A stretch of DNA of 64,000 bases from Acidobacteriaceae bacterium (GTDB taxonomy: Bacteria > Acidobacteriota > Terriglobia > Terriglobales > Acidobacteriaceae). The notes below the pieces were generated by a model. That model was given only the letters and a program-made list of their open reading frames with translations, had not been told where the DNA came from and made no database searches. The stretch spans positions 44,760 through 108,759 of the forward strand of contig JBEKDS010000016.1 of NCBI GenBank assembly GCA_050014235.1, read 5' to 3'. Numbering within the stretch: position 1 is the stretch's first letter; the number at the start of each line of letters is the position of its first letter. Of this stretch, positions 1-64,000 are shown piece after piece. Both the position numbers and the translations under genes were made by a program.

Positions 1-168
1 AACTCCATGTTGAGGTTCTACGACTATGCCACGGGCGCCACAAGCACTCTGCTCCCCATGGGGCGTCCGGAGTTTGGCCTCGATGTCTCGCCGGACGGGC
101 GCTATCTCGTGTATGCCCAGCTCGATGATCCAGCGAGCGACCTGATGCTGGTCGAGAACTTCCGATGA
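1..168 (+). CDS. 3' end of a TolB/PD40-like beta-propeller protein (5' part outside window)
   Basis: Frame 1 reads NSMLRFYDYATG...GLDVSPDGRYLVYAQLDDPASDLMLVENFR*; SPDG repeat and the DLMLVENFR ending are typical of PD40 propeller C-termini. Confidence 0.7.
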   Translation, partial: NSMLRFYDYATGATSTLLPMGRPEFGLDVSPDGRYLVYAQLDDPASDLMLVENFR

Positions 169-297
169 AGATCACGCTGTGATTGCGAGAGATCTGTGAA
201 TCAGTACCGGCAACTCGGCCAGTGCCTACAAATGAGAAATCCTCGAACTACGACGACATGAACTTTTCTAGGACGCGCACGTACCCAGTCGCGAATA

Positions 298-2250
298 TTA
301 GACCCGGGCGACGGTGAGGACAGTGATGTCGTCCGCTTGCGGAGCGCCGAAGCCGAAGGCGCGGGCGGCCTCGGCGATGGCGTTCGCGGCCTGGCGGCTG
401 ATGGCCTGGGTGCGCTCGAAGCCGAAGAGCTCCTTGGTGGCTGGCGCGGTCGCTTCGATGACGCCATCGGTCACCAGCGTCAAGGACTGCGCTGGGTCGA
501 TGCGCAGCCGGGTCTCGGCATATTCGACATCCAGCGTAATCCCCAGGGGAAGGTTGCTATCCGTCTCGATTTCCACCCCATCGAGATACGGATTGGGATG
601 GCCGGCATTGGTGATGGTCACCTCGCCCTCCCGCGTGATCATCAGCGCGAGGCAGGTGGCGAATCCCGCGGTGCGCCCATGCAGCCGCCGGTTCAGGCCG
701 GCCAGCAAGTCCGCAGGGCTGGTGTAGAACTCCGCGTAGGTGCGCAGCGTGCCCACGATCAGCGACACCGTCATCGCCGCCTTCAAGCCCTTGCCGCTCA
801 CATCGCCCACGACGACGAACGCAGCGCCGTCCGCCAGCGGCAGCACCTGGAAGAAATCCCCGCCCACCTCCTGCGCCGGGAAGTATGCACTCTCAACCGT
901 GAGGCCAGCCACCGGCTCCAGAAAGTCCGGAATCAGCACCTGCTGCACCGTCCGCGCGGCCTCGAACTCGCCATGCAGGCGCGTCCGCTCCGCCTGGGTC
1001 TCGGCGAAGCGCTCAATCAGGACATAGGCCACCGCGCCCAGAAAGAAGAGCGAGGCGAGGTCGGTAAAGCTGAACCGGACGGGCTCCGCGAAAATGGGGG
1101 GCAAGAGACGCGCGGTAAGGCCGACGAAGTACATGATAAGACTGCCGTCAAGGGCGATATTGGCAGCTGCCAGCAACAGCAGCGGAACAGCCAGCCTGCG
1201 CGCGCTTCGCGACTGCTTCCAATAGGCAAAGGCCAGCCAGGCGACGGTGGCATAGCAAAGTGCGTCGCTCACGGCATAGAGGACGCTCCATGCCCTCAGG
1301 CTGACGAAGATGGTCGCGCTCTCCACCATATCGAAGAGCAGGAACCCAACTTCGAGGTAGACCACCCAGCGGGCGAAACGGGCGAGGGGCCGGCCGATGA
1401 AGTAAAAGAAGAAGAGAATGAGCGCGATATGCGGGGCGTCCGAAGACGGCGTTTCGATCAGGTTGTACCAACGAAATGAGACGAAGATCCAGTGACTGAT
1501 GACGAGGTCGCTGATAGGACCGAGGCCGGTCAGGACCGCGAGGATGCCGAACCACAGATATTCCTTGCTGCTCTTTTCCTTCCGGTAGAGCAGCAGGGAG
1601 AAACACCCCGCAAGGAGGTAAAGCAGGCCGATCAAACATTCGGCCGAGCTTCGGATCAACCGGCCGCTCGCGTACCGGGTGAGGGTATCGTTGATCTCGC
1701 CAGGGCTGCCCAGCAGGATGGGGCCACCGCTGAACCCGCCGACCTGGCAAAATCCGGTTGACGGCGATGACCAGACGCGCACCGCGAGGACGACTTCGCC
1801 GGTGTGCTGCGGGATGGGCGCGGCGGTATTCCAGAAGTGGTGATTGTAAGTCTGGGTCGAACCCGGGCCTACCGGTCCCCAGGCCCCGATCTTTCGCCCG
1901 TCGGCGAAGGCCTCATAGTTGTCGCACACCACGCCGGCGAAGGCGACAGGTTGCGCCGCGGGCAGCGTGACGCGGATGCGATACCAGCCAAAGCCGGTGA
2001 GCCCCTTGTACCCCTGGCTGTCCCAGCTGGCGCGGCCGGAGAGCAGAGGCCACTGCGAATCGTCGAAGCCGGGATCGGCCCAGCGCGGGTTGTCGCCGGG
2101 CTGGAACCGCCACTTCGCCCTGCTCAGGTCGGCGAGCGGCTCCGCGTGCTTCATTAGGTCAACCGTCTGCGCGCACAGAACCCCGCACGCCGAGAACATC
2201 AGCAGGACCGCAAGCAGCCTTGCTCCTGCCAGTCCCCTTGCTCTTGCCAT
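298..2250 (-). CDS. Membrane PP2C/SpoIIE Ser/Thr phosphatase with N-terminal galactose-binding-like domain
   Basis: Signal-like N-terminus from MARARG (ATG 2250, AGGAG upstream); WRFQPGDNPRWADPGFDDSQW domain; multiple TM helices; VGGDFF, GDVSGKG, TDGV and DDIT motifs. Confidence 0.9.
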   Translation of the reverse strand: MARARGLAGARLLAVLLMFSACGVLCAQTVDLMKHAEPLADLSRAKWRFQPGDNPRWADPGFDDSQWPLLSGRASWDSQGYKGLTGFGWYRIRVTLPAAQPVAFAGVVCDNYEAFADGRKIGAWGPVGPGSTQTYNHHFWNTAAPIPQHTGEVVLAVRVWSSPSTGFCQVGGFSGGPILLGSPGEINDTLTRYASGRLIRSSAECLIGLLYLLAGCFSLLLYRKEKSSKEYLWFGILAVLTGLGPISDLVISHWIFVSFRWYNLIETPSSDAPHIALILFFFYFIGRPLARFARWVVYLEVGFLLFDMVESATIFVSLRAWSVLYAVSDALCYATVAWLAFAYWKQSRSARRLAVPLLLLAAANIALDGSLIMYFVGLTARLLPPIFAEPVRFSFTDLASLFFLGAVAYVLIERFAETQAERTRLHGEFEAARTVQQVLIPDFLEPVAGLTVESAYFPAQEVGGDFFQVLPLADGAAFVVVGDVSGKGLKAAMTVSLIVGTLRTYAEFYTSPADLLAGLNRRLHGRTAGFATCLALMITREGEVTITNAGHPNPYLDGVEIETDSNLPLGITLDVEYAETRLRIDPAQSLTLVTDGVIEATAPATKELFGFERTQAISRQAANAIAEAARAFGFGAPQADDITVLTVARV

Positions 2251-2280
2251 TGCCGCTGTCCTTGCTCCTGGATAGGTCCG

Positions 2281-2356
2281 GGCTGATAGCCCAAGGCTTA
2301 AGCCCTGGGTCTCAAGGACATCGGAGCGGCCACAACCCCGGACTTTAGCCCCTGGG
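2281..2356. repeat. REP-like palindromic repeat (gactttagcccctg family)
   Basis: aggcttaagccct and gactttagcccctggg between the two SpoIIE genes; related to 33734-33797. Confidence 0.5.
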
Positions 2357-2366
2357 ATATCAGCTT

Positions 2367-4361
2367 TCATGCGGTGGCCCCCATCACGACTGGCGTTCGC
2401 GCGACTGTCAGCACCGTAATGTCGTCGGCCTGCGGCGCGCCCACCCCAAACGCCCGCGCTGCCTGGGCAATCGCCTCCGCCGCCTGCCCGCTGATCGCCT
2501 GCGTCCGCTCAAACCCGAACAGCTCCTTCGTGGCTGCTGCAGTCGCTTCCACTACGCCGTCCGTCACCAGCGTCAATCTCTGTCCCGCATCAATGTGCAA
2601 CTGCGTCTCGGCATATCCGACATCCAGCGTAACGCCCAGCGGAAGGTTGCTGTCGGTCTGAATCTCGACGCCGTCGAGGTAGGGGTTGGGATGGCCGGCA
2701 TTCGCGATCGTCACCTCGCCCTCCCGCGTGATCATCAGCGCAAGGCAAGTGGCGAAGCCGGCGGTGCGGCCATGCAGGCGGCGGTTCAGGCCAGCCAGCA
2801 GTTCGGCAGGGCTGGAGTAGAACTCCGCGTAGGTGCGCAGCGTCCCCACAATCAGCGATACCGTCATCGCTGCCTTCAACCCCTTGCCGCTGACGTCGCC
2901 GACCACGATGAACGTCGCGCCGTCGCCCCCCTCAGGATTCAGGACGGGCAGCACCTGGAAGAAATCCCCGCCAACCTCCTGCGCCGGCAGGTACGCGCTC
3001 TTTACGGTGAGGCCCGGGACCGGCGGAAGAAAGTCCGGAATCAGTACCTGCTGCACGGTCCGTGCCGCCTCGAACTCCTCGGCGAGACGCGTGCGCTCGG
3101 CCTGGTCCTCGGCGAAGCGTTCGATGAGCACATACGCCATCGCCGCGAGAAAGCATACCTGGGCTGCATCGGTGTACGTCAGTTGAAAGGGATGGGAGAC
3201 CAGCGGCGGGATATCCTGTAGCGTAAGGCCCGCCTGGAACAGGCTGATACTCATGGCCTCCGCAAGTTCTGCAAGAGCGAGCAACACCAATGGGACGGCG
3301 AGTCTCCGCGCAGCGCGGGAATTTTTCCAGTAAGCCGCCACAAGCCACAGCAGGGTGAGATAAAAGAAAACCGTCTCGATCACACCGATCGCATTCCACA
3401 AGGCGACGCTCGTCGGGTGAGCGTAGCTCTCCAGCATGTCGAAGAGCAGAAACGGGACCTGGGCGATCACGACCCATCGCGGCCATCCCCGCACAGGCCT
3501 GCCAACAAAGCGAAAGAAGAACAGGATAAAGGCAACCGTGCAGACGTAGTTCAGCGAAAAGTCGCCGCGATCGCGAGCGTTGATCGTCACTGAGATCCAA
3601 TGGCCGGCGGCGTAGTCCCAAATCGTGCCGAGACCGTTGCAGACCTCGAGCAGACCGAACCAAAAATACTCCGGGCTGGACCGCTCCTTCAGATAGAGCA
3701 AGAGCGCCAGCAAACCTGCCAGGATCGAAGCCGAAGCGATCGCCAGGCCCGGCAAGCCTGTCGTCAGGATCGCTGCGTCCGCCCGATGCGCGTCGCGGTC
3801 TGCAACCACTGCCGGCGCTCCGAGCAGCACCGGCCCCCCGCCGAAGCCGCCGCCGTTGTACGGCGCCCACACACTCCAGTGCCACGTCCGGATTGCCACC
3901 TCAATCTCCCCGGAGTGACCGGGCGACCCCGCTTGGATTGTCCCTGCGTTGTACCGGGCGAGCGGCACTGAGCCAGGCGACAATGGTCCCCATTGGCCAA
4001 CCTTGACGCCATCCGCGAAGACTTCGTAGCTGTCGTGGATGTGGCCCGGCGCGATGGCAAAGGGGGCATCCGGCGGCAGCTTCAGGTGGATGCGGTACCA
4101 TGCATAGCCGCTGTAACCCTTGTACCCTTGCTCGTCCCAGCTCCTGTCGCCCGCCAGCAGGGGCCATTGCGAATCGTCGAAGGCGGGATCGGCCCAGCGC
4201 GGGTCGTCGCCGGGGTGGAAGCGCCACTTCGCCTTGCTCAGATCGGCGAGCAGGACGGTCTGCTTGGTGAGATCGACGGTTTGGCCGGCCACCGGTGCCG
4301 CGCCGATCAGCGCAAGACACAGCCACAAGCGCCACCCCGGGCACCCAACGGCTCCGCGCAT
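2367..4361 (-). CDS. Second tandem membrane PP2C/SpoIIE phosphatase with carbohydrate-binding-like sensor domain
   Basis: Start MRGAVG (ATG 4361, GAGGAAGG upstream); same architecture and catalytic motifs as 298-2250; C-terminal halves highly similar. Confidence 0.9.
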   Translation of the reverse strand: MRGAVGCPGWRLWLCLALIGAAPVAGQTVDLTKQTVLLADLSKAKWRFHPGDDPRWADPAFDDSQWPLLAGDRSWDEQGYKGYSGYAWYRIHLKLPPDAPFAIAPGHIHDSYEVFADGVKVGQWGPLSPGSVPLARYNAGTIQAGSPGHSGEIEVAIRTWHWSVWAPYNGGGFGGGPVLLGAPAVVADRDAHRADAAILTTGLPGLAIASASILAGLLALLLYLKERSSPEYFWFGLLEVCNGLGTIWDYAAGHWISVTINARDRGDFSLNYVCTVAFILFFFRFVGRPVRGWPRWVVIAQVPFLLFDMLESYAHPTSVALWNAIGVIETVFFYLTLLWLVAAYWKNSRAARRLAVPLVLLALAELAEAMSISLFQAGLTLQDIPPLVSHPFQLTYTDAAQVCFLAAMAYVLIERFAEDQAERTRLAEEFEAARTVQQVLIPDFLPPVPGLTVKSAYLPAQEVGGDFFQVLPVLNPEGGDGATFIVVGDVSGKGLKAAMTVSLIVGTLRTYAEFYSSPAELLAGLNRRLHGRTAGFATCLALMITREGEVTIANAGHPNPYLDGVEIQTDSNLPLGVTLDVGYAETQLHIDAGQRLTLVTDGVVEATAAATKELFGFERTQAISGQAAEAIAQAARAFGVGAPQADDITVLTVARTPVVMGATA

Positions 4362-4479
4362 TCCTTCCTCCGGCTGAAGTTTCTCCTGAAGTGGGTCTAT
4401 TGAGTGTACGCTTTTGTCCGGATTCAAATGGCGGAGACCAGCTCCCGCGCGACAAGCCGGGTCGTCGATTCGACCCCAC

Positions 4480-4540
4480 CGCAACCCGCGTTAAAGTCAG
4501 CACCGCAATGTTGTCGCCCTGGCCGAAAGCAGTACTCACC
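4480..4540 (-). pseudogene. Remnant 3' end of another SpoIIE gene
   Basis: Minus strand reads STAFGQGDNIAVLTLTRVA, resembling the SpoIIE C-terminal AFG..QxDDITVLTxARV of the neighbouring genes. Confidence 0.55.
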
Positions 4541-4582
4541 GGCGCCCGGGTCTAAATCGCACCTCGGCTGTCTCGGCTTTAT

Positions 4583-4790
4583 TCACGCATCCATCCACTT
4601 GGTATAGTCCTGAAAAATCTCAGGCAGCAGCAAGACAAGAATCACTGCAAAGGTCAACTGGTCGTTGAACTGTCCGCTTGCAGGAGAGGCAAATCCCGGA
4701 CGGATCCCTTTGATCGTGCCGTCGCGACCCACGAAGATTTGCAAAGTTGCCTCTCCGCTCTGAGAAGGACGCGGATGCCTTGCAGCCTTT
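4583..4790 (-). pseudogene. Possible C-terminal fragment of a TlpA/redoxin-family protein
   Basis: LQIFVGRDGTIKGIRPGFASPASGQFNDQL resembles the TlpA C-terminal (T-x-F-I-G-R-D-G) segment; no CxxC half present. Confidence 0.4.
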
Positions 4791-5200
4791 ATGGTCCCTG
4801 GCAGACTTTGATACTGGTAATTTGAAACGGACACGGATATCCGAAGGTTCCGCCAAAAAGTCGCGTTACCTGTGGACTCTTGTCTTGGAAGGTCGCGCCG
4901 ATGTACCCCGCTCCCGGCGCCTTGTTGCCTATCCTCAGTCCAGCTAATTCAACCTCGGCTTCAATAGTCAGTTGATCTGCATCCCCCAACGGCAGGCTCG
5001 TCGCAACGCTAGCAGTTTGAGAAATGTTCTCCGGAAGAAAGAATACACAGTCGTCAGCTATTACGTTGAACGCGGTTCCATAAGTACCCGGACCGCTACT
5101 CATAATCCGTCTTATCAATGTGAGACTATTGGTGCTCGAAATTTAAGATCTGGCCGTTTGCGGTTGTAAAGGCCGTTAGGTTTAGATTGGCCGTCACCAT
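4789..5200 (-). pseudogene. Hypothetical protein, apparently frameshifted
   Basis: ATG 5200 directly follows the stop of the upstream ORF (TGATCATG), reads MVTANLNLTAF...EHQ*; protein-like sequence continues in another frame to 4789. Confidence 0.35.
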
Positions 5201-5202
5201 GA

Positions 5203-5718
5203 TCAGCCCTTGTGCGGGCGACGTATATAGGCCAGGACGCATGGAAAAAAACTGTCGAAGTTCTGATCGATGCCACTTCCAAAGTTTCTAACCGGGCAAT
5301 AAACCGATGCAGTGACGACCAGGTCCGTCTGCGGCGTACTGGGAATCTCGTATTGCAGCGTGGATACGTCGGCTACATCAAACACGCTACCTGATGTAAT
5401 GATTCCGTCAGCCGTAAGGACGAAGCCAGGAATTCCGCCGCCATGCAGCGGCATGGGGCTTGAAAAAAAGGCGTCCCGTCGGCCAGTAACCAATTTCCAC
5501 GCGCAAAACCCCAAGGAAATCTTGCCGGATAGGGCATCGGCATACTCCTCGATCTCAGTAGACCCAATTCCCGTAAGAAGATTGGCGGGTGGCTCGAAGA
5601 TGTGTTCGGGGTTGGGTCTAGCGAAGCTGTATTGTGAGTGAAATAACAGGTCGGAAGGCCCAATGGCCGCCATGGGCTGCGATTCTGCGGCTTGCCCTTT
5701 GCTCTTCTCAACGTCCAT
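5203..5718 (-). CDS. Hypothetical protein (171 aa)
   Basis: GGAGAG RBS before ATG; lower GC than flanks; no recognised family. Confidence 0.6.
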   Translation of the reverse strand: MDVEKSKGQAAESQPMAAIGPSDLLFHSQYSFARPNPEHIFEPPANLLTGIGSTEIEEYADALSGKISLGFCAWKLVTGRRDAFFSSPMPLHGGGIPGFVLTADGIITSGSVFDVADVSTLQYEIPSTPQTDLVVTASVYCPVRNFGSGIDQNFDSFFPCVLAYIRRPHKG

Positions 5719-5763
5719 AGTCTCTCCAACTCGGCGGGATCGGACTTCTCCGGCGGTAGTGTT

Positions 5764-5955
5764 CTAAGAGGAGCCTGAATTCAATGCTTTTGTCGCACGC
5801 GCAAACAACGAACTAGCCGCCCGGCTGGATTTGATCTGCCGAGACTGATTCAGCTTCTCATAACTCTTCCAAACGTCTGAGCCGAGTATCTTTTCCCCGA
5901 GCTTTGATTCATAGGCGCGTTGCTGGGTTGCGGATGGTTTGCTCTCGCGCTTCAT
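5764..5955 (-). CDS. Small basic hypothetical protein (63 aa)
   Basis: AAGGAG RBS before MKRESKPS...; co-oriented with 5203-5718. Confidence 0.55.
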   Translation of the reverse strand: MKRESKPSATQQRAYESKLGEKILGSDVWKSYEKLNQSRQIKSSRAASSLFARATKALNSGSS

Positions 5956-6171
5956 GGGGTGCTCCTTGTCACGCTTGATTTTTCTTCCTTGTCGCCCCCT
6001 AAAGTCAGGTCTTGCATTGAGTGAAGCCCTTCTTCTCATCGCGCCGCGAATGTCAGGATAATACCGCAGATTCCCGCTGTCACGACCATGCGTTCCGCTG
6101 GAACATCGGAGTCCCCAGCATCCCCCACTAGGGCGCAAGCGCGGGATTGGACGGGAGTGTCGTCGGATCGT

Positions 6172-7120
6172 TCAAGACGCCTGGATGGTCGTCTGAAACC
6201 TGTGTACCGGACGACCGGATGAAGGCGTCCTTTTCTCGATTGTGATGTCGAATCCGCGATACGCGGCGGTGGAAGCCGCTGGCGGAAACTCCACAATATA
6301 CCGCGCGCGAAGCATCTTCGTGAACGATTCCAAACTCTTTGCAAGATCATCCGCGTGCGCTGTCGATATCATTCCGCCGGTCGCGTCACAGACCTTAATA
6401 AAATCGCTTGCGGAAAGAAAATCAGTGAGGGCAAAGATCGCCACGCCGCTCGCCTGTGCGCTGAACCGCAACGTATTCCAATCCGTATGGCTCCCTCGGT
6501 CAAGCCCATCCCTTAGAGCAAGAATTACGCGATGGCCGGACTGCCCGTGCAGCATCTGGGTGATAGCGACCAGCGAGTCAAAAAGGTGCGAAGGCTCCGG
6601 GCAATGAGTCAGCCTCTTTTCCCCACGCGCTTTCCACGATTGCAGCGCAACAGCTACAGCTCCCTTGAGTGCCGTAGGGTCTGCCTCAACAGCACCCGTG
6701 GGACGAACCAATTGGCAGTCCAGCGAATAGATCGCAATCTTGTCCTCCGGACTCGATGAAAGAGGCGCCAAACCCGCGATCGCATCCTCGATATGCCTCA
6801 TCAGAGTTGGAAAGGGTTGAGTCAGGTCGAGCAGCACTGCCAATGAAATCGGTTCGTCACCTTCCAACCTGGCATGGGTCACCCGAATCTTCGGGCCGCC
6901 CTCCAAGCTGACGTAGAACTTCTCCTCCGCTATCGGACCAATCGGCTTGCGATCCGGCGTCAGCACCCAGCAGTTTGGACCAGATCGGTGTAAACGTGCA
7001 GCGTCGGAATCTCTTCCTCTACTGCCTTCGATTGGGCTATCGCCAACGATGCGCTCGCGAGCGCGAGCGTTGCCGACAGACACTAACGGTAGACGCGATG
7101 GGATCGAGCCGGCACGTGAC
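6172..7120 (-). pseudogene. Acidobacterial VWA-domain secreted protein, disrupted
   Basis: Signal-like CLSATLALASASLAIAQ and IPTLHVYTDLVQ lie in a different frame from the body (ISLAVLLDLT..., RVILALRDGLDRGS, LRARYIVEF); frameshift near 6970, early stop and aberrant C-terminus. Confidence 0.7.
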
Positions 7121-7168
7121 TGCGGATAATCATACTCCCGGACAAGGGTCACTCTCTTAATATCCGAA

Positions 7169-7456
7169 TCAAGCCGTTTTTCTAAGCTCCTGCGCTCGAC
7201 CTGACTCGGCGGCCAGAGTAATAAGGCCGACCACATCCTTGGGGTGCGACACCGGGGAAGCGTGGATGGAAGGAACCTTGCGAACTGTCGCGCTCATCCT
7301 CTTGGCCATGAATTCCTCAGCTGCGGGCGGAATCATCTGATCGTTTGAGGAAACCAGGTACCAGGACGGAAGATGCTTCCACGCTGGCGGACCCGACTTC
7401 CCCGTGAACGAGCGGATGCTCAGGGGCTTCTGTACCGCCGCCATGATGCTCGCCTC
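7169..7456 (-). pseudogene. C-terminal fragment of an alpha/beta hydrolase, fused in frame to the OYE remnant
   Basis: EASIMAAVQKP...PAWKHLPSWYLVSSNDQMIPP...HASPVSHP; N-terminal catalytic Ser region absent. Confidence 0.7.
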
Positions 7457-8415
7457 TGCGTCCGCCTGCTTTTGCTCGATGGCCAGGGCCGCGCTGGCCG
7501 GCGTATAAGCAGCCGCGGAGAGTGGTGGCCCGTCGAACATAGACCGAAACAGCACCGCATTGTTGACAGCGTTTTCGTGCAGCTCATCCGTTAGTCCAAT
7601 CTCAGATCCACGAGCTTCGATCCGGTGCAGGCAGGCAACGTGACACCTACACAGTTCTTTGATCACGAAGGTGAACAGCTCTTTGGGCTTGCTATCGTGG
7701 ATGCCGCCATACTGCCCGAAGGGCGACAGACGGACCCCGACGCGATCCGCTCCGATGGCGCCGCTGACTTCCGCAACAGTTTCCAGCAGGAAACGGGGTC
7801 TGTGCTCGTGCGAACCACCGTAGCCGTCCGTGCGTGGGTTGGTTCCGTCTTCCAGAAACTGTTCAATCAGGTCGCTATTAGCCCCTGTAGTTCTACCCCG
7901 TCGAAGCCAGCCTCGATCGCATTCAGAGCAGCCCGACGAAACGCGCCGACGATGACTGGAATCTCAGCGGTTTCCAGGGCGCGTGGAATTTCCGCCTTCA
8001 CCTGTTGGAAGTCTCTCGTGAGAGCCGGAATATTCCCAACAATGGCCGAGGGCGCAACGGGCACAGAGCCATCCGGCCGCAACGAAGAATGCGAGTTTCC
8101 TCCGTTGTGAGCGATTTGCATGACGATCCCTCCCCCGCGGGCATGGACCGCATCCGTGACGACGCGCCAGCCGGCAGTCTGTTCTGCCGTATAGATTCCC
8201 GGGTCGCTTGGGTAGCCATGGGCATCGGGACTGACCGCCGTTCCTTCCGAGATGATGAGGCCCGCCGATGCGCGTTGAGCGTAATACTTGGCGTTCAGCG
8301 GGGTCGGCACGCTGTCGGCTCCCGCAGGTATCCGCGTGAGAGGCGCCATAATGATTCGATTCGGAAGCTGGAGGACCCCGAGCCGTAGAGGACTGAAGAG
8401 CGATTCAAAGGACAT
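7457..8415 (-). pseudogene. Old yellow enzyme (NemA-like alkene reductase), frameshifted and 3'-truncated
   Basis: LPNRIIMAPLTR, YYAQRASAGLIISEG, GFDGVEL; frame change near 7885 into ANSDLIEQFL...GYGGS...RVGVRLSP; ends at KQADA before the expected GRxFIANPDL. Confidence 0.85.
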
Positions 8416-8450
8416 TGCGGGCCCCTCACTTTGGCGTCTTCGTGGAATGG

Positions 8451-9156
8451 CTAGAGAAGCGTGATTTCGCCCATGTCGATTCCCACGAGCAACGGCTCCT
8501 TCACCAGCTGGTAATAGCCCTCATACGCGTACACTCGGCGCTTGGCCGGCACAATGATGCCGTCCACATCGCGATAGTCGAACGCGTAGTTCAATTCGGT
8601 GGCGTCGCCCAGAATGTCCACTGTGTAATCTTGCCGGCGCAGTAGTCCGTCGGGTCCAAAGCAGGAGACCTGTTCCTTGCAATGGCTCTTCACTTTGTCG
8701 GGGGAAATTACCTTCAACCGCCGCCAGGTTTCGCCTTCGACCTGAATCGATGGGACCTCCTCAGTCGTGAAGCCAGAGTGCGTGTAGAGGAACGGGGTAT
8801 TCAGGTAGTCCGCAATGCCTCACCGACAAAATACGCGACTTGAATGCCGTCCCCAGGGCGTCTCCCTTTGTTGTCCTTCAAAGGACTTCTCCGGGTTTAT
8901 CGCGGGCTTCGATTAGCGTACCGTCCGCCGTTTCGATCGCGATTCGGTTCGGTTCGAAGACAGCGCGCTTGTTCTGGCCGGGAAAGTCGAGTGTGACGCG
9001 TTCGTTCTGCGTCTCTGCGGTCAACACCACGTCTTTGAGAACGTCACCTTTTCCTTTGACAAACCAGATTGCCCCCGTAATCGACGCCGCAACCTTGATC
9101 GCCTCCACGCTGTTCCAGCGGGCGAGACCGCCGTGCGCTTTCACTACCAAATCCAA
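8451..9156 (-). pseudogene. Conserved hypothetical protein split by frameshifts
   Basis: LDLVVKAHGGLARW... (8878-9156) and ...FGPDGLLRRQDYTVDILG...VDGIIVPAKRRVYAY (8451-8717) read as halves of one protein, with YLNTPFLYT between them. Confidence 0.65.
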
Positions 9157-9476
9157 TAGCTCGCTTTCTCTTTACTGCTCCGTTTGCGCTCACGGTTTGC
9201 TCAACCGGCATCGCGTCTCTTGGATCCAAAACCATCGTGGCTGCTCGCATAATGGGCCATCCTCTCAGAGAATGCTGTTGGCATCCAGTGTGGTCAGCGG
9301 CAAATGTGTCTGTTGGGGACCAGGCGACCGATCGCTTGCACATGCAGCCTATCAAGTCAAGCAAACTTCGGCGAGACTGTACAGAAGAGACCACTCAACT
9401 CTGTTGAAAACGCTTTATACGGTCTTCGGTGTCATCCGCTGACCTGCGTGTTGTTAGAAGTACGTTTGAATGATGA

Positions 9477-9499
9477 TTCGAGTCCTACCTCAGGAGCCA
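9477..9499 (+). mobile_element. tRNA 3'-end fragment (att-like site, probably tRNA-Asn)
   Basis: TTCGAGTCCTACCTCAGGAGCCA = T-loop, T-stem, 3' acceptor strand and CCA; upstream sequence does not form the rest of a tRNA; lies 43 bp from the integrase-remnant stop. Confidence 0.65.
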
Positions 9500-9541
9500 A
9501 TTATTCCAATCACTTACTCTGCAACTCGATAATGCTCAGGC

Positions 9542-9745
9542 TCAGTCTTTGGGAACTTCTCGAGGGGACACCGCTCCAACTTCTTCTCCACCAAGCCCGT
9601 CCACAGCGTCTCGCAACGCCTTCTGTCCAATGTGGCCATAACTCTTCGCCACGCGAGTCGCCGTTGCCGCTGACCTGCCCAGGATGCTCGCGACGACAGG
9701 ATAGGGATTCCGGGCTTCGAGCAACCGTATGACAACGCTTAAACG
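9542..9745 (-). pseudogene. C-terminal remnant of a tyrosine recombinase/integrase
   Basis: IRLLEARNPYPVVASILGRSAATATRVAKSYGH...ALRDAV matches the box II to catalytic-Tyr region of phage integrases; the rest of the gene is absent. Confidence 0.65.
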
Positions 9746-9921
9746 TCGCCGCGCCACAGGACTCATCCTCACATCGGCGCCTCGTCCGTCCCCATCATCA
9801 GATAGCCCACCCCAATCTCTCTGAACCAGTCCAGCCTCCATCAAGCAGCTATTTCACATTGCGGGTTCTGTCGTATGCTCAAGTGGATCGATTCGGAGCA
9901 AATGAGCGGTCGATTGCGCCA

Positions 9922-10728
9922 ATGGACAATAACACTCCAGCGAATGCAGAGGAACAGTTGGAACCACTCGCCGATGGTCAAGTTCAGCGACCGGGCGACT
10001 TGGTGCGCGTCGAAGACGTAACCAAGTCCTTCGGCTCCAAGACCGCCGTCAAAGGTGTCTCCTTCTCCGTCCCCGCCGGCCAGATCTGCGGCCTGCTCGG
10101 CCCCAACGGTGCCGGCAAAACCACTCTCTTCCGCCTCCTCATGGGCATCCTCAAAGCCACCCAGGGCAGGATCATCATCGACTCGCTCGACGCCTTCGAC
10201 GACCGCGTCGAGGTCAAGCGCCTCATCGGCTTCCTTCCCGACGAGCCCGTCTTCTACTCTTACTTCTCCGGCCGCGAAATTCTCGAGCTCAGCGCCGCCA
10301 TGCATGGCCTGGATGTGCCCGCCACCCTGCAGCGAATGGACCCGCTCATCCATCAACTCAGGCTCGGCGTCGACATCTACGACTATGCGGAGGACTACTC
10401 CCGCGGCATGAAGAAGAAACTCGGCCTGCTCCTCGCCATGCTCCACCAGCCGAAACTTCTCGTGCTCGACGAGCCCACCAACGGCCTCGACGTTGAATCC
10501 ACCCGCCTCTTCTACGATCTCATCGCCCAGACCGCCGCCGCCGGCACCACCGTCCTCTTCTCCACCCACCTCATGGATCACGTCACCCGGCTCTGCTCCC
10601 ACGCCGTCATCGTCAATGAAGGCTCGCTCGTCGCAAACGGCTCGCTCGATGACCTTCGCGCCGAGTTCGGCGAGGCCAGCCTCGAGGAGATATTCCTCAA
10701 GCTCACCGCCCGGCCGCCCCAGAAATGA
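9922..10728 (+). CDS. ABC transporter ATP-binding protein (exporter type)
   Basis: GPNGAGKTT, YSRGMKKK signature, LVLDEP, STH; start uncertain (9859-9973). Confidence 0.92.
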   Translation: MDNNTPANAEEQLEPLADGQVQRPGDLVRVEDVTKSFGSKTAVKGVSFSVPAGQICGLLGPNGAGKTTLFRLLMGILKATQGRIIIDSLDAFDDRVEVKRLIGFLPDEPVFYSYFSGREILELSAAMHGLDVPATLQRMDPLIHQLRLGVDIYDYAEDYSRGMKKKLGLLLAMLHQPKLLVLDEPTNGLDVESTRLFYDLIAQTAAAGTTVLFSTHLMDHVTRLCSHAVIVNEGSLVANGSLDDLRAEFGEASLEEIFLKLTARPPQK

Positions 10729-13253
10729 AGAAGCAACCCACCTTTTGGACGACGCTCTGCCTCCTGCTTGGCGCCGCGCGGAAGCGCTCCACCGGCCGCC
10801 AGGCCCGGCAGCACGAGCTCCTCTCCAATCGCTCCGGAAACAACGCCGCCGACTGGGGCGCGGTCGGCTTCTTCTTCGCCGCCATCTTCATGGTGGGTCT
10901 CAACGTCGCCGCCGCCTTCGTGCTTCGCACCGCCATCGCCACAGCCCAGCGCGTCGAAGTCGAGCGCCAGGGAGGGATGGTCGTCAGCCGCCTGTTCTTC
11001 GAAGAGGCCGAAACCGCCGAACCGGGAGAGACCCCCGCGGGAAGAAGGAGGAAAGATGCCTTCTATCGCGCCATTTGCGCCCAGGAAGCCGCACGCATCG
11101 CAATCAGAACCGGAGGCGACCGGTCCGAGATCCAGGCCCAGCTCTTGGACTCGGTCAGACAGTACGGCACCTCGCACCTCGTCACCCAGGCACAACTCCC
11201 TCCTCAACCCGCCGGCCAGCGATCCAACGGCCGATTTCCCGCCATGATCGGCTCCATCGTCCTGCTCTGGTGGCTCGCCATGCTCGTCTTCCAGGGCGAA
11301 GGCCTCGAACTCGATCTCCAGCGCCGCCGCCATCCCATGTGGGAGTGGCTCTTCTCCCACCCCGCCCCGCCCGGCGCGATCTTCCTCGCGGAGATGCTCG
11401 CCCCCATCGCCGCCAATCCCATCTACTGGGGCGCGCCTCTCTTCGTCGTCACCATCTATAGCTTCACCTACAACTTCGCCCTCGGACTGCTCGCCGGCGT
11501 TCTCGTCGGCGTCCCCATCACGGTCGCCGCAGCATGCCTCGGCAAGGCGTGCGAGATCGCCGTCACCCTCCGCTTCAGCCCTCGCTCCCGCGGCGCCATG
11601 ATCGGCTTCATGAGCTGGATCGGCTACGCCTCCCTCATGCTCTTCCTCCTCGGCATCTTCCTTCTGCCCAGATTCATCGAAGCAACCGCTCGCGTCCTGT
11701 ACCCCGTCTCCATCCTGCCCTTCCCCTGGCTCCGCCTGTTCCTCGGCGGCCAATCCGATGGCTCTTGGTCATTCCCCGCGGGTGTGCTTGCCTGTTGGAT
11801 CCTCGCCGCCATCGTTATCGCCTTGGCAATCCGCTTCAGCGTCTGGGGCGCCCAGCTTGGCCTCAGCGGCGTCTCCGCCGGCAGCCAGCTCGGCCCCACA
11901 TCGCGCAGGACCGCCGCCCACTTCGGCAAGGAGCCTCTCTACCGCAAGGAGCTCCTCTGGTTCGTCCGCGATCGCAGCGCCATCGTCCAGACCATCCTCA
12001 TCCCGCTTACCGTCGCCAGCGTCCAGGTCTTCAACCTGCGCGGGGTCCTCATCCACGCCGCCGGCGCATGGAATTATCTCTGCGGCGCTGGCATTCTCTT
12101 CGGCACCTACTTCCTTTGGATCCTCGGCCCCAAGTCGCTCTCCTCCGAAGGCACCGCCCTTTGGATCGCTCTTACCTGGCCGCGCGGCCTCGAGAGCCTG
12201 CTCAGAGCCAAGGCGTGGCTCTGGTCTCTCATCTCCACCGGCATCGTCACTCTGGTTCTGGCCTGCGCCGCCCTCATGTTCCACGCGGACGCCTGGAAGA
12301 TCGCTCTGGTCCTCATCGGATGGTTCTTCTTCAGCCGCAGCATGGCGGAGAAATCCGTCACCCTCGTCACCATTACCTCGGAATCCGGCGAAGTCCAAAA
12401 GGTCCCTTGGGGACGCCGCCTCGCGGCCCAGCTCGGCATGGCCACCTTCGCCATCGGCATCCTCTCCCAGCAGTGGCACATCGCCGTCATGGGTATCGTC
12501 TACTCCTACGTCACCGCCGCCGCCATGTGGCAGAACTTCCGCGCGCGCCTGCCCTACCTCTACGATCCTTGGTCCGAGCAAATCCCGCCCCCGCCCACGC
12601 TCATGCACGCCATGATCTCCATCAGCGTCCTGGTCGAGTGTGGCGCCGTCCTTGCCGGCATCCTGCTGGTCATCGCAGGCCCCGCCAACATCGCCATCGC
12701 GCAGGCCATCGCCTACGCCGTCTGCTCGGTCGCCGTCTCCTTCGGCGTCATCAGTTTCCTCGCCAACCGCAACGTCTCCCTCCAGGACGTCATCCGCTGG
12801 CAATCACCCGCAAATCGAATCTCCGTCCCGCAACTTCTCCCCGCCCTGACGCTCGCAGCCGTCGGAGGCATCGCTCTCGGCCTCTTCGCTCACGGCTACC
12901 TCGCCGCTCTCCAACACATTCCCGCCACCGCCGGGGTCTTCCGCAAATCGCGGGAAGCCATGGCCCGGCTCCACGGCCTCCGCATCTCCTACGCCATCAT
13001 GGCCGTCGCCTTCGCGCCCTTCGCCGAAGAGTATCTCTTTCGCGGCCTCCTCTTCGGGGCGCTCGACCGAGAGTGGGGCGGCTGGCGCGCCGTCATCGGC
13101 AACGCGGCCTTCTTCGCGGTCTATCACCCCGTCACGTCCTGGCCGCCCGTCTTTCTCCTCGGCGTCTGCAACGCCCTGATCTTCAAGAAGTCCGGCCGCC
13201 TCGCCCCGGCGATTCTCCTCCACATGGTCTACAACGCTGTCGTCTTGATTTGA
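10725..13253 (+). CDS. Large polytopic ABC-permease-like protein with C-terminal CPBP (Abi/CAAX) intramembrane protease domain
   Basis: ATGA overlap with the ATPase stop; many TM helices; C-terminal APFAEEYLFRG, FFAVYH and LLHMVYN CPBP motifs. Confidence 0.8.
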   Translation: MKKQPTFWTTLCLLLGAARKRSTGRQARQHELLSNRSGNNAADWGAVGFFFAAIFMVGLNVAAAFVLRTAIATAQRVEVERQGGMVVSRLFFEEAETAEPGETPAGRRRKDAFYRAICAQEAARIAIRTGGDRSEIQAQLLDSVRQYGTSHLVTQAQLPPQPAGQRSNGRFPAMIGSIVLLWWLAMLVFQGEGLELDLQRRRHPMWEWLFSHPAPPGAIFLAEMLAPIAANPIYWGAPLFVVTIYSFTYNFALGLLAGVLVGVPITVAAACLGKACEIAVTLRFSPRSRGAMIGFMSWIGYASLMLFLLGIFLLPRFIEATARVLYPVSILPFPWLRLFLGGQSDGSWSFPAGVLACWILAAIVIALAIRFSVWGAQLGLSGVSAGSQLGPTSRRTAAHFGKEPLYRKELLWFVRDRSAIVQTILIPLTVASVQVFNLRGVLIHAAGAWNYLCGAGILFGTYFLWILGPKSLSSEGTALWIALTWPRGLESLLRAKAWLWSLISTGIVTLVLACAALMFHADAWKIALVLIGWFFFSRSMAEKSVTLVTITSESGEVQKVPWGRRLAAQLGMATFAIGILSQQWHIAVMGIVYSYVTAAAMWQNFRARLPYLYDPWSEQIPPPPTLMHAMISISVLVECGAVLAGILLVIAGPANIAIAQAIAYAVCSVAVSFGVISFLANRNVSLQDVIRWQSPANRISVPQLLPALTLAAVGGIALGLFAHGYLAALQHIPATAGVFRKSREAMARLHGLRISYAIMAVAFAPFAEEYLFRGLLFGALDREWGGWRAVIGNAAFFAVYHPVTSWPPVFLLGVCNALIFKKSGRLAPAILLHMVYNAVVLI

Positions 13254-13351
13254 CACGCAAATTGTTTGGCCACGGACATCGCCTCATACACCCCTCGCTA
13301 CGGAATTTTGATCAACTCCCCAGCTAGGGCGGCCCATAGAAGCCTTCGGTT

Positions 13352-14647
13352 TCAGGCCGACTGCGGCTGGCCGTTCACCATCACATTCTCAAACTTAAGA
13401 TCCTTCACTCCAGTAGCCGCAAGCTTGTCGCGCCCGAGCACCACGTCGAAATCCTTCAGGAGAACGTTGCTGATCTCCGTTTGACCAGGATTTGGCCGGA
13501 TCGTTCCGAAGGACCCGAAGTGTCCCTTGATCCCGATAAGGCTCAGGTTGCGCACCACGGAGGCGGGCGGCGCTGCGCCCTGCAGGTTCACATACTGAGA
13601 CCACGGCTGAACGGCGAGAATGGCGCCGGCAGTGGCCTCCGATGTGATGTTGCGGAACGTGATGTCCTCGTAGTGCTGTGGCGTGTCCGGCCGCAGCTTC
13701 AACGTCGCCACCGCCACGCCGCCGGTAATCCTACAGTTCTCGACGACCACGTCGCGCACGGTTGTGGCCTCGCTGCCCAGGGTCAACACGCCGCCACCGC
13801 GCTTGTATTCACAGTTGCTGATGCGGATGTGCTCTACCGGCGGGCTATCCGCGTCTTTCTCCGCATTGGGTCCCTTGGAGCCCTTGCACGCGATGCAATC
13901 GTCGGTGACCGAGAAGAAGCAGCCATCCACCGTCACGTTGCGCGAACTGTCAATGTCGATGCCGTCGGTGCTGGGAGCCTGCCTGTAGTCGTCCGGCACA
14001 TGGAAGCGCGCCTGCCGCACGGTGACGCCGTCGCAGTTGTAGAGATGGAGGTTCCAGAACTGCGAATCCTTGAAGGTGATGCCGTCGACCGTCACGTTGC
14101 GCGAACTTTCAATGACCGCCAGCCGCGCGCGGGGAATACCGATGTTCGGGAACTCCCTGGGATTGGGCGCCGCGTTGCGCAACTTCCAGAACGCCTCCCA
14201 GATGGGCAATCCGGCACCGTCCAGCGTTCCCTCGCCGGTGATCTGGAAACCATCGCAGTGTTTAGCGTTGATCAGCCCCGGGTTGAACTTCTCCTCAAAG
14301 TGCCCTTCGATCCGCGTGCGCTGGACCGGGAAATTGGCCAGGTCGGTCGAACATTGCAGCACCGCTCCCGCCTGCAGATGAAGGTTCACCTTCGGCTTGA
14401 AAAAGAGCGCGCCGCTGACGAAGACGCCTTGCGGGACCGCGACCGTTCCTCCGCCGTGCGAGGCCAGGCGGTCGATCGCAGCCTGAATGGCTTTGGTGTT
14501 CACCGTGACGCCGTCAGCTTTGGCGCCGAAATCGGTGATGAGGGTCTCTCGACTGGCCTTTGCGCTGGCCCGGAGTGAATAGCCCCAAAAGGGAGCGGTG
14601 GCCATCAACGACATGAATCTGCGGCGAGGGAAGATAAGAATGGACAA
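13352..14647 (-). CDS. Glycoside hydrolase family 28 (polygalacturonase-like), Tat-exported
   Basis: TTG 14647 with AGGAG gives MSILIFPRRRFM (twin Arg); ITDFGAKADG, STDGIDIDSS, TDDCIACKG motifs. Confidence 0.88.
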   Translation of the reverse strand: MSILIFPRRRFMSLMATAPFWGYSLRASAKASRETLITDFGAKADGVTVNTKAIQAAIDRLASHGGGTVAVPQGVFVSGALFFKPKVNLHLQAGAVLQCSTDLANFPVQRTRIEGHFEEKFNPGLINAKHCDGFQITGEGTLDGAGLPIWEAFWKLRNAAPNPREFPNIGIPRARLAVIESSRNVTVDGITFKDSQFWNLHLYNCDGVTVRQARFHVPDDYRQAPSTDGIDIDSSRNVTVDGCFFSVTDDCIACKGSKGPNAEKDADSPPVEHIRISNCEYKRGGGVLTLGSEATTVRDVVVENCRITGGVAVATLKLRPDTPQHYEDITFRNITSEATAGAILAVQPWSQYVNLQGAAPPASVVRNLSLIGIKGHFGSFGTIRPNPGQTEISNVLLKDFDVVLGRDKLAATGVKDLKFENVMVNGQPQSA

Positions 14648-14789
14648 GGCTGCTCCTGACGTGCGGCGGAAGGAAGACTCTTTCGGACGGCAATTGTAGA
14701 TTCTGTCGATCCGGCATGGCAACCATGTGCCGCTTGCGTCCTCAACAATTCGACCGCTCTCACATCAATCGCCCCGTTGAATGCGCGGT

Positions 14790-15812
14790 TCAACGCCATT
14801 TCAGTGCTGGCGCGACCGTAGTCAGAATTGCCTCCATGACGTGCACATTGTAGGAAACGCCCAGCTGGTTTGGGACAGTGAGCAATAGCGTGTCTGCCTC
14901 CGCGATGGCCTCGTCCTTCCTTAACTGCTGGATGAGAATATCCGGCTCAGCAGCATAGCTACGGCCGAAGACCGCCCGCGTGGTTTCGTCCAGGAAGCCG
15001 ATCTTGTCCTCGTCCTCACCGCCGCGCCCGAAGTAGGCACGATCGCGGTCCTCGATCAACGCGAAGATACTGCGGCTGACAGAGACGTGCGGGGTGCGAG
15101 TGTGCCCAGCCTCCTTCCAGGCCGCGCGGAAGGAGCGAATCTGCGCGGCTTGTTGGATGTGGAGCGGCTCGCCGGTCTCGTCGAATTTGAGGGTTGAAGT
15201 CTGCAGGTTCATTCCCAGCTTCGCGGCCCAAACAGCTGTCGCGTTGGAAGCAGACCCCCACCAGATCCGGTCGCGCAATCCCTTGGAGTGCGGCTCAAGA
15301 CGCAGAAGTCCTGGCGGATTGGGAAACATCGGACGCGGGTTAGGCCGCGCGAAGCCCTTCCCGCGCAGCAGCTCGAGAAAATCTTCCGCATGTCGCCGGC
15401 CCATATCTGCATCGTCCTCGCATTTAGCCGGGCTGTAGCCAAAGTAGCGCCAACCATCGATGACCTGCTCGGGCGAACCGCGGCTGATTCCCAACTGCAG
15501 CCGGCCCCCGGAGATGAGATCGGCAGCTCCAGCGTCCTCCGCCATGGAATGAGGATTCTCGTACCGCATGTCGATCACCGCGGTGCCAATCTCAATCGTT
15601 CGTGTCTTGGCGCCCACCGCCGCGAGCAGTGGAAACGGGGACGCCAGTTGCTGCGCGAAGTGATGAACCCGGAAGTAGGCTCCATCCATTCCCACGCGCT
15701 CGGCCTCCACGGCGAGGTCGATGGATTGCAGCAGCGCGTCGGCCGCTGACTGCGTTCGTGATTGCGGTGAAGATGTCCAATGACCGAATGAGAGGAACCC
15801 AAGTTTTTTCAT
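14790..15812 (-). CDS. LLM-class flavin-dependent oxidoreductase (luciferase-like)
   Basis: MKKLGFLSFGHW, RVHHFA, IEIGTAVIDMRYENP, GRLQLGISRGS. Confidence 0.9.
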   Translation of the reverse strand: MKKLGFLSFGHWTSSPQSRTQSAADALLQSIDLAVEAERVGMDGAYFRVHHFAQQLASPFPLLAAVGAKTRTIEIGTAVIDMRYENPHSMAEDAGAADLISGGRLQLGISRGSPEQVIDGWRYFGYSPAKCEDDADMGRRHAEDFLELLRGKGFARPNPRPMFPNPPGLLRLEPHSKGLRDRIWWGSASNATAVWAAKLGMNLQTSTLKFDETGEPLHIQQAAQIRSFRAAWKEAGHTRTPHVSVSRSIFALIEDRDRAYFGRGGEDEDKIGFLDETTRAVFGRSYAAEPDILIQQLRKDEAIAEADTLLLTVPNQLGVSYNVHVMEAILTTVAPALKWR

Positions 15813-15898
15813 ACAATCCAGTCTCCCATCTGGGCCAGGAAATATCACCATCCCTCGATCTCCCCTGGCGCCCAATTCGTCTGCTGCCCCGGTGCCGT

Positions 15899-17353
15899 TC
15901 AACCACCCGGATGGAAGACTTTTTGGTTACTCACAGCCTTACCGTCCCCCCGCTTCAGGCTACGGAAGACAATCGTTGAAACAATGGTCAATGCCCCGAG
16001 CGCCACCAGAGCTTTGTGAATGCCATGGACCATCTCGGTCGGATCGGAACCTCCACCGCTGGGAACAAAGAACGCCGTCACCAGTCCAGCGGCCGCGACG
16101 CCAAAGCTGATCGACATCTGTTGCATGGTACTGGCGATGGAGCTTGCGGCGCTGTTTTCCTGATCTGTGGTGTCGGCATAGACAAGCGTATTCATGCTTG
16201 TGTACTGCAACGACGTAAACGCCCCATAAAAGAATGCCTGCAACACAATCATCCACACTGGCGTATGCAGACGGATGGTCGCGAACAGCAGCAGGAGCAA
16301 ACCGAGGATCAGCGTGTTCGAGATGAGCACCCAACGATAGCCGATGGCAGACAACAGACGGGGCATCACCACCTTCATGCTCATGGCGGCCAGGGCCTGC
16401 GGCATGATGAGCAGACCCGACTCCACCGGACTGAACCCGAGCCCTACCTGATAGAGCAAGGGCAGGAGAAACGGCACGCCTCCAATCCCTAGCCGGGTAA
16501 AGAAGCTCCCGCTGACCGCCGCGCGAAAGGTACGAATCTTGAATAAGCTGAGCTGGAGCAACGGATAAGCGAGTGACTTCGCGTGCAACCAATAGCCAGC
16601 GAGCAGGGCAAGAGAGAGAACGAGTAGTCCAGATATCTCACGCACGCTGAGGGTGTGCTCTCCAAAGACCTCCAGCACGTAGGACAACAGCGCGATACCG
16701 GAACCAAAGAGGATCAGCCCCACCGTATCCAGCGGATGCGTCTTTTCCCGGTAGTCGGGCAGGTGCAGATAGACCAGAATCAAGCCGACCAGACCGATAG
16801 GAATGTTGAGAAAGAAGATCACCCGCCAGTGAAGATAGCCGACGATCAAACCGCCGGCAATGGGCCCAAGCATGGGCGCGATCAGGGCCGGTATCGAAAC
16901 GAAACTCATCGTGCGCAGAAGTTCGGATTTCGCGAAGGTTCGCACCAGAGTGAGCCGGCCCACCGGCACCATCATGGACCCGCCGCAGCCCTGCAGGATG
17001 CGGAAAGCAACGAGCACATGGATGTCGCTCGATACGCCGCAAAGAAAGGATCCCAGAGTAAAGAGTCCGATTGCTGTGGCGAATACCCGCCGTGTTCCGA
17101 ATCTGTCCGCAACCCACCCGCTGATAGGAATGAACACGGCAAGGCTCAACGTGTAGCTGGCCAGCACAGCTTTCATGCTGAGAGGACCAACATGCAGGGC
17201 TGCCGAGATCGCCGGCACCGCCGTATTGAGGATGGTGGTATCGAGCGACTCCATGAAGAACGCAACCGCGACAAGCCACGGAAGGAGCCGTTTACTGGTG
17301 GCCGAGGGAGCCGAAGGAACCGCCATTGCGTTCGAAGGGCCGGGTGGACTCAT
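15899..17353 (-). CDS. DHA2-family MFS efflux transporter
   Basis: FMESLDTTILNTAVP, GWVADRFGTRR, about 14 TM helices; start approximate. Confidence 0.9.
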   Translation of the reverse strand: MSPPGPSNAMAVPSAPSATSKRLLPWLVAVAFFMESLDTTILNTAVPAISAALHVGPLSMKAVLASYTLSLAVFIPISGWVADRFGTRRVFATAIGLFTLGSFLCGVSSDIHVLVAFRILQGCGGSMMVPVGRLTLVRTFAKSELLRTMSFVSIPALIAPMLGPIAGGLIVGYLHWRVIFFLNIPIGLVGLILVYLHLPDYREKTHPLDTVGLILFGSGIALLSYVLEVFGEHTLSVREISGLLVLSLALLAGYWLHAKSLAYPLLQLSLFKIRTFRAAVSGSFFTRLGIGGVPFLLPLLYQVGLGFSPVESGLLIMPQALAAMSMKVVMPRLLSAIGYRWVLISNTLILGLLLLLFATIRLHTPVWMIVLQAFFYGAFTSLQYTSMNTLVYADTTDQENSAASSIASTMQQMSISFGVAAAGLVTAFFVPSGGGSDPTEMVHGIHKALVALGALTIVSTIVFRSLKRGDGKAVSNQKVFHPGG

Positions 17354-17463
17354 AGAACAATAAGAACACGCAACCGCAGAAGCCCTGCGGGGAGCAAGTT
17401 GCCGCAAAGCCGGCTTCGCAGACATCGAGCTCCGTCCATGCCCGCAGGCGGTATAGTGATGCC

Positions 17464-19137
17464 ATGCTTCCAGGATGGCGTACTGCTCTTCTCCTCGCGA
17501 TCGTCTGCGTCCTCCGTCCCGCTGCCGCCCAGCAGTACGACCTCCTCATCCGCAACGGCCACATCGTCGATGGCACCGGCTCCCCCTGGTACAGCGGAGA
17601 CATCGCCATCCAGAACGGCCACATTGCCGCCATCGGCCCGCTCCGCAACGCCTCTGCGAAGCAGACCATCGACGCCCACGGCCTCACCGTCGCTCCCGGA
17701 TTCATCGACATGCTCGGCCAGTCGGAGATGTCCATCCTCGTCGATCCCCATCTGCCCTCCAAGATCTTCCAGGGCATCACCACCGAGATCACCGGAGAAG
17801 GCGAATCGATCGCGCCCACCAACGACCGGATCAACGCCGCAAACCAGTCGACCTACACGCACTACGGAGTCACCCCCGACTGGCACTCCCTCGCCGACTA
17901 CTTCAACCGCATCGAGCGCCAGGGCATGGGCATCAACCTGGCCTCGTTCATGGGCGCAGCTACAGCTCGCCGCATCGTCATCGGCGACGTCAACCGGCCG
18001 CCCACGCCAGCTGAACTCGCCCGCATGCAGGCCCTCGTCCTGGACGCCATGCACCAGGGCGCCGTCGGTCTCTCCACCGCCCTCCAGTACGCCCCTGCTC
18101 CCTACGCCGGCACCGAAGAGCTGATCGCTCTCGCCTCCACGGCTTCCAGCGCCGGTGGAATCTATGCCACCCACATGCGCTCGGAGGGCAACCAGATCGA
18201 TGCCGCGCTAGACGAAACTTTCCGCATATCGCGCGAGGCGAAGATTCCCGCAGTCATCTGGCACCTCAAGATCTCCGGCAAATCGAACTGGGGAAAGATG
18301 CCTGAGATAGTCGCCCGCATCGACGCGGCCCGCGCCTCCGGCCTCGACATCTCCGCTAACACCTACGCCTACACTGCAGCCTCCAACTCCTTCCCTGCCT
18401 TTGTCCCTCCCTGGGCGCACGACGGAGGCGACGCCGCCATGGTCGCCCGCATCCGCGACCCTGCCCAGCGCGCCCGCATCCGCGACAGCATCGAGCACGA
18501 CACAAGTTGGGACAACGAGTGGCTCCAGGTGGAGGGCCCGGCCAGCTTTCTCCTTACCTCGACCACAAATCCCGACCTCCAACCACTCCTCGGAAAGAGC
18601 CTCGCCGAGATCGCCGCCGCGCAGCACAAAGACCCCATCGATTGCGCCCTCGACCTCATCGCCTCCGATCCGGCCCTTAGCATCGCCATGTTTGTCATGT
18701 CCGAGCCCGACGTCGCCTTGGCGCTCAAGCAACCCTGGGTATCAATCGTCAACGACAACTCCGGCACTTCGATCGATGGCGTCCTGGGCAAAGACCATCC
18801 GCATCCCCGGGCCTACGGGACCTTCCCCCGCATCCTCCGCAAGTACGTCCGCGAGGACCATCTCCTCACCCTGCCCGACGCGATCCGCAAGTTCACCTCG
18901 CTGCCCGCCCAGACCATGCACCTGGCGGACCGGGGCGTCTTGAAGGCCGGCATGTGGGCCGACATCGTCATCTTCGATCCCGACAAGGTCGCCGACCTCG
19001 CAACCTACGCCAACCCCAACCAATACTCCGTAGGGATGAACTACGTGCTGGTGAACGGAACCCCCGTGATCGCCGGCGGCAAGATGACCCAGGCGTTGCC
19101 AGGCAAGGTGCTGCGCGGCCCTGGCTACACACCATAG
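17464..19137 (+). CDS. N-acyl-D-amino-acid deacylase (D-aminoacylase), signal peptide
   Basis: YDLLIRNGHIVDGTG, VAPGFIDM, HPRAYGTFPR, ADIVIFDP. Confidence 0.9.
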   Translation: MLPGWRTALLLAIVCVLRPAAAQQYDLLIRNGHIVDGTGSPWYSGDIAIQNGHIAAIGPLRNASAKQTIDAHGLTVAPGFIDMLGQSEMSILVDPHLPSKIFQGITTEITGEGESIAPTNDRINAANQSTYTHYGVTPDWHSLADYFNRIERQGMGINLASFMGAATARRIVIGDVNRPPTPAELARMQALVLDAMHQGAVGLSTALQYAPAPYAGTEELIALASTASSAGGIYATHMRSEGNQIDAALDETFRISREAKIPAVIWHLKISGKSNWGKMPEIVARIDAARASGLDISANTYAYTAASNSFPAFVPPWAHDGGDAAMVARIRDPAQRARIRDSIEHDTSWDNEWLQVEGPASFLLTSTTNPDLQPLLGKSLAEIAAAQHKDPIDCALDLIASDPALSIAMFVMSEPDVALALKQPWVSIVNDNSGTSIDGVLGKDHPHPRAYGTFPRILRKYVREDHLLTLPDAIRKFTSLPAQTMHLADRGVLKAGMWADIVIFDPDKVADLATYANPNQYSVGMNYVLVNGTPVIAGGKMTQALPGKVLRGPGYTP

Positions 19138-19223
19138 AAAGCTACGGAACATCAATCCTCAGCAGCACAGGGGCCGCCGCAGGCAGCCATGGAAGCCGGA
19201 ACACCCAACTCGAAGCACTTACC

Positions 19224-22151
19224 TCACTGTATGGGTAACTCTCCAAAGTACAGGCTGATGTGGCCTTTGTACTCCCCTTTGGCAACCGCCGGTTGCCCCA
19301 TGGGGCCGCTGGACTTTGGACCCACAAACTTGCTGCCAATCGCCGGAATGGCATGCAGGAAGGAAACTGCGGCATTCGGGAAGGGCACGCCAGTTTGACC
19401 CAGAATGTTCGCGGGCGGGATCTTCGGAGTAAAGACCTGCACATAGATCGGAGAGTCGTGAGACTGCTCCACCATCGCGGTGATCGGGCCCTCCGAGGTG
19501 TTGAGCTGCATCCAGCGCACGCCTGCGTAGAACCCTTTGAAGATCGGGTAGTTGAAGTGCTCTCCGGGCTTGAGGTCGTCCGGGTCTCCGACGATGGTGT
19601 TGTTATACGGCCTGTTCCAGACGTCGAGAGTCCCGCCAGCCAGCCGATTCTGATAGACGGGCGCGGGCCCTTCGCCAAGGAACCGCATCCCTCTGACATT
19701 CGCTTCGGGGTAGTCGAATCCGACGCCGAAGTACTCCTGCTCGCCGCTCAGCGCGTACGCGTAGTCAAGGGACAACCAGCCGTTGGCCTGGATACGGTAG
19801 GTGAGCGATTTCATCGGGCCGTCGAAGCCCGCGGAGATCACGAGGTCGTTGCCGTCGGTCTCATGGGTGAAGGAAGTGAGCTTGGAGTCTGGCGCAGTGG
19901 CCGGTGGCGGCGGGGATGGCGGCGGTGTAGCCCCCGGTTGTGCGCGTGCTGGAGGCGGAAGCCTGGGGGTCGCGGCAACCATCCGCGGGCCGTTGACCAG
20001 TGAGAACGACTTGCCCCGCCGGGAGGCAGAGACCAGCAGCCCCGTGGTCTTGCTTATCTGTAGCGACAGGTCGCCCGCAGTCGCTGTGAGTGTGTCGCTG
20101 GATTCAGTGATGGCCGGGTTCAAGCTGCCGGCGGATTTGTCCGCCTCGTCCAATAAATGCGCGAGATCGATGGCAGGCCAGACATAGGTCTGAATCACGC
20201 GACCCGTAACATCCTTAATGCGGAGCCGCGTGGCATCGGCCCCCCTCTTTGCGCTTGGACCGGTGGCAGGAGCAGGCGGTCCCCACCCATCCCAGCTTGC
20301 CGAGGCCCCCGGCGCCAGCGAACGCCCGTGATCGGTGCGCGACGCCAGCACCACCGAACCCGAGGCCGCGTCCTTGGGTTGGCGAAAGGCGATCGTCTCC
20401 CATTCATAGGTGCATCGGTCGGCGTTGAGGAACGCATAACGGTTCGTTACCGTGAAGGAATGCGAGGTGCTGTCAGACGGCGTCACGATGATCGGCGACC
20501 AAAGCTGCTTGACCGTATAGAAGCTTCCTTCCCTCTCGCGATAGGGGCCAACGACGCCGTCAGGCGCCTGGTTGTCGGCGGAGTCGAGAATCCCGCCCTT
20601 GTCCACCCGCTTCACATCTTCATCCACAAACGACCAGAGGATCCCGCCCGCTCCCGCCTTGCTCTTCAGCATGGCGTCCCAATACTCATTCAAACCTGCA
20701 CCCGCTCCGCCGTCATACAAGCCGTGCAGCATCTCCGTGGGGAGATAGACGGGATCGTCGGCGAGCTTCTGCTGCAACTGCTCATACGTCGGGTAGTGTT
20801 TGGTGTCGGCGAGGCCCGCCGGAAACGCCGCCCACGGGTGTAGCACCACGCGCTTCTCCGGGTCGTACTTCGCGAACTCGCCATCGAGATCGGGATTGAA
20901 CCCGCCTTCATTGCCGTTGTCCCAGAAGATGATCGACGGATGGTTGATATCATGCTCCACCATCTCCTTCACCAGCTTCTTGCCGATGTCCGTGTCGTAG
21001 TGCGCGTGCCAACCGCTAAGTTCGTCGAGCACATACAGGCCAAGCTCATCGCACGCATCCAGAAAATGGCGGTCCGGCGGATAGTGGCTGCTCCGCACCG
21101 CATTGCCGTTCAGCTCCTTGATGACGTTGATGTCGTCTCTGGAGATCTGCTCGGAGAGAGTGCGGCCGGAGTCGGGCCAGAACGAGTGCCGCGCAACGCC
21201 CTTGAGAAAAACGCGATTGCCGTTGATGAACAGGCCCTGCCCGGGACGCACCTCAATGGTGCGGAATCCAAACCTCTGACGCACCGTGTGCACAACCACA
21301 TCGCCAAGCTTCAACCGCACTTCGAGCTGGTAGAGATTCGGCGTCTCGGCCGTCCAGAGCCGCGGATTGTAGATCGTTCCGGAGAGATTGGCCGTCTCAT
21401 TCAGGGCAACGTCCTTCGCGACGATCGGACTGCCCACAGGCTTGCCGCTGGCATCGAACACCCGCGCCTCCAGCGAGGCCGCCGCGCCGCTCCCGGCCTG
21501 GGTGCGCGTATCCGAAGCTGCGACATCGACCGAGAGCGCGCCCTGCGCCGTCGCGCTGATGGCCACGCGATCGACAAACGTCTTGGGCACCGCCTCCAGA
21601 TAAACCGGCCGGAAGATGCCCGCATAATTCCAGTAATCCCCACGGCGCTCCGCGTTGTTGACGGAATCGTTCATGGAGTCGTCATCGACGTCGACCTGTA
21701 TCTCATTGTTCTGCCCGGCAGGCTTCAGCAGTCTCGTAATGTTGTACTTGAACGCGTAATAGCCGCCCTGGTGAACAGGCCCAGCGGACTGCCGGTTGAT
21801 GGTGACCCGCGCATCAGTCATCACACCCTCGAACTTGACGAAAACGGCCTTCTCTCGCCAGGTCGCAGGCGTAGTAAAGATGCGCTTGTAAATGCCGTGA
21901 ACGCGGGGCCAACCGCCCGCCGGAGTGCCCCGGCCGTATTCATAGATGCCGAAGCCTTGCAGTTGCCAATTGGACGGGACACCGATGGTGGACCACTTCC
22001 CAGCGTTCTGGCCCTTGTCGCACATGAACTCCCACTTGACCGGGTCGTCCTTGCCCAAACCGGATAGATATTTGGTCTCAGTCTCCGCGGCTCTGGCTAC
22101 TGAAGCCACAAGCAGGACCAAAACAGCAGCATGTCGAACTGACAAACCCAT
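19224..22151 (-). CDS. Glycoside hydrolase family 2 (beta-galactosidase-like), secreted
   Basis: FEGVM, FGFRTIEV, NAVRSSHYPP, WDNGNE, PTEMLHG; signal peptide from MGLSVRH (alternative start 22196). Confidence 0.88.
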   Translation of the reverse strand: MGLSVRHAAVLVLLVASVARAAETETKYLSGLGKDDPVKWEFMCDKGQNAGKWSTIGVPSNWQLQGFGIYEYGRGTPAGGWPRVHGIYKRIFTTPATWREKAVFVKFEGVMTDARVTINRQSAGPVHQGGYYAFKYNITRLLKPAGQNNEIQVDVDDDSMNDSVNNAERRGDYWNYAGIFRPVYLEAVPKTFVDRVAISATAQGALSVDVAASDTRTQAGSGAAASLEARVFDASGKPVGSPIVAKDVALNETANLSGTIYNPRLWTAETPNLYQLEVRLKLGDVVVHTVRQRFGFRTIEVRPGQGLFINGNRVFLKGVARHSFWPDSGRTLSEQISRDDINVIKELNGNAVRSSHYPPDRHFLDACDELGLYVLDELSGWHAHYDTDIGKKLVKEMVEHDINHPSIIFWDNGNEGGFNPDLDGEFAKYDPEKRVVLHPWAAFPAGLADTKHYPTYEQLQQKLADDPVYLPTEMLHGLYDGGAGAGLNEYWDAMLKSKAGAGGILWSFVDEDVKRVDKGGILDSADNQAPDGVVGPYREREGSFYTVKQLWSPIIVTPSDSTSHSFTVTNRYAFLNADRCTYEWETIAFRQPKDAASGSVVLASRTDHGRSLAPGASASWDGWGPPAPATGPSAKRGADATRLRIKDVTGRVIQTYVWPAIDLAHLLDEADKSAGSLNPAITESSDTLTATAGDLSLQISKTTGLLVSASRRGKSFSLVNGPRMVAATPRLPPPARAQPGATPPPSPPPPATAPDSKLTSFTHETDGNDLVISAGFDGPMKSLTYRIQANGWLSLDYAYALSGEQEYFGVGFDYPEANVRGMRFLGEGPAPVYQNRLAGGTLDVWNRPYNNTIVGDPDDLKPGEHFNYPIFKGFYAGVRWMQLNTSEGPITAMVEQSHDSPIYVQVFTPKIPPANILGQTGVPFPNAAVSFLHAIPAIGSKFVGPKSSGPMGQPAVAKGEYKGHISLYFGELPIQ

Positions 22152-22485
22152 CAGAACCCTCCCCACAGCCACAATCTCGAAGCGCTCCATTGTCACATGA
22201 GCATTTCGAAGGGTACCAGCACTAAATCAGGCCACGAGACCGGAGCGAGTCCTGCCGACGGAGCCAATCCTCCCAGTTAATTGAAGAAAGAGCCCAATGG
22301 TGCGGACACCAGGGGCGGATTTCGGGCGGGGCGCCCTGGGCCAGCAGACGCTTGCATCGTTTTGTCCGGAGCACGACAAGTCTTGAAGCCGTTTCGCCTC
22401 CGCGGCAAGGATGGCGTCTTCATCGCCCCCTCGTCGATTGCAATTCCTGTACAGTTTCAATCGACGTCCAGGGAGGGCCCAACAA

Positions 22486-23655
22486 ATGCAGCGGAGAGAC
22501 TTTGGAAAAGCACTGATCGGCAGCGCGGTTGGGGCCGCGCTCAGCAGTCTCGCGGATGCGCCGCCGGCCTTCGGCCAACCGCAAAAAAAGCTCGCGCCGC
22601 GCAGGAACACCAAGATGCATGTGGGCGCGGACTACCACGTCATCGAGGGCAAGACCCTGACCAGCAAGGAGAACCTCGAGTACAACCTGCGCCTCGGGGT
22701 CAAGTCCATCAGCCCCGATCCCGACGAGGAGGCGCACCGCGGCAACGCGGGGCATTTCAACGCATTCATTCCCGCCGAAGGCCCGCTGCGGGGCGGCGCC
22801 TTCGACAGCGATGTCCTCAAACAGATGAAGGACAACTGCGACGCCGTTGGAATGTGGCTCGAAGCCCTTCGCATGGACTCCGGGTACATCATCCTCAAAG
22901 ACCCCTCCGATCAGGACCGCAAGCTCGACCAGATCTGCGACAACGTCCGCAAGGCCGCGGCAGTCGATGTGCGCATCATCAGCTACCACTGGACCATGAT
23001 TCCGATACGCCGCAACGGCACCGCTCCCGGACGCGGCGACTCGGTTTACACGACCTTCAAGCTGGAAACCGACTGGAAGAACCTTCCGGTGGGCATTGCG
23101 GGGCCGGTCAGCTGCAACGAATACTGGGAGAGGATCGAGAAGTTCCTCAAGCGCGTGATTCCGGTCTGCGCCGAGTACAAGGTTGCCATGGCCAACCACC
23201 CCTACGACCCGCCGGGGCTTCCCTACGGCTATCAGGGCGCGGAGAACTTCGACTCGCCATCCATCTACACCGCGTACAAGCGATACGAGCAGATGGTCGA
23301 CAGCCCGTGGAACGGCTTCCAGATGGACCTCGGCGTCATCGGCGAAGGCTCAACCGACGTCAACCGGACCGAGCCTCCCCTGGTCCAGTACATGGCCGAG
23401 CGCGGAAAGATCAAGCAGGTCCACATGCGCAATATCAAGGGCGGTCTGAACGACTTCCAGGAGGTCTATCCCGACGAGGGTGTCATCGACTTCTTCAAGA
23501 TCATGCGTATCTTCCGCGACACCGGCTACGAAGGGTCCTTCCTGCCCGATCACATGCCGGCCAGCCCCGGCGATCCCGGCAAGCTCCAGGCATACGCCTT
23601 CGGCTACGGCTACATCCGCGCGCTCATCGATTCCGTTAACTCCGAGGTCGCATAG
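22486..23655 (+). CDS. UxuA-like mannonate dehydratase-family protein with Tat signal
   Basis: MQRRDFGK signal; SYHW, MANHPYDPP, KIKQVHMRN, FLPDHMP, YAFGYGYIRAL. Confidence 0.8.
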   Translation: MQRRDFGKALIGSAVGAALSSLADAPPAFGQPQKKLAPRRNTKMHVGADYHVIEGKTLTSKENLEYNLRLGVKSISPDPDEEAHRGNAGHFNAFIPAEGPLRGGAFDSDVLKQMKDNCDAVGMWLEALRMDSGYIILKDPSDQDRKLDQICDNVRKAAAVDVRIISYHWTMIPIRRNGTAPGRGDSVYTTFKLETDWKNLPVGIAGPVSCNEYWERIEKFLKRVIPVCAEYKVAMANHPYDPPGLPYGYQGAENFDSPSIYTAYKRYEQMVDSPWNGFQMDLGVIGEGSTDVNRTEPPLVQYMAERGKIKQVHMRNIKGGLNDFQEVYPDEGVIDFFKIMRIFRDTGYEGSFLPDHMPASPGDPGKLQAYAFGYGYIRALIDSVNSEVA

Positions 23656-23718
23656 CCTCACCGGCCTGACAAATGAGGAACGCATCGTCGGCAGCCGTCT
23701 CCCCGTCAATCAAATGGC

Positions 23719-26487
23719 TCAGGCCGTCCGCTTCCACACTACGTAGTACGGCTGATTGGAGAGGGTCGAATTCAGCGATGGATACAGCCACGCAACCTTC
23801 TCCGAGCGCAGTTCAAAGTAATACTGCAGCGGATAAGGAGAGCTGGTGTAGTCCGCGGGGACCGCCGCATGGAAGACCCCTCCCTCGCGGGTCATCGGCG
23901 CCGCTTGCCAACGCTCTGCATGGTTGACATGGCGATAATGCAGCACAACCGATACGCCTTGGCTTGCGGCTGTTGGATCCAAACTCAGCGCAAGAGGCAA
24001 CGCCTCTCCGGGACGGAAGGCGCCGGCAGGCGTGTGACCGCAACGAATCGCAGGCCGGTGGACCTTCGCGGCCACAGCTTCAATTGCACCGGACGCGTTC
24101 TGGCCCTGCGCGCTCGCCTTCCTCTCCAATTGCTGCCGCATCGCCGCGATGTCCTCGTCGATGTGCGCCAGCCGGTCGATCCAGTGGCCCCGCCGCGTCG
24201 CCGTCGATCCGTACGAGATATCCGCGCGATAGACACCCTTCGCGCGTTCAGCCATTGCAGCCCAGGCCGCGCGCGCCTTCCTGTACTCCACTAGCGCTAG
24301 TTGGCCGGCCTTCGCATCGCCTGTGTACAAATAGATTTCGAACAGCAAAGCGCTGCGCAGCTTCGCAGCGAAGAAGCGTCCCAATCCAATCTGGATCTGC
24401 ACATCTTCCTCCATCCTGCGAAACTGCGGCGTCCGTACCCGCGCGGCCGCCGTGCGCCGCGCCGCGGCGAGCGCCAGCTCCGATCCCGCGGTTAACCCAT
24501 CCAGCCACTCCGCGACCTCGACCGGGGAGTACTTCGCGCCCTGGTTCCCCGCAAGGACTTCCTTGGCGTGATCCGCAATCGTCGAGAATAGCTGCGGATC
24601 GAGCGCACTCACGGTCGCGAAGCATCTTGGGGTGGGCGTATCGCTATACGGCGAGCGGTCTTCACCCTGCACGATCGGCATGTTCTCGTACATCTCGTAC
24701 CATAGCGAATGGTTCGATGCCGAGGGCAGGTGCGCCGTCGTCAGCAGCGGCAGCACGCTGCTCGCACTACCGACCGCCTCTTCCACAGGCCCGGCCGAAG
24801 CCGCTCCAAAGTCCTTGCGCAGGAATCGCCGCCACACCTCAGGGTCGGCCTGCGGATTGTAGAGAAGCCTCCCCCAAAGCCGGTACGTGTACTCAAACTT
24901 CTTCCACTCGCCCGCCGCCGGCGTCAGCGTCTCATCCGCGTACGCCAATCGACCGCCTGCGAGCCCCGATCCCTCGCGTCCCTTGAAGAACAGCGGCTCA
25001 AATATCTCCATTCCGCTGGCGCCGCAGAAGTGTGCCGCCCGCCCATACGCCGCCGCCGCCTGCGGGTCGCCCCATAGCAGATGCCGCTGCGTCCCCGGCC
25101 ACATGCGAAAGAGCACGTCGAACTTGCGCCCCTCCTGGAAGAGGTCGGCATAGCCGTAGCGCGTGAACAGCCGGTCGCCGCTGCTCACGCTGAAGGTGCC
25201 GGTCTCGATATGCCCGGGCTTGGGAATCTCCAGCGCGCGAATGTCCGCCTGGTGGTAGCCGAGGCCCTGGTGCTCGGCCCAGAACTTCGGGCTCACCTTC
25301 ACCGGCATACCCGTGGCCACTGCGATGTCGAACATCTCCTGGTTGATGCCCTTGGCGTGCATGTCGATCTCGACCCTGCGCCCGCTCGCCGGTATGGCCT
25401 CGAACAGCGTCTTCCAGAACGGGTAGCTGCCCTCCGGAATCCCGCTCTCCCCGTGCACCCGAAAGGTGAGCCCCTCAATCTGCGGACACGCCTTCAGCAG
25501 CATCGCCAGCGCGTCGCGGCAGTAGGCCGCGTGCGTCTCCGGAGTCAGGCCCACGATGTGGTGCGTCGAGTGCGGGCTGTCCGTCCACGCATACGCATGC
25601 GTCCACAGCCCCAGCTGGAATTGAATCCCGCGCGCCGCCGTCTCCGCTGCGATGAACTGCAGCATCGCCAGGTTGCGCTCGCGCTCCCCCTCCGCCAGCG
25701 GCACCACCCGCACATCGTACCCCGGCACGCTCACCAGATATGGATAGGGAAGATGAAAGTAGTCGTCCGTCACTCCCCTGGGAAAGTCGTACGCCAGGCC
25801 AAGCGTGAAGCTGAACCGGTTGAACCGGCTGAGCGCCAGCACATCCAGATAGCCGCGCCAGAAATCCTTGTCGTAGAACCACGGCTTGTCCTCCACCTCG
25901 CTGCAAAAGGCCCGCGCCATGCTCCGCACCTGGTTCGCGGGCGTCTCGCGCACGGCATGGGTCAACTGCAACGCGCCACCAGCCGCATCGCCGGACTCCA
26001 CCCGCTCGGCGAGCTCCATCAGTCCATAGCCGAACCCGCGCGCATCGCTCGACGAAACAAGCACCGCCGGTACGTCCGCCACGCGGCCTGGCGTCAGGCT
26101 TATGCTCTCCGGCCCCTCGCGGAAGGACGCGTCTCGTGCGAACGCGGCCGCCAACTCCGACGAAGACCGGGCCACAACAATGTAGTGGGTCACCCCGGTC
26201 CGCGCCGTTGGCCGCGCCGCGCGCTCTGTCTCAATTCCCTTCTCCAGAAGCGCCAGCTGCAGCCTCTCCATCGCCCACTTGACGGATGCCGCCGAGGTCG
26301 CTGCCTCGCTCTCGTCCAGCACAAAGCAGACCTTCCCGAGCGGCGCAGCATGCGCACCAACCGACGCGCCCCCCACCGCAGCCGCACCGGCCAGCTTCAC
26401 AAACTCGCGGCGGTCGATGCGCGGAAGCTTTGTCCTCGAACGATCTAGCCGCGGAACATCCAGTCGCGGCAATCCAGGGTCTCGCAT
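23719..26487 (-). CDS. Large Tat-exported hypothetical protein (922 aa), possibly a glycosidase
   Basis: DRREFVKLAGAAAVGG twin-Arg; barrel-like segments (FRVHGESG, VSPKFWAEHQG); C-terminal YPLQYYFEL beta domain; no family recognised. Confidence 0.75.
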   Translation of the reverse strand: MRDPGLPRLDVPRLDRSRTKLPRIDRREFVKLAGAAAVGGASVGAHAAPLGKVCFVLDESEAATSAASVKWAMERLQLALLEKGIETERAARPTARTGVTHYIVVARSSSELAAAFARDASFREGPESISLTPGRVADVPAVLVSSSDARGFGYGLMELAERVESGDAAGGALQLTHAVRETPANQVRSMARAFCSEVEDKPWFYDKDFWRGYLDVLALSRFNRFSFTLGLAYDFPRGVTDDYFHLPYPYLVSVPGYDVRVVPLAEGERERNLAMLQFIAAETAARGIQFQLGLWTHAYAWTDSPHSTHHIVGLTPETHAAYCRDALAMLLKACPQIEGLTFRVHGESGIPEGSYPFWKTLFEAIPASGRRVEIDMHAKGINQEMFDIAVATGMPVKVSPKFWAEHQGLGYHQADIRALEIPKPGHIETGTFSVSSGDRLFTRYGYADLFQEGRKFDVLFRMWPGTQRHLLWGDPQAAAAYGRAAHFCGASGMEIFEPLFFKGREGSGLAGGRLAYADETLTPAAGEWKKFEYTYRLWGRLLYNPQADPEVWRRFLRKDFGAASAGPVEEAVGSASSVLPLLTTAHLPSASNHSLWYEMYENMPIVQGEDRSPYSDTPTPRCFATVSALDPQLFSTIADHAKEVLAGNQGAKYSPVEVAEWLDGLTAGSELALAAARRTAAARVRTPQFRRMEEDVQIQIGLGRFFAAKLRSALLFEIYLYTGDAKAGQLALVEYRKARAAWAAMAERAKGVYRADISYGSTATRRGHWIDRLAHIDEDIAAMRQQLERKASAQGQNASGAIEAVAAKVHRPAIRCGHTPAGAFRPGEALPLALSLDPTAASQGVSVVLHYRHVNHAERWQAAPMTREGGVFHAAVPADYTSSPYPLQYYFELRSEKVAWLYPSLNSTLSNQPYYVVWKRTA

Positions 26488-26765
26488 GGCAGAGTCCTCA
26501 TCCTAGCCCGCAGTCCGTGCACTCGTTCGGCTGGGGCGAATCAAACTCTAGCCCACGAAACGCCCCACGCGCAATCGTCCGCGCCGCATGATCCACCTGC
26601 CCGCCATCCGGCGCTGCGATAGACCGCGGCGTTCCTGTTTCGGGATGGCGCCGCAGGAATACTCTTCCTCCTGCGTTCGCAAGAGACGAAGGAATGAGAC
26701 CTTGAATTGGAAGGCAAATCCACCGGGGAGTCCGAACGATTCTTTCCGCTCAGACCGAGGACCTC

Positions 26766-26930
26766 ATGCAACCCAGAATCGCCGCCTCTCCGGCTCCTCC
26801 GGCGCAACCGAAGAAGCCCTGGGTGCCCCCTGCGATTGTGATCTTGCCGTTGCGTAGCGCGACCGGCAACAGCCCCGGCTCCAAATGCGACAAATACGGC
26901 TCGCTCTCCCACGGAACCGGCTGCGCCTAA
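26766..26930 (+). CDS. 54-aa RiPP-precursor-like peptide (not in the ORF track)
   Basis: GAGG 5 nt before ATG; MQPRIAASPAPPAQPKKPWVPPAIVILPLRSATGNSPGSKCDKYGSLSHGTGCA*; WxxPxI leader-like motif and Gly/Ser-rich core with 2 Cys and an Asp. Confidence 0.55.
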   Translation: MQPRIAASPAPPAQPKKPWVPPAIVILPLRSATGNSPGSKCDKYGSLSHGTGCA

Positions 26931-27017
26931 GAAGGATGCACCTTCCCCTGCCCCGTGTTCGAGCCTCACCTCGCCAAATTTGAACCCTGACTGGCGACGC
27001 CCTACTATACGAGGGAG

Positions 27018-27965
27018 ATGGCGATCATTGGCGATCTCCCGCGAATTCGCAGGCACGCTCGACTACCGCTGTTGGTCCCCGTGGCCGCGGTCCTCTTGTC
27101 TTGCGGGCCACGCTTCTTGTCTTGTGGGCTAGGCTTCTTGTCTTTCGGGCCACGCTTCGCGCGGGCCGCTCCTCCCGCATGGGCCACCCTCCCCGCCACT
27201 CCCGCTCCCGTCTTAGGCTGCCTCCACAAAACCGTGACCGTCAATGGAATCAATCTGTATTACATCGATTCAGGAAAAGCCTCCCACAATCGCCCGCCCG
27301 TAATTCTCCTGCATGGCGGATTGGCGAACTCCGACTATTGGGGCAATCAGGTCCGCGCGCTCATGCCCGCCCACCGCGTTCTCGCGATCGACAGCCGCGG
27401 CCATGGACGCAGTACACGCGATAGCCGGCCATACGGCTACGACCTGATGGCCGACGATGTCATTGGTCTGATGGATAGCCTGCACATCCCCACGGCCGAC
27501 CTGGTCGGCTGGAGCGACGGCGCCATCATTGCCCTCGATTTGGCGATGCGATATCCGCAACGCGCTCGGAGGGTCCTCTCCTTCGCCGCCAACACGCAGA
27601 CAAGCGGCCTCATTGCCGGCGGCGAAAAAAGTCCTGTCTTTGCCCGCTTTGTCGAGCGCGAGGGGGTCGATTATCGCAGGCTCTCCGCCACGCCCAACGA
27701 GTACGGCCCCTTTGTCGAACAGGTCAGTCACATGTGGGACACCCAGCCCAACTGGACGGACGCTCAACTCGCCTCGATCTCCGCAAGCGTGCTGGTCGCC
27801 GATGGCGATCACGACGAGGTCATTCGGCGCGACCACACCGAGTACATCGCGCGCACCATTCCAGGAGCCGGCCTCTTGATCCTCCCCAACGCCAGCCATT
27901 TTGCGTTCCTGCAGGACCCTGCTCTGTTCAATGCCGCACTGTTGAACTTTCTCGACTCAAAGTGA
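27018..27965 (+). CDS. Alpha/beta fold hydrolase
   Basis: ILLHGG, DSRGHGRS, GWSDG nucleophile elbow, DGDHDE, SHF. Confidence 0.9.
   Translation: MAIIGDLPRIRRHARLPLLVPVAAVLLSCGPRFLSCGLGFLSFGPRFARAAPPAWATLPATPAPVLGCLHKTVTVNGINLYYIDSGKASHNRPPVILLHGGLANSDYWGNQVRALMPAHRVLAIDSRGHGRSTRDSRPYGYDLMADDVIGLMDSLHIPTADLVGWSDGAIIALDLAMRYPQRARRVLSFAANTQTSGLIAGGEKSPVFARFVEREGVDYRRLSATPNEYGPFVEQVSHMWDTQPNWTDAQLASISASVLVADGDHDEVIRRDHTEYIARTIPGAGLLILPNASHFAFLQDPALFNAALLNFLDSK
27094..27159 (+). repeat. Three imperfect 21-bp tandem repeats in the hydrolase N-terminus
   Basis: Encode LLSCGPR-FLSCGLG-FLSFGPR. Confidence 0.6.
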
Positions 27966-28037
27966 ACGCCCTGTCGCCGCGTGTGGAGGATGCCCCACAT
28001 GCAGCCCGCCCGTATGCTCGTCAGGCTGGCAAGCCCC

Positions 28038-29294
28038 TCAGTGCGTCACCGGCGCGGTGTACTCCTTACCCGCCTCCAGCGGAGTCACATACGGGCCGTC
28101 CCAGTCGCGGCTGAAGATCTGCGTCAGCGTCTTCGCCGGCCCCGCGCCCTCCACAAACACAGACGCATCCACGGTGTTGTTGAAGTAGCTCCACTCCCAG
28201 TTGCCCGTGCCGATATAAACACTGCGGTCGTCGGCCACGGCGTACTTCACATGCTCGACTCTCGCATAAGGAATGAAGCCATTCGGCGACGGAGGCAAAT
28301 GGCTGAACTTGACCGCGATGTTGGGCAGGACAGCGAGACTCTTTAGGTAAGCCTGCATCGGCTCACGCAGCGCCCAGTCGGCAACGATGACGTTGACGTG
28401 GACCCCCCTGGCCGCTGCGTCGCGCAGCGCGGAATCGATCTCCCCCCACCAGCCCTTCGGTCCGTACTCCCGGATCGCCGAGAAGTCCATTACCTGGATT
28501 CGCAGGTCGCGCTGGCTGGACTCAATCAGCCGCACCAGCGCCCGTTGTTCCGGCGTGACCCAGTGCGGCATCAGGGATGGTGGACTGAATGCCGGAAACA
28601 CAATCAGCGGCTCACTCGTAGTCTCATTCACGAGCACCGGCGCTTCGGCGGTTGCCGGCGCAAACGAAGGAGGCTTCAGCGCCGCAATGGCCGCCTTCGG
28701 CAGATCGGGATTCTGCGCCAGCTCCCAGTCAAACTCGAAGGCTGCAGCGAAGGTCTGGCCAATCCGGGCATTGTGAATGCGCGCGCCGATCTCGTGGATC
28801 TCCTCAAGCGCCCGCCAGTCCCAGTTCTGGCTGCCCACAAAGACATCCTGGCCATCGATAACCATGTACTTCGCGTGCAGCACACCGCCCGTGAGCGTAT
28901 CCACTGGCAAAACCCGGACCTCGATGCCCGCCGCCTTGCGCAGCCTGTCTACGTCAGCATGGTCGCTCTTCAGCAAACTCTGATCGACCAGAATATTCAC
29001 TTTCACCCCGGCGGCCGCGCGCTCCACCAGAGCATCGAGCACCGGCGACAGCGCACTGCCGGGTCTGTCGGTGATGTAGTACGCGGCGATGTCGATCGAA
29101 TGCTTTGCGTTCCGGACCAGCTGCAGCCACACCTCAGGGGTGCGCGGAACGCCCGGCTCGCCGTAGCTCGTCCCCCCCGGCACACTCTCCACGATCTGGA
29201 AGTCCGGAACGGGAGCGGTCACGGGGCCTTGGGCAACGAGCAGCATCGCATGCCACACGCCAGTTGCCGCGAGAATCGTTCGCAAGTATCTCAT
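28038..29294 (-). CDS. Secreted phospholipase D-family protein, PLD3/PLD4/K4-like
   Basis: Signal peptide MRYLRTILAATG; two HKD motifs (LHAKYMVID, EHVKYAVAD); FQIVESVP, GSQNWDWRAL, IPYARV. Confidence 0.88.
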   Translation of the reverse strand: MRYLRTILAATGVWHAMLLVAQGPVTAPVPDFQIVESVPGGTSYGEPGVPRTPEVWLQLVRNAKHSIDIAAYYITDRPGSALSPVLDALVERAAAGVKVNILVDQSLLKSDHADVDRLRKAAGIEVRVLPVDTLTGGVLHAKYMVIDGQDVFVGSQNWDWRALEEIHEIGARIHNARIGQTFAAAFEFDWELAQNPDLPKAAIAALKPPSFAPATAEAPVLVNETTSEPLIVFPAFSPPSLMPHWVTPEQRALVRLIESSQRDLRIQVMDFSAIREYGPKGWWGEIDSALRDAAARGVHVNVIVADWALREPMQAYLKSLAVLPNIAVKFSHLPPSPNGFIPYARVEHVKYAVADDRSVYIGTGNWEWSYFNNTVDASVFVEGAGPAKTLTQIFSRDWDGPYVTPLEAGKEYTAPVTH

Positions 29295-29409
29295 CGTCGC
29301 ACTCCAGTTTATCCGAGACTGTCCTCGCGACCCACGATCCACCGCCCGCCGCTTCCAGCGTAGGATAGTTCCGTCCCGAATCCCCTCCCAAGGAGCGTCC
29401 TGCCGCACC

Positions 29410-30684
29410 ATGCAACCAAGCATCGGCAGCCCCTCCAACCCCAGCACCACCGCCCCCAGTCACCGCATAGGAGCCAGCCCCTGGCCCTTCGTCCTGCTCG
29501 TCTCCGCCGCCATCGCCATCGCCTACTTCGATCGCCAGACCGTCTCCGTGGCCATCACCGCGATCCAGCGCAAAATCCCCATCTCCAACCAGCAATTTTC
29601 GTATCTGCAAACGGCGTTCCTCCTCGCCTACGCCGCCCTCTACATCATCGGAGGCCGCCTGCTCGATCGCCTCGGCACCCGCGCCGGCTTCCTCCTCATC
29701 ATGACCTGGTGGTCGCTCGCCTGCGCCCTGCACGGCCTCGCCACCGGCTTCACCCTCCTCCTCGCCGCCCGCTTCCTCCTCGGCATGGGCGAAGGCGGCG
29801 CCTTCCCCGCCGCCACCCGCGTCGTCTCCGAGTGGGTCCCCATCCCCCAGCGCTCCTCCGCCATGGGCGTCATCAACGCCGGCACCGCCGTCGGCTCGCT
29901 CCTCGCCCCGCCCCTCATCGGCCTCGTCCTCTTCCTCAGCGGATGGCGCATGGTCTTCTTCATCTCCGCCGCCATCGGCCTCGCCTGGGTCGTCCTCTGG
30001 TCCCTCACCTACCGCAGCAACCCCGCAACCCCCGCCCAAAACACACCCACCCCCATACCCCAACTCTCCTTCGCCCAAATCCTCCGCTACCCCCTCGTCC
30101 GCTCCCTCGTCTTCGCCAAGTTCATGAGCGACTCCGCCTGGTACTTCCTCCTCTTCTGGCTGCCCAAGTACCTCTACGACGCCCGCGGCTTCGACATCAA
30201 ACACGTCAGCCTCTATGCCTGGATCCCCTACGCCGCCTCCGGCATCGGCAGCCTGCTCGGCGGCCTGCTCTCCAGCCGCCTCCTCCGCACCGGCCACTCG
30301 CTCGACCGCTCCCGCAAGCTCGTCCTCGGCCTCAACGCCTGCTGCATGCCCGCCGTCATGCTCGTCCCGCTCGTCCCCGTGCAGTATGCGCTGCTCCTCT
30401 TCAGCATCGCCTTCTTCTCGCAACAGTCGTGGTCCGGCCTCATCATGACCATCCCCGCCGACATCTTCCCTCTCTCCGCCGTCGGCACCGTCGCCGGCCT
30501 CGTCGGCTTCGGAGGCTCCATCGGCGGAGCCATCTTCGGCCTCATCGCCGGCCAGCTCCTCGGCCACGGATTCTCCTATGGCCTCCTCTTTATCCTCGTC
30601 GGCACCTTCCACCTCATCGGCTTCCTCGCCCTCCTCACCTTCGGCGGCAAACTCCAACCCCTCCGCACCCCCGACCTCGCCTGA
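29410..30684 (+). CDS. MFS transporter, ACS/ExuT-like sugar-acid permease
   Basis: AYFDRQ, GRLLDRLGTR, RFLLGMGEGGAFP, WLPKYL. Confidence 0.9.
   Translation: MQPSIGSPSNPSTTAPSHRIGASPWPFVLLVSAAIAIAYFDRQTVSVAITAIQRKIPISNQQFSYLQTAFLLAYAALYIIGGRLLDRLGTRAGFLLIMTWWSLACALHGLATGFTLLLAARFLLGMGEGGAFPAATRVVSEWVPIPQRSSAMGVINAGTAVGSLLAPPLIGLVLFLSGWRMVFFISAAIGLAWVVLWSLTYRSNPATPAQNTPTPIPQLSFAQILRYPLVRSLVFAKFMSDSAWYFLLFWLPKYLYDARGFDIKHVSLYAWIPYAASGIGSLLGGLLSSRLLRTGHSLDRSRKLVLGLNACCMPAVMLVPLVPVQYALLLFSIAFFSQQSWSGLIMTIPADIFPLSAVGTVAGLVGFGGSIGGAIFGLIAGQLLGHGFSYGLLFILVGTFHLIGFLALLTFGGKLQPLRTPDLA
30632..30684 (+). repeat. Direct repeat copy 1: MFS 3' end
   Basis: tcctcaccttcggcggcaaactccaacccctccgcacccccgacctcgcctga; recurs at 32426-32477. 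Confidence 0.85.
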
Positions 30685-30719
30685 CGCATCGTGGATAATT
30701 GTTCAACGGAGCCGAACGT

Positions 30720-31673
30720 ATGCCTACCGAGATCGTCAGCCATCAAACGCCGGAGGAGGCAGATGACCATCTCAAGAGAGGCTTGGAGTTTCTCAGCCAG
30801 GAAAAGTGGGACGATGCCTTTAGGTGTTTTCTGCGCGGAATTCAACTTAGCCCCGACCACTCCGAATTGCAACTTATGCTTGGAGTCCTGCACTACAACG
30901 GGCAAGGCGTGCCGCGGAAATACGAAGAGGCAGCAAAGTGGTACCGTAAGGCCGCCGATCAAGATAACCTTCATGCACAGTTCAACCTTGGCTTGCTTTA
31001 TGACCGGGGCGAAGGCGTAGCCCAGGATTACGCGCAGGCCGCAGCATGGTATCGCAGAGCCGCAGACAAAGGGGATGCAAATGCGCAATACCTCCTGGGC
31101 TCGCTCTACAATCATGGACAGGGCGTAGCACAGGATTTTGGGCAAGCCGCGGAGCTCTATCGCAAATCTGCCGGCCAAGGCAACGCGGATGCACAGTTTG
31201 AGCTGGGAAAGCTTTACGATCGCGGCGAAGGAGTCCCGCAGGACGATGCACGGGCGGCAACTTGGTATCACGAGGCGGCTAAGCAGGGAAAAGCCGGCGC
31301 CCAGTTCGGTCTAGGCCAAAAATACGAAAAGGGACAGGGCGTTCCGCAGGAATGGGGGCAAGCCACTTTTTGGTACAGGGAGGCGGCTGAACAGGGAATG
31401 CCGGAGGCCCAATCGGCACTTGGAGGTATCTACCTTAACGGGCCCGTCCCCAGGAATTTCAGCGAAGCTGCCCGCTGGTACCGCAAGGCCGCTGAACAGG
31501 GATGGCAATACGCCCAATTCTTCTTAGCTTTTCAATATCGGTATGGGATGGGCGTTCCCCGGGATTTGAACCAAGCTATGTTTTGGTGTCGCAAGGCCGC
31601 TGAACAGGGAAATGAACTAGCGAAGGAGTTTCTGATGGTCTTGAGTCACGGCTCAGTGCCAGAAGCGCAATGA
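30720..31673 (+). CDS. Sel1/TPR repeat protein
   Basis: About 7-8 repeats of AQFxLGxLYxxGxGVxQDxxxAAxWYRKAAxQG; no signal peptide. Confidence 0.92.
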   Translation: MPTEIVSHQTPEEADDHLKRGLEFLSQEKWDDAFRCFLRGIQLSPDHSELQLMLGVLHYNGQGVPRKYEEAAKWYRKAADQDNLHAQFNLGLLYDRGEGVAQDYAQAAAWYRRAADKGDANAQYLLGSLYNHGQGVAQDFGQAAELYRKSAGQGNADAQFELGKLYDRGEGVPQDDARAATWYHEAAKQGKAGAQFGLGQKYEKGQGVPQEWGQATFWYREAAEQGMPEAQSALGGIYLNGPVPRNFSEAARWYRKAAEQGWQYAQFFLAFQYRYGMGVPRDLNQAMFWCRKAAEQGNELAKEFLMVLSHGSVPEAQ

Positions 31674-31772
31674 GTAGGCGAATGCACCGTCTCTATTAGT
31701 CGACCGGAATGATAGGATCGGCGCGCGTCGTAATCTGAAATCCGAGTCCCAGCTACTAAAAGGAGATTATTC

Positions 31773-32072
31773 GTGGAGATTTCACGGAAGTTTACGAGAG
31801 AGTCGTTCTACGGATTTAACATGAACGATGCCGAAGTCGGCCCCGGTGTGCACCATGGTCTAGCAATAGAACTGAAACATCTCTTCGAGGCCATTGCCGC
31901 CGATGCGGATGAGCAAAATGATGAAGTATTCTTCACCAGAGACCTCGACCACGCTTTGCGAAGATTCTTTGTGGACCCGACGAAACCCAGCTTAGACCAT
32001 TTACTTGAGGTAAGCCCAGTCCTCATCCGGCCTGTCGAAGAATTACAGCTGCTTTTGCTGATGAGACCATAG
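31773..32072 (+). CDS. Hypothetical protein (99 aa, acidic)
   Basis: AAGGAG upstream of a GTG start; low-GC segment. Confidence 0.5.
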   Translation: MEISRKFTRESFYGFNMNDAEVGPGVHHGLAIELKHLFEAIAADADEQNDEVFFTRDLDHALRRFFVDPTKPSLDHLLEVSPVLIRPVEELQLLLLMRP

Positions 32073-32081
32073 ATGCCAAGC

Positions 32082-32351
32082 CTATTGGACGCGAAAACGT
32101 GAAAGGTGTTCTATGTCGTCCTCATCCATCTCAATCGCCCGAATTGGCTGAAGCGTTCCACAGTGCAAAAGTGCCTCGTCCCACTTCGTCCAGTCAACAT
32201 CTCTGAGAAACTCTGTCACGATGTGATTGTAAGCACCTGACCCGAACGGAACTGTAAATTCCAAACTGCCGTCTTGAGCCTTGATGCGGAGGGAACATCG
32301 GTGCCCAGTTGTTGGATTGTAAGAATAACTCACTGCCGTTTCGTATCCCAT
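32082..32351 (-). CDS. Hypothetical protein (89 aa)
   Basis: GGGAG RBS; protein-like composition; convergent with 31773-32072. Confidence 0.5.
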   Translation of the reverse strand: MGYETAVSYSYNPTTGHRCSLRIKAQDGSLEFTVPFGSGAYNHIVTEFLRDVDWTKWDEALLHCGTLQPIRAIEMDEDDIEHLSRFRVQ

Positions 32352-32425
32352 ATAGACTCCCTGAGTTCATCGTACCGATAAAATGCTGACGGGAAGAGTA
32401 TCCCGGATCGAATCATGAACACAAG

Positions 32426-32477
32426 TCCTCACCTTCGGCGGAAAACTCCAACCGCTCCGCGTCCCGACCTCACCTGA
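32426..32477 (+). repeat. Direct repeat copy 2: degenerate duplicate of the MFS 3' end
   Basis: tcctcaccttcggcggaaaactccaaccgctccgcgtcccgacctcacctga; about 6 differences from copy 1 including a 1-bp gap. Confidence 0.85.
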
Positions 32478-32523
32478 AACCGCTATCCTTGAAACCCAGA
32501 CGTCTCGAAGGAAATAGCAACGC

Positions 32524-33696
32524 ATGAAGATCACCTCAATCCGCACCCGCGTCGTCGAATGGACCGGCCCCACCGTCCCCCTCCCGCCCCACTTCTGCAC
32601 CAATCCCATGGACCTCGTCGCCTTCCGCCAACCCTCCATGGGCAACTTCGCCTTCCACGGCTGGGTCCTCGTCGAGATCTTCACCGACGCCGGCCTCGTC
32701 GGCCTCGGCAACGCCGCCCTCTCGCCCCACGTCACCAAGTCCCTCATCGACACCTACCTCAAGCCCATCCTCCTCGGCGCCGACCCCTGGGACACCGAGT
32801 TCCTCTGGCAGCAGATGTACCGCCGCACCATGGCCTTCGGCCGCAAAGGTGTCGCCATGGTCGCCATCTCCGCCGTCGACATCGCCCTCTGGGACCTCCT
32901 CGGCAAATCCGCCAAACAGCCCGTCTTCCGACTCCTCGGCGGCCGCACCAAGGAGAAGATTCCCGTCTACGCCAGCCGCCTCTACGCCATGCCCATCCCC
33001 GAGCTCCGCGCCGAAGCCCAGAAATATAAAGACGAAGGCTACCAGGCCATGAAGCTCCGCTTCGGCTGGGGCCCCATCGACGGCGCCGCAGGCATGACCA
33101 AAAACATCGACCTCGTCCGCAACGTCCGCGAGGTCGTCGGCGACGGCATCGACCTCATGGCCGACGCCTACATGGGCTGGACCCTCGACTACGCCAAACG
33201 CATGTTGCCCCTCCTCGAACCCTTCCACCTCCGCTGGTTAGAGGAGCCCGTCATCCCTGACGACACCCGCGGCTACGCCGAACTCAAGCGCCACGCCCGC
33301 GTCCCCATCGCCGGCGGCGAACACGAGTTCACCATCTTCGGCTTCCGCGAACTCCTCGAAGCCAACGCCCTCGACTACATCCAGTTCGACACCAACCGCG
33401 TCGGCGGCATCTCCCAGGCCCGCAAAATCTGCGCCCTCGCCGAGTCCTTCCAGGTCCCCGTCGTCCCCCACGCCGGCCAGATGCACAACTACCACATCTC
33501 CATGGCCAGCCTCAACTGCCCCATCTCCGAGTTCTTCCCGCCCGTCGACGTCGAAGTCGGCAACGAACTCTTCTGGTACATCTTCAACGGCGAACCCACC
33601 CCCACCAACGGCTTCATCGACCTCGACGACCACCTCCCCGGCCTCGGCCTAACCGTCAACGAAGAATCCCTAACCCGCTTCACCATCACCGGCTGA
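32524..33696 (+). CDS. Mandelate racemase/muconate lactonizing enzyme family sugar-acid dehydratase (RhmD-like)
   Basis: AISAVDIALWDLLGK, KLRFG, LMADAY, WLEEP, GGEHE, YIQFD, VPHA. Confidence 0.9.
   Translation: MKITSIRTRVVEWTGPTVPLPPHFCTNPMDLVAFRQPSMGNFAFHGWVLVEIFTDAGLVGLGNAALSPHVTKSLIDTYLKPILLGADPWDTEFLWQQMYRRTMAFGRKGVAMVAISAVDIALWDLLGKSAKQPVFRLLGGRTKEKIPVYASRLYAMPIPELRAEAQKYKDEGYQAMKLRFGWGPIDGAAGMTKNIDLVRNVREVVGDGIDLMADAYMGWTLDYAKRMLPLLEPFHLRWLEEPVIPDDTRGYAELKRHARVPIAGGEHEFTIFGFRELLEANALDYIQFDTNRVGGISQARKICALAESFQVPVVPHAGQMHNYHISMASLNCPISEFFPPVDVEVGNELFWYIFNGEPTPTNGFIDLDDHLPGLGLTVNEESLTRFTITG
33426..33696 (+). repeat. Direct repeat copy 1: 271-bp 3' end of the dehydratase gene
   Basis: Recurs at 34315-34585 with 11 mismatches by manual count and no gaps. 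Confidence 0.95.
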
Positions 33697-33733
33697 GAAA
33701 TCTCGCCGCCTTGAGAACGCCTGCGTTCTAAGA

Positions 33734-33797
33734 TAGGGCGGGACTTCAGTCCCGCCATCAACCGCCCGCTTGAGAGAGGGGCTTTAGCCCCTGAGGG
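33734..33797. repeat. REP-like palindromes
   Basis: ggcgggacttcagtcccgcc hairpin followed by ggggctttagcccc. Confidence 0.6.
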
Positions 33798-33833
33798 CGT
33801 AGGGTTATCCTTATGCGAGGGGGAGCATAGTCC

Positions 33834-34028
33834 ATGAACAATGTCTTGGAGATCGAACGTGCGATCAGTGCGCTGTCGCCGAAGGAGCTGGACGAGTTGT
33901 ACACGTGGATGGATCGAAACTGTCCTATCGACGTGCAGCTCAAGGCCGACCTGGATGCCGGACGCATCGACGACCGCATCGCCCGCGCTTTGGCCGATCA
34001 TAGCGCCGGAAACACGCAGCCTCTTTGA
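33834..34028 (+). CDS. Putative type II antitoxin (64 aa)
   Basis: Small acidic protein directly upstream of a RelE/ParE-like toxin; EIERAISALSPKELDEL...DLDAGRID. Confidence 0.65.
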   Translation: MNNVLEIERAISALSPKELDELYTWMDRNCPIDVQLKADLDAGRIDDRIARALADHSAGNTQPL

Positions 34029-34036
34029 CGCGCACG

Positions 34037-34306
34037 ATGGTTCACCGCGCAAACGCGGATTTCTGGAACGATTACCGCGCCCTCTCCGCTGAGGTTCGCG
34101 CCCGTGCCGACAAGCAATTCGCGTTGCTGAAAGCCAACCCGCAACACCCATCCCTGCAATTCAAGAAAATCGGCGAGCGGCGCGGCGAGGAAATTTGGTC
34201 GGCCCGAGTAACGCTGATATACCGTGCTCTCGCCGTCAGGTTGTCTGACGAATATATCTGGTTCTGGATCGGCGAGCACAACCTCTACGACGCCATCATT
34301 TCCTAG
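34037..34306 (+). CDS. RelE/ParE-like type II toxin
   Basis: FWNDYRALSAEVRARADKQFALLKANPQHPSLQFKK...WSARV...YRALA...WFWIGEH. Confidence 0.8.
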   Translation: MVHRANADFWNDYRALSAEVRARADKQFALLKANPQHPSLQFKKIGERRGEEIWSARVTLIYRALAVRLSDEYIWFWIGEHNLYDAIIS

Positions 34307-34314
34307 TCGCTTCC

Positions 34315-34585
34315 AATCTGCGCCCTCGCCGAGTCCTTCCAGGTCCCCGTCGTCCACCACGCCGGCCAGATGCACAACTACCACATCTCCATGGCCAGCC
34401 TCAACTGCCCCATCTCCGAGTACTTCCCACCCGTCGACGTCGAGGTCGGCAACGAACTCTTCTGGTACATCTTCTCGGGCGAACCCACCCCCACCAACGG
34501 CTTCCTCGACCTCGACGACCACCTCCCCGGCCTCGGCCTAACCGTCAACGAAGACTCCCTAAAACGCTTCACCATCACCGGCTGA
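34315..34585 (+). pseudogene. Duplicated 3' fragment of the dehydratase gene (repeat copy 2)
   Basis: About 96% identical to 33426-33696; no 5' part. Confidence 0.9.
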
Positions 34586-34628
34586 AAATGGGCCAGAGCG
34601 AAGCTGGCGTTGGCGAAAGCTACGGTAG

Positions 34629-34928
34629 CTAGAGTACTTCTGGGTTGAAGTCGGCCGTGTGAGGGTGCGCGAATACACCCGCGCTCGTTTTCTTCCAATC
34701 GCGTTCGTCCAGCAGGTCGAGGAGTTTCCTGAAGTACCGGCCACGGATGTAGAACATATCGCCCGATGTCTCGCGCAAGCTCACATCTTCTTTGTTGTTC
34801 TTCCATATCTCAAGCTGGAACATCGAGCCATCGATGTCTCCGCCGCTCAACTCACGGACAAAGAGCGACAAGAACTCGCCGCCCTTCTGATAAGTCCGAC
34901 TCACGATGACAACCGCCTTCGGGTTCAT
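34629..34928 (-). CDS. Hypothetical protein (99 aa)
   Basis: AAAAGGAG upstream of a GTG start; co-oriented with the lipoprotein; low GC. Confidence 0.5.
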   Translation of the reverse strand: MNPKAVVIVSRTYQKGGEFLSLFVRELSGGDIDGSMFQLEIWKNNKEDVSLRETSGDMFYIRGRYFRKLLDLLDERDWKKTSAGVFAHPHTADFNPEVL

Positions 34929-34990
34929 CGTTCACTCCTTTTTTGCCTTCACCAACGTTGCGCTGAGCCTCACTGATCCACCTGAAGGCA

Positions 34991-36400
34991 TCAATAGAAA
35001 GCTGCCACGGCTGCATCCCAACCCTCGTTCTGGATGCTATTTGAGGTAACAAAAGTAGCAGCGTAACTACCCTGTGCGGTGACAAGCTCATCTTCCACGC
35101 AGAAGTATGGCGAAACGAAACGACTGTTAAAGCCTGAACCAGCCGTTACGTTTACGTCGGCAACAGCGATCCCCAAAATCAGTTCATTTGCATGATTTGT
35201 TGTGACATTACCTGACGATACAGTCGCGCCACTGGTGCCCCCGGCAGTGCCAGTGACATCAAGAAATCCAACATTTGAATATTCGAGAATCGCCATCGAG
35301 AATTGGTTGGCGTTGGCGTAGCTCACCTTCACTGTGACGGAGAGATTACTTGAACCAGTCACGTTCGAAGCTGCATATATCCAACCAGCCCAGTCATTGC
35401 TGTCAACGGAGGATGTCTGCTTTACGGGATAGTAAGCATCGCCAGCGGAATCAGTAACCGATACGATGCTCGAACCCGGTAGAGAATTCCACCAGAAAGC
35501 AACCGCAATCAAGTCCCCTTTCGCCACGGGGTTGTTGAACGTCGCAGTATAGGTTTGAGCGGGATTAGACGCGGTGGCTTGCGATGTGAAATTGGATGAC
35601 TGGATGAAACTCGTATTAGAGGGGGGAGACGTACCTGCTCTATTTGCAATGAAGACATTGCCTGAAGTGGACGATGACACACCCGCCAAGAGTTGGCGGG
35701 TGACTCCATCTGGCAATAGGTAGTCTACTGCCACGCCAGTTTGCGTTTGGTTCGGCAGCAAGCATGGACTGCCACCATACTGCAGGGCGAAATCGAAAAA
35801 AGCGTTCCCGGATGGGTCTGGGGTAATTGTGCCGGAAAATACGCAGCCCTGACTTGTCCCGGTGAACGTTCCATTCGCTGCTATCGTTACTTGAGCCGCG
35901 ATGTTCCCGAAAAGATAACCCGACCACGTCCCAGTGATATTTGATAGCAGCGCCGGCGTGCCGAACGTGAACTGGCTACTGGGAATAGGAATGCCGCTGA
36001 ATGCCACACTTGCATTGCCGACCTCGGACACAGATCCGTTGATACTCGATCCGACGACGTATGTTGAATTGACGGTGCCGGTATAGATAACGCCGGTGTA
36101 GTAGTAGTCATTCACCTTGGCAGTGTAGGTGCCATTGTTGTATGTGCCCTGTCCTGTCATCATACCGTCCACCGTAAACACGTTGCCGCTAGTCGTGCCA
36201 TACAGGGCATAGAACGTGCTATTTGGAAGAACAATGGTCTCGAATGTTTCACCCGTGGAGGTCGTGCCCAGGTAAATACCTTGCGGAGAACCTTGGGTAG
36301 CCGGGGGTGTAGTGGTCGTCCCGCCTCCGCTATTGCTGGCTCCGCAACCAGCCAGCGTCATCACCCCGGAGGCGAGCAAGAACAATAGTCTGCGGTTCAT
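34991..36400 (-). CDS. Predicted lipoprotein, Thr/Ser/Gly-rich and beta-rich surface protein
   Basis: MNRRLLFLLASGVMTLAGC lipobox; GGGTTTTPP linker; low GC. Confidence 0.8.
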   Translation of the reverse strand: MNRRLLFLLASGVMTLAGCGASNSGGGTTTTPPATQGSPQGIYLGTTSTGETFETIVLPNSTFYALYGTTSGNVFTVDGMMTGQGTYNNGTYTAKVNDYYYTGVIYTGTVNSTYVVGSSINGSVSEVGNASVAFSGIPIPSSQFTFGTPALLSNITGTWSGYLFGNIAAQVTIAANGTFTGTSQGCVFSGTITPDPSGNAFFDFALQYGGSPCLLPNQTQTGVAVDYLLPDGVTRQLLAGVSSSTSGNVFIANRAGTSPPSNTSFIQSSNFTSQATASNPAQTYTATFNNPVAKGDLIAVAFWWNSLPGSSIVSVTDSAGDAYYPVKQTSSVDSNDWAGWIYAASNVTGSSNLSVTVKVSYANANQFSMAILEYSNVGFLDVTGTAGGTSGATVSSGNVTTNHANELILGIAVADVNVTAGSGFNSRFVSPYFCVEDELVTAQGSYAATFVTSNSIQNEGWDAAVAAFY

Positions 36401-36479
36401 GGGAAAAGCCTCTCATCGATCTCTGCGTTGGCTGCGTAACCTTGATGCCCGGCAGTGTCCCAACCCGAACAGGTGCGAC

Positions 36480-36698
36480 TCAGCCCATTATTCCCTTAGT
36501 TGGCACGAAAAAGGCGTCCGTCTGCAGCTTAGGTTCCTTAGTGACAACTGTCACGTCGCTCGTTTTGGCCCACCTCTTGGACGCCCCATCGGTCCCCAGT
36601 TGAACCTCCCAACAGGGCTCTACCGTGCGGCTGCCGACGACCTTCCAAACGCCGGGCTCCCCTGCGATACTTACTTGGTCGTTCATCTCAACCACCAT
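36480..36698 (-). CDS. Small hypothetical protein (about 70 aa, SH3/Tudor-like composition)
   Basis: GGAGG RBS; DQVSIAGEPGVWKVVG...WEVQLG. Confidence 0.5.
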   Translation of the reverse strand: MVVEMNDQVSIAGEPGVWKVVGSRTVEPCWEVQLGTDGASKRWAKTSDVTVVTKEPKLQTDAFFVPTKGIMG

Positions 36699-36804
36699 AT
36701 CGATTCCTCCACTCTACGGTATATCAGACAACAGGTAACCGGAGAAAAATGACCTCCTCTGACACGGACTCTCACTTACTCTCATTCAAAGGAGGCACCT
36801 GCTC

Positions 36805-37260
36805 ATGAAAAACCTGTTCGATGCCACGGTGGCGAACGAAGTAAAGACCCGCCTGGCACAATTGCAGCCGCAAACCGAAAGGCTCTGGGGCAAGATGACC
36901 GCGGCGCAGATGCTGGCCCATTGTTCGGTGAGCATGCAGTGGGCGGTGGGAGAAGTGGTGCCCGATAAGATAGCGCTCCCCCCGCGTCTGATCGGGCGGC
37001 TGGTGAAGCCGATGGTGTTTCGCAACGATGACCCGATGCGCAAGAACTCGCCGACCGCCAAGAGCCTCATCGTGGCCGGCGAACCGGATCTGGCCAAGGA
37101 ACGCGACCGGCTATCGGGACTGATCGACAGATCCGCAGCAGGAGGCCCGGCAGCCTGTACGACGAATCCCCACAGCTTCTTCGGAAAGATGACGCCGGAC
37201 GAATGGGCGATCTTAATGTACAAACACCTCGACCATCATCTGCGCCAGTTCGGCATGTAA
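36805..37260 (+). CDS. DUF1569 / DinB-superfamily protein
   Basis: AAGGAGG RBS; LWGKMTAAQMLAHC, HSFFGKMT...W...YKHLDHHLRQFG. Confidence 0.88.
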   Translation: MKNLFDATVANEVKTRLAQLQPQTERLWGKMTAAQMLAHCSVSMQWAVGEVVPDKIALPPRLIGRLVKPMVFRNDDPMRKNSPTAKSLIVAGEPDLAKERDRLSGLIDRSAAGGPAACTTNPHSFFGKMTPDEWAILMYKHLDHHLRQFGM

Positions 37261-37281
37261 CCGTCTCCGCCCTCGGGCTCG

Positions 37282-37301
37282 CCGCGCTATAGTGAGGCAT
37301 C
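37282..37301 (+). repeat. 20-bp direct repeat copy 1 flanking the MNT-HEPN module
   Basis: ccgcgctatagtgaggcatc, identical at 38108-38127. Confidence 0.9.
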
Positions 37302-37371
37302 TGTGGCAGGTGGGTAAGAATAACCTAGATCGACGAATCGGCACGCGATACGATGGTTGCTGGAGGCGGCC

Positions 37372-37662
37372 ATGCGACCATCGGAGGCTTTGGAGCAAAA
37401 GCGTGAGGCCATACGCGAACTGGTTCCGCGATTCCGCGCCTGCAACCCACGCGTCTTCGGCTCCGTCCTTCGCGGCCTCGATCGAGAGACCAGCGACCTG
37501 GACATCCTTGTCGATACACTGCCCGGAGCCACCCTTTTCGACTTGGGTGCGCTTCAGGAGCAATTGCGCGGGCTCCTCGGCATCCGGGTCGAAGTGCGAA
37601 CCCCGGGCGATCTGCCGCTGACCTTCCGGGACGAGGTGGTCTCGGAGGCAGAGCCAGTCTGA
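37372..37662 (+). CDS. mntA: MNT minimal nucleotidyltransferase antitoxin
   Basis: RVFGSVLRG...SDLDILVD (GS...DxD motif); 96 aa. Confidence 0.9.
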   Translation: MRPSEALEQKREAIRELVPRFRACNPRVFGSVLRGLDRETSDLDILVDTLPGATLFDLGALQEQLRGLLGIRVEVRTPGDLPLTFRDEVVSEAEPV

Positions 37663-38012
37663 TGGAACGCCGCCTCTACGAATATCTCCGCCAGATCAGG
37701 ACCGCTGCCCAGGATTCCATCCAGTTCGTAGACGGGATTAGTTACACGGATTTTCAAGCCGACACGAAGACGCAACGCGCCGTCACGATGAACCTTGTGA
37801 TCCTGGGGGAAGCCGCCGCAAAGATCGAAGAGCATTTTCCGGAGTTCGCCGTGGCGCATCCGGAGATAGCCTGGACAGCCATCCGCGGAATGCGGAACCG
37901 AATCGTCCACGAGTATTTCATCCTGAACTTCGAGACCATCTGGACGACCGTCGAAGCAGAGCTGCCACGATTGATGCGCCAGGTCGAATCGGTCCTACAG
38001 TCCGAGCCATAG
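37662..38012 (+). CDS. hepT: HEPN (DUF86/HepT-like) ribonuclease toxin
   Basis: Coupled to MNT; ILGEAA, RNRIVHEY (RxxxxH), IWTTV. Confidence 0.9.
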   Translation: MERRLYEYLRQIRTAAQDSIQFVDGISYTDFQADTKTQRAVTMNLVILGEAAAKIEEHFPEFAVAHPEIAWTAIRGMRNRIVHEYFILNFETIWTTVEAELPRLMRQVESVLQSEP

Positions 38013-38107
38013 CCGACGGCGATGAGCAGGCATACGCTGATGGTAGCGACGTGGGAAGGGGGTGGGAGCCTCGGCGCTTGATTCAGCGATCGGAGAGAGG
38101 ACGGGGT

Positions 38108-38127
38108 CCGCGCTATAGTGAGGCATC
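38108..38127 (+). repeat. 20-bp direct repeat copy 2, containing a TATAGT -10-like hexamer
   Basis: Identical to 37282-37301; 25 bp upstream of the dehydrogenase ATG. Confidence 0.9.
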
Positions 38128-38152
38128 ACAGTTCAAGAAGGAAGCCTCCCAC

Positions 38153-39022
38153 ATGACACAACGCGTCGCAATCCTCGGCCTCGGCACCATGGGCTTCGGC
38201 ATGGCCACCAACCTCCTCACGGCCGGCATCCCCACCACCGTCTGGAACCGCACCCGCGCCAAAGCCGAACCCCTCGCCGCCGCCGGCGCCCGCATCGCCG
38301 ACACCCCCGCCGACGCCGCCCGCGACGCCGACATCATCCTCACCATGCTCGCCGACGAGACCGCCTCCCGCACCGCCTGGCTCGGCGAGCACGGCGCGCT
38401 CGCCGCCGCAAAACCCAACACCATCCTCATCGAATCCAGCACCGTCACCCCCGAGTGGATCGCGGAACTCGCAGCCGCAGCCTCCAAACGCAATCTCCGC
38501 TTCCTCGACGCCCCCGTCACCGGCAGCCGCATGCAGGCCGCCGCCGGCCAGCTCTCCTTCCTCGTCGGCGGCGACCCCTCCACGCTCGAAGAGGCTCGCC
38601 CCGTCCTCGCCGCCATGAGCAAGGAGATCGTCCCCGTCGGCCCCATCGGCAGCGGCGCGCGCCTTAAGCTCATCAACAACTTCCTCTGCGGCGTCCAGAT
38701 CGCCTCCCTCGCCGAGGCCATGGTCTGGATCGAGCGCGGCGGCCTCGACCGCACCCAGGCCCTCCGCTTCCTCACCACCGGGGCCCCCGGCAGCCCGCTG
38801 CTCGGCGTCATCTCCGCCCGCATGGCCGCGCAGAACTACGAGGTCAACTTCCTCCTCCGCCTCCTGCAAAAGGACATGAACTACGCCATCGCCGACGCCA
38901 ACACTCTCAATCTCGACCTCCGGACTGCGCGCACCGCGGAAGCACGCATGGCGGAGGCCGTGACGGCCGGCCACGGGGAACAAGATATGTCCGCCGTCGT
39001 CGAGTCAGTTCGCTCCACCTAA
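38153..39022 (+). CDS. NAD(P)-dependent beta-hydroxyacid dehydrogenase family (GarR/MmsB-like)
   Basis: ILGLGTMG, WNRT, LDAPVTG, LKLINN. Confidence 0.92.
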   Translation: MTQRVAILGLGTMGFGMATNLLTAGIPTTVWNRTRAKAEPLAAAGARIADTPADAARDADIILTMLADETASRTAWLGEHGALAAAKPNTILIESSTVTPEWIAELAAAASKRNLRFLDAPVTGSRMQAAAGQLSFLVGGDPSTLEEARPVLAAMSKEIVPVGPIGSGARLKLINNFLCGVQIASLAEAMVWIERGGLDRTQALRFLTTGAPGSPLLGVISARMAAQNYEVNFLLRLLQKDMNYAIADANTLNLDLRTARTAEARMAEAVTAGHGEQDMSAVVESVRST

Positions 39023-39031
39023 CCACTCTTT

Positions 39032-39140
39032 GTCATTCCGCAGCGTAGCGGAGGAATCTGCTTCTGTATCTGTTGTCATTCTGAGCGAAGCTCAGAATCC
39101 CCGCATTTGTGCCGCACAAACTCCGGGTGCCCCATAGCCT
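39032..39140. repeat. Cluster of REP-like elements
   Basis: gtcattccgcagcgtagcggaggaatc, gtcattctgagcgaagctcagaatc and gggtgccccat. Confidence 0.7.
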
Positions 39141-39232
39141 GCCCTGAGCTTGCCGAAGGCTCAGGCAGCATCACCGCCTGACATGCGAATACTCCCTCGC
39201 GTACACTCACTGGCGAACTGCGAAACCCGCCC

Positions 39233-40636
39233 ATGCCCCTCACCCGCCGCACCCTCCTCACCACATCCGCCGCCCTCGCCACCCTCCCCCGCCTCCTCCT
39301 CGCTCAGGCCCAGCACGATCCCTCCTGGCCCGCCGCCCCACCCGCCGACACCGACCCCATCCCCGCGCCCGCCACCAAAACCGCGAAAGCCCTCCAAACC
39401 CACATCGCCACCCAGCTCGGCCCCACCCAGTGGGAGAACTTCTACCACCGCATCCGCACCCTCAACACCGACCTTGCCACCAACGGCCTCCGCCCCATCA
39501 ACGGCCTCTCCGGCACCTTCCTCACCGGCTACCCCAACAACGAGTTCTACGATTGGGACCTCTACTTCGAGAACCTCTACCTCTCCTATTACGGCATCTA
39601 CCCCTGGTGCTTCTCCAACCTAAAAGAATTCCTCAACCGCCAGCAGCCCGACGGCTACATCAGCCGCTCCCTCATCCACTCCCGCGATCGCCAGCACTTC
39701 AAGCCCTTCCTCGCCCAGCTCGTCGTCCTCGGCGCAAAGCAGGACAACAACGACTACACCTGGCTCCGCGGCAATTACTACGACCGGCTCGCAAAATACC
39801 TCACCAAATGGTTCTCCTACGACAGCGACCACAACGGCCTGCCCGTCTGGAACTCCTGCGACGCAGCCGGCACCGACAACCAGTGGTCCCGCGCCGGCGC
39901 GCTCGCCTCCTTCGAGGTCGAAGGAGTCGACCTCGCCGCCTACCTCGTCCGCGAGCTCCGCGCCATGGCCGTCATCGCCACCCACCTCAACCTCCCCGCC
40001 GACGCCTCCGCCTACACCCAACACGCCGACGACCTCATCAAGCTCATCAACGCCACCTTCTGGGATGAGAAGGAAGGCATGTACTTCGACCAGAACGAAA
40101 AGACCGGCCAGCGCGTCCCCGTCAAGGCCGCCACCAGTTTTACCCCGCTTTTCGCCGGGGCCGTCCCCGCGGCCCGCGCCAAACGCATGGTCCACGAGCA
40201 CCTGCTCAACCCGGCGGAGTTCTGGCTCCCCTACCCCGTCGCCAGCTACGCGAAGACCGAGCCCGACTACTACCAGGGCGCACACATCATCTACGCCGCG
40301 CACCGGGAGTGCAACTGGCGCGGCCCCAACTGGGCCCCTATAAACTACATGATCTTTCAGGGCCTCCGCGCCTATGGCTACCACGCCGAGGCCCGCGACC
40401 TCGCCGCGCGCTGCCTCGACCAGGTCCTCGTCAAGAACCCCATCCTGCGTGAGTACTACAACGCCGAAACCGGCGCGGGGCTAGGCAAGGACCGCTTCTG
40501 GGGATTCACCAGCCTCTACTTCGGCATGGTCCTCGAGACCCTCACCGACTACGACGCATCCTCCCTCGACCACCCCAACCGCCCCATCTTCGCCACCGAA
40601 CTCGGCATCCGGTTCCCGCCCCTCCCCAAGGCCTGA
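39233..40636 (+). CDS. GH63/MGH1-like (alpha/alpha)6 glycoside hydrolase, Tat-exported
   Basis: TRRTLL signal; FYDWD, AGTDN, FWDEKEG, WRGPNW, EYYN. Confidence 0.8.
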   Translation: MPLTRRTLLTTSAALATLPRLLLAQAQHDPSWPAAPPADTDPIPAPATKTAKALQTHIATQLGPTQWENFYHRIRTLNTDLATNGLRPINGLSGTFLTGYPNNEFYDWDLYFENLYLSYYGIYPWCFSNLKEFLNRQQPDGYISRSLIHSRDRQHFKPFLAQLVVLGAKQDNNDYTWLRGNYYDRLAKYLTKWFSYDSDHNGLPVWNSCDAAGTDNQWSRAGALASFEVEGVDLAAYLVRELRAMAVIATHLNLPADASAYTQHADDLIKLINATFWDEKEGMYFDQNEKTGQRVPVKAATSFTPLFAGAVPAARAKRMVHEHLLNPAEFWLPYPVASYAKTEPDYYQGAHIIYAAHRECNWRGPNWAPINYMIFQGLRAYGYHAEARDLAARCLDQVLVKNPILREYYNAETGAGLGKDRFWGFTSLYFGMVLETLTDYDASSLDHPNRPIFATELGIRFPPLPKA

Positions 40637-40781
40637 TCGCCACGCAAACAAGGTCTGGCCTCATCGCAAATATGCTAGAGTTATCGCTGACTTTTTCCCG
40701 CCCAACTCCGTCAACATAAGACGCCACGGAACCCCATCCATCGAGCAATACCGCCCAGGAACGAAACCAGGAACGAACCCC

Positions 40782-42182
40782 ATGCCCAAGCCGCCCATCT
40801 CCCGCCGCAACGTCCTCACCACCTCCGCCTCGCTCGCCGGCCTCGCCGCCCTCAACCGCCTCGGCCTCGCCCAATACGGCCGCCCGCCAGTCGCCGCGAC
40901 CCCACCCGAAACATCCCCCGTCGAGCCCCCCGCGACCGCCATCGCCAAGGCCCTCTACGCCGACATCGGCCCCGACGCCTGGACCCAGCTCATCCATCGC
41001 CTCAAAGGCACCAACGCCGACCTCATCTCCCAGGGCCTCCGCCACATCCCCGGCGTGCAAGGCACCTTCCTCACCGGCTATCCCTACAACGAGTTCTACG
41101 ATTGGGACCTCTACTTCGAGAACCTCTACCTCTCCTACTACGGCGTCTACCCCTACTGCTTCACCAACCTCAAGGAGTTCCTCAACCGCGAACAGCCCGA
41201 CGGATACGTCAACCGCTCGCTTATCAAGCAGCGCGACCGCCAGCAGTTCAAGCCCTTCCTCGCCCAGCTCGTCGTCCTCGGCGTCAAGCAGGACCACGAC
41301 GACTACTCGTGGCTCAAGGGCAACTACTACGACCGCCTCGCCAAATACATCGACAAGTGGTTCACCTACGACGGCGACCACAACGGCCTGCCTGTCTGGA
41401 ACTCCTGCGACGCCGCAGGCACCGACAACCAATGGTCCCGCGCCGGCGCGCTCAGTTCTTTCACGGTCGAGGGCGTCGACCTCGCCGCCTACCTCGTCCG
41501 CGAGCTCCGCGCCATGGCCGTCATCGCCACCGGCCTCGGCAACTCCGCCGACGCCGCCGCCTACACCAGGCGCGGCGACGCCGTCGACAAGCTCATCAAC
41601 GACACATTCTGGGATGAGAAGGAAGGCATGTACTTCGACCGCAACGAGAAGACCAGCAAGCTCGTCCCCGTCAAGTCCGCCACCAACTTCACCCCGCTCT
41701 TCTCCCACTCCGCCACGCCCGAGCGCGTAAAACGCATGGTCCAGGAACACATTCTCAACCCCAACGAGTTCTGGCTCGAATACCCCGTCGCCAGCTACGC
41801 CAAGACCGAACCCGACTACTACCAAGGCACGCACAACGAGTGCAACTGGCGCGGTCCCACCTGGGCCCCCACCAACTACATGATCTTCCAGGGCCTGCGG
41901 CACTACGGCTACCACACCGAAGCCCGCGAGCTGGCCCGCCGCCTCTTCAACATGTGCGTGATGAAGAACCCCATGCTGCGCGAGTACTACAACGCCGAGA
42001 CCGGCGGAGGCCTCGGCCAGACCCGCTTCTGGGGATTCACCGCCCTCTACTACGGCATGCTCCTCGAGTCCTACGCCGACTACGACGCCTCATCCCTCGA
42101 CAAGCCCCTCTACCCCATCATCCCCAAAGAACTCGGCGTCAACTTCCCGCCCCTCCCCGCCGATACTTCCGCGACCGCATAA
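40782..42182 (+). CDS. Tandem paralog GH63/MGH1-like glycoside hydrolase, Tat-exported
   Basis: SRRNVL signal; closely similar to 39233-40636. Confidence 0.8.
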   Translation: MPKPPISRRNVLTTSASLAGLAALNRLGLAQYGRPPVAATPPETSPVEPPATAIAKALYADIGPDAWTQLIHRLKGTNADLISQGLRHIPGVQGTFLTGYPYNEFYDWDLYFENLYLSYYGVYPYCFTNLKEFLNREQPDGYVNRSLIKQRDRQQFKPFLAQLVVLGVKQDHDDYSWLKGNYYDRLAKYIDKWFTYDGDHNGLPVWNSCDAAGTDNQWSRAGALSSFTVEGVDLAAYLVRELRAMAVIATGLGNSADAAAYTRRGDAVDKLINDTFWDEKEGMYFDRNEKTSKLVPVKSATNFTPLFSHSATPERVKRMVQEHILNPNEFWLEYPVASYAKTEPDYYQGTHNECNWRGPTWAPTNYMIFQGLRHYGYHTEARELARRLFNMCVMKNPMLREYYNAETGGGLGQTRFWGFTALYYGMLLESYADYDASSLDKPLYPIIPKELGVNFPPLPADTSATA

Positions 42183-42200
42183 CGGACCAGAGAACGCGCA

Positions 42201-42425
42201 TCAGGGCTGCAAGAACCGTCCAAGCCGCTGACCCACCTGCTCATGGGAGAGAAACTGGCCGCGCTGTAACGCTTCCTCACCGCGCCTCACCGCGTCACCG
42301 AATCGGCTCTCCTCGTCGAAATACCGCGCCACGACCTGCCGCACCAGCTCGTCGGGATTGCGGCCCTGTTGAGCGGCCGATTGCGCCAGTCTCGCTTCCT
42401 GCTCGGGTGTGAAATGTACTTCCAT
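42201..42425 (-). CDS. CopG/RHH-like antitoxin-type protein (74 aa), no adjacent toxin
   Basis: MEVHFTPEQEARLAQSAAQQGRNPDELVRQVV...AVRRGEEALQRGQFLSHEQV. Confidence 0.65.
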   Translation of the reverse strand: MEVHFTPEQEARLAQSAAQQGRNPDELVRQVVARYFDEESRFGDAVRRGEEALQRGQFLSHEQVGQRLGRFLQP

Positions 42426-42573
42426 GCCCTTCAAGCTACGTGAAAATCGGGAGAGAGGCAACGCGGAAACGCGCGACATTCGGCCGTTGTGAAAAGAGAA
42501 GCGGAGGGGAAAGGCGCTGGATTGGCCTGCCTCACGTAACATAGTTAACACCCGCCAAGGAGAACCCGAGCCT

Positions 42574-43659
<1,086 letters not shown>

Positions 43660-43685
43660 CCGTATTCGTCTGGCCAAAAGAAGCC

Positions 43686-43751
43686 GTCATCTCGACCGGA
43701 CTCCGAGCGAGCGGAGCGAGTCGAGGAGGTAGTGGAGAGACCCCCCATTTC
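43686..43751. repeat. REP-like element between gmd and fcl
   Basis: gtcatctcgaccgga...gtggagagaccc palindrome. Confidence 0.65.
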
Positions 43752-43781
43752 GAATCGAAGCCCTAACAGACTCGAGGCCTC

Positions 43782-44759
43782 ATGACCAACCCCTTCATGC
43801 ATCCCGACAGCCGCATCTTCGTCGCCGGCCATCGCGGCCTCGTCGGCTCCGCCATTCACCGCGAGCTCATCGCCCAGGGCTACCGCGACATCCTCACCCG
43901 CACCCACCAGCAGCTCGACCTCGGCGACGAAGTCGCCATCGACGCCTTCTTCACCCGCGAAAAACCCGACTTCGTCTTCCTCGCCGCCGCCCGCGTCGGA
44001 GGCATCCTCGCCAACAGCACCTACCCCGCCGACTTCATCCGCGACAATCTCATCCTCCAGACCAACGTCATCGAATCCAGCCGCATCGCCGGCGTCAAGC
44101 GCCTGCTCTTCCTTGGCTCCTCCTGCATCTACCCCCGCCTCGCGCCCCAGCCCATCAAAGAGGAATACCTCCTCACCGGCCCGCTCGAACCCACCAACCG
44201 CCCCTACGCCATCGCCAAAATCGCCGGCATCGAGATGTGCTGGAGCTACAACCGTCAGTACGGCACGCATTACCTCGCCGCCATGCCCACCAACCTCTAC
44301 GGCCCCGGCGACAACTTCGACCTCGCCAACTCCCACGTCCTCCCCGCCCTCATCCGCAAGACCGCCGAGGCCCAGGCCGCCGGCGTCCGGCAAGTCATCG
44401 TCTGGGGCACCGGCAACCCCCGCCGCGAGCTCCTCTACTCCGGCGACCTCGCCCAGGCCTGCTGCTTCCTCATGAACCTCGACGACGGACCCTTCAACTC
44501 CCTCCTCTCTGCCGACGAGCCTCCCCTCATCAACATCGGCACCGGCGAGGACATCACCATCCGCGAACTCGCCGAGACCGTCGCCCGCGTCCTCAACTTC
44601 GACGGCCGCCTCGTCTTCGACCACTCCAAGCCCGACGGCACCCCGCAAAAGCTCATGGATGTCTCCCGCATCCACTCCCTCGGCTGGCATCACACCACCT
44701 CCCTCGAAGACGGCATCCGCCGCACCTGGGAAGCGACCCGCAAGGAACTCGTCGGCTAA
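43782..44759 (+). CDS. fcl: GDP-L-fucose synthase
   Basis: IFVAGHRGLVGS, FLGSSCIYP, YAIAK, PTNLYGPGDNF, KPDGTP. Confidence 0.97.
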   Translation: MTNPFMHPDSRIFVAGHRGLVGSAIHRELIAQGYRDILTRTHQQLDLGDEVAIDAFFTREKPDFVFLAAARVGGILANSTYPADFIRDNLILQTNVIESSRIAGVKRLLFLGSSCIYPRLAPQPIKEEYLLTGPLEPTNRPYAIAKIAGIEMCWSYNRQYGTHYLAAMPTNLYGPGDNFDLANSHVLPALIRKTAEAQAAGVRQVIVWGTGNPRRELLYSGDLAQACCFLMNLDDGPFNSLLSADEPPLINIGTGEDITIRELAETVARVLNFDGRLVFDHSKPDGTPQKLMDVSRIHSLGWHHTTSLEDGIRRTWEATRKELVG

Positions 44760-44787
44760 ACGACGGCATCCCACCCGCACGACGCCA

Positions 44788-46338
44788 TTACGGCGGCCTC
44801 GACTCCATCGTCCGCACCGCCGCAACCTCCGCCCGCCCCGCCGCCCCCATCATGGCCCTCGGCATCAACACCACATACGGCACCCTCGTCTGCGAAAACC
44901 GGTCGCGAACATCCTCCCGCACAAACGGCGGCGCATGGTCGCCCACAACTACAAAGATCGTCGGCCGCAGCCCAGGCGTCTCCGCCAGCCGCGCCACGCT
45001 CTCCTGCACTCGCATCACCAGCCCAAACCATGTGCACAGCGACTGCCCCTCGTCGATCCCCGCCGCCGCGCACCCCTCCCTTGGCAAGCTCTCGTCCATC
45101 CGCGGCACCGGCAAATGAGAGTTCAGCGTCACCCAGTGCACAAACACCGGCCGCCCATCCGCCGGGTGCATCAGCCGCCCACCAATCCACTGCGCCACAT
45201 CCGCATCGCAGATCCCCGGAAACGCCCCATCGCACATCGCTGCCCCACCCCGCGCCAGCTCCGGTAGAAACGCTGCCTCCTCGAATCCAAACCGCCCATA
45301 CCACTCCTGCCGGCGGAACATCGTCGGCGTAAAACCATGCACCGCAATCGTCCGATATCCCTCGCGCCTCAGCCGCTCCGGCCAGCAGCTGGCAAAGTAC
45401 GACGCCGCCGCCGCAATGCTGCTGTCGCCCCGCGAGTCGCCGCACAGCTCCCGCGTCTCTCCCGAGGTCGTCGGCCCCACAAACGGCACGCTCCCGCTCT
45501 CCACCCGGTACGACCTCGCCATCGCCTCCGTCCGAAACGGTGCCATCTGCGCCTCATTCACCCGGTCGTCCGTCGCCAGCCCCCAAGACTCCGTCAGCAC
45601 CAGCACAACATTGGGCTGGGTCCCTGCCGGGACCTCCGCAATCGCCGCGCCCAGCGCCGCGCCCAGCGCCTGCCGCGCAACCACCCGCCCATGCCCCGGC
45701 GGAAAAAACATATTGAATAAAGTCGAAGCCACCGGCGTCCCTGAGATCTTCGCCGCCCGCTTCCCCGGATCGCTTCGCTCCGGCCCCACATGGAACCTCG
45801 GCTTGAATCGCCCCATCGCCAGATCGCTGGTCAGCGCCACCATCGCCAATGCCGCGATCACTGCCAGCTTCAGCTTCACTCCGCGCCGCCGCAGGTCGCC
45901 CAGACAAGCCCGCAGCACCACGCCCGACCCAACCGCGTAGACCAGCACAAGACACGCATAGCCCATCAGCCGCTGGCCGGGAATCTGCAGCACGAACCGC
46001 ACCGAGCGCAGCATATCGCCCGGCGAGAAGTAATAGATCCGCGCCAGCGGCTCCGCCAGCGCAACGCACATCTCGCCAACTAGCAGCGCCACTGTTCCCC
46101 AGCACGGCCACAGCAGCGCGACCCCAAGCAGCGCCAGATACTCAAGATTGATCCAGCCCCGCAAGTAAACCGAAGACCCAGCCTCCATCCACCAAAGCAG
46201 CGCCGGGACCTGAGGCAGCAACAACGCCGCCGCGCCGAAGCGCAGACCCTCCGCCCATCCGCCCGGCAGCACCCGGCCACCAGCAGCAATTCGCAGATCG
46301 AGCGCCAGGGCAGCCCGGACATCGGAGATCGTCGCCAT
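44788..46338 (-). CDS. Membrane-anchored sulfatase-like / LTA-synthase-like transferase (alkaline phosphatase superfamily)
   Basis: N-terminal TM helices; VVLVLTESWG, TTSGETRELC, VTLNSH, VVGDHAPP. Confidence 0.7.
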   Translation of the reverse strand: MATISDVRAALALDLRIAAGGRVLPGGWAEGLRFGAAALLLPQVPALLWWMEAGSSVYLRGWINLEYLALLGVALLWPCWGTVALLVGEMCVALAEPLARIYYFSPGDMLRSVRFVLQIPGQRLMGYACLVLVYAVGSGVVLRACLGDLRRRGVKLKLAVIAALAMVALTSDLAMGRFKPRFHVGPERSDPGKRAAKISGTPVASTLFNMFFPPGHGRVVARQALGAALGAAIAEVPAGTQPNVVLVLTESWGLATDDRVNEAQMAPFRTEAMARSYRVESGSVPFVGPTTSGETRELCGDSRGDSSIAAAASYFASCWPERLRREGYRTIAVHGFTPTMFRRQEWYGRFGFEEAAFLPELARGGAAMCDGAFPGICDADVAQWIGGRLMHPADGRPVFVHWVTLNSHLPVPRMDESLPREGCAAAGIDEGQSLCTWFGLVMRVQESVARLAETPGLRPTIFVVVGDHAPPFVREDVRDRFSQTRVPYVVLMPRAMMGAAGRAEVAAVRTMESRPP

Positions 46339-46477
46339 CGCTGACTAAAAACTACCCGACGCTGCGCTAACCCTCCGCCCTTCCCCCTCAAATCTCAAAA
46401 AGTCAATTCCTAAATTGGCACATAAGGCCGCCTCACTTGCCCGCATCCTCCGCCGCGCCTCCGGGTTAAAGTGACCC

Positions 46478-47353
46478 ATGGAGTTCTCGCGCCAAACGCG
46501 ACTCGCGCATCTACCTACGGCCGCCCGCCCATCCCTGGCCCTCAGCCTCACGCTCCTCACCCTCGGCGCATCGGCCCTCGCCCAGCGTCCCATCTCCCCA
46601 GACTCCATCACCGTCGCCGAACAATACCTCCTCGCCGCCGCCAATCAGGAGCGCGCCGCCCTCGGCCTCTCTCAGCTCCACCGCGACCCCCGCCTCGCCC
46701 AGGCCGCCGCCGCACACGCCCGCCAGATGGCCGCCCACGCCACCATCTCCCATCAGTTCTCCGGCGAGTCCGAACTCACCGCCCGCGGCGCCGCCGCCGG
46801 CGTCCCCTTCTCCGCCATCTCCGAGAACGTCGGCGAAGCCCCCAGCGCCCCCCAGATCCACGACCTCTGGATGCACTCCCCGCACCACCGCTCCAACCTC
46901 CTCGACCCCTCCATCGACGTCGCCGGCATCAGCGTCATCGCCCGCGGCAACGAGCTCTTCGCCGTCGAAGACTTCGCCCGCACCGTCCGCTCCGTCTCCC
47001 TCGAGCAGCAGGAGTCCGCCATCGCCGCCCTCGTCACCCAACTCAGCGTCCAGCCCGCCGGCCCAGCCGCCAACCAACCCAGCCCGGCCGCCCACCATCC
47101 CGTCACCCTCGACCTCAGCCCCACCACCACCTCCGCCGCCCGCCAGACCTGCGCCATGGACACCGGTTTCGCCGGCCCGCGCAAGCCCTGGTTCGTTATG
47201 CGCTTCACCTCAGACTCCCTCACCCAACTCCCCACCGAACTCAGGTCCCGCATCGCCTCCGGCCGCTACCGCCAGGCCGCCGTCGGCGCCTGCGCCCCAC
47301 CCCGCGACTCCCCCTTCACCTCCTACACCATCGCCGTCCTCCTCTACCCGTAG
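46478..47353 (+). CDS. CAP/SCP-domain secreted protein
   Basis: ANQERAALGL, AAAAHARQM, ISHQF, ENVG, WMHSPHHRSNLL. Confidence 0.88.
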   Translation: MEFSRQTRLAHLPTAARPSLALSLTLLTLGASALAQRPISPDSITVAEQYLLAAANQERAALGLSQLHRDPRLAQAAAAHARQMAAHATISHQFSGESELTARGAAAGVPFSAISENVGEAPSAPQIHDLWMHSPHHRSNLLDPSIDVAGISVIARGNELFAVEDFARTVRSVSLEQQESAIAALVTQLSVQPAGPAANQPSPAAHHPVTLDLSPTTTSAARQTCAMDTGFAGPRKPWFVMRFTSDSLTQLPTELRSRIASGRYRQAAVGACAPPRDSPFTSYTIAVLLYP

Positions 47354-47367
47354 ACCATATCGAAGCC

Positions 47368-47490
47368 GTCATTCTGCGCGACGCGCAGAATCTCCATAGT
47401 TGCCCTTCATGCTGCCACTACACCGGGTGGCCCATCCCTTCCGGCTCCATCGGAAAGGGTGGGTTATCGTTCGCAAGAGCGAACGACCGC
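47368..47490. repeat. REP-like elements
   Basis: gtcattctgcgcgacgcgcagaatc; gggtggcccatccc...gggtggg; cgttcgcaagagcgaacg. Confidence 0.7.
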
Positions 47491-47620
47491 CTCAGGCTCG
47501 CGCCCTCTCTCGCGCACCCGGCAGCCCGAAGGGCTATCCTCAAGCATTCCTAAAGTCAACCCTCCCCAGGTTGCTTGCGGCATCGGGCCATGCACCGCCA
47601 CGGAGAAATGGAGAACCACG

Positions 47621-49624
47621 ATGCGCTTCCGCCTGCCCCCGCTTGCCGTCTTGCCGCCCGCCGTCCTCATCCTTGCCGCCCTGCTGCCCGCTGCTATCAG
47701 CCCCTGCGCCACCGCCCAGACCGCGCCGGAGCTACAGCACCCGCAGGACCCGCGCCACTACGACGCCACCCGCACCGGCGAGGTCGTCGACCTCGGCCCG
47801 CTCTGGCTCTTCCACGAGGGCGACGACCCCGCCTTTGCGGCCAAGGACTTTGACGATTCCAAATGGCCGGTGATCACCACCAACAAGAGAATGGCCAGCC
47901 AGGGGTATCCGGACCTCAACCAGATCTGGTACCGGGTGCATGTGCGCGTCTCGCCGGCCTCGGACAGGCTGGTGGTTGGGATCACCTCGTTCTTTGGAAG
48001 CTATGAGATCTTTGTGAACGGAGTGCGCATCGGCGGTGAGGGCAGCATGGCCGGGCGCGGCGAGTTTCGCGCTGACCAATTGATCCTCTTTGGCATCCCA
48101 CGGGAGGCGGTGCGCTCCGGCGAGCTCACGATCGCCCTTCACGGCGCCGTGGGGGCGGCCGCGTATGCGACAGAATCAGGCGGGGGCATCCCTCGGGGTG
48201 CCGGGCGCATCATGCTCGGAGGGCCGGTCGCCCTGGCGCCTCTGGACTTCGAGTCGTATATCCGGCACGTTTGGCTCGACTGGGTCGACCTGGTCCTTGT
48301 TTCCTTCGTGGTCTTCGTCGTCCTCGCCCTGTACCGTGTGCTCCCCGATCAGAAGGAGTACCTGACGATCGCCCTGTGCGGCGGCTTCCAACTGCTCGGC
48401 GTATGCGCGGACTTCGCTCACGTCCGGCTGCACCTGCCGAACTCAGGGTTGGTGTATGGCGTTGGGCTCTTCGCCAACGCCGCCTACCTGGCATTGCAGG
48501 TCGAGGTGGTGCTGCGGCTGGTCGGACTGCGGCCGGCCCGCTGGATTCGGGCACTGCAAGGCGTATTGATCCTGAGCGCGCCGCTGACTGAGCTGAGCTA
48601 TGCCGGCATGACACCCGGGTGGGTCCAGCACACCCTGGTCTTCCCGGCCCTGACCGTCCTCTACCTCGCGGTGCCGGTCTATCTCTTTCGCGAGATGCGA
48701 CGGGGCAACCGCGACGCTCCGGTACTCTTCGCCTTCCAGATCGTCTTTTCCGCGATAGGACTCATGAACGAGATAGGGTATTACCTGGCCAAGGCCCAGG
48801 TCGTCACTCTCTTTCGCCAGAACCTTATTCGATTCGATGTCGGCCAGTTCACTATCTTAGGGACCGATATTGCCACCATTTATTTCTGGGTGACGCTGCT
48901 GGTGATCCTGGTGCTGCGCACGGTGCGCATCGCCCGCGAGCGCGCCGAGATTGCGGCCGAGGTCGAGGCCGCCCGCACCGTCCAGCAGATGCTGATCCCC
49001 GCCGTCCCGCCGGTCACGCCCGGCTTCGCGGTGGAGAGCGTCTACCTCCCCGCGCGGCAGGTGGGCGGCGACTTCTTCCTGGTCGTCCCCTCGGCGGACG
49101 GCTCGCTGCTGATCGTCACCGGCGACGTCAGCGGCAAGGGCTTGCAGGCCGCGATGGTCGTCTCGACCATCCTCGGCGCGCTGCGCAACGAGTCCTCGCG
49201 CTCGCCCGCGACCGTCCTCGCCAACCTCAACCAGGTGCTGCTGGGCCAGGTCAGAGGCTTCGTCACCTGCACCGCCGCGCTCATCGCTCCGGACGGCCGC
49301 ATCGCGCTGGCCAACGCGGGCAATCCCGCGCCCTACCTCAACGGCCGCGAGCTCGCCGTCAGTGCGGGCCTTCCCCTCGGCATGGTCGCCAACATCGCAT
49401 ACGACGAGAGCCCCGGGCACCTGGCCCCGGGCGACCTCCTCACCTTCGTCTCCGACGGCGTCGTCGAAGCCACGGCGCCAATCACCCGCGAACTCTTCGG
49501 CTTCGACCGCACCCAGGCCATCAGCCGCCACGCCGCCAACGCCATCGCCGAGGCCGCCCGCGCCTTCGGTGTCGGCGCGCCGCAGGCCGACGACATCACC
49601 GTCCTCACCATCGCCCGCGTCTAA
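47621..49624 (+). CDS. Third membrane PP2C/SpoIIE phosphatase with carbohydrate-binding-like sensor domain
   Basis: Signal MRFRLPP...; WLFHEGDDPAFAAKDFDDSKW; VGGDFF, GDVSGKG, SDGV, DDIT; C-terminus nearly identical to 298-2250. Confidence 0.9.
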   Translation: MRFRLPPLAVLPPAVLILAALLPAAISPCATAQTAPELQHPQDPRHYDATRTGEVVDLGPLWLFHEGDDPAFAAKDFDDSKWPVITTNKRMASQGYPDLNQIWYRVHVRVSPASDRLVVGITSFFGSYEIFVNGVRIGGEGSMAGRGEFRADQLILFGIPREAVRSGELTIALHGAVGAAAYATESGGGIPRGAGRIMLGGPVALAPLDFESYIRHVWLDWVDLVLVSFVVFVVLALYRVLPDQKEYLTIALCGGFQLLGVCADFAHVRLHLPNSGLVYGVGLFANAAYLALQVEVVLRLVGLRPARWIRALQGVLILSAPLTELSYAGMTPGWVQHTLVFPALTVLYLAVPVYLFREMRRGNRDAPVLFAFQIVFSAIGLMNEIGYYLAKAQVVTLFRQNLIRFDVGQFTILGTDIATIYFWVTLLVILVLRTVRIARERAEIAAEVEAARTVQQMLIPAVPPVTPGFAVESVYLPARQVGGDFFLVVPSADGSLLIVTGDVSGKGLQAAMVVSTILGALRNESSRSPATVLANLNQVLLGQVRGFVTCTAALIAPDGRIALANAGNPAPYLNGRELAVSAGLPLGMVANIAYDESPGHLAPGDLLTFVSDGVVEATAPITRELFGFDRTQAISRHAANAIAEAARAFGVGAPQADDITVLTIARV

Positions 49625-49637
49625 CCCTGAGCGGCCT

Positions 49638-50213
49638 CTACCCCTGAAGCACCACCCCCGCCTGCTCCAGCTCCTCCGCCGTCGCCGGCTTCGTCGGCTC
49701 CATCTCCAGCAAATCATTAAACCGGTTGAAGTAGTTGAACAGCCCAATCGCCGCCAGCAACTCCACCACCTCACCCTCCGAGTAGAAACTCCGCAGCCGC
49801 GCAAACTCCGCATCGCTGTACCCATGCGCGTCCAGCGTCATCGCCTCCGCCAGATGGATCGCCGCCTTCTCCGCCTCGGAAAACTCCCCGCTGCCGCCCG
49901 CGTCCTTCAACGCCTCAAGCTGCTCGTCCGACCACCCCAGCCGCCGGCAGATCGCCGTATGCGACGCCAGACAGTACGGCGTCCGGTTCACCTGCGACGT
50001 CCGCACAATCGCCAGCTCCTTCAGCCGCTTCGGCAGCGTGCCCGTATTCAGCACCGCCTCCATATGCGCAATGATCGTCTCGAAGATCTCGGGCCGGTGC
50101 GCCATCGTGCGAAACATGTTCGGCACATTGCCCCGCTCTCGCAGCACACGATCGTAGATCGCAACCGAAGCTCCCGACACCTCATCCCTCTTCAACCTCG
50201 AAATCCGTGGCAT
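49638..50213 (-). CDS. Carboxymuconolactone decarboxylase/AhpD-like protein
   Basis: GNVPNMFRTMAHRP, LKELAIVRTSQVNRTPYCLASH; only one Cys at the CxxC position. Confidence 0.85.
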   Translation of the reverse strand: MPRISRLKRDEVSGASVAIYDRVLRERGNVPNMFRTMAHRPEIFETIIAHMEAVLNTGTLPKRLKELAIVRTSQVNRTPYCLASHTAICRRLGWSDEQLEALKDAGGSGEFSEAEKAAIHLAEAMTLDAHGYSDAEFARLRSFYSEGEVVELLAAIGLFNYFNRFNDLLEMEPTKPATAEELEQAGVVLQG

Positions 50214-50280
50214 GGCAAACCCTCCGGCAAACGCCCTGCCCGCATCATACCGCCGCGCCGCTCGCGCACCCAACGGCCCC

Positions 50281-50976
50281 TTACTTCGCCTCGAACCGCA
50301 CCGTCCCCAGGATCGTCATCAGCCGTCCCCGCACCTCATCCAGCTCCTTCGCCGTCACGTCCTTCACCCCCGAGACCTCGCCCCCACAAAAATTGTTCAT
50401 CGCCAGGTCGAACCGGTAACACGCGCCACGCCGGTATGTAGTGTAAGTTTCATCGCGCTGCGTAATGCAGATATCCTTCTGCTCATCGTGCCCATGCGAG
50501 AACGGAATCCCCGCAATCTGTATCTCCGCCGGCTTTTCAACCGTCGGCGCTTTTCCAGCCACTTCGGCCTCGCCCGCCGCTTGCTTCGTGCACGACCCCG
50601 CGCTCGAGCGCGGCGTCACGCTGAAATAGACGTACGCCCCGGAAAACGTCGACGCCGGAAAAGGGTTCTCCGGGATCGACACCACCGCGCGCACAACCGC
50701 CCTCCCCGGCGCCGACCGCGCATCCAGACGAAACGTGCTGATCTCGCCATCCCGCTTCGTAAAATTCCAACTAGACGGGAAATCGAACGCAACCTTGTAC
50801 ACCGGATCGCGAAACGTCCGGCGCGGATCGGCCTTCACCGAAGGCGCCGCAGCCGCCGATCCCGGCGAAAGCACCTCCGTCACCGGCGGCGGCACCGCAG
50901 CCGCCCGCAGTACAGCCTGTCCCGCCGCTCCCAGCGGCAGCACCGCAAGCAACACACACAATCCAAACCACTTCAT
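50281..50976 (-). CDS. Secreted hypothetical protein
   Basis: Signal peptide MKWFGLCVLLAVLPLGAAG; several Cys. Confidence 0.7.
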   Translation of the reverse strand: MKWFGLCVLLAVLPLGAAGQAVLRAAAVPPPVTEVLSPGSAAAAPSVKADPRRTFRDPVYKVAFDFPSSWNFTKRDGEISTFRLDARSAPGRAVVRAVVSIPENPFPASTFSGAYVYFSVTPRSSAGSCTKQAAGEAEVAGKAPTVEKPAEIQIAGIPFSHGHDEQKDICITQRDETYTTYRRGACYRFDLAMNNFCGGEVSGVKDVTAKELDEVRGRLMTILGTVRFEAK

Positions 50977-51058
50977 GCAGAGCAACTCCCGGCCCATCCT
51001 AAGCCTGCTTGTCTTCACAGTGACGCCTTCGCGCCCCGTCTGCCATGCCACTTTCGTC

Positions 51059-52006
51059 TTAGCTCCTCATCCGCGGATTCGCCACCGTATATGCCACATC
51101 CGTCAGCAGATTCACCGCAACATACGTCAACCCCACCGCCAGAATGCACCCCTGCACCAAAGCATAGTCCCGGTTCGAGATCGCCGACAGCGTCAGCCGC
51201 CCAATCCCCGGCCAGCTAAAGACCGTTTCGGTCACAATCGCCCCTGAGAGCAGGCTCCCAAACTGCAACCCCACCACCGTCAGCACTGGAATCAGCGCAT
51301 TCCCCAGCGCATGACGGTAGACCACCGCCCGCTCGCTCAGCCCCTTCGCCCGCGCCGTCCGGATGTAGTCCTGCCCCAACTCCTCCAGCATCGCCGTGCG
51401 CACCATGCGCGTCAGCACCCCCGCCAGCCCGCTGCCCAGCGTCACCGCCGGCAGCACCAGATACACCCAGAACTGCGCCCCAAACGCCCGCCCCGGCCCT
51501 GCGCCCGACACCGGCAACCACCCCAGCTTAATCGAAAACACCAGAATCAAAATCGGCCCGAGCGCGAAATTCGGAAACGAGAGCCCGCCCAAACTCACCA
51601 CCCCCAGCACCCGGTCCTGCCAGCGCCCGCGATGCAGCGCCGAGTACACCCCCGCCGGCACCGACAGCCCCACACCGATCGCCAACGCCGCCAGCGTCAG
51701 CGCCAGCGTATACGGATAGCGCTGCGCCACCAGGTGCGTCACCGAATCGTGCAGCCGCAGCGACTGCCCCAGGTCCCCATGCACCACCCCGCGCCAGTAC
51801 CGCAGATACTGCACCCCCAGCGGCGCATCCAGCCCATACGCGTGCCGCAGCGCCGACACATCCGACGCCGTCGCGCCCTCCCCCAGCATCTGGACGATAG
51901 GATCACCCGGCACCAGATGAATCAGCAGGAACACCACCGACACCACCACCCAGATCACCGGCAGCGTAATCAAAATCCGCCGCACCGGCTTGGGGATCGC
52001 CCTCAA
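51059..52006 (-). CDS. Peptide/nickel ABC permease (DppB/NikB-like)
   Basis: LIHLVPGDP, YGLDAPL, LTRMVRTAMLEEL, TARAKGL, ETVFSWPGIG. Confidence 0.92.
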   Translation of the reverse strand: MRAIPKPVRRILITLPVIWVVVSVVFLLIHLVPGDPIVQMLGEGATASDVSALRHAYGLDAPLGVQYLRYWRGVVHGDLGQSLRLHDSVTHLVAQRYPYTLALTLAALAIGVGLSVPAGVYSALHRGRWQDRVLGVVSLGGLSFPNFALGPILILVFSIKLGWLPVSGAGPGRAFGAQFWVYLVLPAVTLGSGLAGVLTRMVRTAMLEELGQDYIRTARAKGLSERAVVYRHALGNALIPVLTVVGLQFGSLLSGAIVTETVFSWPGIGRLTLSAISNRDYALVQGCILAVGLTYVAVNLLTDVAYTVANPRMRS

Positions 52007-53412
52007 CTCTTCGCCGCCAGCACAGGCAACGCCGCCTCCGCCCTCACCGTCTCCACTCGCACCCGAGCAATCCTCCGCCCCGCCATCTCAGTCACCACAA
52101 ACCGCCGCCCGCCAAACACCACACTCTCACCCACCGCCGGCAGGTGCCCGAGCTGCGCCAGCAGAAATCCCGCCAGCGTCTCCACCCCAGCCTCCCGCGG
52201 AAATACCCAGCGCAGCTGCGTGTTCAGATCCCGCAGCGTCGTACTCCCATCCAGCTGCATCACCCCCGCCGAGTTGAACCCCGCCGTCTTTCCCGCCACA
52301 TCGAACTCATCCTCCAGCTCGCCCACCACCTGCTCCAGCACGTCCTCCGCCGTCACAATCCCCACCGTCGACCCGAACTCATCCACCACCACCGCAATCT
52401 GCCGCCGCCGCTCCTGAAACTCCTGCAGCAGCTCCACCGCCAGCTTCGTCTCCGGCACTACAAACACATCGCGCATCACCTGCCTCAGCGTTAGCCCGGA
52501 GTCCACCGCACCGCCCAGTCCCAGCGTCACCGCGCGCAGATGCATCAGCCGCGAGATGTCCTTGGAATACACCACTCCCACGATCCGGTCCGGGTCCGCC
52601 GTCATCCCAGCGCCTGCGTCAGCCCGCACCTCATACACCGGGATCCGCGAGTGCTGCTCCTCCACAATCCGCGCGCTCGCCCGCTCGATCGGCATGTCCG
52701 CGGGCAGCGCGAAGATCTTGCCCCGCGGAGTCATAATCTCCCGCACCGTCACATGGTTCAGCTCAATCGCGCGATGGATAATCTGCTCCTGAAACACCGG
52801 CAGCAGCCCCATACGCCGCGTCGCGCTCGCAATCAGCTTCAACTCCTCCGGCGAGTGCACCGACCCCTCGCCCGTCAGCGGCGCGCGAAACAGCCGCAAC
52901 ACCAGCGCCGCCGAATGGTTCATCAGTCGCACCGCCGGCCGCGTCATCCGGATAAACACATCCATCGGCCCCGCAACCGCCAGCGCAATCCGCTCCGCCC
53001 GCTGCAGCGCCAGCGACTTCGGCACCAGCTCGCCCAGCAGCACCTCAAAATACGTAATCAACCCAAACGCAATCGCAATCGCCGCCACATGGGCGTATAC
53101 CACCGCGTGGGCAGGCAGCACCGGCAACCACCGGCTCGCAAGAATCAGCAGCGTGTCCGCCACCGCCGGCTCACCCAGCCATCCCAGCGCCAGGCTCGCC
53201 AGCGTCACCCCAAACTGCACCGCCGGCAGAAACTCATCAATCGAGTGCTTCAGCTTCAGCGCGGTATGCGCACCCGGCCGCCCCTGCGCCAGCAGCTGCT
53301 CCATCCGCGTCTCGCGCACGCTGATCAGCGCAAACTCCGCAGCCACAAAAAAACTGTTGGCCAGGATGAACAAGGCCACCATGACCGCGCGGAAGAGCAT
53401 CCATTCCAGCAT
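52003..53412 (-). CDS. Hemolysin-family CNNM/CBS/CorC-HlyC protein
   Basis: FFVAAEFAL, GELVPK, HSRIPVY, VDEFG, EDVLEQVVGEL, TLAGF. Confidence 0.92.
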   Translation of the reverse strand: MLEWMLFRAVMVALFILANSFFVAAEFALISVRETRMEQLLAQGRPGAHTALKLKHSIDEFLPAVQFGVTLASLALGWLGEPAVADTLLILASRWLPVLPAHAVVYAHVAAIAIAFGLITYFEVLLGELVPKSLALQRAERIALAVAGPMDVFIRMTRPAVRLMNHSAALVLRLFRAPLTGEGSVHSPEELKLIASATRRMGLLPVFQEQIIHRAIELNHVTVREIMTPRGKIFALPADMPIERASARIVEEQHSRIPVYEVRADAGAGMTADPDRIVGVVYSKDISRLMHLRAVTLGLGGAVDSGLTLRQVMRDVFVVPETKLAVELLQEFQERRRQIAVVVDEFGSTVGIVTAEDVLEQVVGELEDEFDVAGKTAGFNSAGVMQLDGSTTLRDLNTQLRWVFPREAGVETLAGFLLAQLGHLPAVGESVVFGGRRFVVTEMAGRRIARVRVETVRAEAALPVLAAKS

Positions 53413-53675
53413 GGAATGAGTGTAAAGGTTGATTTGCAGTCGATGCGCAAACCAGTCGGACGAAACTCCATTCGCATCGGAACGCGCAGCTTGCAGCAAG
53501 GTCCAGGTACCTGGCAGAAATGGGCAAGCCAGCCGGTTCGAACCCAGCGGGATCGGCTTGCAAAAAAATCTGTCGACGAGAATCTGCGGAACAGTCTATA
53601 TTTTTCGGGATGTTAACCTTAGCGCAAACAGGACCGGTTCAAGAGGTAGGGCATGTCCCGAAGGCAAGGCATGGT

Positions 53676-54526
53676 ATGGAGGCTAGGCGCGATCTCTGTT
53701 TGCTCTGTAGACGCCCGCTCCGGCACTAGATGTCGGTGCCCATCGACATAAGGAAAGAGTCGCCGTGTGACTACGGTCAGCTCTATCGCTGTGCGGACTG
53801 CTCCTTCGGGATGACCCTCCCGCGGCCCACGCCCGCCGAGATTGCCACCTTCTACGACCTCACAAGCTACTACACCCACGGCGAGTGTCATATGGCCGAG
53901 CGAGGCGCAAGAACGCTCTTTGATCGATTGCGTCTCTATCTCGCCTGGAAGTTGGACTTCGGAGAGACCCTGACCGCGGGAATGGTCCATCAAATCCTCG
54001 GCGGCCGGCCGGCCGATGTCTGCGACATTGGCTGCGGCGCAGGCGACTTCCCCCTCGAACTGAAGGCCATCGGCCACCGCATTGAGGGCATAGAGATTGA
54101 TTCGGTCGCAGTGGACCTAGGTAGAAAAAGGGGGGGCTCACCGTCCACACCCGGCTCAGTCGAAACTCTTCCCCGTGCAGTCGTCGGACGCCAGTTCGAT
54201 CTCGTCATCATGCGGCACGTCCTGGAACATTTGCTGGATCCGATCGAGGCAGTTCGAACCACCAAGAGCCTGGTTCGCCCCGGAGGTCTGTTCATCTGCG
54301 TCGTTCCCAACAACGCCGCACAGGGCCTCGCCAGCGCCGGTGAGACATGGGAGCCGCTCGACGTTCCGCGGCACTTGAACTTCTTCATCCCGGAAAACCT
54401 GCGCACCATCTGTCAGCGTGCCGGACTCACTCCTCCTCACGCGCCTGGAGGCTCTTGGTCCGGTCGGCGTTCGCAAAGAAATCGGCGAAGTACGACCAGG
54501 TTGGCATCATCGCCCAAATGCCCTGA
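53676..54526 (+). pseudogene. Zinc-ribbon class I SAM methyltransferase, disrupted
   Basis: MEARRDLCLLCRRPLRH-TAG-MSVPID in one frame; CADC; DIGCGAG, HVLEHL, PRHL; C-terminus RAWRLL...KYDQVGIIA lies in another frame after about 54430. Confidence 0.75.
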
Positions 54527-54628
54527 ATCGCGCTGCCCAAGCTCAGGCCCACCTTAGATCACGCCGCCCCAGCTCCCGCCCGCACGAGAGAGATCCACCC
54601 GCCGCTGGCGTCTCCATCGCCCCACTGC

Positions 54629-54961
54629 CTACGCAAGCACCTTCACGATCGACTTGTCGATCGTGTCCTTGGGCACATACCCAACGATCTGCTCGGCCAC
54701 CTTGCCGCCCTTGAACAGCAGCAGCGCCGGAATCCCCCGGATCCCATAACGCATCGGCGTCGCCGTGTTCGCGTCGACATCCATCTTCATCACCTTCAGC
54801 TTGCCGTTGTAATGCGACGCAACCTCATCCACCACCGGAGCCAGCGCCCGGCACGGCCCGCACCAGGCCGCCCAGAAATCCACCAAAACAGGGGTCTCCG
54901 ACTGCAACACTTCCTTCTCAAAATCGGCGTCGTTGACCGCCGTCACAAACTGTCCTGCCAT
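54629..54961 (-). CDS. trxA: Thioredoxin
   Basis: [17 protein letters not shown]. Confidence 0.97.
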
Positions 54962-55107
54962 CTCCAGTTCCTCCCGCTACTGTGCCGGGAGGGCACGTAG
55001 GCGTACATCAAGCTTATCTCTCCAAAACTCTAACCATAATAGATGCGCCCGGCGCGCCAGCGGTGCAAATCGCGGGCGACGGGTCGCGTCGTGCCCAAAA
55101 GAGTAAC

Positions 55108-55142
55108 GCCCGCTGATCGTCATTGGACGAATCAGCGGGCGG
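55108..55142. other. Intergenic inverted repeat between thrB and trxA (possible terminator or processing stem)
   Basis: cgcccgctgat...atcagcgggcg; no clear U-tract. Confidence 0.4.
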
Positions 55143-55277
55143 CGTAGCAGCCCTCCCCAGAACTGCACACAGGCACATATTATGGAGGCGATCTTGCGAA
55201 GTAAAGGGCTATTTCAGGTCACTCTGGTAACCTGCCGCCGGGGGCCCCCTCCCGCCGCCAATCGCGGCCCTTTCGCA

Positions 55278-56204
55278 TCACTCTGCGGCCTCAGGAAACT
55301 CCAAGGAAACCCCGCCCCCCACCCGCGTCTCGACCACCTCCAAACCGGGATCGCCCGCCGCCTCCCGAATCCGCTCCACAACCTCATCCCCTGCCGCATC
55401 AACATCCACCACCGCCAACACCCCCGGCCCCGCCCCGCTCAACGCCACCCCCAGTACCCCGCCCTTTCCGGCCAGCGGCAGCAACCGCTCCAGCAGCGGA
55501 CAAGCCGCCATCCGGTACGGCTGGTGCATCCGGTCCTGCATCGCGACCTGCAACAGATCGCCCCGCCCCAGCGCAAACGCAGCCACCAGAAGCCCCGTAC
55601 GTTGCACATTCGCCACCGCATCCGCCCGGCTGTAGCTCTCCGGCAGCATCGCCCGTGCCCGCCCCGTCGATAGACTCGCCTCCGGCAGCACCAGGAACAG
55701 CCTCCACCCCACCCCCTGCCCGCACGTCGCCGCCACCACCCGCCCCGCCTCCACCGCGGACACCGTCATATACCCCAGTGCGCACGCCGCCACATTGTCC
55801 GGATGCCCCTCCCGCCGGCCAGCCTCCTCCAGACACTCCTGCGTCCCCCACCCCAGCCCGCCAAAGTGGTTGGCCAGCATCACCCCGCCCAGCAGCGCCG
55901 CCGCGCTCGACCCACACCCCATCCCCAGCGGGATCTCGTTCGCAATCCTCAGATGCAGCGGCAGGGGCTCCCTTTCCGCTTGCCTCATGACGTCCCGGAA
56001 AGTCTCATAGATCATGTTGTTAGCCGTGCGCCCACACCGGTCCGCATTTCGCCCGGTCGCCTCAATCGTCAGCGGCCCGCCGCCGTCCTCCGCCCGCTCC
56101 TCCGCCTCAATCGTCAACGAAAGCTCCATCGCCAGCCCCACAGCATCGAAGCCGGGACCAAGGTTCGCGGAAGTAGCCGGAAGACGGAGTCGAATGGGAC
56201 GCAT
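55278..56204 (-). CDS. thrB: Homoserine kinase
   Basis: PATSANLGPGFD, PLGMGCGSS, EGHPDN, LSGAGP. Confidence 0.96.
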   Translation of the reverse strand: MRPIRLRLPATSANLGPGFDAVGLAMELSLTIEAEERAEDGGGPLTIEATGRNADRCGRTANNMIYETFRDVMRQAEREPLPLHLRIANEIPLGMGCGSSAAALLGGVMLANHFGGLGWGTQECLEEAGRREGHPDNVAACALGYMTVSAVEAGRVVAATCGQGVGWRLFLVLPEASLSTGRARAMLPESYSRADAVANVQRTGLLVAAFALGRGDLLQVAMQDRMHQPYRMAACPLLERLLPLAGKGGVLGVALSGAGPGVLAVVDVDAAGDEVVERIREAAGDPGLEVVETRVGGGVSLEFPEAAE

Positions 56205-56287
56205 GGAAGGACATCCATGATTCTACTCGGGATGCTGAGAACAGCGGGACGCAAACACCGCGGCCTCACATCGTCGTGCCTCGCCGC

Positions 56288-57682
56288 TCACACCGGCTGC
56301 ACCACCTGCGCCCCCTGCATATACGGCTCCAGCGCTCGCAGCACCACATCCGAGTCCGCCTCCAGCACCATCGGCGGCTTCCTCAACCGCTCGTGCTCCG
56401 CAATCTCCGCCGCAGTCGCCCCAGCCGTCTCCGCCGCCGTCAACAGCGCCCCGCGGTGGTAGTCGATCGTATAAGCCGAGTCCTTCAGCGTATGCCCCGT
56501 CAGGATCAGTACCACCCGGTCCTCCCGCGTCACCCTCCCCTGCGCCACCATCTTCTTCAGCCCCGCCAGCGTCACCGCCGACGCAGGCTCGCAGCCCACG
56601 CCCTCCGCGCCAATCTCCGCCTTGGCCAGCGCAATCTCCTGCTCGCTGGCCTGCTCGCACCACCCGCCCATCTCTTCAATCACCTTTGCCGCCTTCTTCC
56701 AGCTCGCGGGGTTGCCAATCCTTATCGCCGTCGCCCGCGTCTCCGCCTCCACCGGCTTCATCTCGCGGTTGGCGTCGTTGAACCACAGATACAGCGGGTT
56801 CGCCCCCTGTGCCTGGATCACGCTGATCTTCGGCACCCGCCGGATCAACCCCAGATGCTTCATCTCCAAAAACCCCTTGCCCAGCGCAGACGAGTTCGCC
56901 AGGTTCCCGCCCGGCACCACGATATGCTCCGGCACCTGCCACTCCATCTGCTCCAGCATCTCCATCGCCGGAGTCTTCTGTCCCTCCAGCCGGTATGGGT
57001 TCACCGAGTTCAGCAGATAGATCGGGAACTTCCTCACCAGCTCCAGCAGCAACCGCACGCACCCATCGAAGTCCGTCTTCAACTGCACCGTCATCGCCCC
57101 GTAATCCATCGACTGCGACAGCTTGCCCCACGCAATCTTCCCCTCCGGAATAAACACCAGCGACCGCAGCCCCGCTCGCGCCGCATACGCCGCCATCGCC
57201 GCCGACGTATTCCCCGTCGACGCGCACGCCACCCACTGGAACCCGCGCTCCACCGCCACGCTCAGCGCCGCCGTCATCCCCGTGTCTTTGAACGATGCCG
57301 TCGGATTCATCCCCTGGTGCTTCGCCAGCAGCCAGTCGATCCCCACCAGCTGCGCGCACTGCGGCATCTCATACAACGGCGTATTGCCCTCGCGCAGCGT
57401 CACCACATTGTCGAAGTTCTTCACAATCGGCAACAGCTCGCGGAACCGCCAAACCCCGCTCTGGTCCACCGCCATCGTCGACGTCCGCCGCTCCTGCCAC
57501 AGATGCCGCATCCCCCCCGGATTCGGCAGCCGCACGTCAGCCGCTGCATCGACACCAGGACTCCACGGATACACCACCTCATACAACCCATCGCACTCCG
57601 GGCAGCGAAAATCCGCCGTGCTCGCCTCGGCCGCAATCCTCGCCCCGCAGTTCGTGCATCGTAGTTGATGGGTCGCGTTCAT
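56288..57682 (-). CDS. thrC: Threonine synthase
   Basis: NPTASFKDTG, CASTGNTSAAMAAYA, NSVNPYRLEG, PGGNL, CEPASA. Confidence 0.96.
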   Translation of the reverse strand: MNATHQLRCTNCGARIAAEASTADFRCPECDGLYEVVYPWSPGVDAAADVRLPNPGGMRHLWQERRTSTMAVDQSGVWRFRELLPIVKNFDNVVTLREGNTPLYEMPQCAQLVGIDWLLAKHQGMNPTASFKDTGMTAALSVAVERGFQWVACASTGNTSAAMAAYAARAGLRSLVFIPEGKIAWGKLSQSMDYGAMTVQLKTDFDGCVRLLLELVRKFPIYLLNSVNPYRLEGQKTPAMEMLEQMEWQVPEHIVVPGGNLANSSALGKGFLEMKHLGLIRRVPKISVIQAQGANPLYLWFNDANREMKPVEAETRATAIRIGNPASWKKAAKVIEEMGGWCEQASEQEIALAKAEIGAEGVGCEPASAVTLAGLKKMVAQGRVTREDRVVLILTGHTLKDSAYTIDYHRGALLTAAETAGATAAEIAEHERLRKPPMVLEADSDVVLRALEPYMQGAQVVQPV

Positions 57683-57749
57683 CGTCGTACCGTCAACCTA
57701 TTGTATGCGCCGAATCAAGCGACCAAAGATATCCGAGGTATCCACCCGC

Positions 57750-58547
57750 ATGACCCCTTCGCGCCCCACTCGCCTCGCCCTCACCTTCGCCATCCTCCTC
57801 GGCCTCGCGGCATCCAGCCCGACGCGAAGCAACGCGCAATCGTCCCCACCCCGCGAGGTCCACGTCCTCGCCGCCGCCGACCTCCAATCCGTCCTGCCCA
57901 GCCTCGCCGCCGCATTCGAGCACGCCACCGGAATCAAACTCATCCCCACCTTCGGCTCCTCCGCAACCCTCGCCACGCAGGTCCTCAACGGCGACCCCGC
58001 CGACCTCTTCCTCTCCGCCGACTTCAGCTACCCCGAACAAATCATCGCCGCCTCGCTCGCCGACACCGCCTCGCCCATCCCCTACGCCCGCGGCACCCTC
58101 GTCCTCTTCGCGCGCAAAGACTCGCCCCTCCAGCCACTCACCCAGAACACCCTCTCCGACCCCCGCGTCCAATCCATCGCCATCGCCGACCCCATGCACG
58201 CGCCCTACGGCGTCGCCGCCCAGCGCGCCCTCTTCAGCATGAAGCTCGAGGACAAGCTCAAATCCCACATCGTGATCGCAGAAAATGTCGCTCAGGCCGC
58301 GCAGTTCGTCGAGTCCGGCAACGCCCAGCTCGGCTTCATCTCCCTCACCCTCGCCTCCTCCGAACACATGCAACAGATCGGCTCCTTCATCCGCATGCAG
58401 CCCGGCACCTACCCACCCCTTAATCAGTGCGCCGTCGTCATGAAGAGCTCCGCCCACCGCGCCGACGCCCACGCCTTCCTCGACTGGCTGCGCTCCCCAC
58501 CCATCCAGCGCAACCTCGCCGCCCTCGGCCTCGACCCCATCCAATAA
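57750..58547 (+). CDS. modA: Molybdate ABC substrate-binding protein
   Basis: AAADL, FGSSATL, FLSAD, HAPYGVAA, AENVAQA. Confidence 0.95.
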   Translation: MTPSRPTRLALTFAILLGLAASSPTRSNAQSSPPREVHVLAAADLQSVLPSLAAAFEHATGIKLIPTFGSSATLATQVLNGDPADLFLSADFSYPEQIIAASLADTASPIPYARGTLVLFARKDSPLQPLTQNTLSDPRVQSIAIADPMHAPYGVAAQRALFSMKLEDKLKSHIVIAENVAQAAQFVESGNAQLGFISLTLASSEHMQQIGSFIRMQPGTYPPLNQCAVVMKSSAHRADAHAFLDWLRSPPIQRNLAALGLDPIQ

Positions 58548-58564
58548 CCACGACAGATTTTCAC

Positions 58565-58596
58565 GCTGACCGCTGAAAGCTGACAGCTGACCGCTG
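58565..58596 (+). repeat. Heptamer tandem repeat (gctgaNN)
   Basis: gctgacc gctgaaa gctgaca gctgacc gctg. Confidence 0.75.
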
Positions 58597-58628
58597 TCCA
58601 AGAAAGAGCCTCCCTCGCCTCATCGGCC

Positions 58629-58701
58629 GGGTGCCCCATCCATCGCAGCGCGATGCTCCCTGCGGGCGGTCTTCGCTCGCTGGGGCGGCAAGATGGGTGG
58701 G
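58629..58701. repeat. REP-like element
   Basis: gggtgccccatccatc...gatgggtggg. Confidence 0.7.
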
Positions 58702-58730
58702 ATGTAAAAGGGCAGACCGACCCACCCGCC

Positions 58731-58786
58731 ACTCGCCACTCGCAACTCATAACTCACAACTCACAACTCACAACTCACAACTCACA
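58731..58786 (+). repeat. Heptamer tandem repeat (actcaca), 8 units
   Basis: actcgcc actcgca actcata then five actcaca, ending just before the modB RBS region. Confidence 0.85.
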
Positions 58787-58803
58787 ACTAAACTAACTCC
58801 AGC

Positions 58804-59472
58804 ATGGACACCCAAGCCCTCTTCCTCACCCTGCGTCTCGCCCTCAGCACCACCATCCTCCTCCTCCTGCTCGCTCTTCCCCTCGCCCGTTGGATCGCCG
58901 CCGGCTCCGGCCCCCTCCGCGCCCTCGCCCAGGCCATCGTCGCCCTCCCGCTCGTTCTTCCCCCCACCGTCCTCGGCTTCTATCTCCTCGTCGCTCTCGG
59001 CCCGCTCACCGCCCCCGGCCGCTTCATCATCCACCTCCTCGGACATCCACTCGCCTTCTCCTTCTCCGGCCTCCTCGTCGGCTCCATCCTCTACAGCCTT
59101 CCCTTCGCCGTGCAACCCCTCGTCTCCGGATTCCGTGCCATCGACCCCGCCCTGCTCGAAGCCGCCGCAACCCTCGGAGCCTCGCCCCTTCGCGCCTTCC
59201 GCACCATCACCCTCTCTCTCGCCGGACCCTCCATCCTCACCGCCGCCGTCCTCACCTTCACCCACACCGTCGGCGAGTTCGGCGTCGTCCTCATGCTTGG
59301 CGGCAACATCCCTGGCGCCACCCGCACCCTCTCCATCGTCCTCTACGACCAGGTCCAGAACTTCGACTACGCCGCCGCCAACCGCACCGCCCTTACCCTG
59401 CTCGCCTTCTCGCTCCTCACCCTCGTCGCCATCTACTGGCGCCGTTCCGAGAGGAGGTCCCTCCTTGCCTGA
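58804..59472 (+). CDS. modB: Molybdate ABC permease
   Basis: LPLVLPPTVLGFYLL, EAAATLGA, GEFGVVLMLGGNIPG. Confidence 0.95.
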   Translation: MDTQALFLTLRLALSTTILLLLLALPLARWIAAGSGPLRALAQAIVALPLVLPPTVLGFYLLVALGPLTAPGRFIIHLLGHPLAFSFSGLLVGSILYSLPFAVQPLVSGFRAIDPALLEAAATLGASPLRAFRTITLSLAGPSILTAAVLTFTHTVGEFGVVLMLGGNIPGATRTLSIVLYDQVQNFDYAAANRTALTLLAFSLLTLVAIYWRRSERRSLLA

Positions 59473-60205
59473 CCCCACCACCCCTCACCTCACCGTCCAG
59501 CTCCGCCATCGCATCGGCGCACTGAATATCGACGTCGCCTTCCAACTCACCCACCCCTGGACCATCCTCTTCGGACCCTCCGGCTCCGGCAAGACCACCA
59601 TCCTCCGCGCCATCGCCGGCCTCCTCCGCCCCGACTTCGCTCACATCGCCGCCGATAAGAGCTTCACCCTGGTCGACACCGCAGCCGGGATCTTCCTGCC
59701 TCCACACAAGCGCGCCATCCCGCTCGCGCCCCAGCAACCAAGCCTCTTTCCCAACATGACCGTCCGCGAAAATCTGGCCTACGGCGCGGGCCGCTCAGTC
59801 GATGCGAACTCGCTCTCCACCTTCCGCATCGAGCACATCGCAGACAAGCATCCCACCGATCTCTCCGGCGGCGAAGCGCAGCGCGCCACACTCGCCCGCA
59901 CCGTCGCGGCCACCGGCCATCGCCTTCTGCTACTCGACGAACCCTTCACCGGTCTCGACCTCAATCTGCGCGACGAACTCATCGCCAACCTCCTCGCGTG
60001 GCAACAGGAGCACCGCACCCCAATCCTCTCCGTCACTCACGGCATCGCCGAAGCCTTCCAGCTCAACGCCGAAGTCATCAAGCTCTCCGAAGGCCGCATC
60101 CTAGCCCAGGGCCCCGCCGCCACCGTCCTCGCCGAAGACCGCTCCCGCCTCCTCACCCAGCTCAACCCCTCCCTCACCACCCAGCCCACACCCTACATCC
60201 CATAG
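59465..60205 (+). CDS. modC: Molybdate ABC ATPase
   Basis: TTG overlapping the modB stop; GPSGSGKTT, LSGGE, LLDEPF; no TOBE domain. Confidence 0.88.
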   Translation: MPDPTTPHLTVQLRHRIGALNIDVAFQLTHPWTILFGPSGSGKTTILRAIAGLLRPDFAHIAADKSFTLVDTAAGIFLPPHKRAIPLAPQQPSLFPNMTVRENLAYGAGRSVDANSLSTFRIEHIADKHPTDLSGGEAQRATLARTVAATGHRLLLLDEPFTGLDLNLRDELIANLLAWQQEHRTPILSVTHGIAEAFQLNAEVIKLSEGRILAQGPAATVLAEDRSRLLTQLNPSLTTQPTPYIP

Positions 60206-60278
60206 CCGCACGGGCTTGGTCTCCAACACTCAAGAGATCGGTGCCATCGGTACCATCGGTGTTAAGCCTCCTGCAAGA

Positions 60279-61334
60279 TCACCACCCCAGCATCACCGGC
60301 TCCTGCTCCAGCCCAATCCCAAACCGCGCCTTGACCTCGCCCACCACCGCATCCCGCAGCGCCACAATCTCCGCCGCCGTCGCCCCACCCCGGTTCACAA
60401 TCGCCAGCACATGCTTGCCCGACAACCCCGCCCGCCCCATCGCAAACCCCTTATAAAATCCCGCCCGCTCCATCAGCCACGCCGCAGGCACCTTCACCAT
60501 CCCCTCCACCCCCGCCGCAAACTGCGGCACGTCACCCGCCCCGCATCGCGCCGCCGCCGCCAACCTCTCCACCACCTCCACCCCCACCACCGGATTCTTA
60601 AAGAACGACCCCGCACTCCGCCCATCCTCTCCACCCTGCCCCACCAGCATCCCCTTCGCCGCGCGAATCGCCCGCACCGCATCCGCCGTCTCACTGAGCG
60701 ATGGCCGCACCACCCCGCGCTCTGCAAAATACCGCTTCACATCGCGATACTCCACATGCGCCCCACCCCCCACCGCCAACCGATACACCACACGCAGAAT
60801 CGCATACCGCCCCCGCTCCGTCGTATTGAACAAACTCCGCCGATACTCAAACCCGCACTCACCCGCGCTCAGCTCCACTACCCTGCCCGCCGCAAGATCG
60901 ATCGCTCCCACCCTCACAATCGCGCCCGACACCTCCTGCCCATACGCCCCCACATTCTGCACCGGCGTCCCGCCCACGCTCCCCGGAATCCCCGCCAAAC
61001 ACTCAATCCCCGCCCCACCCCGCTCAACCGCCAGCCGCACCACCGCATCCCACTCCACTCCAGCCCCCGCCTCAATCCGCGCAAACCCATCCCCTTCATC
61101 CACCCACTCCAACCCACCCCCCGCAACCCGCACCACCACCCCCGCAAACCCCGCATCGCTCACCAGCAGATTGCTGCCACCACCCAGCACAAACAACGGC
61201 ACACCCCGTTCCCGCGCAAATTCCACCGCCTCCACAATCTCCTCTTCGCTCCGCGCCTCCACATACCACCTGGCCGGCCCACCCACCCCAAGCGTCGTAT
61301 ACCCCGCCAGCGAAACATCCTCAAGAATCGTCAC
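60279..61334 (-). CDS. murB: UDP-N-acetylmuramate dehydrogenase
   Basis: LGGGSNLL, GIPGSVGGTPVQNVGAYG, FEYRRS, AGSFFKNP, HVLAIVN, LEQEP. Confidence 0.96.
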   Translation of the reverse strand: MTILEDVSLAGYTTLGVGGPARWYVEARSEEEIVEAVEFARERGVPLFVLGGGSNLLVSDAGFAGVVVRVAGGGLEWVDEGDGFARIEAGAGVEWDAVVRLAVERGGAGIECLAGIPGSVGGTPVQNVGAYGQEVSGAIVRVGAIDLAAGRVVELSAGECGFEYRRSLFNTTERGRYAILRVVYRLAVGGGAHVEYRDVKRYFAERGVVRPSLSETADAVRAIRAAKGMLVGQGGEDGRSAGSFFKNPVVGVEVVERLAAAARCGAGDVPQFAAGVEGMVKVPAAWLMERAGFYKGFAMGRAGLSGKHVLAIVNRGGATAAEIVALRDAVVGEVKARFGIGLEQEPVMLGW

Positions 61335-61452
61335 GCCCCCAGACTACAACCAGCACCTGCATCCAGCCCCAACTGGCGCGCCGCCCCCATCGCCGTTACA
61401 ATCAATGAAGCAGCGCCCAATCAACCGGCCGCGCCCCAAGGAGGGACCACCC

Positions 61453-61878
61453 ATGTACCCAGAGATTATGCTCATCCCCATGCGCGAAGAGCTTACCCGC
61501 GCCGGCATCAAGGAAGCCCGCACCGCCTCCGAAGTCGACGCCGCCCTCGCCCAGCCCGGCACCACCATGCTGGTCGTCAACTCCATCTGCGGATGCGCCG
61601 CCGGTAAGATGCGCCCCGCCGTCCGCCTGGCCCTCCAGCACGGCACCCTGCCAACCCAGGCCGTCACCGTCTTCGCCGGCCAGGACCGCGACGCCACCGA
61701 GCGCGCCCGCACCTACTTCGCCGGGCACCCGCCCAGCTCCCCCGCCATCGCCATCCTGCGCGACGGCCAGCTCGTCTACCTCATGCAGCGCTCCGCCATC
61801 GAGACCTCCACAGCCCCCGCCATCGCCCAGGAACTCACCCGCGCCTTCGACGCCTACTGCGTCACCACCACCGCCTAG
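61453..61878 (+). CDS. BrxA/BrxB-family bacilliredoxin
   Basis: AAGGAGG RBS; PMREEL, VNSICGCAAG (CGC motif), TVFAGQD, PSSP. Confidence 0.9.
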   Translation: MYPEIMLIPMREELTRAGIKEARTASEVDAALAQPGTTMLVVNSICGCAAGKMRPAVRLALQHGTLPTQAVTVFAGQDRDATERARTYFAGHPPSSPAIAILRDGQLVYLMQRSAIETSTAPAIAQELTRAFDAYCVTTTA

Positions 61879-62041
61879 CGGTTCGTCGAGCCCGAATCAG
61901 CAATCCGCCTCCGCTCGCCAATCCCAGGCCGCCCGGCGGAGCTTCTCTTCCATACCGGGGAATAGCCTTTTCTCCGCCTGCTTTTCCCTCCCCTGGACCG
62001 TTCATCTCCCGCCGCCTCCTGGCCGATGAGTCTAAAAGGCC

Positions 62042-63082
62042 ATGTCCAGCACTCAGCGCATCCACCCAGTTTTCGTGGGTACTACCCAGTCGGAGCAGTT
62101 CGGCGAATCCTCCCACACGGAGGAGTTCGCGCCCCAGGGCTCCATCCTCCTCGGCGACAGCGTCGCCGTCCTCCGCCTCCGCTCCCAGATCCAGCACATC
62201 GCCCCCCACTACCGCACCGCCCTCATCCGCGGCGAAGCCGGCACCGGCAAACAGCTTGTCGCCCGCGCCATCCATGCGTTTTCCCCGGGCGCCAGCCGCC
62301 CATTCGTCATCGGCAACACCTCCGCTCTCGCCGCATCCATCGCCGCCAACAGCCGCCCCGGCCAGCCCCACCCAACCGCCGCCGGCTCTCTGCTCGAGTC
62401 CGCTCACGGAGGAACTCTCTTCCTCGACGGCATCGGCGAACTGCCCTCCGCCCTCCAGTCCGCGCTCTTTCGCTTCCTCCGCGCCTGTGAGGAGCGTCGC
62501 GCCGCGCCAGCGCAACCCGGCCGCGCCAGCCTCCGCCGCCCCGACACCCGTATCCTCGCCGCCTCCGACCGCGACCTCCGCACCCTCGCCGCCATCGGCC
62601 AGTTCCATCAGGAGCTCTACGCCCACCTCTCCGCAGTTGAGATCGTCGTCCCGCCCCTCCGTCAGCGCATCGAAGACCTCCCTATCCTCGCTGCCTGGCT
62701 CCTGCGTCGCCTCGCCGGCCGCACCGGCCAGAACCCCAAGATGCTCGCCGAATCGACCCTCGCCCAGCTCCAGGGCCGCCCCTGGCCCAACAATCTCCGC
62801 GAGCTCGACCGCGTCCTCACCCAGGCCGCCGCGCTCGCCGATGGCGCCCTCATCGAGCCGCGCCACCTGCTCGCCCTCGTCGGACCCACACACTCCAACC
62901 CGGACGCCTCAACCGCGATCAAGATCGAGCGCCTCCACGACGTCATCCAGCAGCACGTCCTCGACGTCCTCACCCGCTGCGGCGGCAACAAACTCCGCGC
63001 CGCCGAACTCCTCGGCATCAGCCGCTCCACCCTCTACCGCATGTTGGGCTCGAGCGCCCCCGCAGACCCACTCCCCGAATAG
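62042..63082 (+). CDS. NtrC/Fis-like AAA+ transcriptional regulator, degenerate
   Basis: GEAGTGKQLVARAIH, GGTLFLDG, WPNNLREL, C-terminal HTH AAELLGISRSTLYR; no GAFTGA and no receiver domain. Confidence 0.85.
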   Translation: MSSTQRIHPVFVGTTQSEQFGESSHTEEFAPQGSILLGDSVAVLRLRSQIQHIAPHYRTALIRGEAGTGKQLVARAIHAFSPGASRPFVIGNTSALAASIAANSRPGQPHPTAAGSLLESAHGGTLFLDGIGELPSALQSALFRFLRACEERRAAPAQPGRASLRRPDTRILAASDRDLRTLAAIGQFHQELYAHLSAVEIVVPPLRQRIEDLPILAAWLLRRLAGRTGQNPKMLAESTLAQLQGRPWPNNLRELDRVLTQAAALADGALIEPRHLLALVGPTHSNPDASTAIKIERLHDVIQQHVLDVLTRCGGNKLRAAELLGISRSTLYRMLGSSAPADPLPE

Positions 63083-63106
63083 CCCCGCGGGCCGCCACCG
63101 CAGATC

Positions 63107-63174
63107 GCTGATAGCTCACAGCCGGCTGATCGCTCACAGCCGGCCGAGAGCTGACAGCCGATAGCTGAAAGCTG
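63107..63174 (+). repeat. Heptamer-type repeats (gctgaNN/gctcaca)
   Basis: gctgata gctcaca ... gctgaca gccgata gctgaaa gctg. Confidence 0.65.
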
Positions 63175-63212
63175 TCCACCAGGAACCTGCCTCCACTCGC
63201 CCCACAAAGATA

Positions 63213-63250
63213 GGGTGCCCCATCCATCGCGGCTTCATCGCGATGGCGGG
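63213..63250. repeat. REP-like element
   Basis: gggtgccccatccatcgcg...cgcgatgg palindrome. Confidence 0.7.
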
Positions 63251-63300
63251 ACGGAATCACCCTCCCGCTCCGCCCCACCACACGCCCGCGATTGCATATC

Positions 63301-64000
63301 ATGAATCCAATGAAATCCCTCCCCCTCATCGCCTGCCTCTGCCTCAGCCTCGTGCTTGTCGTGCCACTCCACGCCCAGCTCAGTCCCCAAGCCGCCTCCG
63401 CCCAGCCAACCCAGCCCGCCCCCTCCCGCGAACTCGCCGCCCTCCTCAACGACATCTGGCAGGACAAGCTCAAGCACGAGCCCGAATACGCCACCACCCT
63501 CGGCGACAAGCGCTACGACGCCGAACTCTCCGACCTCTCACCCCGCGCCATCAACGACTCGCTCAACCGCGGCCGCGGCTACATCGAGCGCCTCTCCGCC
63601 ATCGATACCTCTGCCCTCAACCCACAGGACAAGCTCTCCGCCGAACTCATGCTCCGCTCCCTCATCGAAGACCAGGAGGCCGCGCGGTTCAAAGAGTGGG
63701 AGATGCCCGTCGATCAGTACGCCGGCCTCCAGGTCGACCTGCCCCAGCTCGTCGGCCACACCTCCTTCGACACCACAGCCGACTACGACAACTACATCGC
63801 CCGCCTCGCCAAGGTCCCCGCCTACTTCACCCAGACCATGACCAACATGCAGGCCGGCATCGACGACAACCGCACCAAACCGCAGTACCTCATGCAGAAG
63901 GTTCTCACCCAGACCCAGGCCGTCGCCGTCCTGAAGGCCGCCGACACGCCCTTCGCTCAACCCCTCAAAAAATTCCCCGCCTCCGTCACCCCCCAAGACC
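63301..64000 (+). CDS. DUF885-family secreted protein (runs out of window)
   Basis: Open frame from MNPMKSL with signal peptide; PEYATTLGDKRYDAELSD, DYDNYIARL, NMQAGI. Confidence 0.85.
   Translation, partial: MNPMKSLPLIACLCLSLVLVVPLHAQLSPQAASAQPTQPAPSRELAALLNDIWQDKLKHEPEYATTLGDKRYDAELSDLSPRAINDSLNRGRGYIERLSAIDTSALNPQDKLSAELMLRSLIEDQEAARFKEWEMPVDQYAGLQVDLPQLVGHTSFDTTADYDNYIARLAKVPAYFTQTMTNMQAGIDDNRTKPQYLMQKVLTQTQAVAVLKAADTPFAQPLKKFPASVTPQD

Follow-up and report, generated by a model that had tools for sequence, protein, structure and literature searches.

The 54-codon reading frame at 26766..26930 on the forward strand is, judged by its homologues, a real and conserved gene that probably encodes an A protein, the precursor of a lasso peptide of the kinase-associated, paeninodin-like type, present here as an extra copy away from the biosynthetic cluster. 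It lies in the window, the 64,000-nucleotide stretch of Acidobacteriaceae DNA analysed in this study (contig C16, positions 44760-108759, of the genome labelled G000). Because the gene is far from the only set of lasso enzymes in this genome, its product is most likely matured in trans.

The precursor gene and its surroundings

The features of the gene are listed below, with core residues counted from Gly34 as residue 1 and leader residues counted backwards from Thr33 as residue -1.

26630..26765, + strand: conserved upstream region, a putative promoter and 5' untranslated leader, which aligns with orphan homologues
26757-26761, + strand: Shine-Dalgarno-like GAGGA, read directly, with the ATG 4 nt downstream
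26766..26930, + strand: precursor gene (54 codons and stop), probable orphan paralogue of the cluster-encoded lasso precursor
26766..26864, + strand: leader peptide, residues 1-33, ending in Ala32(-2)-Thr33(-1)
26820..26837, + strand: putative RRE-binding motif W19-V-P-P22-A-I24, corresponding to W(-15)xxP(-12)x[I/L/V](-10)
26865..26927, + strand: core peptide GNSPGSKCDKYGSLSHGTGCA, 21 aa
26865-26867 and 26889-26891, + strand: Gly1 and Asp9, predicted isopeptide partners
26886-26888 and 26922-26924, + strand: Cys8 and Cys20, predicted disulfide pair
Within the core, + strand: G12-S13-L14-S15, invariant tail motif (conservation across 56 members)

The full translation of the frame is MQPRIAASPAPPAQPKKPWVPPAIVILPLRSATGNSPGSKCDKYGSLSHGTGCA. 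The predicted cleavage site before Gly34 is taken from the invariance of that glycine as core residue 1, and the tail of 12 residues after Asp9 includes Lys10, Tyr11, Leu14, and His16. An earlier note, made from the letters of this DNA, had described a 54-aa frame with a ribosome-binding site in a 530-bp divergent gap, a [YW]xxPx[LI] motif in its leader, a Thr-Gly pair after the motif with Asp at position 9, and two cysteines. The frame, the GAGGA, and both flanking genes are all present; W19-x-x-P22-x-I24 fits the motif, Thr33-Gly34 follows it with Asp42 as residue 9 from Gly34, and the cysteines occupy core positions 8 and 20.

The divergent neighbors are 23719..26487 (-), which encodes a 922-aa TAT-signal protein distantly resembling alpha-galacturonidase, and 27018..27965 (+), which encodes an alpha/beta hydrolase. 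The gap between them measures 530 bp, or 746 bp if the hydrolase begins at 27234, the start chosen by gene callers on identical metagenome contigs. Within the genus, no orthologue of the 922-aa neighbor exceeds 60% identity, and synteny is lacking. Downstream of the peptide gene, at window positions 27094-27158, is a 21-bp tandem repeat of 3.1 copies with the consensus TCTTGTCTTGCGGGCCACGCT. With the hydrolase start at 27018, this repeat lies in the hydrolase frame and yields a lipobox-like heptad three times over (LSCGPRF / LSCGLGF / LSFGPRF).

A conserved gene under purifying selection

Reading frames of 54 codons are ordinary in DNA of about 63% G+C, and dozens occur in the window's ORF list, so the case for a real gene rests on homology. 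The best homologue in a search of 5.8 billion proteins is 73% identical (E = 3.6e-17), and a profile search of 1.84 billion representative sequences matched 51 clusters, 36 of them at E <= 1e-10, with E values down to 1e-22. One match, P0034 (2357 aa, 9 stretches), was rejected as a repeat-protein artefact. Three paralogues, 53-60% identical, are encoded in the same genome, each with a start codon and a Shine-Dalgarno sequence (GGAGG or GGAGA) positioned as in the window copy:

C15:1844-1978, - strand
C1:361477-361620, - strand (locus L021, about 9678-9821)
C1:362116-362265, - strand (locus L021, about 10317-10466)

The precursor gene is under purifying selection. Over 30 gap-free codons (W19..S48), at which synonymous sites are near saturation, dN/dS is 0.21 between the window copy and its closest homologue (dS 0.75) and 0.07 between the two copies on contig C1, with a range of 0.07-0.65 over all computable pairs. 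Gene callers also place the ORF on six metagenome contigs, none of which differs from the window in the 745 nt compared. An overlapping antisense ORF of 171 codons was rejected as the gene because it shows no conservation.

These results bear on the reading that the frame arose by chance in G+C-rich intergenic DNA. Many ORFs of like size do arise by chance in the DNA of the window, but homologues at E values down to 1e-22, genomic paralogues, purifying selection, and gene calls on independent assemblies effectively refute that reading already and leave it a negligible probability. Searches with the peptide against Pfam (E <= 0.1) and NCBIfam (E <= 1) gave no family match, and an Rfam scan of the peptide gene and the gap returned nothing. 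The term "unannotated" in the earlier note therefore holds for the absence of a Pfam, NCBIfam, or Rfam model, but not for gene calling, since the ORF is called on the six identical metagenome contigs.

Signature of the precursor family

The family pattern was read from 56 sequences, all of which align without gaps. In the leader, W(-15) occurs in 56/56, P(-12) in 55/56, I/L/V(-10) in 54/56, and Ala(-2) in 56/56. The ring region contains G1 and D9 in every member, G5 in 55/56, and C8 in 47/56. It is followed by K/R10, H/F/Y11, and a tail with G12 (56/56), S13 (55/56), L14 (51/56), and S15 (56/56); the tail after Asp9 is 8-20 residues long. Lasso precursors are expected to start the core with Gly, Ala, Ser, or Cys, to place an Asp or Glu acceptor at position 7, 8, or 9, and to carry [Y/W]xxPx[L/V/I/F/A] in the leader for RRE binding; the window peptide agrees with all three, and Gly1 with Asp9 is found in 56/56. 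The check proposed in the earlier note, a search for homologues with a conserved WxxP, accordingly returned W in all 56 and P in 55.

Threonine at the penultimate leader position (-2), the classical recognition residue, is absent from the window copy, and alanine takes its place in 56/56. Residue -1 is variable across the 56 members, with Thr(-1) found only in the window copy. The non-canonical threonine spacing pointed out earlier is thereby borne out: the threonine stands at -1 rather than -2, and the family as a whole has Ala(-2) with W at -15. Cleavage two residues later, which would restore the canonical -17/-14/-12 spacing with YxxPxL at -17 to -12 and a Ser1-Asp7 ring, was rejected because that position is S/T/H/I/V/K across the family while Gly34 is invariant.

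The number of cysteines in the core is two in 46 members, zero in 7, and one in 3 (n = 56). Since the cysteines are mostly paired or absent, the pattern points to a putative disulfide between Cys8 and the tail in the family products. Conservation is higher in the core than in the leader, an unusual situation among RiPPs, and the conserved part could have a function other than that of a substrate.

One protein in the representative library, P0053 (416 aa), contains six tandem units in which a QRTWVPPA(M/V)T.LPI.ATA stretch, similar to the leader of this family, precedes segments of variable sequence and linkers of the type PEPQPRPP. Either a precursor with several cores or a wrongly called frame spanning tandem genes may account for it.

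Lasso biosynthesis genes in the same genome

Immediately downstream of the C15 paralogue is an asparagine-synthetase-like gene that is cut off by the start of the contig. The end of contig C27 carries the C-terminal part of a cyclase; next come a DUF3738 gene on the opposite strand and then genes for an MsbA-like ABC transporter and for a B2 peptidase. A 120-kb metagenome contig with an identical C15 peptide shows the complete, contiguous cluster. It is identical to C27 throughout and, in a comparison of 3,400 nt, to the first 2,800 nt of C15; the last ~600 nt at the C15 end are a divergent variant of the corresponding segment, probably reflecting strain heterogeneity that broke the assembly. 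The order of the cluster on the metagenome contig is:

HprK-like kinase, - strand
Precursor and cyclase, + strand
DUF3738 gene, - strand
ABC exporter and B2 peptidase, + strand

On this contig the cyclase is a single gene of 616-673 aa. Two separate cyclase genes, suggested by the fragments at the C15 start and the C27 end (74% identical over 139 aa), were rejected in favor of one 673-aa cyclase, and C15:1-600 and C27:48108-48524 (locus L052) are genomic neighbors that split the lasso cyclase gene. The genome holds a single lasso cluster.

The cyclase has its best NCBIfam match to the lasso cyclase model NF033535, at 305.7 bits compared with 182.5 for the generic AsnB model and under the strict NF033535 cut-off of 525 bits. 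The B2 peptidase scores 74.6 bits against NF033537, for which the curated cut-off is 33 bits, and also matches PF13471. The kinase gene and its three homologues (4/4) match PF07475, with a best E of 3.4e-7, as well as the HprK-related models TIGR04352/TIGR04355, and the top solved structures for the kinase-like protein are HprK/P chains.

The DUF3738 gene (PF12543; G000:C27:46680-47720; L028:10681-11721, +) sits between cyclase and ABC exporter on the opposite strand and is missing from that place in genome G009. Another DUF3738 gene (L021:2743-4401, -) follows closely after the mre operon in which the two precursor copies of C1 are located. The presence of DUF3738 genes near both precursor loci may be chance.

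The RRE candidate, B1, is a 99-aa PqqD protein whose gene (C15:18036-18335) is separated from that of the kinase by about 15 kb. B1 matches PF05402 at 53 bits and scores under the strict cut-off of its "exception" NCBIfam model. Its best PDB matches are lasso RREs, namely 9x90_B ("lasso peptide biosynthesis PqqD family chaperone") and TbiB1. The neighbors of B1 encode a PF14907 nucleotidyltransferase, GspF, an epimerase, and a sugar dehydrogenase, within a group of polysaccharide and sugar-nucleotide genes. With B1/RRE, B2, and cyclase, the genome encodes a complete maturation set, and the ABC exporter is present too. A genome-wide search for maturation genes, proposed in the earlier note, thus located RRE, B2, cyclase, and exporter outside the window.

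The separation of the RRE and the PF14907 gene from the cyclase, among polysaccharide genes, recalls the loci for linear polyphosphorylated peptides (LPPs) and for paeninodin (PMC13381572) and would also suit a linear modified peptide made by RRE, HprK-like kinase, and nucleotidyltransferase without a cyclase, as in the LPPs of Bacillota. An HprK-like kinase is indeed present, and the invariant serines of the GSLS motif would suit it as substrates. Yet the LPP leader, YxxPxVLxHQxIxFETxxS (PMC13381572), is absent here, as the window leader has W and no HQxIxFET part. No SpI-type peptidase adjoins the RRE, which is closer to the lasso RRE 9x90_B (E = 3.3e-5) than to the other PqqD-family chain 9x8z_B (E = 0.32). 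Gly1 and Asp9, moreover, are invariant in orphan and cluster copies alike, which only ring formation would explain. A linear product is therefore very unlikely, and the lasso reading is preferred.

Lasso genes beside homologues in related genomes

In G028, G009, G017, a Granulicella MAG, and an Acidobacteriaceae MAG, the gene just ahead of a lasso cyclase encodes a homologous peptide; the G017 homologue has the same leader and a different core. An HprK-like gene is divergently upstream in four of these homologue clusters. Homologues of B1 occur in 7/61 related genomes, and 6/7 of these are among the 11 that have B2; B1 and B2 lie within about 6 kb of one another in three of these genomes. Homologues near asparagine-synthetase-like genes, which the earlier note had asked to be sought, were accordingly found in the genome itself and in five others.

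Lone B2 genes are present in two of these genomes. In G009 (C62, L045:9378-9905), B2 lies between tyrS and an alpha-amylase gene on a different contig than the precursor-cyclase pair. In G017 (C337, L046:240-677), it precedes an alpha-amylase gene followed by mraY and murD, again on a contig apart from the precursor and cyclase. The distance of B2 from the precursor-cyclase pair in both genomes suggests that scattered genes acting in trans are normal in this lineage.

These combined results support the earlier proposal of a lasso-type RiPP precursor through the paralogue at the lasso cluster, the conserved W(-15), G1, and D9, and the enzymes encoded in the genome. A "stand-alone" peptide, by contrast, is probably not the right description, as the window peptide is a paralogue of a cluster-encoded precursor. 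The proposal of an "undescribed family" is correct in that the family is uncurated, but it does not amount to a new kind of RiPP.

The orphan locus and its upstream region

The window copy is located at C16:71525 of a 148,650-bp contig. A search of this 148-kb contig for RRE, B2 peptidase, lasso cyclase, and radical SAM genes found none, which extends to the entire contig the earlier observation that the window lacks them. Since C16 carries no lasso gene, a distance of at least 71 kb separates the window copy from the nearest one, a lower bound set by the fragmented assembly. Adjacency to cyclase and peptidase genes, a mark of lasso precursors, is thus lacking in the window copy, and the C15 paralogue does adjoin the cyclase.

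The closest relatives of the window copy (P0002, P0003, and P0013) are likewise orphans. Their shared context consists of BacA, a GT4 glycosyltransferase, the peptide, a convergent gene of 119-133 aa, and a GlmU-like NTP transferase. Despite differing neighbors, the stretch of about 130 nt that precedes the ATG of the window copy (26630-26765) aligns with the P0002, P0003, and P0013 loci, which indicates that the orphan gene keeps its own upstream region. A search for a sigma-70-like promoter and for promoter or terminator consensus sequences at the precursor gene found none. In the RNAalifold consensus, an AUGAG/ACC segment pairs with the Shine-Dalgarno sequence and start codon, with covariation nearly nil among four sequences; masking of translation initiation by this pairing is possible on the model. 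No RNA element is claimed for the 5' region, as the consensus fold has almost no covariation.

The distance from all maturation genes, together with the lack of a promoter-like or terminator-like site at the gene, would fit a relic duplicate that was copied to a new locus and is neither expressed nor processed, but has not yet decayed. Several observations make this quite unlikely. The frame, start codon, and Shine-Dalgarno sequence are intact, and dN/dS against the closest homologue is 0.21 at a dS that has already reached 0.75. All residues for recognition, cleavage, and cyclisation are kept in the orphans. At least three other organisms retain related orphans in the conserved BacA-GT4 context, and the roughly 130 nt upstream are conserved across differing genomic contexts.

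The two C1 paralogues are arranged in tandem, begin with TTG after GGAGG, and are co-directional within an interval of ~1.16 kb between mreB and mreC. In locus L021, mreB spans 10753-11820 and mreC 8344-9591, and mreD, PBP2, and rodA come next. Precursor genes within a cell-shape operon are unexpected.

The placement of two copies within the mreB-mreC interval, the conserved upstream region of the window gene, and the conservation of the core above the leader could each be accommodated by an unmodified small protein, by a decoy that titrates RRE or peptidase to regulate the pathway, or by an unrelated role. The cluster-encoded copy has the same conserved core, however, and a conserved core is therefore no distinguishing mark of the orphans. 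The peptide has neither a signal peptide nor a fold-like length, and nothing observed suggests such a role, which makes these options highly improbable. The relic, linear-peptide, decoy, and chance readings all fit the conservation pattern less well than a lasso precursor.

Comparison with known systems

Leaders of paeninodin-like lasso peptides are reported to contain WxxP, and in the PbaA precursor its W stands at -15; typical of such systems are a discrete RRE and an MsbA-like pump together with an HprK-like kinase and an NTP transferase, often in polysaccharide loci (PMC13381572). The present system matches this subtype: W(-15) is present in 56/56 members, an HprK-like kinase is encoded at the cluster, and a PF14907 gene lies beside B1.

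Paeninodin and pseudomycoidin of Bacillota and the Pba system of Paenibacillus alginolyticus share with the present family the WxxP with W(-15), discrete B1 and B2 proteins, an asparagine-synthetase-like cyclase, an MsbA-like exporter, an HprK-like kinase, and a PF14907-type nucleotidyltransferase; their RRE and transferase genes are also found amid polysaccharide genes, as in G000 (PMC13381572, PMC8498205). The present family differs from these systems in its host (Acidobacteriaceae rather than Bacillota), in Ala replacing Thr at -2, and in its highly conserved core, G1xxxG5xxC8D9[KR][HFY]GSLS, with a Cys pair. The C-terminal Ser that serves as the kinase target in paeninodin occurs in just 8/56 members, and the window peptide ends in Ala. 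The genes here are also scattered, and the window copy of the precursor is an orphan.

Kinase-associated lasso precursors may lack Thr(-2), the kinase can target Ser3, and precursors with Ala(-2) have been predicted (PMC10368454). The BsfA-type precursors of Bradymonadales, Acidobacteriaceae, and Sphingomonadales are likewise kinase-associated with Thr(-2) replaced, and some come from Acidobacteriaceae (PMC10368454). Ser3 is phosphorylated in that type (PMC10368454) and is present in all four G000 copies. BsfA-type precursors have YxxPxL at -17 to -12, Ile/Val(-2), a Gly1-Asp8 ring, and unrelated cores (PMC10368454), whereas the window family has W(-15), Ala(-2), and a predicted Gly1-Asp9 ring. 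Identity with the Acidobacteriaceae Ile/Val(-2) precursors of PMC10368454 was rejected, as those are unrelated and end in ...YQADE.

The window peptide resembles the class III lasso peptide BI-32169 in its predicted ring size and in the placement of its two cysteines, but shows no sequence similarity to it and comes from a different phylum. BI-32169 has a nine-residue Gly1-Asp9 ring and one disulfide from a ring Cys to a Cys at or near the C-terminus; in the present family, the corresponding disulfide would follow from the Cys-pair pattern across members. The prochlorosins, lanthipeptides of Prochlorococcus, offer a second parallel, with many dispersed precursor genes served by one modifying enzyme. 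The present system likewise has scattered paralogues, a conserved leader, and a single maturation set, but it belongs to a different RiPP class, and its cores are near-identical where those of the prochlorosins are hypervariable.

Proposed maturation pathway

In the proposed pathway, the discrete RRE (B1, G000:C15:18036-18335) would bind the leader through W(-15)xxP(-12)xI(-10). The transglutaminase-like B2 peptidase would then cut between Thr33(-1) and Gly34(+1), with Ala(-2) placed in its S2 pocket. The asparagine-synthetase-like cyclase would link the amine of Gly1 to the side chain of Asp9 around the threaded 12-residue tail, and Cys8 and Cys20 may form a disulfide from ring to tail. The MsbA-like ABC transporter would export the product of 21 residues. 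The monoisotopic mass calculated for this product is 2006.857 Da as the macrolactam and 2004.842 Da with the disulfide as well, each phosphate would add 79.966 Da, and the masses calculated for the products of the three paralogues are distinct.

A serine may be decorated by the HprK-like kinase and perhaps also by the PF14907 nucleotidyltransferase, with phosphorylation or glycosylation possibly preceding export. Candidate serines are the invariant Ser13 and Ser15, as well as Ser3, which all four G000 copies contain. The pathway presumes that the cluster enzymes would accept a copy encoded in trans.

Biological implications

The distinctive traits of this system are Ala(-2), a strongly conserved core, and precursors dispersed from a single enzyme set that is itself scattered. 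If the orphan copies are matured, one cluster would serve four precursor genes at three other loci, and nature would thereby provide a clear example of lasso precursors encoded in trans; no documented case of such precursors was found in the lasso literature cited here. The conserved core, with its predicted Gly1-Asp9 ring, Cys pair, and GSLS, suggests a specific target or a site for kinase tailoring.

A more speculative and rather unlikely extension is that the orphans make up a "precursor regulon" under separate control at cell-envelope loci, served by one scattered enzyme set, with their near-identical cores yielding a physiological signal or envelope effector. If this were true, each copy would have a conserved promoter and 5' leader, and dose and timing would be set at several loci. 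Those sites would be mreB-mreC in this genome and the BacA-GT4/GlmU-like context in relatives, and the product would not be a conventional antibiotic from a self-contained cluster.

Lasso-mining tools seek precursors near a cyclase and usually expect Thr(-2), so on both grounds they would miss or undercount this family. The family comprises about 50 sequence clusters, has no curated model, carries Ala(-2), and includes copies remote from the enzymes. For Acidobacteriaceae, about whose natural products little is known, its description provides a concrete and testable proposal for a lasso pathway.

Follow-up and report, generated by a model that had tools for sequence, protein, structure and literature searches.

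According to our analysis, the insertion locus is a sugar-acid operon of an acidobacterium; it holds four low-GC cargo blocks, three of which lie between direct repeats of host DNA (Table 1; positions refer to the window, the whole stretch of 64,000 nucleotides that was analyzed). The repeat-bracketed cargo was confirmed as real: the repeats are target duplications, related genomes carry empty sites, the closest relative has other cargo at the same junctions, mobility genes are absent, and scars of this kind recur elsewhere. We tentatively favor a recombinase-free insertion with a long and variable target duplication, performed by host recombination and repair, at a probability of about 45%. 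The first-pass annotation of this DNA is, as a whole, partly supported. It had described three inserts, each flanked by repeats; three such inserts are present, but for a fourth block (34586-37281) the direct-repeat search found no flanking repeat, and this block had no match in G128, the closest relative (~96% identical).

Table 1. Genes, repeats and cargo of the insertion locus (positions in the window).
Feature	Position	Strand	Description
MFS transporter gene	29410-30684	+	424 aa, intact; Pfam MFS_1, E = 1.6e-53
DR1 copy A	30632-30684	+	last 17 codons and TGA of MFS gene; functional copy
Cargo 1	30685-32425		1.74 kb, GC ~0.50-0.58; composition break
Sel1-repeat protein, cargo 1	30720-31673	+	Pfam Sel1, E = 1.2e-64
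99-aa ORF, cargo 1	31773-32072	+	no family found
89-aa ORF, cargo 1	32082-32351	-	no family found
DR1 copy B	32426-32477	+	decayed remnant of MFS 3' end; 1-nt deletion, 5 mismatches
Enolase-superfamily (MR/MLE) sugar-acid dehydratase	32524-33696	+	390 aa, intact; Pfam MR_MLE_N and MR_MLE_C
DR2 copy A	33426-33696	+	last 90 codons and TGA of dehydratase gene; functional copy
Cargo 2	33697-34314	+	618 nt
Two-hairpin element E70, cargo 2	33729-33797
Antitoxin-like ORF, cargo 2	33834-34028		64 aa
ParE-like toxin, cargo 2	34025-34306		93 aa; Pfam ParE_like, E = 6.7e-6
DR2 copy B	34315-34585	+	orphan dehydratase 3' end, attached to no gene
Cargo block 3	34586-37281		2.7 kb, GC ~0.50-0.60
99-aa ORF, block 3	34629-34928	-	no Pfam match
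Secreted/lipoprotein-like 469-aa ORF, block 3	34991-36400	-	no Pfam match
72-aa ORF, block 3	36480-36698	-	no Pfam match
DinB/DUF1569 151-aa ORF, block 3	36805-37260	+	Pfam DUF1569, DinB_2
DR3 copy A	37282-37301	+	20-mer of dehydrogenase promoter; ancestral upstream context kept (CCTCGGGCTCG)
Cargo 4	37302-38107	+	806 nt; MNT/HepT pair with own upstream region
MNT antitoxin, cargo 4	37357-37662	+	Pfam NTP_transf_2; PADLOC PDC-S09
HepT/HEPN toxin, cargo 4	37662-38012	+	Pfam HepT-like, E = 1.6e-24
DR3 copy B	38108-38127	+	20-mer with -10-like TATAGT, 25 nt before dehydrogenase ATG
6PGDH/3-hydroxyisobutyrate-dehydrogenase-type gene	38153-39022	+	289 aa, intact; Pfam NAD_binding_2 and NAD_binding_11

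As had been claimed, the MFS, dehydratase and dehydrogenase genes are all intact. The dehydratase is 83-86% identical in amino acids to its orthologues, and its top NCBIfam match, under the cut-off, was L-rhamnonate dehydratase. The dehydrogenase has 92% nucleotide identity to that of G128; a start at GTG 38051 was rejected in favor of the ATG at 38153, and the gene is also called at 289 aa in JGI contigs. The GC content of the host genes is 0.64-0.72 with a strong C skew, and that of the cargo is 0.49-0.61 without skew. The supposed ancestral run of the three genes was correct in part: the MFS and dehydratase genes are neighbors in the relatives (their matches lie 3-65 nt apart in at least 15 genomes of the genus), but there a 340-aa GguC/AraD1 gene, which is missing at this locus, stands between the dehydratase and dehydrogenase genes. 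G102, G145 and G081 retain this gguC gene in its place; it is fragmented in G059, found elsewhere in G090, and absent from G128 and from the genome studied here (G000).

Alignment recovered the reported flanking repeats of about 53, 271 and 20 bp as DR1, DR2 and DR3. The copies of DR1 are identical at 47 of 53 positions with one indel (local alignment), and TGA ends both. Copy A is nearly identical to the end of the MFS gene of G128, and copy B is followed by the ancestral 46-nt spacer (aaccgcTATCCTTGA...), which matches pieces of the G128 spacer, and then by the dehydratase ATG. The two DR2 copies, also both ending in TGA, differ by 11 mismatches over 271 nt without a gap (96% identity). Copy A retains every residue that is invariant in the orthologues; copy B has P->H, F->Y and I->L where six orthologues do not vary, as decay would give. 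The three-way comparison with G128 (13 sites, with one exception to the pattern at repeat position 131) assigned seven changes specifically to copy B and placed three changes of copy A in its last 30 nt, where copy B equals G128. Differences from G128 fall at 12 sites in the cargo-proximal halves vs. three in the cargo-distal ones (binomial p ~0.035). DR3 is an exact 20-mer, CCGCGCTATAGTGAGGCATC, that occurs only twice in the 4.2-Mb genome. G128 has one copy of it, preceded by the same gctcg, and reads gctcgCCGCGCTATAGTGAGGCATCacagctcaagaagg...ATG; its homology to the window resumes exactly at 38108.

The first-pass annotation had proposed looking for empty alleles in related genomes, and these were found, each repeat sequence being present there in single copy, as are the dehydratase 3' end and the 20-mer in G128. 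The repeats of the window are therefore true target duplications. The cargo of G128 at these junctions is different, and the insert of that genome between the MFS and dehydratase genes is flanked by TATCCT only. The cassettes that entered are small and foreign, and most of them are toxin-antitoxin pairs. Cargo 1 is absent from every relative searched. The promoter and antitoxin part of cargo 2 recurs as a remnant, with 84% identity, at an unrelated locus of G048, and the E70 of this cargo is identical at 68 of 69 positions to an element 3' of the dehydratase gene in G128.

The same kind of scar was revealed elsewhere. The MNT/HepT cassette has 80-85% identical copies on five other MAG contigs, with homology from ~55 nt upstream of the ATG through the HepT stop. 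In another species (G013), an 85%-identical copy is located between two 74-nt copies of a cupin gene 3' end, unrelated to the 20-nt promoter piece duplicated here, and the cassette therefore travels without a fixed host piece; a flanking repeat was missing at two of the four assessable cassette sites. At least four further scars of the kind are present in this genome outside the locus. One repeat end lies within ~10 nt of the stop codon in all five 3'-end cases (the MFS and dehydratase genes, GH13 on contig C36, alr on contig C10, and the cupin gene of G013), and the duplication lengths form a continuum of 6 (TATCCT in G128), 20, 26, 41, 53, 74, 80 and 271 nt. The claim of a general, recurring route holds as to recurrence in this genome and in another species, but not as to frequency: only 4 of 185 low-GC islets (~2%, vs. 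0.4% of control pairings) scored >=16 for boundary repeats. Since most islets have no such repeat, other routes dominate, and entry that leaves a duplication is a minority route. Three of the ~7 scars of the genome fall in a stretch of 8 kb, which makes this locus a hotspot, as had been noted; however, a permissive slot left by the decay or loss of gguC in the clade explains this clustering at least as well as a targeted mechanism.

We infer a route, together with its donor, that combines homology with an illegitimate joint. DNA of a related strain, bearing a small self-promoted cassette beside the same conserved gene, would enter the cell; one end would recombine homologously in the conserved neighbor (a gene 3' end, or a downstream promoter and its gene), and the other, non-homologous end would be joined illegitimately. 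If this joint fell within the conserved sequence and not past its end, the stretch from there to the edge of homology would lie on both sides of the cargo. Such a route would explain why the repeat stops at the edge of conserved sequence (stop codon or promoter edge), why its other end is arbitrary (20, 53, 74 or 271 nt), why both neighboring genes survive, and why alternative cargos of a variable locus are stacked and not exchanged. The decay in this clade of gguC, third in the ancestral operon, would have left a permissive slot and so made the locus a hotspot, and toxin-antitoxin cargo would then withstand loss through repeat-mediated deletion. The E70 start of cargo 2 and the pattern of copies A and B relative to G128 may be signs of a homologous donor for DR2; no donor allele with the same cargo and gene and no remnant was found in the relatives and JGI contigs searched. 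The first placement of cargo flush with a stop codon is left unexplained by this route. Bench work has demonstrated entry by one-sided homology and an illegitimate joint; however, the usual outcome there of homology-facilitated illegitimate recombination (HFIR) is deletion and not duplication, which counts against the favored route (PMC3240628).

The insertions might also have arisen in one step, a possible if rather doubtful course, by illegitimate capture of a foreign linear fragment ligated into a break, whose offset became the target duplication. The break could have been staggered, formed by two offset breaks of sister chromosomes, or produced by a replication template switch, with fill-in by NHEJ or a similar pathway and selection for duplications that span a stop codon or promoter. 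The genome encodes Ku, the lengths are continuous from 6 to 271 nt, several being too short as a homology substrate, and this reading was favored for restriction-modification units, with double-strand breakage invoked (PMC2853133). However, it does not predict that all five 3'-end cases have a repeat end only a few bases from the stop codon, as any offset over the stop would suffice, it makes the locus-specific E70 within cargo 2 a coincidence, and a 271-nt stagger requires extensive unwinding. We regard as unlikely a Campbell-type single crossover, in which a circle with cargo and a piece of host gene integrates by RecA, reversibly via the repeats. In such a crossover the repeat itself has to serve as substrate; the usual minimum for RecA recombination in E. 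coli is ~23-27 bp, and 20 nt is at or below it. The first-pass annotation had small toxin-antitoxin or defense-like cassettes entering at gene 3' ends and promoters by a single crossover; target duplication without a mobility enzyme and with intact genes stands, but the mechanism suits the 271-bp DR2 and not the 20-bp DR3 or the G128 insert. In DR2, the site order b b b a b b a a would fit a crossover between repeat positions 192 and 242 that yielded two reciprocal chimeras, cargo 2 includes the locus-derived E70, and bench single crossovers of circles similarly duplicated 109-950 bp of the anchor (PMC3240628). Nevertheless, the 20-nt and 6-nt repeats are too short for efficient RecA recombination, the repeats around the cassette family in G000 are unrelated to those in G013, no circle and no empty allele turned up in the three metagenome samples, and DR2 copy B has replacements of invariant residues, which a functional donor allele would not have.

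Integrative elements directed at gene 3' ends (fda, trmE, tRNA genes) regenerate the gene on insertion and give rise to a direct repeat reaching its end, and CIMEs are att-flanked elements without an integrase. The cargo could accordingly be the decayed remnants of site-specific elements, integrase-less or mobilized in trans (CIME- or satellite-like), with att sites mimicking gene 3' ends; gene-3'-end repeats do bracket cargo here beside an intact gene, and eight tyrosine recombinases are encoded elsewhere in the genome. This reading is nonetheless largely refuted and very improbable. In contrast to the fixed att sites and dedicated recombinase of such elements, each event here has its own repeat and length, without a shared att core or a linked recombinase (no tyrosine recombinase, as judged by PF00589, on the 148-kb contig C16), and one cassette has unrelated repeats in two genomes. 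Identity is even over the 271 nt, without a core and degenerate arms, and the cargos of 0.6-1.7 kb leave no space for lost machinery. The reported lack of transposase, integrase and terminal inverted repeats was upheld: the cargo ORFs searched (all annotated, >=64 aa) contained no integrase or transposase domain, terminal inverted repeats were absent, and Rfam gave no match. An assembly artefact or chance similarity might be suspected in a 51-contig draft, but this is very unlikely, because separate JGI metagenome contigs reproduce the locus: identical dehydratase and HepT proteins occur on contigs from three samples, and the two longer contigs compared are 100% identical to the window, one spanning both 271-nt copies. 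Moreover, these copies have 11 differences, none of the repeats occurs elsewhere in the genome, and G128 has the single-copy state.

At chromosomal hotspots of horizontal transfer between core genes, the usual explanation for turnover is double homologous exchange in the flanking core genes, without a duplication scar; our locus resembles them in that sister genomes differ in the cargo they carry in one interval between conserved genes, but it bears scars. HFIR and single-crossover integration occur during transformation or conjugation (PMC3240628). As in HFIR, foreign DNA would have entered through one homologous anchor and an illegitimate joint; unlike bench HFIR, which mostly deletes recipient DNA, the joint would lie inside the anchor and duplicate it. 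The known case nearest to ours is that of restriction-modification units, which enter by insertion with long target duplication (Nobusato et al., 2000, Gene 259:99; Furuta, Abe & Kobayashi, 2010, PMC2853133) and whose repeats often span start or stop sites without mobility genes (PMC2853133). Both concern a small selfish or addiction-type unit absent from a close relative, lack mobility genes, and show direct repeats that measure tens to hundreds of bp, occur once at the empty site and often lie over a gene stop or start, so that neighboring genes stay intact. In contrast, the cargo here comprises type II toxin-antitoxin pairs (ParE-like, MNT/HepT) and also non-addiction cargo (Sel1 protein, membrane proteins), and a double-strand break made by the cargo therefore cannot be the common cause. 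Further differences are the stacking of several events at one locus, the other cargo of the sister genome at the same junctions, and the phylum, Acidobacteriota. Overall, a scar known for restriction-modification genes is now extended to other cargo, mainly toxin-antitoxin pairs.

Three co-oriented host genes, for an MFS transporter, an enolase-superfamily sugar-acid dehydratase and a 6PGDH-type dehydrogenase, are separated at this locus by four cargo blocks. The host genes have a GC content of 0.64-0.72 and a strong C skew; the blocks have a GC content of 0.49-0.61 and no skew. In block 2, the gene for a 64-aa partner lies upstream of the toxin gene (ParE_like match, E = 6.7e-6) and overlaps it by 4 nt, and in block 4, with its MNT and HepT-like (E = 1.6e-24) genes, the stop of one overlaps the start of the other. 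Each of these blocks therefore has what defines a type II toxin-antitoxin (TA) pair, namely two small overlapping genes with one toxin-family match, and TA activity is predicted for both. In the spacer 3' of the dehydrogenase gene (39023-39235), there are three GC-rich palindromic units of about 35-40 nt (e.g., GTCATTCCGCAGCGTAGCGGAGGAATCTGC), which have dozens of matches at 90-97% identity in this genome (38 BLAST hits), also match in every relative searched and represent a REP-like repeat family of the genus. A 141-aa ORF between two 33-nt repeats on contig C25 (31644-32377), judged by eye as a putative REP-associated tyrosine transposase (IS200-like), may be the enzyme spreading REP-like elements. 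Two tandem GH63/MGH1-like glycoside hydrolase paralogues (39233-40636 and 40782-42182) share 69% amino-acid identity, and each has a twin-arginine-like N-terminus.

The first-pass annotation described three inserts bracketed by duplicated host DNA. The duplication is confirmed by the direct repeats DR1, DR2 and DR3, whose copies A and B lie upstream and downstream of the cargo, and by the single-copy state in relatives. Three inserts do have direct repeats, but there is also a fourth block (block 3), at whose flanks a repeat was sought and none was found. The identical dehydratase and HepT proteins are encoded on JGI metagenome contigs from three samples (3300041417, 3300040759, and 3300041926); the two longer contigs that we compared with the window are 100% identical to it, and one covers both 271-nt copies. 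Because these contigs reproduce the locus, an assembly artefact is unlikely, and we consider misassembly or chance similarity scarcely credible as the source of the repeats. The JGI annotation places a 71-aa gene on the orphan DR2 copy B (window 34378-34593 region; 709-924 of the retrieved locus L055), which is probably a spurious ORF made by the scar.

Features of the locus (window positions) and of related sites on other contigs (C) of the same genome
Feature	Position	Content or relation	Detail
MFS transporter gene	29410-30684	host gene	
DR1	copy A 30632-30684; copy B 32426-32477	47/53 identical, one indel	both copies end at MFS TGA
Block 1	30685-32425	Sel1-repeat protein, two small proteins without family assignment	
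Dehydratase gene	32524-33696	host gene	
DR2	copy A 33426-33696; copy B 34315-34585	260/271 identical, no gap	both copies end at dehydratase TGA
Block 2	33697-34314	64-aa partner, ParE-like toxin (predicted)	
E70, start of block 2	33729-33797	69 nt, two hairpins	GGGCGGGACTTCAGTCCCGCC ... GGGCTTTAGCCCC
Block 3	34586-37281	three proteins without family assignment, DinB/DUF1569 protein	
DR3	copy A 37282-37301; copy B 38108-38127	exact 20-mer	no other occurrence in 4.2 Mb
Block 4	37302-38107	MNT/HepT pair	
Dehydrogenase gene	real start ATG at 38153	host gene	
E70, other copies	C2:57187; C45:7001; C36:20032(-); C29:36011		
Scar on C36		last ~80 nt of GH13 gene duplicated	around 137-aa membrane-protein gene
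Scar on C10		last 79 nt of alr duplicated, 82% identical	around ~420 nt
Scar on C5		26-nt repeat	
Scar on C2		41-nt repeat	over start of ABC ATPase gene

Comparison with related genomes revealed empty sites with single-copy targets. In at least 15 genomes of the genus, nothing is inserted between the MFS and dehydratase genes, and their matches lie 3-65 nt apart; in the relatives G019 and G018 the MFS stop overlaps the dehydratase start. In G128, the closest relative, with about 96% identity in the host genes, the dehydratase 3' end and the 20-mer are single-copy, and both TA cargo 2 and MNT/HepT are missing. The homology of G128 with the window starts exactly at 38108; copy A of DR3 retains the ancestral upstream bases (gctcg) and copy B the ancestral downstream bases (acag.tcaagaagg...ATG).

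The initially assumed run of three adjacent host genes holds for the MFS and dehydratase genes, which are neighbours in those 15 or more genomes, but not for the dehydrogenase gene. In the relatives with the empty state, a 340-aa GguC/AraD1 gene (NCBIfam, 436 bits vs. a cut-off of 340) stands between the dehydratase and the dehydrogenase. This gene is in place in G102, G145, and G081, and is absent from G128 and from the whole of the genome under study, which looks like the stepwise loss of one pathway gene with its three neighbours intact. In G059, gguC is broken into three frames (C1:1465706-1466682), and in G090 it lies outside the locus, elsewhere in the genome (C5:540244-541239).

In the G128 genome, a 3-kb block occupies the MFS-dehydratase spacer; it carries hydrolase genes besides an AraC-like gene and is flanked by TATCCT only. 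Repeat elements and a TPR/aspartyl-protease gene are found 3' of its dehydratase gene, and another TA pair, Gp49/HigB-like with an HTH partner, 5' of its dehydrogenase promoter. Since G128 holds other cargo at the same junctions, the interval is a turnover hotspot in the clade of these two genomes. The AraC-like gene and two hydrolase genes of the 3-kb block (G128, C1:2740-5715; locus L014) appear frameshifted or truncated, and this cargo seems to be decaying in place.

The two copies of DR2 were judged against six orthologues and in a three-way comparison with G128. All residues invariant in the orthologues are kept in copy A, whereas copy B has P->H, F->Y, and I->L replacements at such positions, and four of its codon changes are non-synonymous vs. 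one synonymous; the idea that the copies are two functional alleles was therefore not upheld. In the three-way comparison, seven nucleotides are specific to copy B (repeat positions 43-192), two to G128 and four to copy A, three of the latter falling in the last 30 nt, where copy B equals G128. Judging from the changes at invariant residues and the copy B-specific nucleotides, copy B appears to be a native remnant in decay. For the working dehydratase gene, the outermost 3' end seems to have been imported along with the cargo.

The origin of cargo 2 may be read from E70, the two-hairpin element of about 70 nt at its start. The window copy is identical at 68/69 positions to an element 3' of the G128 dehydratase gene, with unrelated flanks on both sides. 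The family comprises five copies with variable spacers, and those elsewhere in the genome differ from the cargo-2 copy in the spacer. Given this close match to G128 and the difference from the other copies, cargo 2 seems to derive from the homologous locus of a relative. A REP, a terminator, and a recombination site are candidate roles for E70.

The same scar was also found in another species. In G013, an uncultured Acidobacteriaceae MAG, the MNT/HepT copy is 85% identical to the window cassette and is flanked by two 74-nt copies (96% identical) of a cupin gene 3' end. Over five genomes, the homologous region starts about 55 nt before the mnt ATG and ends at the HepT stop, with no conserved termini. 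Flanking repeats are present at two of the four assessable sites, unrelated to each other in our genome and G013, and were absent at the retrieved loci L028 and L031. The possibility that the right end of MNT/HepT carries a prior host flank, the G013 cupin end, found no support: only a 10-mer is in common, and our genome has no cupin orthologue. At L031 (CAZZWG010000320.1, labelled Verrucomicrobia MAG, 1394-1724), MNT/HepT has ~80% identity, and its occurrence in a Verrucomicrobia-binned contig represents cross-phylum transfer or a binning error.

Within the genome under study, further scars lie on other contigs. In all five 3'-end cases, the G013 cupin gene among them, the repeat ends no more than about 10 nt from the stop codon. 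About seven scars are known, three of them within 8 kb at this locus, for which a rough estimate gives a chance of the order of 1e-4. The recurrence proposed at first is borne out by the same architecture elsewhere in this genome and in G013, but only 4 of 185 low-GC islets reach a boundary alignment score of at least 16 (vs. 0.4% of control pairings), and the scar-leaving route is therefore a minority route. At the GH13 site, a 3'-end remnant is also present in G128, with a left boundary of its own and unrelated cargo; either the two genomes experienced independent events here, or the cargo was replaced. The orphan GH13 3' end lies upstream of ftsZ in both genomes (C36:29807-30609 and G128:C4:460918-463093, locus L025), with the 137-aa membrane protein in one and an opposite-strand 152-aa protein plus an EthD-like gene in the other. 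A tandem TA array at C2:67648-68682 has a PIN-like toxin gene between two antitoxin-like genes with a common 106-nt 5' part, 93% identical (MRVTVEIPDELAA...); with such shared parts, cassettes themselves can also generate repeats.

Dedicated machinery, be it a transposase, an integrase or an integron, is excluded or not supported. The cargo ORFs were scanned with Pfam, NCBIfam, and PADLOC, and none of them matched a transposase or integrase; an Rfam scan of 29000-39500 gave no match. Transposition of an insertion sequence was rejected, as there is no transposase domain, no inverted repeat at the cargo ends and no fixed duplication length (20, 53, and 271 nt). A site-specific integrative element was rejected because PF00589 has no match on the 148-kb contig C16, the eight tyrosine recombinases of the genome all being on other contigs, no core is shared, and the MNT/HepT repeats are unrelated between the two species; decayed integrative elements are accordingly very improbable. 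As to integron cassettes, C16 has no integrase, the repeats are host-derived, and E70 sits upstream of the cassette and occurs in G128 without it. As an att/attC-like site, E70 showed no consistent association with cassettes among its five copies, and the two copies checked against integrase coordinates are not adjacent to them.

The best-fitting route that we infer, with a probability of about 0.45, is host recombination through one homologous and one illegitimate joint. The homologous joint would form in conserved neighbouring sequence, and the illegitimate joint would fall within conserved sequence. Such one-sided homology accounts for a repeat edge fixed at the stop codon or promoter boundary with the other edge arbitrary, for repeat lengths of 20-271 nt and intact neighbour genes, and for the donor-like patch in DR2 copy A and the locus-derived E70. 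Homology-facilitated illegitimate recombination of this kind is documented at the bench, with deletions as the usual outcome (PMC3240628). One-step capture at staggered breaks, a serious rival that we nevertheless rate well below this route, could draw on the Ku encoded in the genome and on the existence of short duplications, but leaves both the stop-codon edge of the repeats and E70 unexplained. The single-crossover route favoured by the first-pass annotation is supported only in part. A Campbell-type crossover with the repeat as RecA substrate fits DR2, which is long enough and whose copies may be reciprocal donor/recipient chimeras, and circle single crossovers at the bench gave 109-950-bp duplications (PMC3240628); however, the 20-nt DR3 does not fit, and overall this route is rather unlikely. 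No circle was found among the metagenome contigs examined, and the search for a donor or empty allele by exact-protein look-ups and with the 13-mer CGCTATAGTGAGG (inside the 20-mer) in all retrieved loci returned the same arrangement only, in contigs from the three metagenome samples.

Among described phenomena, insertion with long target duplication, known for restriction-modification units (Nobusato et al., 2000; Furuta et al., 2010), comes closest; there, the repeats tend to span start or stop sites and mobility genes are lacking (PMC2853133). Our locus has the same scar, likewise with repeats over start and stop sites and no mobility genes; the inserts are absent at the same site in relatives, and the target, single-copy at the empty site, is directly duplicated around the insert. 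Furuta et al. (2010) considered duplications > 30 bp of variable length, a range that includes the 53 and 271 nt found here and the 74 nt in G013, whereas the 20-nt DR3 is below it. The cargo also differs: instead of a restriction-modification unit, it consists of TA pairs, a Sel1 protein, and genes without assignment. A role of DNA breakage by the cargo was suspected by the original authors (PMC2853133). With TA pairs and ordinary small genes as cargo, this cannot be a general explanation; the long-target-duplication scar is not specific to DNA-cutting cargo, which speaks for host recombination and against a break made by the cargo. In the open literature searched, we found no paper applying the term "insertion with long target duplication" to TA cassettes; of seven papers in which both terms occur, the one examined has it among its references only.

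In Acidobacteriota, this locus provides a well-resolved case of several events that lends itself to clean comparison: the target duplications are true, relatives have empty sites, a sister genome holds alternative cargos at the same junctions, and in another species a different gene end brackets the same cassette. Few prokaryotic genes are as mobile as TA and small defence-like modules. To our knowledge, most of their chromosomal copies have no mobility gene, and their mode of movement is poorly documented. In draft genomes and MAGs without recognisable mobile elements, such scars could serve to reveal recent gene gains and to assign them rough dates; the orphan gene ends also give rise to small spurious ORFs.

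A broader scenario, which we regard as possible but doubtful, is a general recombinase-free pathway in Acidobacteria, in which one-sided homology and an illegitimate joint stack cassettes serially. Alternative cargos that different strains carry behind one conserved gene would have been added one after another, every addition would leave a decaying gene-end copy as a datable scar, and TA cargo would be enriched since it blocks loss via recombination between the two copies. If this is true, gene ends would accumulate growing arrays of addiction and defence cassettes with no mobile-element machinery involved.

Follow-up and report, generated by a model that had tools for sequence, protein, structure and literature searches.

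In Escherichia coli the 3' end of icd is replaced by e14 and by phage 21 (icdC pseudogene). Defence islands are hotspots of defence and other accessory genes between conserved core genes. Foreign DNA can reportedly enter by homology-facilitated illegitimate recombination, as described by de Vries and Wackernagel in 2002.

That process joins DNA homologously at one end and illegitimately, over 3–10 bp of homology, at the other, and recipient DNA is usually deleted (PMC3240628). Among 60 E. coli integrants of DNA with one homology arm, 56 were single crossovers of recircularised fragments with duplications of 109–950 bp, and true homology-facilitated illegitimate recombination accounted for the other four (4/60) (PMC3240628). 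Toxin–antitoxin (TA) pairs stabilise superintegron arrays and integrative elements, including relBE1 and parDE1 in Vibrio vulnificus and mosAT in SXT (PMC5543033).

Transfer of small cassettes between bacterial chromosomes without a transposase or integrase is seldom visible in natural genomes, because such events usually end in a clean double crossover in the flanking DNA, after which no scar remains. At the locus described here a scar is preserved and can be read against a population sample: what appear to be two alleles of one gene end bracket the cargo, a proposed illegitimate joint lies on a patch of homeology, and related strains show the hotspot in empty and alternative states. All coordinates are positions in the 64,000-nt window that was analysed, which comes from a soil acidobacterium of the family Acidobacteriaceae.

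The duplicated dehydratase end

The core of the locus is made up of the following features:

32524–33696, + strand: enolase-superfamily acid-sugar dehydratase, L-lyxonate/L-rhamnonate dehydratase-like, intact, 390 aa
33426–33697, + strand: repeat copy 1, which forms the working 3' end of the dehydratase gene and includes its stop codon
33697–33798, + strand: spacer with three hairpins, including a 69-nt double-hairpin element at 33729–33797
33799–34307, + strand: TA cassette, a block homologous to TA loci in other genomes
33834–34028, + strand: antitoxin candidate of 64 aa, upstream of the toxin, its stop overlapping the TTG at 34025
34025–34306, + strand: toxin with a predicted RelE/YoeB/ParE fold; the TTG start gives 93 aa, an ATG at 34037 gives 89 aa
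34288–34314, + strand: proposed illegitimate joint, made up of 20 nt from the toxin gene's 3' end and a further 7 nt (34308–34314, CGCTTCC)
34315–34586, + strand: copy 2, a displaced 3' fragment from what appears to be a second dehydratase allele; a working 5' part is missing

The dehydratase has both Pfam domains of its superfamily (MR_MLE_N, E = 4.7e-20; MR_MLE_C, E = 1.8e-60), and its closest solved structures are 3ssz, 3sqs and 3stp (E = 1e-154 to 1e-158). Its best NCBIfam match, L-rhamnonate dehydratase, scored 236 bits against a cut-off of 393, so that the substrate is not fixed by the equivalog; one NCBI record calls a homologue L-lyxonate dehydratase. Orthologues in six other species of the genus share 83%–86% amino acid identity with it and 70%–77% nucleotide identity within the repeat, which is too distant for fine polarising of changes.

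Alignment and a genome search confirmed the direct repeat reported in the initial annotation, with 11 mismatches and no gaps over 271 nt. The copies are offset by 889 nt with a 618-nt insert between them, their longest identical runs are 65, 49 and 41 nt, and the 4.2-Mb genome holds the repeat in these two copies only (E = 4e-124 for copy 2). Copy 2 has a C-rich, core-like composition (C 0.435, G 0.188). The 11 differing bases amount to eight events and change eight codons. The amino acid changes listed earlier (P/H, F/Y, N/S, I/L, E/D and T/K) are correct, and calling the differences mostly conservative is fair; calling them mostly synonymous is wrong, because six of the eight codons are non-synonymous and two are silent.

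We compared both copies with complete dehydratase genes from nine further strains of the same species-level cluster (a metagenome 90% protein cluster). Among the alleles of these strains, both states segregate at seven of the 11 bases (P = 1.5e-6 by site); counted by event, five of eight differences are shared polymorphisms (P = 6e-5), and these reach as far as 33666. They include a codon that differs at all three bases (AAC/TCG), where copy 2 has the same TCG serine codon as strain L034. The only changes private to copy 2 are P->H (33467-equivalent) and F->Y (33533-equivalent), and the only ones private to copy 1 are a silent change at 33555 and K->T at 33674-5.

In a tree of both copies with other dehydratase 3' ends, a check suggested in the initial annotation, the copies did not group together. 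Copy 2 fell with L034, L037 and L038, and copy 1 with L041, L032, L033, L040 and L044, with bootstrap values of 82–83 and SH-aLRT values of 86–90 for the separate groups. The nearest alleles were L041, L032 and L033 for copy 1 (98%), and L034 (97%) and L038 for copy 2. Under an AU test on these 271 nt alone, monophyly of the copies remained acceptable (p = 0.13). Taken at the level of sequence comparison, these results support the view that the copies are different population alleles and not a drifted local duplicate, as had been argued before. The earlier phrase "two functional alleles" holds for their distinctness and overstates the state of copy 2, which is a fragment and whose private P->H replaces a proline that every orthologue and PDB 3ssz retain.

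The toxin–antitoxin cassette and the surrounding hotspot

The cassette has sharp limits. Homology to other TA loci begins 35 nt 5' of the antitoxin ATG and stops 1 nt past the toxin TAG, with nucleotide identities of 86.6% to an acidobacterial contig (L042:3766–4274) and 83.5% to L043. The 64-aa antitoxin candidate is conserved beside the toxin in L042, L043 and L028, and matched no Pfam family even at E <= 10. The toxin matched Pfam ParE_like (PF24732) marginally, at 26.5 bits where the cut-off is 24.4 (E = 6.7e-6), and many of its close homologues bear a precomputed PF24732 label. It has more than 1000 homologues, typically of 89 aa, among which H3, D8, W10, D25, K43, R57, R63, H81 and Y84 are invariant; H81 and Y84 presumably resemble the C-terminal His/Tyr of YoeB.

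Sequence searches with the toxin matched no solved structure. Its AlphaFold model (pLDDT 90.6, pTM 0.78) was matched by Foldseek to RelE3 (3oei), YoeB (2a6r), archaeal RelE (1wmi), YafQ and ParE2, with TM scores of 0.56–0.73 and probabilities of 0.99–1.0; RelE3, YoeB, RelE and YafQ ranked highest (TM 0.65–0.70, probability 1.0). The toxin thus modelled shares with the PF24732 and RelE/YoeB/YafQ/ParE superfamily its length of 89 aa, the order of its elements (a beta strand, two helices, four strands and a C-terminal helix), a small antitoxin gene upstream and a conserved C-terminal H-x-x-Y; it differs in a score barely over the cut-off and in an antitoxin candidate outside the described families. 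The pair probably forms a complete type II module of predicted activity, its toxin having the RelE/YoeB/ParE fold. A scan of 33600–34750 detected no sigma-70-like promoter for the pair, and an Rfam scan of the same interval gave no match.

Copy 2 lies in frame with the toxin past the toxin TAG, in a 193-aa frame with one TAG. This position, set down earlier as a possible coincidence, does look coincidental, because L042, the closest homologue, has the very same toxin ending, "...YDAIIS*". Read-through of the TAG into a fusion of toxin and copy 2 was rejected, both the C-terminus and the stop at the joint being native.

The closest relatives of the toxin (83%–89% amino acid identity) sit at loci other than the dehydratase site, and within the genus a homologue occurs in 4 of 200 genomes at 53%–63% identity. 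Two related acidobacterial cassettes are themselves bracketed by duplications, one a local duplication of 133 nt (86%–90%, L042) and the other a 96-nt duplication of the 3' end of a BrnA-like gene (84%, L162). Suitably spaced repeat pairs bracketed the TA genes in 8 of 18 cases against 0.83 expected (84 loci), in a test that mixes attC arrays with host-gene duplications and in which most pairs outside Acidobacteriota are attC-like. A first control with shifted mock cassettes gave 13/71 against 16/137, which is not significant. Members of this TA family are found as integron cassettes in other phyla, one of them (L214) with canonical GCCTAAC...GTTAGGC attC ends. An integron gene cassette was rejected for the present locus, where the bracket is dehydratase coding sequence and 34307–34315 has no attC-like palindrome.

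Homology between related strains stops exactly at the dehydratase stop codon, and what follows is strain-specific:

L038: AbiU2-type HEPN gene and HTH gene
L039, L052: Nuc_deoxyrib_tr-like (deoxyribosyltransferase-like) gene and HTH gene
L040: N6_N4 methylase and RE_XcyI (restriction-modification), then DinB
L034: DinB alone
L032, L033: DUF3738, SnoaL and DinB
L044, L111: peptidase-like gene

In the window the dehydratase is flanked by further cargo:

30632–32477, + strand: insert between an MFS gene and the dehydratase, with a Sel1-repeat protein (Pfam) and small ORFs
34586–36785, - strand: second cargo block, directly behind copy 2, with a 99-aa ORF (34629–34928) and a 469-aa lipoprotein-like ORF (34991–36400)
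36805–37260, + strand: DinB/DUF1569 gene (Pfam), 89%–90% identical at the nucleotide level in L032, L033, L034 and L040
37282–38127, + strand: MNT-HEPN TA pair, genes 37357–37662 and 37662–38012 (Pfam NTP_transf_2 and HepT-like)

The next conserved gene to the right, 3-hydroxyacid-dehydrogenase-like, lies at ∼38150. The stretch from the dehydratase to that point is a cargo-exchange hotspot of this Acidobacteriaceae species, holding mostly defence and TA genes and known from about ten metagenome haplotypes only. Seven other haplotypes have cargo at the stop codon without a duplication, and the repeat segment is single-copy in L037–L041, L044, L052 and L111. The TA pair and the duplication were absent from all other haplotypes sampled at the site, so the pair is not fixed in relatives that lack the duplication. 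Such fixation, like a grouping of the two copies with each other, was an outcome that the initial annotation had named as speaking against its reading, and neither was observed. The combined structure was seen in one strain only, L035 and L036 being identical to the window.

The second cargo block (GC 0.53, no C skew) was likewise absent from all other haplotypes. Its two ORFs had no Pfam or NCBIfam match, and the 469-aa protein has its closest relatives (86% and 78%) beside resolvase, AlpA and Mrr genes in unrelated contexts. The MNT-HEPN pair is bracketed by a perfect 20-nt direct repeat (37282–37301 and 38108–38127), and L040 is empty at this site, with a single copy of the 20-mer. The Sel1 insert is bracketed by the MFS 3' end (30632–30684) and a degenerate copy of it (32426–32477). 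This repeat spans 52–53 nt with ∼88% identity and one gap, runs up to the stop codon and is single-copy in L037. Host duplications thus also flank cargo other than TA genes in this genome, so structures of this kind can exist without a TA pair. A genome-wide scan for the pattern of gene end, small cargo and repeat returned mostly tandem paralogues, besides a few more cases (C36, C42).

Two further observations bear on the junctions of the insert. The 69-nt element of the spacer (fold energy of the spacer -58.7 kcal/mol, z = -2.6) is 98.6% identical in L044 and L111 and 94% identical in L034, where DinB follows directly after it; because of these occurrences, the spacer behind copy 1 is taken as part of a normal population haplotype. 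At the other end, the joint at 34288–34314 matches the dehydratase sequence directly 5' of copy 1 (33399–33425) at 15 of 27 bases, a level reached at only 4 of 1145 positions of the dehydratase gene. The homeology to the left of the repeat boundary is patchy with no shared core, and the 7 nt CGCTTCC falls between the end of the cassette homology and the start of copy 2.

Proposed origin and its alternatives

The reading we favor, with a probability of roughly 65%, is that DNA from a related donor entered through one homologous crossover together with one illegitimate joint guided by homeology. Two haplotypes would have been joined in this strain. The first would have given the 3' end of the dehydratase (allele 1), followed by 32 nt, the 69-nt hairpin element and the ParE-like TA pair; the second would have given a 3' end of its own (allele 2), the 99-aa/469-aa cargo and DinB. 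The homologous exchange would lie either within the dehydratase or within the right flank that is shared, and the illegitimate joint would have formed directly past the toxin stop codon, guided by the 15/27 homeology. The outcome would be an additive insertion with a 271-nt direct duplication, in which copy 1 completes the working gene and copy 2 is a dead remnant with two private amino acid changes.

Two routes could lead there. A recircularised fragment of 889 nt (the 271-nt arm, spacer and TA pair) may have entered by a single crossover of the Campbell type, or a linear fragment may have entered by homology-facilitated illegitimate recombination, with the same final structure. For the first, direct repeats bracket the insert, strains without the insert are single-copy, and the repeats differ by what look like allelic differences (seven of 11 bases shared, with the AU result as above). 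As to the second, the joint shows patchy homeology, in which exact microhomology could be read only against the donor, and recipient DNA is duplicated and not deleted. The initial annotation had proposed the Campbell type; its allelic copies stand, while the choice of that route does not follow, since a linear fragment yields the same arrangement.

Neither parental haplotype, a dehydratase–TA arrangement without the duplication or a dehydratase followed by the 99-aa/469-aa cargo, was found in any collection searched. The toxin led only to the other loci described above, and the 469-aa protein only to unrelated mobile contexts. A metagenome pattern scan with a gene-end 19-mer returned 80 loci from 106 stretches; two were true dehydratase loci (L052 and L111), both haplotypes already known.

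Once formed, the duplication would be prone to loss. RecA-dependent loop-out between the copies would leave one chimeric, probably functional dehydratase and delete the TA pair, and toxin freed from the lost antitoxin would then counter-select the segregants and help the duplication to persist. Such stabilisation, which the initial annotation had raised, is plausible.

Among the rival accounts, an unlikely one that retains some force is duplication in place with identical copies, for instance from clonal-sister DNA, one copy being later overwritten by an imported allele. The population does recombine, the dehydratase is itself a mosaic (32824–33123 diverges 7%–8% from all other alleles against ∼3% elsewhere), and the AU test leaves room for monophyly of the copies. 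However, an import tract into copy 1 would have to end within the last 30 nt of the gene, because shared polymorphisms run to 33666 and the DNA past the stop codon is non-homologous in any other haplotype. Import into copy 2 would need a donor with the same right-hand cargo, which our searches did not find, and the whole account takes one event more than the favored reading.

There is a slim chance that the 889-nt unit of arm, hairpin spacer and TA pair is mobile and stabilises itself without needing a transposase. Excised as a circle via the flanking repeats, it would re-enter related cells by a single crossover through the captured arm, and the toxin would eliminate cells that lose it. The 133-nt and 96-nt duplications at L042 and L162 would be further instances, and the enrichment of spaced repeats would fit, though most of those pairs outside Acidobacteriota are attC-like. 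If this were true, TA addiction would keep unstable Campbell-type insertions alive long enough to be seen.

A remnant of a site-specific integrative element that targeted the dehydratase 3' end and has since lost its integrase, of the icd/e14 type, is very unlikely. It would produce the same layout of substitute 3' end, cargo and displaced original 3' end, and in L040 a tyrosine integrase adjoins the dehydratase, on its upstream side. But no ORF of 33697–38100 has an integrase or recombinase domain, copy 1 with its spacer is an ordinary population haplotype and not element-specific, the seven haplotypes with stop-codon cargo show no duplication, and the patchy homeology left of the repeat boundary offers no core.

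Highly improbable, too, is a purely local duplication, whether target-site-like or by replication slippage, after which copy 2 would have decayed neutrally. In its favor are dN/dS, at 0.70 between the copies against 0.06–0.59 among alleles over the same 267 nt, and the private P->H at the invariant proline; against it, the seven shared differences match allele polymorphisms in both position and base, the three-base codon difference is shared with L034, and copy 1 has private changes as well. Least probable of all is an assembly artefact, a contig chimeric for two co-occurring strains: the genome is in 51 contigs, the relatives come from metagenomes, and metagenome contigs L032–L034 and L037 break inside or just past the dehydratase 3' end, but the same structure stands in three assemblies (the 148,650-nt contig, the 105,854-nt L035 and, from another sample, the 6,876-nt L036), and a graph assembler could not make the joint at 34314/34315 without spanning reads, because it shares no k-mer-length sequence with the dehydratase context.

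Comparison with known systems

The locus is a well-documented natural example of known processes. It offers a natural case, from a barely studied phylum, in which to test two ideas, additive integration through a single homology arm and the protection of deletion-prone DNA by TA pairs, and it flags a defence-gene hotspot in Acidobacteriaceae. Like defence islands elsewhere, this hotspot lies between conserved genes, homology breaks off sharply there, and the cargo varies by strain with many HEPN, restriction-modification and TA genes; it is distinguished by its occurrence in Acidobacteriaceae and by adjoining a sugar-acid catabolic gene.

A close likeness is to single-arm integration in E. coli, which also combines a homologous with an illegitimate joint, places foreign DNA beside the homologous anchor, duplicates that anchor directly (109–950 bp in the experiments, 271 nt here) and shows patchy or micro-homology at the illegitimate joint. 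Unlike in those experiments, the event here would be a natural one, its arms appear to be distinguishable population alleles, its cargo is a TA pair, and a circular intermediate is hypothetical. In the classical form of homology-facilitated illegitimate recombination, recipient DNA is usually lost; at this locus it is retained.

With icd, e14 and phage 21 the locus shares a substitute 3' end, inserted DNA and a displaced, near-identical 3' fragment with few substitutions. It has neither an integrase nor an att core, however, its insert is only 618 nt long, and the substitute end appears to be a normal chromosomal population allele and not one borne by an element. As in the V. vulnificus superintegron and SXT, a type II TA pair of the RelE/ParE superfamily, here predicted from the toxin model, lies between direct repeats whose recombination would delete it; unlike there, the repeats are fragments of a host gene and not attC sites, and stabilisation by the pair is presumed.

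A toxin–antitoxin pair between two dehydratase gene ends

The window carries a direct repeat of 271–272 nt (33426–33697 versus 34315–34586, an offset of 889 nt), and the 4.2-Mb genome, searched in full, contains no further copy. Alignment confirmed the 11 differences and zero gaps that had been reported between them. Copy 1 belongs to an intact dehydratase gene, for which the nearest NCBIfam model is L-rhamnonate dehydratase (score below the cut-off) and the closest PDB structures are 3ssz, 3sqs, and 3stp. The region is organized as follows:

32524–33696, + strand: intact enolase-superfamily dehydratase, 390 aa, MR_MLE_N and MR_MLE_C domains
33426–33697, + strand: copy 1, the dehydratase 3' end with its stop codon
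Between copy 1 and the TA block: hairpin-rich spacer, 102 nt
33729–33797: double-hairpin element, 69 nt, in the spacer behind copy 1
33799–34307: toxin–antitoxin (TA) block proper, with nucleotide identities of 86.6% and 83.5% to comparison loci L042 and L043
33834–34028, + strand, between the copies: 64-aa ORF (candidate antitoxin), overlapping the next ORF
34025–34306, + strand, between the copies: 93/89-aa ORF (candidate toxin), Pfam ParE_like just above the cut-off
Between the toxin gene and copy 2: 7 nt with no assigned origin
34315–34586, + strand: copy 2, a second copy of the dehydratase gene end

Sequence and structure modeling together predict a TA pair with a RelE/YoeB/ParE-type toxin fold. 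The toxin family has over 1000 members, typically 89 aa long, with invariant residues R57, R63, H81, and Y84. A model built from 30 homologues (pLDDT 90.6) had its best fold matches among RelE3, YoeB, RelE, YafQ, and ParE toxins (TM 0.65–0.70); the toxin sequence itself matched no solved structure, and the 64-aa candidate antitoxin matched no Pfam family. Homology of the TA block begins 35 nt ahead of the antitoxin ATG and stops 1 base past the toxin TAG. The toxin C-terminus (...YDAIIS*) is native, and the reading frame that copy 2 shares with the toxin is therefore coincidental, a possibility that the initial annotation had raised.

L044 and L111 (98.6%) as well as L034 (94%, with DinB directly next) carry the 69-nt element behind their dehydratase, so copy 1 and the spacer together are an ordinary haplotype. 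Weaker copies of the element occur at C2:57190 and C45:7008 in the genome of the window strain. A separate REP/MITE-like repeat of 46–57 nt, ATTGTCATCCTGACCCTGAGCGAAGCCGAAGGGGAAGGACCTGC, is found at 15 or more sites in this genome (G000; e.g., C29:5656–5709 and C18:53074–53119) and in the spacer behind the L044 dehydratase (L044:1847–1906).

The two copies as population alleles

Both copies were aligned over 271 nt against nine further alleles; the region has 18 polymorphic sites. Differences between the copies fell on these sites for seven out of 11 bases (P = 1.5e-6) and five out of eight events (P = 6e-5). At 33540, 33555, 33586–33588, 33616, and 33666, both the copy-1 and copy-2 states segregate in full-length genes of other strains, and the copy-2 codon in the three-base AAC/TCG difference is identical in L034. 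A maximum-likelihood tree grouped copy 2 with L034/L037/L038 (support 82/86), within a clade that includes L039 (83/90), and copy 1 with L041/L032/L033/L040/L044. The shared polymorphisms and separate placements indicate that the copies began as two population alleles, although constraining them together, at a cost of 9.8 log-likelihood units, was not significantly worse (AU test p = 0.13).

The copies had been described as two functional alleles, recombined with DNA of a relative and differing by mostly synonymous or conservative changes. Population data support the two alleles and the recombination; "functional" and "mostly synonymous" were overstated, the eight changed codons comprising six replacements (P/H, F/Y, N/S, I/L, E/D, T/K) and two silent changes. 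Two replacements occur in copy 2 alone: P→H, at a proline conserved without exception among the orthologues, the alleles, and 3ssz, and F→Y, whose tyrosine state is also present in 3ssz; K→T and one silent change are private to copy 1. The dN/dS between the copies is 0.70, compared with 0.06–0.59 among alleles over the same stretch. Copy 2 may have drifted slightly since its origin.

Two of the eight copy differences are runs of adjacent bases (33586–33588, AAC/TCG, with TCC in L037 and L038; 33674–33675, ACC/AAA); changes of this multi-nucleotide kind are over-represented, in what is a small sample. Elsewhere in the dehydratase gene, positions 32824–33123 differ by 7%–8% from each of the other six full-length alleles (20–24 differences in 300 nt), against ∼3% over the remainder, which suggests a tract imported from an unsampled lineage.

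A site of strain-specific cargo

The 90%-identity protein cluster of the dehydratase has 45 members, mainly from JGI metagenomes, and their contigs provided about 10 haplotypes of the locus. Nucleotide homology to the window ends exactly at the dehydratase stop codon in every one of them, with different genes following:

L038: AbiU2-type HEPN gene and HTH gene
L039, L052: deoxyribosyltransferase-like (Nuc_deoxyrib_tr-like) gene and HTH gene
L040: N6/N4 methylase and XcyI-type endonuclease, then DinB
L034: DinB alone
L032, L033: DUF3738 and SnoaL, then DinB
L044, L111: peptidase-like gene

Between the dehydratase and the dehydrogenase (33697–38127 in the window), there are at least seven distinct haplotypes, the window's own included. 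Neither its TA pair nor a second copy of the dehydratase end was present in the other haplotypes; L035 and L036, which come from the window's own strain, have the same structure (0 and 3 mismatches). The site is therefore a hotspot in this species, where the cargo varies from strain to strain and is largely of defence type. The upstream side is variable too and possibly integrase-targeted: in L040 a divergent tyrosine integrase (Phage_integrase; L040:3630–4748) immediately precedes the dehydratase, in the position that an MFS gene and a Sel1 insert occupy in the window.

In six other species of the genus, the gene order is MFS transporter, dehydratase, 337-aa gene, dehydrogenase, with the 337-aa gene (MIHLVQ...) directly following the dehydratase (L004–L009, L023–L026). 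This gene had no match anywhere in the window strain's genome (tblastn, E < 1e-20) and is missing from the close-strain haplotypes, so this species may have an incomplete or rewired sugar-acid pathway. The gene's place (33697 to ∼38100) has lower GC, lacks the C-rich bias typical of core genes, and holds, in this order, the TA pair, copy 2, 99-aa and 469-aa ORFs that match no known family, a DinB/DUF1569 gene, and an MNT–HEPN pair.

Repeat-bracketed cargo and a proposed origin

The same gene run has two further inserts flanked on both sides by host repeats that are single-copy in other strains. A low-GC 1.7-kb insert encoding a Sel1-repeat protein lies between 52–53 nt copies of the MFS 3' end (30632–30684 and 32426–32477; ∼88% identical, ending at the MFS stop, the second 46 nt ahead of the dehydratase ATG); L037 has a single MFS-end copy and a different 420-nt spacer. 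The MNT–HEPN pair lies between perfect 20-nt direct repeats (37282–37301, 38108–38127); L040 has the empty site, with a single 20-mer between DinB and the dehydrogenase, whereas in L039 the MNT region is incomplete (94% identical to 37305–37729).

Across 84 loci of the TA family, 18 repeat pairs had an inner distance of TA size, and eight of them bracketed the TA pair (0.83 expected). A local duplication of 133 nt (L042:3632–3764/4349–4480, 86%–90% identity) flanks the pair of L042, an acidobacterial locus and the closest TA homologue; the left copy abuts the cassette start. L162, likewise acidobacterial, has its pair between an intact BrnA-like antitoxin gene and a 96-nt copy of that gene's 3' end with its own, different stop (2613–2708/3344–3439, 84% identity). 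Outside Acidobacteriota, most such pairs are attC-like sites, and in other phyla the same toxin family is part of integron-type cassette arrays: canonical attC ends, GCCTAAC...GTTAGGC, are present in L214 (599–659, 1162–1222), and L183, L186, and L230 have arrays of 90–125-nt hairpin repeats spaced 450–900 nt apart. Host-repeat brackets also surround non-TA cargo in the genome of the window's strain; the bracket is therefore a product of the way cargo is gained, with no specificity for TA pairs.

The genome has further structures of the type gene end, small cargo, repeat. On C36, a 137-aa membrane ORF that shortly precedes an ftsZ-like gene is enclosed by a 75-nt repeat located close to the 3' end of a 510-aa gene (C36:29807–29880/30538–30612), a 54-nt repeat surrounds a 539-aa ORF (C42:25102–25155/26894–26947), and a PIN/VapC gene is flanked by two 106-nt, 93%-identical copies of the 5' part of its antitoxin gene (C2:67648–68682).

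On the simplest account, the structure arose when two haplotypes, dehydratase(allele 1)–spacer–TA and dehydratase(allele 2)–99aa/469aa–DinB, were fused by a homologous exchange at one joint and illegitimately at the other. Of the 27 nt that directly precede copy 2 (toxin end plus 7 nt), 15 are identical to the corresponding bases ahead of copy 1, a level reached at only four of 1145 positions in the dehydratase gene; the illegitimate joint therefore sits on a patch of homeology. A recircularised 889-nt fragment would yield exactly the observed product by single crossover, as would a linear fragment with one homologous end; neither parental haplotype was found in searches via the dehydratase gene end and relatives of the 469-aa cargo, and the two routes and the donor haplotype are therefore not distinguishable. 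When DNA with one homology arm was introduced into E. coli, 56 of 60 integrants had arisen by single crossover of a recircularised fragment and carried 109–950-bp duplications, and four were true homology-facilitated illegitimate recombination (PMC3240628). The Campbell-type route proposed by the initial annotation is a plausible one.

The copies share identical runs of 65, 49, and 41 nt. Loop-out between them would remove the TA pair and leave a chimeric, probably functional dehydratase, importing P→H only if the crossover fell in the first 41 nt. Segregants could plausibly be counter-selected by the freed toxin, a reasonable expectation given known cases of TA-mediated stabilisation (PMC5543033). 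The case, of moderate interest, shows known processes at work in nature, with good resolution, at a hotspot for defence cargo in an understudied phylum; it is not a new kind of system.
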